Source of the DNA: Escherichia coli
Lineage (GTDB): Bacteria; Pseudomonadota; Gammaproteobacteria; Enterobacterales; Enterobacteriaceae
Reading direction: 5' to 3' (one strand)
Assembly: GCF_003334255.1 (NCBI RefSeq)
Contig: NZ_QOWU01000232.1
Length of the DNA stretch: 486 nucleotides
In this document: positions 1 to 486 of the stretch, in pieces
Numbering within the stretch: the stretch's first letter is position 1
How the letters are laid out: each line of letters begins with the position of its first letter
Notes under the pieces: generated by a model
Databases searched by the model: none
What the model saw: only the letters and a program-made list of their open reading frames with translations
Told to the model about the DNA's origin: nothing
Made by a program: the position numbers and the translations under genes

Positions 1-486
1 GAAGCTGCGCAGCGTTTCCCGGTGCAGGCGGTCGCGGGTGTACTCCACCAGCGGTGTGTCGCCGAGTTTCATGCCTGACAGCCAGCCGCTGCCGTAGGTC
101 AGCCATTCCACGGCGGGCAGGCTGTCCGGTATACAGCGGTTCGCCAGTCCCTGTGCGTTGTACGCATGTCTGGTCTCATGCTGCCAGAGCAGTTCATTCG
201 TCTGCGGATGATGCACCGTCAGGTGTTCACTGGCGAGGCGGCCTTTACTGTCATAACCATAGTGCACCGTCACCCGGTGCCCTTCGCTGATATGGCTGAT
301 GTCTGTCAGCCAGCCGCGTTCGTCATACTGCCACCGCTCTGCGGTTTCGCCATTCACGGTGCGGTGCGTGAGGCGGTCTGCTTCGTCATAGTGCCAGTGG
401 GTGACCAGCCCCTCATCCTCGCTGCGGATAAGTTTGCCGGTCAGGTCGTGGTGATAACGCTGTGTGCGGCCGTCAAAGCCGGTTTC
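1..486 (-). CDS. Rhs-family YD-repeat protein, internal core fragment (partial at both 5' and 3' ends; 162 codons, frame set by position 486)
   Basis: Minus-strand frame beginning at position 486 is open across the entire window, with no stop codon and no start required. The translation contains recurring YD-repeat motifs: RYHHDLTGKLI, HWHYDEADRLT, WQYDERGWLT, HYGYDSKGRLA, YNAQGLA, YGSGWLSG, YTRDRL. These match the Rhs/YD consensus (G-x3-R-Y-x-Y-D-x2-G-R-L) at roughly 21-24 residue spacing. I recognise this from memory as resembling the enterobacterial (E. coli-type) Rhs core; no database search was run, and the specific paralogue cannot be assigned from 162 residues. Confidence 0.9.
25..471 (-). 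repeat. Array of about seven tandem degenerate YD (Rhs) repeat units, defined at protein level within the Rhs core CDS
   Basis: Repeat units in plus-strand coordinates (encoded on minus strand): 427-471 GRTQRYHHDLTGKLI; 367-411 GLVTHWHYDEADRLT; 304-351 GETAERWQYDERGWLT; 232-282 GHRVTVHYGYDSKGRLA; 142-186 WQHETRHAYNAQGLA (degenerate); 64-111 VEWLTYGSGWLSGMKL (degenerate); 25-63 GDTPLVEYTRDRL. Spacing between the Y-D anchor positions is 22, 21, 24 and 31 residues for the first five units. Confidence 0.8.

Follow-up and report, generated by a model that had tools for sequence, protein, structure and literature searches.

An internal YD-repeat segment of an rhsC-type core gene of Escherichia coli, found with three different downstream ends

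The rhs elements have been described in Escherichia coli K-12 since 1984, and RhsC of this strain is a member of the RhsABCF subfamily (PMC2935791). In solved Rhs effectors the YD repeats build a closed beta-sheet barrel round the C-terminal toxin. Its plug is an aspartyl-protease domain, whose motif of the DPxGL type cleaves the toxin free (PMC8636562). In the Rhs toxin/immunity organisation, DPxGL also marks the boundary between core and tip (PMC3150448).

The whole stretch of DNA analysed here, 486 nucleotides long and hereafter called the window, is 100% identical (486/486 bases) and in frame to rhsC (b0700) of E. coli K-12 MG1655. It is the reverse complement of rhsC nucleotides 1999-2484 and covers codons 667-828 of 1397. 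The window is almost certainly part of the interior of an E. coli Rhs core gene with the rhsC-type allele, and corresponds to residues 667-828 of K-12 rhsC/b0700. Since it maps in frame and at full identity inside rhsC, it contains no start, stop, core/tip junction or immunity gene, in agreement with the initial annotation, which had seen neither a gene boundary nor a toxin tip nor an immunity gene. The gene is an ordinary one, already known and annotated, and nothing in it is new; the window alone cannot show whether its own copy of the gene is intact.

In K-12 the gene order is kdpFABC-ybfA, rhsC, ybfB, the orphan ybfO, ybfC and ISAs1/H-repeat remnants. The K-12 gene is a complete frame of 1397 codons, and the whole protein scores 2683.5 bits against the NCBIfam model NF041261 (RHS element core protein; cut-off 2000). 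Towards the end of the core lie PF03527 (aa 1143-1179) and TIGR03696, the Rhs-associated core domain (aa 1170-1247), and the core closes with the motif PISNIDPLGL (aa 1238-1247). The last residue covered by the window is aa 828, 410 residues short of this motif, and the window lacks PxxxxDPxGL as well as the shorter DPxG, so that the earlier placing of this DNA upstream of the core/tip junction stands. The G+C content is about 0.61 in the K-12 rhsC core (0.57-0.68) against 0.34-0.44 over the tip and ybfB.

The minus-strand frame 0 of the window is open across all 486 bases and encodes 162 aa, starting ETGFDGRTQRYHHDLTGKLIRSEDEG... The initial annotation had read in it canonical YD repeats of an Rhs core, and had named PF05593 and TIGR01643 as the profiles to check; both models matched, and the reading was further upheld by NF041261 and by solved Rhs shells. 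NF041261 aligns with window aa 1-162 over model positions 675-836 of 1261 (E = 2.4e-103), with a score of 347 bits that cannot reach the cut-off of 2000 bits, which is set for the whole protein, as the window spans 162 of the 1261 positions. TIGR01643 (YD repeat) matches aa 13-52 with 22.4 bits against a cut-off of 15.8 (E = 1.2e-4), and the Pfam RHS repeat PF05593 matches aa 14-48 (E = 2.8e-5) and aa 54-88 (E = 1.5e-3). A motif scan found the four canonical units YHHDLTGKL, WHYDEADRL, WQYDERGWL and YGYDSKGRL at RhsC aa 677, 697, 718 and 742; they are spaced 20-24 aa apart, and degenerate units then fill the rest of the window. Solved Rhs structures matched by the window sequence are Tse5 (8cp6, the best match, E = 2.4e-20), 8qja, 8h8a, Tse15 and 7q97. 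Within the degenerate part, the conserved stretch WLTYGSGWLSGMKLGDTPLVEYTRDRLHRE aligns with the shells of Tse5 (8cp6, residues 577-731) and 8qja (residues 1374-1523). Table 1 lists the features of the window.

Table 1. Features located in the 486-nt window (positions are those of the window)
Feature	Position	Strand	Basis
Internal coding fragment, rhsC-type core gene	1..486	-	Open frame, 100% identity to K-12 rhsC, NF041261
Four canonical YD units, window aa 11-84	235..456	-	PF05593, TIGR01643, motif scan
Degenerate shell repeats, window aa 85-162, including conserved WLTYGSGWLSGMKLGDTPLVEYTRDRLHRE	1..234	-	NF041261, alignments with solved shells
Most rhsC-specific core patch (gene nt 2201-2300)	185..284	-	21/113 discriminating sites within 100 bases
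Chi octamer GCTGGTGG, coding strand	45..52	-	Chance expectation of 0.04 in the window

From these alignments we infer a role of the window in the shell, and thereby in encapsulation. It would encode about seven YD-repeat beta-hairpin units, which together with the rest of a core of about 1,250 residues would form the closed beta-sheet shell round a variable C-terminal toxin. The aspartyl-protease plug ending in PxxxxDPxGL, far downstream of the window, would then cut the toxin free. The segment itself would be structural wall and contribute neither catalysis nor specificity. For RhsC, autocleavage and the toxin/immunity activity of the tip and YbfB are likewise features that we infer from the literature.

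The occurrence of the window was assessed in 5,426 complete E. coli genomes by megablast. A homologue is present in 3,881 of them, with a median of three copies, almost only on the chromosome. At the best place in each record, identity to the window is at least 99% in 595 records, 95-99% in 953 and 90-95% in 2,332. The 30 best matches listed are all 100% identical, and 28 of these 30 are annotated as rhsC, most of them in K-12 derivatives.

Comparison of the K-12 cores showed that rhsA and rhsB are almost identical throughout, while rhsC departs from both in patches. The 3741-nt core holds 113 sites that discriminate rhsA from rhsC, and 31 of the 113 fall in the window, which therefore identifies an rhsC-type core allele and not a generic core. 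The window is the most rhsC-diagnostic part of the core; sliding identity is 0.91 at gene nt 2101-2400, around the patch given in Table 1. This patch looks like a divergent foreign or older tract rather than a positively selected one, because pN/pS over the whole window is 0.34. Movement of the rhsC-type patch from one rhs locus to another is seen in strain CFSAN061761, in the mosaic gene at the rhsA site. That it may be an exchangeable shell-wall allele with a function of its own, such as a loading or recognition surface, instead of a neutral gene-conversion tract, seems very improbable. The Chi octamer in the window may bear on rhs genes as recombination hot spots, for which one octamer is weak evidence. 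The rhsC gene carries two octamers GCTGGTGG in the same orientation (positions 6216 and 8016 of the K-12 locus, L006).

The identical 486 bases were found with three different downstream ends, in K-12, in strain 300709 and in strain CFSAN061761. K-12 and strain L73 share the first arrangement, in which the RhsC tip and ybfB are followed by the orphan ybfO and ybfC; the rhsC gene of L73 has an identical window and an internal stop elsewhere. The second arrangement is that of strain 300709, where the same chromosomal site holds an Rhs gene of 1399 aa (L007, 5285-9484) with ybfC directly after it. Residues 923-1399 of this protein equal YbfO 1-477 at 100%, and the RhsC tip and ybfB are deleted. 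Read from its sequence, the 300709 gene is a natural example of the loading of an orphan tip by recombination. The same deletion/fusion outcome has been shown experimentally for Salmonella orphan Rhs toxins (PMC3967940), and was proposed as 'C-terminal displacement' (PMC2935791). The YbfO-type core end, found in ybfO (L006, 10221-11654) and in the 300709 Rhs, is PVQYIDSMGL. Here DSMGL replaces DPxGL, with a serine instead of a proline after the catalytic aspartate.

The third arrangement, in CFSAN061761, is an Rhs gene (L008, 5672-9484) at the rhsA site, between yibF-selA-selB and yibA. This gene is interrupted by IS3 just past PVTNTDPLGL, after which come a remnant of the RhsA-type 'polymorphic toxin type 34' and yibA. 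Its informative sites are of the rhsA type to about nt 500, of the rhsC type from nt 561 to about 2700 and mostly of the rhsA type from nt 2704, a pattern that indicates a gene-conversion mosaic.

The tips tell the same from the other side. Of the complete genomes, 2,778 carry DNA for the RhsC tip with ybfB, 2,711 of them at 99% identity or more; this DNA is thus far commoner than the window allele at the same threshold (595 records). A query stretching from the window through ybfB (L006:7582-10103) was fully covered in 2,415 genomes with 96-100% identity. In the remaining sampled genomes the partial matches mostly stop at query positions 1733-1747, and the last base of DPxGL is position 1743. 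Core allele and tip are linked many-to-many, and the links break at the known junction. The initial annotation had held that this DNA cannot name the toxin/immunity pair of its gene, and three ends on one window, together with one tip and ybfB behind many core alleles, give it reason. The simple equation of an identical window with the rhsC locus and the RhsC toxin was ruled out by strains 300709 and CFSAN061761, by the tip counts and by the breaks at the junction. A short read from the core, even one that is 100% identical on the most paralogue-specific patch, names neither the chromosomal site nor the toxin/immunity pair, because the cores are recombination mosaics of paralogues and the tips are swapped at DPxGL.

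The tip of K-12 RhsC (aa 1248-1397) has 150 aa with 9 Cys, reads ETLKCIKPLHSM... and is followed by ybfB, whose start coincides with the rhsC stop (tip and ybfB: L006, 9325-10103). The tip matched no toxin family in Pfam or NCBIfam, and YbfB matched no family in NCBIfam. The 108 aa of YbfB include two or three segments of strong hydrophobicity, around aa 1-25 and 39-77. These segments suggest that YbfB is a putative membrane-embedded immunity protein, and the RhsC tip perhaps a toxin acting on the envelope.

Regarding delivery, aa 2-20 of K-12 RhsC, which include a literal PAAR, cover just the final 19 positions of the PAAR model PF05488, and faintly (E = 0.18). DUF6531 follows at aa 46-123 (N-terminus and flanks: L006, 5584-5950). 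A longer RhsC, starting further upstream and thereby regaining a full PAAR domain, was ruled out by stops directly 5' of the ATG. Within about 5 kb upstream and 8 kb downstream of K-12 rhsC, no vgrG, hcp or eag is annotated. The window contains no PAAR domain, and from it the delivery routes that the initial annotation had named, T6SS or contact-dependent, cannot be judged.

The openness of the minus frame is by itself weak evidence of coding. Mononucleotide shuffles of the window (G 152, C 147, T 118, A 69) had at least one fully open frame in 278 of 5000 cases (5.6%), so the frame is only mildly unusual; shuffles are open at this rate because A, which every stop codon needs as read on the + strand, is scarce there (69/486). 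The same scarcity accounts for the near-open frame 0 of the + strand, which has a single stop at codon 26 and stays open over the remaining 136 codons. From these two figures the frame could be taken for an accident of composition, or the true gene could be sought on the + strand. Against this reading, the minus frame matches the RHS core model at E = 2.4e-103, its G+C by codon position 1/2/3 is 0.66/0.44/0.74, and its pN/pS against rhsA or rhsB is 0.34, as expected of a real coding frame. Neither strand of the window has an RNA family match in Rfam at a permissive threshold, and the K-12 annotation carries no antisense gene or feature at this locus. A chance frame is thus ruled out by the homology and the pN/pS, and a + strand gene or RNA by the scarce A, the Rfam null result and the K-12 annotation; the probability left to either is negligible. 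It is homology, with the substitution pattern, and not openness that we regard as decisive in establishing the minus frame as real.

With the rhsC-type core segment on the minus strand as the preferred reading, the question becomes what stands around it and whether it still works. The segment could belong to another arrangement, either a fusion with the YbfO tip and ybfC or an rhsA-site mosaic with an RhsA-type tip and yibA; both 300709 and CFSAN061761 carry the window at 100% identity. The rhsC annotation of 28 of the 30 listed identical matches, mostly in K-12 derivatives, points the other way, and counts as a prior only, the genome collection being a biased sample. On this balance another arrangement is unlikely. 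More weight falls on the reading that this copy has become a relic, silent or decaying, its window intact and its gene unexpressed or undeliverable. Genes with an identical window are in fact broken by an internal stop in L73 and by IS3 in CFSAN061761, and K-12 rhsC has no vgrG or T6SS gene beside it and only a remnant of PAAR. K-12 is not known to have a T6SS, which points the same way. Yet K-12 rhsC keeps a complete frame of 1397 codons that scores above the equivalog cut-off, the substitutions relative to the paralogues show purifying selection (pN/pS 0.34), and the tip and ybfB module is kept at 99% identity or more in 2,711 genomes. A relic is therefore a serious possibility that we nevertheless consider rather doubtful.

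Compared with known systems, the rhsC-type core segment is nearest to K-12 rhsC (NP_415229.1 / WP_000015200.1), with the same 486 bases, frame and residues and no difference within the window. K-12 rhsA and rhsB belong to the same core family, share its numbering (667-828) and align with the window gaplessly, at 93.6% nucleotide and 92.6% amino acid identity. The RhsDE subfamily is more distant: rhsD has a homologous core with 78.8% nucleotide and 80% amino acid identity to the window, and the core of the rhsE pseudogene is homologous with 81.3% nucleotide identity over 299 bases. The solved T6SS effectors, namely Tse5 (8cp6), the Rhs-Vgr fusion 8qja, Tse15 (8uxt), RhsA of P. protegens (7q97) and Rhs1/Tre23 of Photorhabdus (7pq5), have full prePAAR/PAAR or VgrG modules, whereas K-12 RhsC, distant from them in sequence, has only the faint PAAR match and DUF6531. 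The window nonetheless aligns within the beta-sheet shell regions of these effectors, as with residues 577-731 of Tse5 (E = 2.4e-20).

Follow-up and report, generated by a model that had tools for sequence, protein, structure and literature searches.

Two near-identical 15-mers lie one repeat period apart in the Escherichia coli rhsC gene. They are very probably the codons of a structurally constrained motif in two anciently diverged YD units, between which slippage occasionally deletes one hairpin. Natural alleles lacking exactly this unit exist, and the DNA of the YD units is no more alike at synonymous positions than codon usage predicts.

Results

The 486-nt stretch of DNA that we analysed (the window) is an internal fragment of the rhsC coding sequence (1..486, minus strand), comprising codons 667–828 of 1397 in the YD-repeat shell (Rhs core), as identity, annotation and reading frame all indicate. 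The window is 100% identical to K-12 rhsC and to many other E. coli strains; a single open minus-strand frame spans its whole length, and its product is RhsC residues 667–828. Pfam finds 11 matches to RHS_repeat (PF05593) in RhsC at E <= 1e-3, those over this region at residues 637–674, 680–714 and 720–754, and the RHS-associated core domain (PF03527; E = 4.2e-16), which in this family closes the shell ahead of a variable C-terminal tip, at residues 1143–1179 (both with a scan offset of +200). The initial annotation had placed the fragment in the Rhs/YD-repeat family and named the minus strand as coding; the rhsC identity and Pfam bear out the first, and the only open frame and the rhsC annotation the second. 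We conclude that the window is the known E. coli Rhs/YD-repeat toxin-shell gene rhsC, already established along with its YD repeats and the structural part that they play.

In the annotated K-12 record rhsC lies in the chromosomal order ybfA-rhsC-ybfB, adjoining kdpFAB, and related copies, one to five each, occur in about 3,900 of 5,426 complete E. coli genomes. Two plus-strand ORFs in the window, of 78 aa and 30 aa, are antisense to this well-supported gene. Downstream of rhsC-ybfB, K-12 also carries an N-terminally truncated RHS core fragment with ybfC (L001:106-3934), and the same region holds ISAs1-family (H-repeat) transposase pseudogenes, the known composite Rhs layout with an orphan tip.

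At 319–333 the window reads TTCGTCATACTGCCA and at 382–396 TTCGTCATAGTGCCA; these 15-mers differ at a single base (14/15) and start 63 nt apart. Their reverse complements encode the cores of successive YD units: TGGCACTATGACGAA (382..396, minus strand), upstream as the gene is read, encodes WHYDE (RhsC 697–701), and TGGCAGTATGACGAA (319..333, minus strand), the downstream copy, encodes WQYDE (RhsC 718–722). The sequence and its translation thus confirm the match, the spacing and both minus-strand peptides as first described. Using a repeat HMM built on the gene we mapped 21 YD units in rhsC. Their spacings are mostly 20–21 residues, in keeping with the period of about 21 residues originally proposed, and from residue 552 to 742 consecutive units follow every 20–24 residues; the family is recognised by just such a period of about 21 residues around a core of the x-Y-x-Y-D-x-x-G-R-L type, and both are found here. 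On the same repeat map the preceding unit has the core YHHDL (RhsC 677–681; 442..456, minus strand) and the following unit the core YGYDS (RhsC 742–746; 247..261, minus strand), and a degenerate unit with the core HAYNA (RhsC 773–777; 154..168, minus strand) gives a weak match to the repeat HMM.

An AF2 model of an RhsC fragment, residues 560–830, has a pLDDT of about 93 over both units and an alternating strand/turn pattern. In the WHYDE unit, strand 693–699 (L-V-T-H-W-H-Y) ends in W-H-Y and D-E-A-D-R forms the turn; in the WQYDE unit, W-Q-Y closes strand 713–720 (E-T-A-E-R-W-Q-Y) and the turn is made by D-E-R-G-W. The general pattern in the model is W-x-Y at the end of a strand and D-E-x-x-R/G as the turn. 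The 21-residue YD unit, encoded by 63 nt (21 codons) at 319..381, or equivalently 334–396, on the minus strand, is thus modelled as one β-hairpin (two strands, two turns). This is consistent with Rhs shells in the literature, which consist of staggered β-hairpins with YD at the strand-to-turn transition.

Away from their cores the two units have little in common. The adjacent 63-nt units are equal at 34 of 63 bases, only 20 of 48 outside the core, and at 6 of 21 residues, 2 of 16 outside the 15-mer; their nucleotide identity of 54% ranks second among the 210 unit pairs, and this rank comes entirely from the 15-mer. The 63-nt pair is also the closest-spaced direct repeat of at least 14/15 in the whole of rhsC. 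Within 300 nt there is only one other such pair in the gene, CTGACAGCCAGCCGC and CTGTCAGCCAGCCGC at window 75–89 and 303–317, 228 nt apart, which encodes SGWL and RGWL on the minus strand.

The match could be a relic of duplication, or of recent gene conversion between neighbouring units, preserving DNA similarity beyond the needs of the protein. Such a relic would be consistent with 14/15 identity at exactly one repeat period, with the high rank of this pair among the units, and with the rarity of such matches in shuffled DNA: when the window was dinucleotide-shuffled 1000 times, at least one pair at >=14/15 turned up in just 1.6% of cases. A dinucleotide shuffle is, however, the wrong null for coding DNA. 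The peptides WQYDE and WHYDE by themselves force 11 of the 15 base matches and allow 14 at most: Trp is encoded by a single codon, the Gln and His codons both begin with CA, and a choice, two-fold each time, exists only at the third position of the Tyr, Asp and Glu codons. Given the peptides and rhsC codon usage, all three free codons (Y, D, E) agree with P = 0.154, and when the protein was fixed and codons were redrawn from rhsC usage, 20% of windows contained at least one pair at >=14/15. The nucleotide near-identity of the cores is likely a result of this structural constraint on the motif, which leaves almost no codon freedom.

Nor was synonymous-site identity above the codon-usage expectation found between the 21 YD units of rhsC. 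Over all 210 pairs of units, the codons coincide in 415 of the 974 columns in which the residues are identical (414.4 +/- 15.1 expected), and in 33 of 66 such columns when only adjacent units are compared (28.3 +/- 3.9 expected); and the whole gene holds 6 in-frame 14/15 pairs, compared with 5.2 in synonymous shuffles. Mean unit-to-unit DNA identity in rhsC is 38.5%, far from the roughly 70% or more shared by head-to-tail units of a DNA tandem array of the minisatellite/VNTR type, and TRF on the window at a minimum score of 30 returned 0 rows, no tandem repeat.

A self-comparison of the whole gene, which the initial annotation had proposed as a check, gave only scattered exact matches of 10–14 nt with no periodicity. 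Exact 10-mer direct repeats in the whole of rhsC (L001:4291-8484) number 59, about twice the 30.7 of synonymous shuffles. The excess is largest for out-of-frame pairs (21 vs ~7) and is also present at distances up to 300 nt (11 vs 3.2). It is readable as residual DNA similarity, but the out-of-frame pattern points to oligonucleotide composition and not to repeat homology, and suggests an oligonucleotide or codon-context bias in the G+C-rich core that the shuffle does not keep.

Homologues indicate the age of the two units. Identical 15-mers stand at the same residues in rhsA and rhsB. The orthologous cores of rhsD, WYYDE (TGGTACTACGATGAA) and WQYDG (TGGCAGTATGATGGC), keep W-x-Y-D yet match at only 9/15, and in some wild-type rhsB alleles a second core of WRYDE lowers the match to 13/15. 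One gene with this second core (TGGCGGTATGACGAA; cores 13/15) is the rhsB of E. coli L73 (L034, NZ_CP033378.1), which is annotated as frameshifted. Across 28 homologues, which range down to 54% identity, W697, Y699, D700, W718 and Y720 never vary, and Pseudomonas Tse5 aligns gap-free through both units. Because these W, Y and D residues are invariant, the units are old and have been conserved separately; both are present, and distinct, in these homologues and in Tse5.

Taken together, the low similarity outside the 15-mer, the absence of excess synonymous identity overall or between adjacent units, and the divergence of the rhsD and rhsB cores largely refute a relic of duplication or conversion, which we consider very improbable. 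The DNA near-identity appears instead to be a by-product of the motif in one lineage and no trace of duplication, and we reject the initial claim of such a nucleotide-level trace on the codon columns (415/974 vs 414.4), the in-frame pairs (6 vs 5.2) and rhsD (9/15).

We searched for alleles that had lost or gained the unit using 39-nt junction probes, each a 15-mer between two 12-nt flanks, so designed that a wild-type copy matches at most 27 of the 39 nt and falls below the E-value limit. In the 5,426 complete E. coli genomes the wild-type control probe matched 10,685 places in 3,768 genomes, and the deletion-junction probe matched exactly once, in rhsC of strain LR-17-1 (NZ_AP027479.1), a deletion frequency of about 1 in 10,686 core copies. 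In the same complete genomes neither the duplication-junction 39-mer nor the deletion junction of the 228-nt pair (75–89/303–317) had a match.

The LR-17-1 rhsC gene is 4131 nt long, compared with 4194 nt, and its sole length difference is a 63-nt gap at window 319–381. The junction reads TGGCACTATGACGAA followed by CGCGGC (protein ...THWHYDERGWLTD...), and the ORF is intact (1376 aa) and followed by ybfB. Its nearest alleles elsewhere, at 99.0–99.6% identity, all contain the extra 63 nt.

A protein-database search with RhsC 560–830, followed by local alignment, yielded two further carriers, so that the deletion alleles are known from one closed genome (LR-17-1) and two draft contigs of 553 and 596 nt. 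The first, P0121 (GCA_021078905.1, locus L026), has the same 21-residue loss and the same WHYDE-RGWL junction as LR-17-1, from which it differs at 17 of 596 positions; its flanks are 100% identical on both sides to rhsB-type wild-type alleles common in many genomes, and the prefix/suffix overlap at its junction is the 9-nt TATGACGAA. The second, P0115 (GCA_051712985.1, locus L025), has the same 21-residue loss with a WQYDE-AGWL junction, in a background closest to another rhsC allele. Its junction is a mosaic (L025:99-120, JAVAKV010000288.1): at the variable position within the 15-mer it has the G (Gln) of the downstream copy, but the next two bases, GC in place of CG, are those that adjoin the upstream copy. 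One clean template switch leaves this mosaic unexplained; a polymorphism that was already there, patchy repair of mismatches or a further mutation could lie behind it. At least two independent deletion events are likely, as the alleles comprise three haplotypes and two junction types; alternatively, one deletion may have spread by gene conversion and then acquired point changes. An 84-aa junction protein query returned short fragments only and no new carriers, and is unfit for counting since it also missed LR-17-1, P0115 and P0121.

Assembly or library artefacts could in principle account for the deletion alleles, leaving the 15-mers simply as motif codons without mutational consequence. Two of the three alleles are indeed very short draft contigs of a multi-copy gene family, and a look-up of the exact LR-17-1 RhsC protein returned only its own assembly. 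A metagenome collection also contained no deletion junction, a negative that carries no weight because the wild-type control matched only 21 contigs there. We consider an artefact quite unlikely: the same precise 63-nt loss stands at the predicted junction in three assemblies unrelated to one another, including a closed genome; apart from the loss the flanking sequence is clean, and that of L026 is wild type on both sides; and a repeat of 9–15 nt is shorter than usual assembler k-mers, so that a false join would be unexpected.

We also noted other length variants of Rhs cores. In Shigella boydii GCA_014027605.1 (L031), an in-register deletion of 507 nt (169 codons, eight units) corresponds to rhsA nt 1489-1995 in L028; its endpoints, CTGATtCAGGAAAC and CTGATaCAGGAAAC, are the RLIQET motifs of two units, one at residue 487 and the other at residue 656, and the 4 proteins in its cluster come from S. 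boydii and S. flexneri. An RhsD-like gene (L032, GCA_048143025.1) has an exact 63-nt (21-codon) deletion corresponding to rhsD nt 2389-2451 in L027, with the endpoints GCCGCcGGTgGAGT and GCCGCtGGTcGAGT (PPVEW / TPLVEY). Both of these rare deletions lie at imperfect direct repeats of 12–14 nt that encode repeated peptide motifs. Five further variants, P0043, P0052, P0101, P0029 and P0056, comprise deletions (54, ~80 and 45 residues) and duplications (49 and 37 residues). Several of them do not keep to the YD period, and pseudogene fragments or misassemblies may be among them.

Discussion

We suggest that constraint on the motif and occasional slippage together explain the feature. The 15-mers would be the codons of W-x-Y-D-E cores in adjacent, anciently diverged YD units (697-701, 718-722), whose Tyr, Asp and Glu codon choices probably coincide by chance in the RhsA/B/C lineage. 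The closely spaced repeat that results may then occasionally mediate the precise, in-frame and in-register loss of one 21-residue hairpin. The most likely route is RecA-independent slipped misalignment during replication, as expected from an identity of 9–15 nt, the retention of one repeat copy and the short spacing. As the DNA repeats keep step with the protein repeat, precisely one hairpin is missing from the product.

The initial annotation had named the 15-mers as possible substrates for slippage or for unequal recombination. Slippage is supported as a rare event, by three alleles that lack exactly this 63-nt unit and keep a 15-mer at the junction. Given the recombination requirements of E. 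coli, 9–15 nt of identity is too little for homologous unequal crossing-over to be likely, and slipped misalignment fits better. Codon constraint and indels at unit boundaries had also been set against each other as alternatives; both hold.

Are the direct repeats a selected, contingency-type device for varying the number of YD units, and with it Rhs shell size? In favour of such a device, the loss preserves both the frame and the repeat register, occurs on two haplotypes or more, and spares the ORF together with its toxin tip and immunity gene. However, it occurs in only about one in ten thousand core copies, and the complete genomes contain no duplication junction; the deletion alleles form clusters of one or two sequences, compared with wild-type clusters of thousands; the gene has no array of near-identical units like those of contingency loci; and other core deletions, such as P0043 and P0052, are out of register or pseudogene-like. 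We therefore regard a selected device as extremely improbable. From its rarity, the tiny clusters and the lack of a duplication junction, we infer that the loss is an incidental mutation, and the one-unit deletion is probably neutral or mildly deleterious.

A more consequential but doubtful possibility is that the W-x-Y-D-E pair is a recurrent natural hotspot for the loss of one β-hairpin, and that the shortened RhsC and RhsB still fold, encapsulate and deliver toxin. If true, the YD cocoon tolerates single-hairpin changes, which suggests how shells of different sizes evolve. The one-unit-shorter alleles are natural variants for asking whether an Rhs shell works minus one hairpin. As a discovery, the 15-mer match carries little weight, since a constrained motif accounts for it; the biology behind the feature is already known, namely the YD repeats of rhsC and ordinary deletion between short direct repeats. 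More generally, the similarity of coding repeats should be judged against a null with the protein fixed and codons redrawn, not against shuffled DNA.

The window belongs to the RhsA/B/C subfamily of the E. coli K-12 Rhs elements (the Clade I rhs of Jackson et al. 2009, PMC2935791), and is rhsC itself. The literature that we retrieved on Rhs treats whole-core recombination and the displacement of C-terminal tips and does not discuss the loss of single YD units within a core; nor did it contain anything relevant on gain or loss of repeat units inside Rhs cores. A strongly homologous core of the same architecture is found in Tse5 of P. aeruginosa (8cp6; E = 1e-125 to RhsC), Rhs1 of Photorhabdus (7q97), the S. 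bongori Rhs core (8qjd), Tc toxins and teneurins. These solved Rhs/YD shells are experimental structures, whereas RhsC is known here from the AF2 fragment model. The second core of Tse5 is a non-canonical YD, with ERYRW aligned to the WQYDE of RhsC.

Like the VNTRs of bacterial surface and contingency genes, rhsC has a periodic coding repeat that varies in unit number. Unlike them, its units are on average only about 38% identical and go undetected by TRF, and changes in unit number are very rare.

The closer parallel is with deletions by slipped misalignment. The lacI hotspots of E. coli are the classic sites of deletion between short direct repeats. Polymerase-slippage deletions between direct and quasi-repeats have been described in the enterobacterial relative Sodalis (PMC4948707), and deletion formation in E. 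coli has been treated by Lovett 2004 and Feschenko and Lovett 1998, both as cited in that paper. As in known slipped-misalignment deletions, one copy is kept, the identity is brief (9–15 nt) and the spacing short (63 nt), and the site has probably been used more than once. What sets rhsC apart, if slippage is indeed the mechanism, is that its repeats arise from a protein motif, and the deletion consequently removes exactly one structural unit in frame.

Follow-up and report, generated by a model that had tools for sequence, protein, structure and literature searches.

An exact 11-nucleotide direct repeat in the Escherichia coli rhsC gene is very probably a by-product of coding

The window analysed here, a stretch of 486 nucleotides of Escherichia coli DNA, lies within rhsC and carries the 11-mer CAGCCAGCCGC in exactly two copies on its plus strand, at positions 79-89 and 307-317. 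We consider it very probable that this pair is a by-product of coding, a coincidence that arose under coding constraint in rhsC and that has no function of its own. On this reading, two different beta-hairpins of the Rhs cocoon would each carry Gly-Trp-Leu at the exit of the turn, and both spell the tripeptide in the commonest rhsC codons, namely GGC, TGG (the sole Trp codon), and CTG. The codon preceding the tripeptide happens to end in GC at both places, being CGC (Arg) at the copy that we term site A (307-317) and AGC (Ser) at the copy that we term site B (79-89). The Trp of site B would have taken the place of Tyr (His in distant relatives) as a derived state confined to particular alleles, and the nucleotide identity would have arisen recently and convergently in rhsC-type alleles, not by inheritance from a repeat duplication.

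Megablast matched the whole window to K-12 rhsC of E. coli at 100% identity. The window corresponds to residues 667-828 of RhsC on the minus strand (positions 1-486), and all 486 nt of that strand form a single open frame. In the annotated locus (L001), the window occupies positions 6001-6486, while rhsC extends from 4291 to 8484 on the minus strand. When the whole RhsC protein was compared to the NCBIfam profile RHS_core (NF041261), it scored 2683.5 bits, against a curated cut-off of 2000, with profile positions 675-836 aligning to the window. The window thus represents a known member of the RhsA/B/C subfamily (NF041261) of the K-12 Rhs proteins of E. coli, namely rhsC, with no difference at the level of the gene. 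The status of rhsC as a K-12 Rhs polymorphic-toxin gene, the YD repeat, and the Rhs cocoon fold are all already well described. The first features are as follows.

Positions 1-486, minus strand: fragment of the rhsC coding sequence, from the YD-repeat beta-cocoon core (100% identity, open frame, NF041261).
Positions 307-317, minus strand: site A 11-mer, cGC GGC TGG CTG, encoding R723 (last 2 nt), G724, W725 and L726, inside QYDERGWLTD.
Positions 79-89, minus strand: site B 11-mer, aGC GGC TGG CTG, encoding S799 (last 2 nt), G800, W801 and L802, inside LTYGSGWLSG.

Downstream of rhsC, the region L001:2414-3934 and 106-1622 comprises an orphan "RHS repeat-associated core domain" pseudogene fragment devoid of an N-terminus, the small open reading frames ybfB and ybfC, and ISAs1-family transposase pseudogenes, and the layout is the usual displaced-tip arrangement of Rhs loci.

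The two copies are 228 nt, hence 76 codons, apart. There is no third copy in the window, even with one mismatch allowed, and in the 12,486-nt locus the 11-mer is present, on either strand, only at these two places. Its reverse complement, GCGGCTGGCTG, is read in the same codon phase in both copies (frame 2 of one open reading frame), and the tripeptide GWL occurs only twice in the 1397 residues of RhsC, at the two 11-mer sites. The original prediction had reported the 11-mer at these positions and this distance, and had its reverse complement encode the GWL of YGSGWLSG and of YDERGWLT on the minus strand; the matches found are exact, and both lie in frame in rhsC.

How far such a pair exceeds chance depends on the question asked. 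This particular 11-mer is expected 0.04 times; the question that we took as fair, however, is the occurrence of any exact direct repeat of at least 11 nt in 486 nt, not that of one specific word. Such a repeat appeared in 5.8% of the cases when dinucleotides were shuffled, in 8.6% when codons were resampled according to rhsC codon usage under an unchanged protein, and in 19% when synonymous codons were permuted within the window. With the protein given, the probability that sites A and B match is 0.13 over the 9-mer GGN-TGG-CTN and just 0.03 over the full 11-mer, the latter value counting against pure coincidence. As for codon usage, GGC (63/134), CTG (80/129), CGC (53/125), and AGC (40/86) each rank first among the rhsC codons for the residue concerned, while TGG is the sole codon for Trp. 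The 11-mer repeat is real, and goes beyond chance just marginally.

Among the alternatives, the one that survives best, albeit as an improbable one, is that put forward in the original prediction, namely that the 11-mer is a nucleotide footprint of the YD-repeat architecture, its two copies being homologous and falling at equivalent GWL positions of two YD units. The two sites have to be compared with the YD unit, and with each other, to judge it. The Tse5 paper (PMC10684867) gives the consensus of the Rhs cocoon hairpins as YDXXGRLV, in which the DXXGR motif is the turn, the Gly is highly conserved, and the Tyr and Leu point into the cocoon cavity.

Positions 301-336, minus strand: canonical YD unit RWQYDERGWLTD, residues 717-728, which comprises site A (YD profile, PSSM, weak Pfam match, AlphaFold2 turn).
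Positions 73-108, minus strand: non-canonical hairpin EWLTYGSGWLSG, residues 793-804, which comprises site B (3-residue turn in two models; Y797, G798 and G800 at least 90% conserved).
Positions 4-123, minus strand: conserved block, residues 788-827, LPxhxWLTYGSGHLHGhxLG..FERDxLHRExxR, which holds site B (homolog conservation).

Site A reads as a canonical YD unit. A YD-unit HMM, self-trained on RhsC with both test units (A and B) masked, found 26 units in the protein, site A among them, with residues 717-728 on profile positions 1-12 and the GWL of site A on the G-r-L positions 8-10. In an ungapped PSSM scan of all registers, site A scored +11.7 bits (98.8th percentile), and Pfam RHS_repeat gave a weak match from Y720 (E=0.0073). 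In the AlphaFold2 model described below, the predicted hairpin is AERWQY / DERGW / LTDISH, with the 5-residue turn of a YD unit. Compared to the YD repeat YDxxGRL[I/T] (Pfam PF05593 RHS_repeat, NCBIfam TIGR01643 YD_repeat_2x), site A agrees in its Tyr at the end of strand 1, its D-x-x-G turn, and its Leu and Thr at the start of strand 2, and differs in having Trp instead of Arg; in YDERGWLT, the Gly closes the DxxG turn, and the Trp stands at the consensus Arg position. The GWL of site A is near-invariant among enterobacterial Rhs (fragments, clusters). In distant homologs (34-45% identity, exhaustive search) its Trp column is R, Q, L, W, S or N, a variability that is expected because the Trp sits at the Arg position of YDxxGRL, and the solved T6SS Rhs cocoons (8CP6, 8QJA, and 7Q97) display Arg, Gln or other residues at this place.

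Site B, on the other hand, is not recognisable as a YD unit at the sequence level. For residues 793-804, the YD HMM yielded no domain at domE<=10, and Pfam RHS_repeat gave no match between RhsC 755 and 858 even at E<=10, so that both profiles speak against the footprint reading at this site. The NCBIfam scan likewise returned no repeat match over site B. The best ungapped PSSM register does place G800 on the profile Gly, as that reading would have it, but its score of -11.4 bits (87th percentile) is at background level, and it was tied with an unrelated register; on account of the background score and the tie, we rejected this register as proof of equivalence. Alignments holding both units, whether made with MAFFT or otherwise, were kept out of the evidence, since the identical GWL aligns with itself and the argument would be circular. 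Compared to the YD repeat consensus, site B (YGSGWLS) is devoid of the Asp, has one residue fewer from Tyr to Gly, and is missed by the profiles. Of the two YD units that the original prediction had assumed, that of site A is borne out by the profile, PSSM and Pfam evidence, while that of site B is not.

Site B lies within a conserved motif, WLTYGSG(H/Y/W)L, in which the Trp of RhsC is an uncommon residue. In enterobacterial Rhs, GYLAG was found in 59 of 81 clusters, GWL being a minority state; across 44 homologs, column 801 holds H in 24, Y in 16, and W in 3, and among homologs of less than 50% identity (n = 26), His is present at 801 in 92%. The three solved cocoons likewise have His where RhsC has Trp801, the motif being WLTYGPGHLHG in Tse5 (8CP6; YGxGHL hairpin stretch VAWLTYGPGHLHG), WLRYGAGHVHG in the Advenella VgrG-Rhs (8QJA), and LYYGSGHLHQ in P. 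protegens RhsA (7Q97). Among the 40-residue windows of the core, that of residues 788-827 ranks third in conservation (26 homologs of less than 50% identity), and the positions conserved to at least 90% in a 33-sequence alignment are Y797, G798, G800, R817, D818, L820, H821, R822, E823, and R826. The original prediction had called the G-W-L conserved; this applies to its Gly and Leu, while outside narrow clades the Trp is conserved at neither site (R, Q, L, S or N at site A; Tyr or His at site B), which again disfavours a footprint of the architecture.

This block merits an observation in its own right. LPxhxWLTYGSGHLHGhxLG..FERDxLHRExxRxFG (residues 788-827) is one of the best conserved stretches in T6SS-type Rhs cores, and yet it is missed by the repeat profiles. 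In the model, its GSG turn is predicted to be unusual in having 3 residues, and a 5-residue turn that is free of glycine, DRLHR, comes next. The Rhs structure papers that we consulted neither name nor describe the WLTYGSGHL motif. At W801 (window 82-84), the Trp of the rhsC type replaces a near-invariant His, the residue being Tyr in most enterobacterial Rhs, including K-12 rhsA/B/D/E; about half of those E. coli records that carry this rhs family have rhsC-type alleles with Trp801.

The location and frame of the copies, the states in paralogs and alleles, the scores against profiles, and the null models were obtained directly; turn geometry was taken from predicted structures. The AlphaFold2 model covers RhsC 300-1250, and its loops were read from DSSP strings, with no coordinates inspected. 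Its pLDDT is 87.1 (about 88-92 around sites A and B) and its pTM 0.81; together with a second model, that of a 39%-identical homolog, the pLDDT range is 87-88. Foldseek gave TM values of 0.78-0.80 between the RhsC model and the solved Rhs cocoons 8CP6, 8QJA, and 7Q97, and RhsC is predicted to adopt a beta-cocoon fold built of hairpins. According to DSSP, the core of the RhsC model contains 41 five-residue loops, and every unit with a YDxxG motif among these has the form Y / DxxGx / L. At site B, the model gives VEWLTY / GSG / WLSGMK, one of just two 3-residue loops in the core, and the model of the homolog gives LKWLTY / GSG / HLLGLSY, with the same 3-residue turn. The 5-residue D-x-x-G-x turn is thus absent from site B in the two predicted structures.

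The position of site B in the series of turns does favour the footprint reading. In the RhsC model, the turns that follow Y720, Y744, Y776, Y797, R817, and Y837 alternate with turns at the opposite end (EG, HPQTNE, PDSLPA, GD, and GR), and site B would occupy a YD-turn slot in this alternating series, three units downstream of site A. At unit level, the two sites would then be analogous, both triplets straddling the turn end of a hairpin. Residue for residue, however, the models would have the two GWL offset by one. At site A, the Gly and Trp are the fourth and fifth residues of the loop, and the Leu begins the strand; at site B, the Gly closes the loop, and the Trp and Leu are the first two residues of the strand. 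Counted from the Tyr that ends the strand, the Gly is at +4 at site A (Y-D-E-R-G) and at +3 at site B (Y-G-S-G); GWL is nearer to this Tyr by one residue at site B because the GSG turn has three residues and DxxGR has five. The unequal Tyr-to-Gly spacing and the predicted turns of 3 versus 5 residues both argue against equivalence. The equivalence of positions expected in the original prediction would therefore hold in the models for the turn slot, and fail for the residues, with site B moreover undetected by the profiles.

Comparison with the paralogs and with other alleles bears on the nucleotide identity itself. The states at the two sites, and the differences that matter, are the following.

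rhsA and rhsB (K-12): site A CGT GGC TGG CTG; site B AGC GGT TAC CTG GCA.
rhsD (K-12): site A CAC GGC TGG CTG; site B AGC GGT TAC CTG GCG.
rhsE (K-12 pseudogene): site A not present; site B AGC GGC TAT CTT GCG.
Positions 78-85, minus strand: differences from rhsA/B at site B, at window positions 85, 83, 82 and 78, GGT TAC CTG GCA in rhsA/B being GGC TGG CTG TCA in rhsC.
Position 316, minus strand: synonymous CGC (rhsC, many alleles) versus CGT (K-12 rhsA/B) at R723; only with CGC do all 11 nt match.

No copy of the 11-mer is harbored by the K-12 paralogs rhsA/B/D/E, despite the same units at the same residues, and the pair is confined to rhsC-type alleles. In rhsA and rhsB, the two sites agree at only 7 of 11 nt. 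The rhsC window differs from rhsA/B at 31 positions, and the cluster of four differences at site B is isolated inside 147 otherwise identical nt; the changes at window 85, 83, and 82 create the 11-mer match at this site. E. coli displays three site-B haplotypes: (i) GYLA, (ii) GWLA (GGC TGG CTG GCA), seen in strains R2, PD4, and Sakai, and (iii) GWLS, seen in K-12 rhsC and strain 7CC. Whether site A has CGC does not depend on the state of site B, strain SCU-301 being an example. The exact 86-mer of the rhsC type around site B was present in 1865 of 3741 matching records. The pair is therefore a derived property of those alleles that combine the Trp of site B with the CGC of site A.

Being limited to rhsC-type alleles and absent from the paralogs, the pair is therefore not a relic of repeat duplication, and it cannot go back to the ancient duplication from which the repeats arose. 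The proposal of a nucleotide footprint of the repeat architecture does not withstand this comparison, as rhsA/B share the units, match at 7 of 11 nt, and show that the pair was made by recent substitutions. The by-product reading is not free of tension either: the change at site A and all but one of the four rhsC-specific changes at site B raise the similarity between the two sites, somewhat more than simple coincidence predicts. In itself the 11-mer pair is of little importance. It does call for caution, in that exact repetition of nucleotides within a repeat protein need not reflect the history of its repeats; here is a case of recent, allele-specific convergence in which the second copy lies outside any canonical repeat unit.

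The same set of changes would be accounted for by a templated mutation, in which GGT TAC at site B became GGC TGG by copying from site A, 228 nt upstream in the gene, either through ectopic conversion of a short patch or through template switching during replication, with imperfect direct repeats as the partners. We regard this as less likely still than a footprint of the architecture. In its favour, the ancestral site B (GCGGTTACCTG) already had the flanks GCGG and CTG in common with site A (GCGGCTGGCTG), three substitutions within 4 nt yield an exact copy, and the intermediate GGT TGG was found in none of 5426 E. coli genomes. But the common flanks, 4 and 3 nt long, are very short by the standards of all known conversion processes, and the other intermediate, GGC TAC, does exist (2 of the 5426 genomes, at 4 places), as does GGC TAT in rhsE; a plain tandem AC to GG change on a GGC background therefore suffices. 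The neighbouring G to T change (GCA to TCA) is, in addition, a mismatch with site A, which has ACA, the alleles are visibly mosaic through ordinary recombination, and the pattern was spotted after the fact. The search for intermediates, with one rare intermediate found, amounts to neither proof nor exclusion of a templated event. If it were true, the 11-mer pair would illustrate, in nature, how a repeat can template a multi-nucleotide mutation in a toxin gene rich in repeats.

That the 11-mer is a DNA-level functional site used twice, be it a protein-binding, recombination or antisense-RNA element, is close to excluded, since, although the exact pair is slightly rarer than chance (the 5.8% of dinucleotide shuffles), it is missing from rhsA/B/D/E, its bases vary within E. 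coli, searches of the window against Rfam (both strands) and with Tandem Repeats Finder gave no match and no tandem repeat, neither coding-independent conservation nor association with an element boundary was seen, and the codons of one frame, inside one coding sequence, fully account for both copies. On the same grounds (one coding frame, nothing from Rfam or the tandem-repeat search, paralogs devoid of the pair), we agree with the original prediction that coding explains the repeat and that no regulatory or mobile-element role need be invoked.

Two further observations were made in the window. Of the 31 differences between rhsC and rhsA/B, 21 fall within about 77 nt, at window 194-270 (RhsC residues 739-765), a hypervariable patch in which 9 amino acids are replaced along a single long hairpin with its loop; other E. 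coli alleles combine the two versions in mosaic form, which suggests recombination or diversifying selection. Window 319-333 and 382-396 carry a second direct repeat, TTCGTCATA[C/G]TGCCA, which is in frame, matches at 14 of 15 nt over a distance of 63 nt (21 codons), and encodes the W-x-Y-D-E of adjacent canonical YD units (residues 697-701 and 718-722); unlike the 11-mer, this repeat does occupy equivalent positions of two canonical units.

Follow-up and report, generated by a model that had tools for sequence, protein, structure and literature searches.

The window, a 486-bp stretch of contig NZ_QOWU01000232.1 from E. coli assembly GCF_003334255.1, matches rhsC of E. coli K-12 MG1655, and that of many other E. 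coli, with 100% identity. In MG1655 it corresponds to positions 20001-20486 of the stretch L001, within the minus-strand rhsC gene (L001 18291-22484), and its minus strand translates without a stop into 162 residues, a YD-repeat-rich peptide ETGFDGRTQRYHHDLTGKL...TRDRLHRETLRSF. The fragment aligns with positions 675-836 of the 1261 positions of the NCBIfam model RHS_core (E=2.4e-103, 347 bits), a score that is expected because the fragment spans one eighth of the model. Residues 13-52 of the fragment also match TIGR01643 (YD_repeat_2x), and two Pfam repeat matches and a series of individual YD-repeat motifs are mapped in Table 1. The window is a piece of the conserved rhsC core and encodes about five YD repeats belonging to the central part of the Rhs shell; the original prediction, which had recognized an Rhs core from the DNA letters and their translations, is borne out by both the full identity to rhsC and the place of the fragment in the RHS_core model.

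Table 1. Features mapped on the 486-bp window and their correspondence to RhsC residues.
Feature	Residues	Window position	Strand	Basis
rhsC core ORF, in-frame internal fragment	RhsC 667-828 of 1397	1..486	-	open frame and 100% identity
Pfam RHS_repeat (PF05593), match 1	fragment 14-48	343..447	-	i-E 2.8e-05
Pfam RHS_repeat (PF05593), match 2	fragment 54-88	223..327	-	i-E 0.0015
YD-repeat motif YHHDLTGKL	RhsC 677-685	430..456	-	motif mapping
YD-repeat motif WHYDEADRL	RhsC 697-705	370..396	-	motif mapping
YD-repeat motif WQYDERGWL	RhsC 718-726	307..333	-	motif mapping
YD-repeat motif HYGYDSKGRL	RhsC 741-750	235..264	-	motif mapping
Degenerate YD-repeat motif HAYNAQGL	RhsC 773-780	145..168	-	motif mapping

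Among 5,426 complete E. coli genomes, 3,876 contain the window at a coverage of at least 80%; the number of matching places per genome has a median of 3 and a maximum of 5, and rhsA was found independently in a second MG1655 stretch (L002). A protein homology search with the 162-residue translation yielded, for the most part, short partial E. coli sequences. Two plus-strand ORFs at 54-290 (78 codons) and 299-391 (30 codons) are antisense to rhsC; they were rejected as genes, since a GC-rich coding region is expected to contain shadow ORFs and there is no sign that these two are anything else.

Against RHS_core (NF041261, an equivalog model whose curated cutoff is 2000 bits), full-length RhsC scores 2683.5 bits, and its residues 1-1247 align with model positions 1-1261. 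The protein is built of DUF6531 (residues 46-123), YD repeats, PF03527/TIGR03696 (the TIGR03696 match extending over residues 1170-1247), the core end and a 150-residue tip, in this order. The hyperconserved PxxxxDPxGL core end lies outside the window and reads PISNIDPLGL (residues 1238-1247). Profile searches matched no family to the tip (residues 1248-1397) or to YbfB, the putative immunity protein of the RhsC element.

Over its whole length, the window can be aligned with the YD-repeat shell of solved T6SS Rhs effectors, namely P. aeruginosa Tse5 (8cp6; Tse5 residues 577-731, E=2.4e-20), Salmonella bongori Rhs (8qja), A. baumannii Tse15 (8uxt) and Photorhabdus Rhs (7q97), which are distant relatives in sequence but resemble RhsC in their DUF6531, YD-repeat and Rhs-associated-core architecture. 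By homology with these effectors, the RhsC shell would form a beta-cocoon around a variable C-terminal toxin, which would be freed after the DPxGL motif and which, in relatives, is delivered by the T6SS through VgrG or PAAR; by the same analogy, RhsC itself may be a delivered and toxic protein. In RhsC, the PAAR motif gave a faint partial match (E=0.24), no vgrG or T6SS gene lies within 20 kb of K-12 rhsC, and an N-terminal PAAR/VgrG-binding module combined with linked vgrG/T6SS genes is not what K-12 RhsC presents. The strain is without a T6SS (PMC3032704). Rhs relatives in Salmonella and Serratia adjoin vgrG or T6SS genes.

Composite structure and distribution of the RhsC element

Rhs elements are known to comprise a G+C-rich core of ~1,200 residues, an A+T-rich C-terminal extension and a downstream small ORF (PMC2935791), and the locus analysed here is itself such an element, the RhsC element of E. 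coli K-12 (RhsA-B-C-F subfamily of Hill; clade I of Jackson et al. 2009). It spans L001 13105-22674 (9.57 kb) and is flanked by host genes of ~45-58% GC. The mean of the whole element is as low as 49.8% GC because the GC-rich core is combined with AT-rich parts, as in the "genetic composite" of Hill: the rhsC tip has 41.6% GC, ybfB 31.2%, ybfC 36.7% and the ISAs1 (H-rpt) remnants 38-41%, and an orphan tip falls within 31-42%. That orphan tip belongs to a core fragment downstream of rhsC (together L001 16414-17934, followed by ybfC), which corresponds to RHS_core model positions 908-1261 and forms a local GC peak of ~63%. Beyond ybfC lie the remnants, three ISAs1/H-rpt transposase pseudogene fragments (L001 13217-15622). 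Orphan core/tip fragments and H-rpt/ISAs1 remnants are known features of Rhs elements (PMC2935791) that are reproduced here.

The element is present in some E. coli strains and absent from others. Using the joined host flanks as query, ybgA and ybfA were found to be adjacent, with the element absent, in 1,311 of the 5,426 complete genomes (~24%). In strain P19_598, for example, ybgA and ybfA lie ~100 bp apart, with ~10 bp (L008 1206-1215) in place of the 9.57-kb element, a clean empty site that is compatible with either insertion or deletion. At the same chromosomal site in E. coli ERL05-1306 (L038 1398-8887), the Rhs core is joined to another C-terminal tip; ybfB is lacking, and the downstream genes are a frameshifted ybfC, one for an NTF2-fold immunity protein and one with DUF6258. 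This locus fits the C-terminal tip displacement of rhs described by Jackson et al. 2009 (PMC2935791). Elsewhere in the chromosome, rhsA and rhsB differ from rhsC in their site, C-terminal tip and immunity genes.

Composition of the rhsC core relative to the host

The window contains 69 A, 147 C, 152 G and 118 T, that is, 299 G+C among 486 bases (61.52%), and this recount agrees exactly with the earlier count of 299 (~61.5%). The GC content of 100-bp sub-windows ranges from 57 to 67%, the high value being spread over the window with no single local spike. As host reference, we used seven MG1655 stretches totalling 340 kb (~7% of the chromosome, 51.5% GC) and the 147 annotated CDS in a codon reference (50,565 codons; GC 52.7%; GC1/2/3 = 60.2/41.5/56.6); the genome-wide GC content of MG1655 is ~50.8%. 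The figures of ~62% for Rhs cores and ~51% for E. coli on which the original prediction relied are reproduced by the rhsC core (61.3%) and the MG1655 sample (51.5%), and the comparison with the host that it suggested gives 61.5% GC for the window against 52.7% for host CDS, with differing codon usage. The prediction had called the window compositionally foreign provided that the host is enterobacterial, and this holds: the host is E. coli, in which the window is atypical in GC and GC3 as well as in codon usage and dinucleotide signature. The alternative that the prediction had left standing, an unremarkable composition in a host of at least 60% GC and matching codon usage, is contradicted by the 51.5% GC of the MG1655 sample.

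That the source organism might itself be GC-rich is suggested by near-identical Rhs fragments in assemblies labelled Streptomyces and Oscillospiraceae. However, the contigs concerned measure 544-2,726 bp and match E. coli rhs genes at 99.8-100% identity, indicating contamination or mis-binning, while the window itself matches E. coli chromosomes at 100% identity and is found in 3,876 of the 5,426 genomes, leaving a GC-rich source with practically no probability.

Among non-Rhs 486-bp windows from the 340 kb of host sequence, mean GC is 51.6% (sd 4.8%) and 0.2% reach 61.5%; those that do sit in fhuB, kdpD, selA and dcd. The GC content of the window is rare in the host, not unique, and by itself would not identify the region. 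The native gene fhuB (L006 8082-10064; GC3 70.3%) contains 486-bp windows of at least 61.5% GC and so equals the window, which shows that foreign DNA in E. coli cannot be diagnosed from GC alone. What is distinctive is a run of ~3.7 kb in which the whole rhsC core, not the window alone, stays at 57-67% GC, together with a GC3 far above the value predicted from the amino acids.

By codon position, the window has GC1/2/3 of 66.0/44.4/74.1. GC1 and GC2 are unremarkable, being reached by 18% and 25% of host segments, respectively; the GC3 of 74.1% is reached by 0.2%. Gly, Arg, Asp, Thr and Tyr abound in YD repeats, and the core as a whole has an excess of Tyr, Thr, Arg, His, Asp and Gly and a shortage of Lys, Phe, Ile and Met. 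Protein-level selection for the residues that these repeats require (Gly, Arg, Asp, Thr, Tyr, Pro) might thus have raised the GC content, a proposal with which the skewed composition of the core and a surplus of ~1-4 GC points over neighbouring genes in the cores of other hosts would agree. When the same 162 residues are encoded with host synonymous preferences, however, the result is 54.5% GC and a GC3 of 55.6%, only 1.8 GC points above host CDS, compared with the 61.5% GC observed. The main excess lies in GC3 (74% versus 55.6% expected), and its +18.5 points over the amino-acid expectation are matched by none of 2,805 host segments.

The complete rhsC core behaves likewise, with 61.3% GC and a GC3 of 71.5%, compared with 70.3% in fhuB, the sampled host gene of highest GC3. 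The K-12 core stands 8.6 GC points and 14.9 GC3 points above host genes. Of the ~9-point GC excess, ~2 points come from amino-acid composition and ~7 from synonymous choice; about four-fifths of the excess is synonymous. Amino-acid demand is largely refuted as the main cause, for which it is very improbable, and is retained as a minor contributor of ~2 points.

The synonymous excess is reflected in codon usage. In the core versus the host, Arg is encoded by CGG in 26% versus 9%, by AGG in 7% versus 1% and by CGT in 16% versus 40% of cases. The core further over-uses GAC (64% versus 35%), CAC (74% versus 44%), GTG (67% versus 38%) and ATA (13% versus 5%), and under-uses CAA (5% versus 36%), ATT (20% versus 53%) and GGT (20% versus 33%). 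The codon-usage G is 99.8 for the window, a value reached by 2.2% of host segments, and 330 for the core (nominal p ~1e-46), reached by 0.8%. E. coli itself makes wide use of many G/C-ending codons, and for this reason the mean codon log-likelihood under host usage did not separate the window (-1.03) from the host (-1.07 +/- 0.08).

A preference for G/C-ending codons could also stem from translational selection of the kind that acts on native genes with high expression, and the over-used CTG, GGC, CGC, ACC and ATC are indeed common in E. coli. Yet CGG, AGG and ATA, which are rare in E. coli, are over-used as well, and CGT and GGT, which are favored in highly expressed E. coli genes, are under-used. 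K-12 is moreover without a T6SS to deploy an Rhs effector (PMC3032704). An origin of the codon bias in translational selection is accordingly less probable still than one in amino-acid demand.

The GC-normalised dinucleotide signature departs from that of the host in the same regions. For the core, delta* x1000 is 118 versus 42 +/- 15 in host segments, of which 0.4% reach 118; for the window it is 189 versus 97 +/- 31, with 0.9% reaching 189. The amino-acid repetitiveness of the YD repeats could contribute to this signature. By the Muto-Osawa/Lawrence-Ochman regressions (Lawrence and Ochman 1997), the GC1 and GC3 values of the core would be those of a genome with ~60-61% GC, and those of the tip would point to ~35-38% GC.

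Related Rhs cores and the origin of the high GC

Over the window, rhsA shares 93% amino-acid identity with rhsC (dS 0.14; GC3 75%), and its composition and dinucleotide signature are the same as those of rhsC (delta* 113.5). More divergent cores, with 64-86% amino-acid identity to the window, are found in E. albertii, Citrobacter, Yokenella, Buttiauxella, Phytobacter, Trabulsiella and Atlantibacter. Their segments have 56-72% GC and a GC3 of 64-90%, compared with flanks of ~50-57% GC, and their dS relative to the window is 0.9-1.4, near saturation, except for the closer of two E. albertii copies (0.37).

The Rhs of Salmonella enterica SPI-6 (L040 434-4603) is 70% identical to the window, over the same residues 667-828. 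Its core has a GC/GC3 of 57.4/63.4, compared with 58.5/65.1 for the adjacent SPI-6 T6SS genes (L040 6189-12344, baseplate). Unlike K-12 rhsC, which is without T6SS neighbours, the SPI-6 Rhs adjoins a T6SS cluster of like composition, an arrangement that hints that the Rhs clade may travel with GC-richer T6SS islands. Directly after the SPI-6 Rhs lies an ankyrin-repeat gene. No close relative of the window core was found in a host of like composition, the nearest case being the Salmonella SPI-6 island at ~58% GC. A contig scan of genomes reached only Enterobacteriaceae and contaminant contigs, and tblastn against plasmids only E. coli/Klebsiella copies and GC-rich Burkholderiaceae.

Farther afield, Rhs genes of the same architecture were compared with their flanking genes (Table 2). 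Cores in these distant hosts differ from their flanks by about -1 to +4 GC points and by -7 to +8 GC3 points, and the surplus of ~1-4 GC points is an amino-acid effect. Rhs cores are not GC-rich by nature; elsewhere, their composition is mostly near that of the host. The gene on the low-GC contig (L044 521-4501), an Rhs with DUF6531, YD repeats and PxxxxDPxGL, has a tip of 46% GC above a core of 36%, the reverse of the E. coli pattern. Papers on Y. entomophaga and on the Salmonella T6SS provided no core-specific GC data.

Table 2. GC/GC3 (%) of Rhs cores and flanking genes in distant hosts.
Host	Stretch	Core GC/GC3	Flank GC/GC3	Remark
Serratia silvae	L041	56.7/60.7	53.5/62.6	housekeeping flanks
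Chitinimonas lacunae	L046	66.4/76.4 and 65.7/76.9	62.9/76.0	two copies
Azoarcus MAG	L045	57.5/67.0	55.0/66.2	
Burkholderia ambifaria	L047	65.3/81.1	66.3/75.1	flank of one gene
Host of ~63% GC	L043	66.8/84.0	62.9/75.9	
Low-GC Logan contig	L044	36.2/24.8		core values only

Most probably, the atypical composition of the rhsC core is a historical relic of a gene pool of ~58-62% GC, partly drifted and carried on an accessory element. The Rhs clade would have evolved in, or would circulate through, a pool of roughly this composition, and would have reached Escherichia on the accessory element, which to this day some strains carry and others lack, its core having since drifted only partly towards the host. 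The high GC would itself be functionless, a by-product of the history of the gene. As to the horizontal origin, which the original prediction named as the classical reading of such composition, the atypical composition has been confirmed; the foreign origin itself, and with it the GC content of the donor, we infer from that composition, as has been done classically.

As a counterpoint, the cores of seven other genera are all GC3-rich (64-90%) despite ~1 synonymous substitution per site relative to the window. So high a GC3 at a dS of ~1 therefore calls for divergence that took place in other hosts, for transfer on repeated occasions, for an ancestor of very high GC or for a maintaining force. 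If long residence were the only cause, the ancestor would have had a GC3 of ~0.88-0.89 by a rough estimate with a two-state model, which is not impossible given one Yokenella core copy with a GC3 of 0.90. Wang, Zhao and Hill reportedly proposed in 1998, as the thesis of their title, that divergence preceded acquisition; the divergence of the Enterobacteriaceae cores fits this order of events, and would also fit a force maintaining GC in situ. Lineages of rhs have been described as ancient in enterobacteria and often gained and lost (Jackson et al. 2009, PMC2935791).

Active maintenance of the GC3 excess in enterobacterial genomes, by GC-biased gene conversion (gBGC) as the 3-5 core copies of a genome frequently recombine or by selection at synonymous sites, would account for a GC3 of 64-90% kept in eight genera despite a dS of ~1. 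The cores are multi-copy (median of 3 places per genome) and classical recombination substrates, and gBGC is documented in bacteria generally, reportedly by Lassalle et al. in 2015. If true, maintenance in situ in hosts of ~51-55% GC would turn Rhs cores into a natural case of gBGC driven by repeats in bacteria. Against it, polarised third-position changes along the rhsA and rhsC lineages comprise 33 from GC to AT versus 12 from AT to GC, implying an equilibrium GC3 of 0.48, and the native kdp operon, as control, gives 86:43 and an implied 0.45 (Fisher p=0.46 versus Rhs). The rhsA/rhsC spectrum is indistinguishable from that of kdp and points to no extra GC-favouring force; in this test, which at 45 changes is of low power and alone cannot separate relic from maintenance, the rhs cores show no sign of a special force and appear to evolve under the ordinary host regime. 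The cores of Serratia silvae, Chitinimonas and Burkholderia, moreover, have little or no GC3 excess, one core has 36% GC, and a literature search found no paper tying Rhs to gBGC. Maintenance is thus an unlikely explanation, though the least unlikely of the alternatives to a relic of a GC-richer gene pool.

Rhs contigs in unrelated assemblies

That E. coli Rhs elements join a GC-rich core to an AT-rich tip has been known since the work of Hill in the 1990s (summarised in PMC2935791). The useful result of our analysis is a quantified confirmation, in which the excess is mainly synonymous, is not general to Rhs cores and belongs to an element that is missing in about a quarter of the genomes. 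A practical point concerns assembly, where the odd composition and multiple copies of the cores plausibly put E. coli Rhs fragments into unrelated assemblies and MAG bins. Short contigs in an assembly labelled Streptomyces griseoloalbus JCM 4480 and in an Oscillospiraceae MAG are 99.8-100% identical to E. coli rhsA/rhsB cores, and similar Rhs contigs occur in Lentisphaerae and Akkermansia MAGs (stretches L033 1-544, L009 1-2726, L010 and L012). These contigs represent contamination or mis-binning in GTDB species representatives, plausibly caused by the assembly of multi-copy cores as short contigs of 62-64% GC, unlike the rest of E. coli.

Follow-up and report, generated by a model that had tools for sequence, protein, structure and literature searches.

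A lengthened YD-type repeat, probably one long beta-hairpin, in the shell protein RhsC of Escherichia coli

The window and its gene

The DNA analysed here, referred to as the window, is a stretch of 486 nucleotides from Escherichia coli, all of which (1..486, minus strand) is an in-frame internal piece of rhsC that encodes residues 667-828 of the 1397 residues of RhsC and belongs to the YD-repeat shell of the protein. Reverse-complement frame 1 is the sole frame open over all 486 bases, with 162 codons and no stop, and its 162-residue product (the fragment) is the translation on which an earlier note on this DNA was based. That note had recognised an Rhs or YD-repeat shell protein and this was borne out, as megablast against complete E. 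coli genomes found the window to be 100% identical to rhsC of K-12 MG1655 and of many other strains, and full-length RhsC scores 2683.5 bits on the NCBIfam RHS_core equivalog NF041261 (cutoff 2000), with residues 1-1247 covered. RefSeq annotation places the match within rhsC (product WP_000015200.1, 1397 aa), with ybfA upstream. Downstream of rhsC in K-12 (L001, 8553-12381) ybfB is followed by an orphan fragment of an Rhs C-terminus that is annotated as a pseudogene, then by ybfC and by transposase remnants of the ISAs1 family, and the architecture of the K-12 rhsC element is classical for Rhs. Megablast placed the window sequence in 3881 of the 5426 complete E. coli genomes, at a median of three places per genome, with the other 1545 giving no match at megablast sensitivity; only one of the 11208 matching places in the collection is plasmid-borne, the remainder being chromosomal.

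The YD-repeat model TIGR01643 matches full-length RhsC with E = 9e-41. On the fragment itself Pfam RHS_repeat (PF05593) matches residues 14-48 and 54-88 and nothing farther on, and it was the only significant Pfam family found there, BigA_N and DUF6156 at E values of 0.2-0.5 being disregarded. Outside the window lie the Rhs-associated core domain TIGR03696 (RhsC 1170-1247) and the DPxGL autoprotease motif, present as IDPLGLE at 1242-1248, and G+C content falls from about 0.60 in the rhsC core to 0.39 at the variable C-terminal tip past the core. By its equivalog score, its YD repeats, and its core end and tip, RhsC fits an RHS element core protein of the E. coli RhsA-F type. Autoproteolysis, toxin encapsulation and T6SS-dependent delivery have been reported for homologues of RhsC (PMC10684867, PMC8765631, bioRxiv 10.1101/2024.02.26.582050).

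An explanation outside rhsC, in the form of an antisense gene, a small RNA or a DNA repeat, could draw on an open reading frame of 78 codons with a GTG start on the plus strand (54-290), but long antisense frames are to be expected in DNA of about 60% G+C, and the frame on the minus strand has no interruption and agrees with an Rhs core at every level. Rfam gave no match on either strand of the window at E <= 1, Tandem Repeats Finder reported no DNA-level repeat in the window, and a scan of the window for promoters and terminators found no such site. The plus-strand frames, of which the 78-codon one is the longest, were accordingly set aside as antisense noise, neither a promoter-like site nor an Rfam match nor other evidence backing them, and an origin of this kind has next to no probability. 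As there is no tandem repeat in the DNA, the protein repeats must be too diverged to appear at that level.

Spacing and predicted structure of the lengthened repeat

The stretch singled out in the earlier note was placed at window positions 163-231, an interval that on the minus strand, which is the coding strand and was left unstated there, corresponds to RhsC 752-774 and encodes 23 residues. The peptide quoted with it, SEHLTVHHPQTNELLWQHETRH, has 22 residues, and its correct position is fragment residues 86-107, or window 166-231; the longer interval adds A108 and is thus off by one. The tyrosines of the YD-type motifs are residues 33, 54, 78 and 109 of the fragment, so that successive ones lie 21, 24 and 31 residues apart, the last being the distance from the Tyr of YDSKGRL to the Tyr of YNAQGL that had already been reported between the repeats flanking this stretch, and which therefore stands. 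Since the repeats of full-length RhsC between residues 468 and 744 have a period of mostly 20-21 residues, the 31-residue spacing is a genuine local lengthening of about 10 residues, and the motif spacing as such is solid. The segment thus departs from the canonical repeat length of about 21 residues (31 here and 25-32 in orthologues), and represents a longer version of the repeat unit, conserved in this Rhs family.

The features of the segment and its surroundings are as follows, with strands and turns as assigned in an AlphaFold2 (AF2) model.

RhsC 736-744: predicted strand HRVTVHYGY (AF2)
RhsC 744-750, window 235..255, minus strand: YDSKGRL, hairpin turn of YD type in the repeat before, assigned by motif; AF2 gives a five-residue non-strand turn, DSKGR, at 745-749
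RhsC 750-758, window 211..237, minus strand: first arm, predicted beta-strand LASEHLTVH, in which E753 is invariant and H754 and H758 vary (AF2 model residues 703-711, block pLDDT 91-92)
RhsC 759-764, window 193..210, minus strand: tip loop HPQTNE, six residues, predicted as non-strand (AF2 model residues 712-717)
RhsC 765-775, window 160..192, minus strand: second arm, predicted beta-strand LLWQHETRHAY, with the pattern W-x-H-x3-H-x-Y (AF2 model residues 718-728)
RhsC 776-780, window 145..159, minus strand: next YD-type turn NAQGL, a YN variant of YDxxG (five-residue turn in AF2)
RhsC 781-785: predicted strand ANRCI (AF2)
RhsC 794-823, window 16..105, minus strand: conserved block WLTYGSGWL...TRDRLHRE, assigned by conservation and listed for context only, as the marker of positional orthologues

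For the model, RhsC 48-1247 was aligned with 23 homologues and the structure was predicted from this shallow alignment of 24 sequences, which gave a mean pLDDT of 83.7 and a pTM of 0.77, with block values of 89-92 over the segment. Foldseek matched the model to 8cp6, 8qja, 7q97, 8uxt, 7pq5 and 8h8a, with E values from 1e-94 to 1e-51, and the comparison with Tse5 (8cp6_B) gave TM scores of 0.79/0.87 and E = 4e-94 at 32% identity, followed in rank by the Advenella VgrG-Rhs protein (8qja), RhsA (7q97) and Tse15 (8uxt). As modelled, RhsC has the spiral beta-sheet shell of YD hairpins that makes up the T6SS-associated Rhs beta-cocoon fold, known from Tse5, RhsA, Rhs1, RhsP and Tse15. The model contains 87 strands, with a median length of 6 residues and a maximum of 11; those of the flagged segment are 9 and 11 residues long, the latter being joint longest of the 87, and the last residue of the second arm is the Tyr of the next YD-type motif.

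In the Tse5 structure the DxxGR sequence is the hairpin turn (PMC10684867), and this, taken with the strand layout predicted by AF2, argues that the flagged stretch does not interrupt the repeat fold. Very probably, on the combined evidence of sequence and model, it is one unusually long beta-hairpin in the RhsC beta-cocoon that links two ordinary YD-type turns. The earlier description of a "YD-poor" interruption of the repeat register is hence better replaced by one in which these residues would form the arms and tip of a single hairpin joining two genuine YD-type turns. In the canonical 21-residue repeat a YDxxGR turn and the next YD are separated by two strands, each about 6 residues long, with a short distal turn between them; in the long hairpin both strands would be extended by 3-5 residues and the distal turn would be longer, so that about 10 residues would be added and the next Tyr would come 31 residues on. 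On this scheme no repeat would have been lost and no foreign sequence inserted, and the sheet would simply be wider at this point.

The 31-residue gap might instead be thought to hide a degenerate additional YD repeat that has lost its motif, in keeping with the end of the Pfam RHS_repeat matches at fragment residue 88 and with a stretch in which Y-D/G-R-L cannot be found. Against this, 31 is not a multiple of the 21-residue period, two repeats would not fit into the 25-32 residues seen in orthologues, and a further repeat would call for four strands with one more turn where AF2 gives, at high confidence, two long strands and one loop. A decayed repeat is accordingly very unlikely.

Conservation of the long hairpin among relatives

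Homologue searches with the core were dominated by close relatives, the best 120 matches all being at about 66% identity or more. Positional orthologues were instead taken from a search of 1.8 billion representative proteins, in which giant generic YD proteins match the query only as far as residue 85-89; the 26 hits with a best match extending over most of the fragment were aligned, and 21 of them carry the (R/N)DxLHRE block, a small set (n=21) that was chosen by similarity to the same fragment. In 21 of these 21 block-bearing orthologues, down to about 31% identity, the Tyr-to-Tyr spacing is 25-32 and never 21. It is 31 in the enterobacterial RhsA-F type and 28-32 in most other orthologues, with one at 25, whereas five generic YD proteins without the block, aligned at the same place, have spacings of 20-22. 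Sequence alignment to solved chains gave about 25-26 for Tse5, about 31 for the Advenella VgrG-Rhs protein and about 29 for Tse15. Among the best 120 homologues listed, a length of 31 is found throughout the E. coli, Shigella and E. albertii clusters, with GERQTVHHPQTEALLWQHETRHAY as the commonest form. The YNAQGL of RhsC is replaced in orthologues by YDELGN, YDALGN or YSEQGL, YDxxG being found in most relatives at this position, and G779 is invariant.

The comparison with individual relatives leads to the same picture. RhsC has RhsA and RhsB as paralogues; the paralogue clusters have the same 31-residue hairpin, of which GERQTVHHPQTEALLWQHETRHAY is an example, and RhsC differs in having S752 and H754 (ASEHL) where most paralogues have TGERQ, which gives it one His more. 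Tse5 of Pseudomonas aeruginosa (PDB 8CP6), the best match to RhsC in both structure and sequence (E = 2.4e-20 for the fragment), shows the same order of elements, from a YD turn through a long hairpin with W...H.H to WLTYGPGHLHG...ERDALHRE, but its hairpin is 5-6 residues shorter, at the tip, and the Tyr of its next motif is replaced by His (HSHDALG). The VgrG-Rhs protein of Advenella mimigardefordensis (PDB 8QJA) and Tse15 of Acinetobacter baumannii (PDB 8UXT) align through the segment, carry a YGxGH...RDxxHR block downstream and match the fold of the RhsC model with TM scores of 0.74-0.75. They differ from RhsC in their N-terminal delivery domains (a VgrG fusion and an alpha-helical clade domain), and their hairpin sequences are only weakly similar, the W-x-H pattern being partly lost in Tse15. 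Generic YD proteins (giant bacterial proteins, TcB/TcC and teneurins) share with RhsC the 21-residue YD hairpin repeat and the spiral beta-sheet shell but have neither the long hairpin nor the RDxLHRE block.

These alignments bear on the suggestion that some 10 residues were inserted into a regular array in the E. coli Rhs lineage to form a peculiar surface loop, the earlier note having left the choice between ordinary degeneracy of the repeat and a lineage-specific insertion or loop. The 31-residue length of all enterobacterial RhsA-F-type sequences, the poor conservation of the tip (HPQTNE or NPETGE) and the 5-6 residues fewer in Tse5 would all fit such an insertion. However, the lengthening is common to every positional orthologue examined, at about 31% identity and up, and to the sequences of three solved cocoons from Pseudomonas, Advenella and Acinetobacter, and AF2 places most of the extra residues in paired strands rather than in a loop; a lineage-specific insertion is therefore highly improbable, and as far as the alignments go it is largely refuted. 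Gaps and length variation in the alignments concentrate at the tip HPQTNE, whose conservation is 0.1-0.2 over 11 diverse full-length cores, and a variable tip fits the published observation that Rhs cores vary chiefly in loop lengths (bioRxiv 10.1101/2024.02.26.582050). The wide hairpin would then be a conserved trait of T6SS-type Rhs cores in which the length of the tip alone varies, and it would stand directly upstream of the strongly conserved YGSG(H/W)L...RDxLHRE block.

Several homologues have rearranged cores. P0186 and P0195 (E. coli, 1293-1295 aa) have the sequence YDAAGRVIRLTGERQTVHH..., in which the first arm of the long hairpin follows directly on the repeat at RhsC 637, as though recombination between repeats had deleted about five YD repeats in frame. 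The long-hairpin segment is present in two copies in P0151, P0177, P0200, P0203, P0208 and P0225 (1540-1990 aa), proteins of Shigella sonnei or E. coli called 'rhs core protein with extension', whose Rhs cores are partially duplicated or fused.

Histidines and the conserved downstream block

The earlier count of 14 His (8.6%) and 6 Trp in the 162 residues was reproduced on recounting, Trp making up 3.7%. Histidine typically accounts for about 2.3% of residues in E. coli, and the probability of finding at least 14 His in 162 residues is 2e-5 against that background but 1.5e-3 against the 3.44% of RhsC as a whole. The window is the His-richest 162-residue stretch of RhsC, and among stretches of 23 residues the flagged one ranks first; nevertheless, 14 His were reached in some 162-residue window in 3.2% of shuffles of the whole protein and 5.7% of shuffles of the core, and 5 His in some 23-residue window in 18-20% of shuffles. 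The clustering of His within RhsC is thus marginal, and the Trp excess is not significant against the protein's own composition (P = 0.14). The median His content is 3.27% (range 2.4-4.15) for Rhs cores that carry the YGxGHL...RDxLHRE block and 1.09% for 102 other YD proteins of at least 800 residues, or in round figures 3.3% and 1.1%. Of 13 orthologues of at least 800 residues, 12 have more His in the part that corresponds to the window (2.4-7.2%) than in the protein overall, and across 20 orthologues this part contains 2.4-8.0% His, the 8.6% of RhsC topping them all.

Individual histidines differ widely in how far they are retained. In the 21 orthologues His is kept at H769 in 67%, at H773 in 86% and at H821 in 95%, whereas H754, H758 and H759 are His in 19-38% (H754 in 19%, H758 in 38%). 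The last three are variable and specific to the RhsC/RhsA lineage, consistent with neutral drift, and the clustering of the extra, non-conserved histidines of RhsC is statistically weak and not beyond chance. The His excess is therefore partly a family trait. The earlier note had held that the same segment and the same His frequency across Rhs cores would make the stretch a family norm: the segment is indeed common to the homologues, and the His frequency is shared in part, two of the five His of the segment together with H821 being conserved in the family and the level in RhsC remaining the highest.

W767, H769, H773 and Y775 on the second arm have the same strand parity. In Tse5 the Tyr of the YD motif points to the inner cavity, and His, Arg, Trp or Phe are common replacements for it (PMC10684867). 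Because W767, H769 and H773 share their parity with Tyr775 and the YD Tyr faces the cavity, the four residues most likely form a ladder on the cavity-facing side, as part of the inner wall of the shell, although a beta-bulge would alter this assignment. Over the 11 diverse cores the conservation of W767, H773 and Y775 is 0.7, 0.8 and 0.9, respectively.

Invariant columns were finally taken from 11 diverse full-length cores, partial sequences having biased an initial list; in these 11 cores Y797, G798, G800, R817, D818, H821 and E823 are invariant; E753 is invariant in these cores and in the 24 aligned sequences. Among 40-residue stretches of the core, RhsC 789-828 ranks third in conservation, behind the C-terminal protease plug and RhsC 646-685. 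The downstream block is present in Tse5, the Advenella VgrG-Rhs protein, Tse15 and RhsA, and in the form WLTYGSG(W/H)L...(T/E)RDxLHRE it is missing from generic YD proteins. E753 (window 226-228, minus strand) is a Glu three residues past the GRL of the preceding repeat (GRLxxE), with neighbours that vary, and it could pair by a salt bridge with the RDxLHRE block. In the Rhs structure papers that were searched, no role is given to the WLTYGSG(W/H)L...(T/E)RDxLHRE block. P. protegens RhsA has histidines (H530 and H555; PMC8765631) close to its N-terminal cleavage site, which were considered as counterparts of those seen here and rejected, as the fragment aligns to residues 838-956 of that protein.

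It may be asked whether H769, H773 and H821, with W767 and E753, make up a functional site, metal-binding, pH-sensing or catalytic, that serves shell opening, toxin retention or autoproteolysis. The retention of H773 and H821, the invariance of E753, R817, D818 and E823, the roughly threefold higher His content of block-bearing Rhs cores relative to other YD proteins and the standing of the block among the most conserved parts of the shell would all be in keeping with such a site. On the other hand, no result obtained here ties H769, H773, H821, W767 or E753 to an activity, and the known autoproteolytic sites lie elsewhere, at the C-terminal DPxGL aspartyl protease and at an N-terminal site near the plug (PMC8765631; PMC10684867). 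The equivalent residues in Tse5 (W673, H679, H681, H728, R729 and E730) were looked for in the paper on its structure and none is mentioned (PMC10684867), and structural reasons suffice for conserved His and Tyr in the wall of a sheet, where His often replaces a cavity-facing Tyr (PMC10684867). A functional histidine site is thus very unlikely, and its more specific form, in which W767, H769 and H773 with E753 and with R817, D818, H821 and E823 would make up a latch sensitive to pH or metal on the inner cocoon wall, facing the lumen to judge by strand parity, is more doubtful still; if it did exist, such a latch would have a role in holding or releasing the encapsulated toxin.

The window is a piece of a gene that has been known for decades, and the significance of the finding is correspondingly low, the flagged stretch being an ordinary structural feature of which gene and fold are already known. 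The long hairpin, with its W-x-H-x3-H-x-Y arm and followed by YGSGHL...RDxLHRE, nevertheless provides a positional landmark that sets T6SS-type Rhs cores apart from generic YD-repeat proteins, and the conserved His, Glu, Arg and Asp residues of the block offer cheap mutagenesis targets for studying how the Rhs shell opens.
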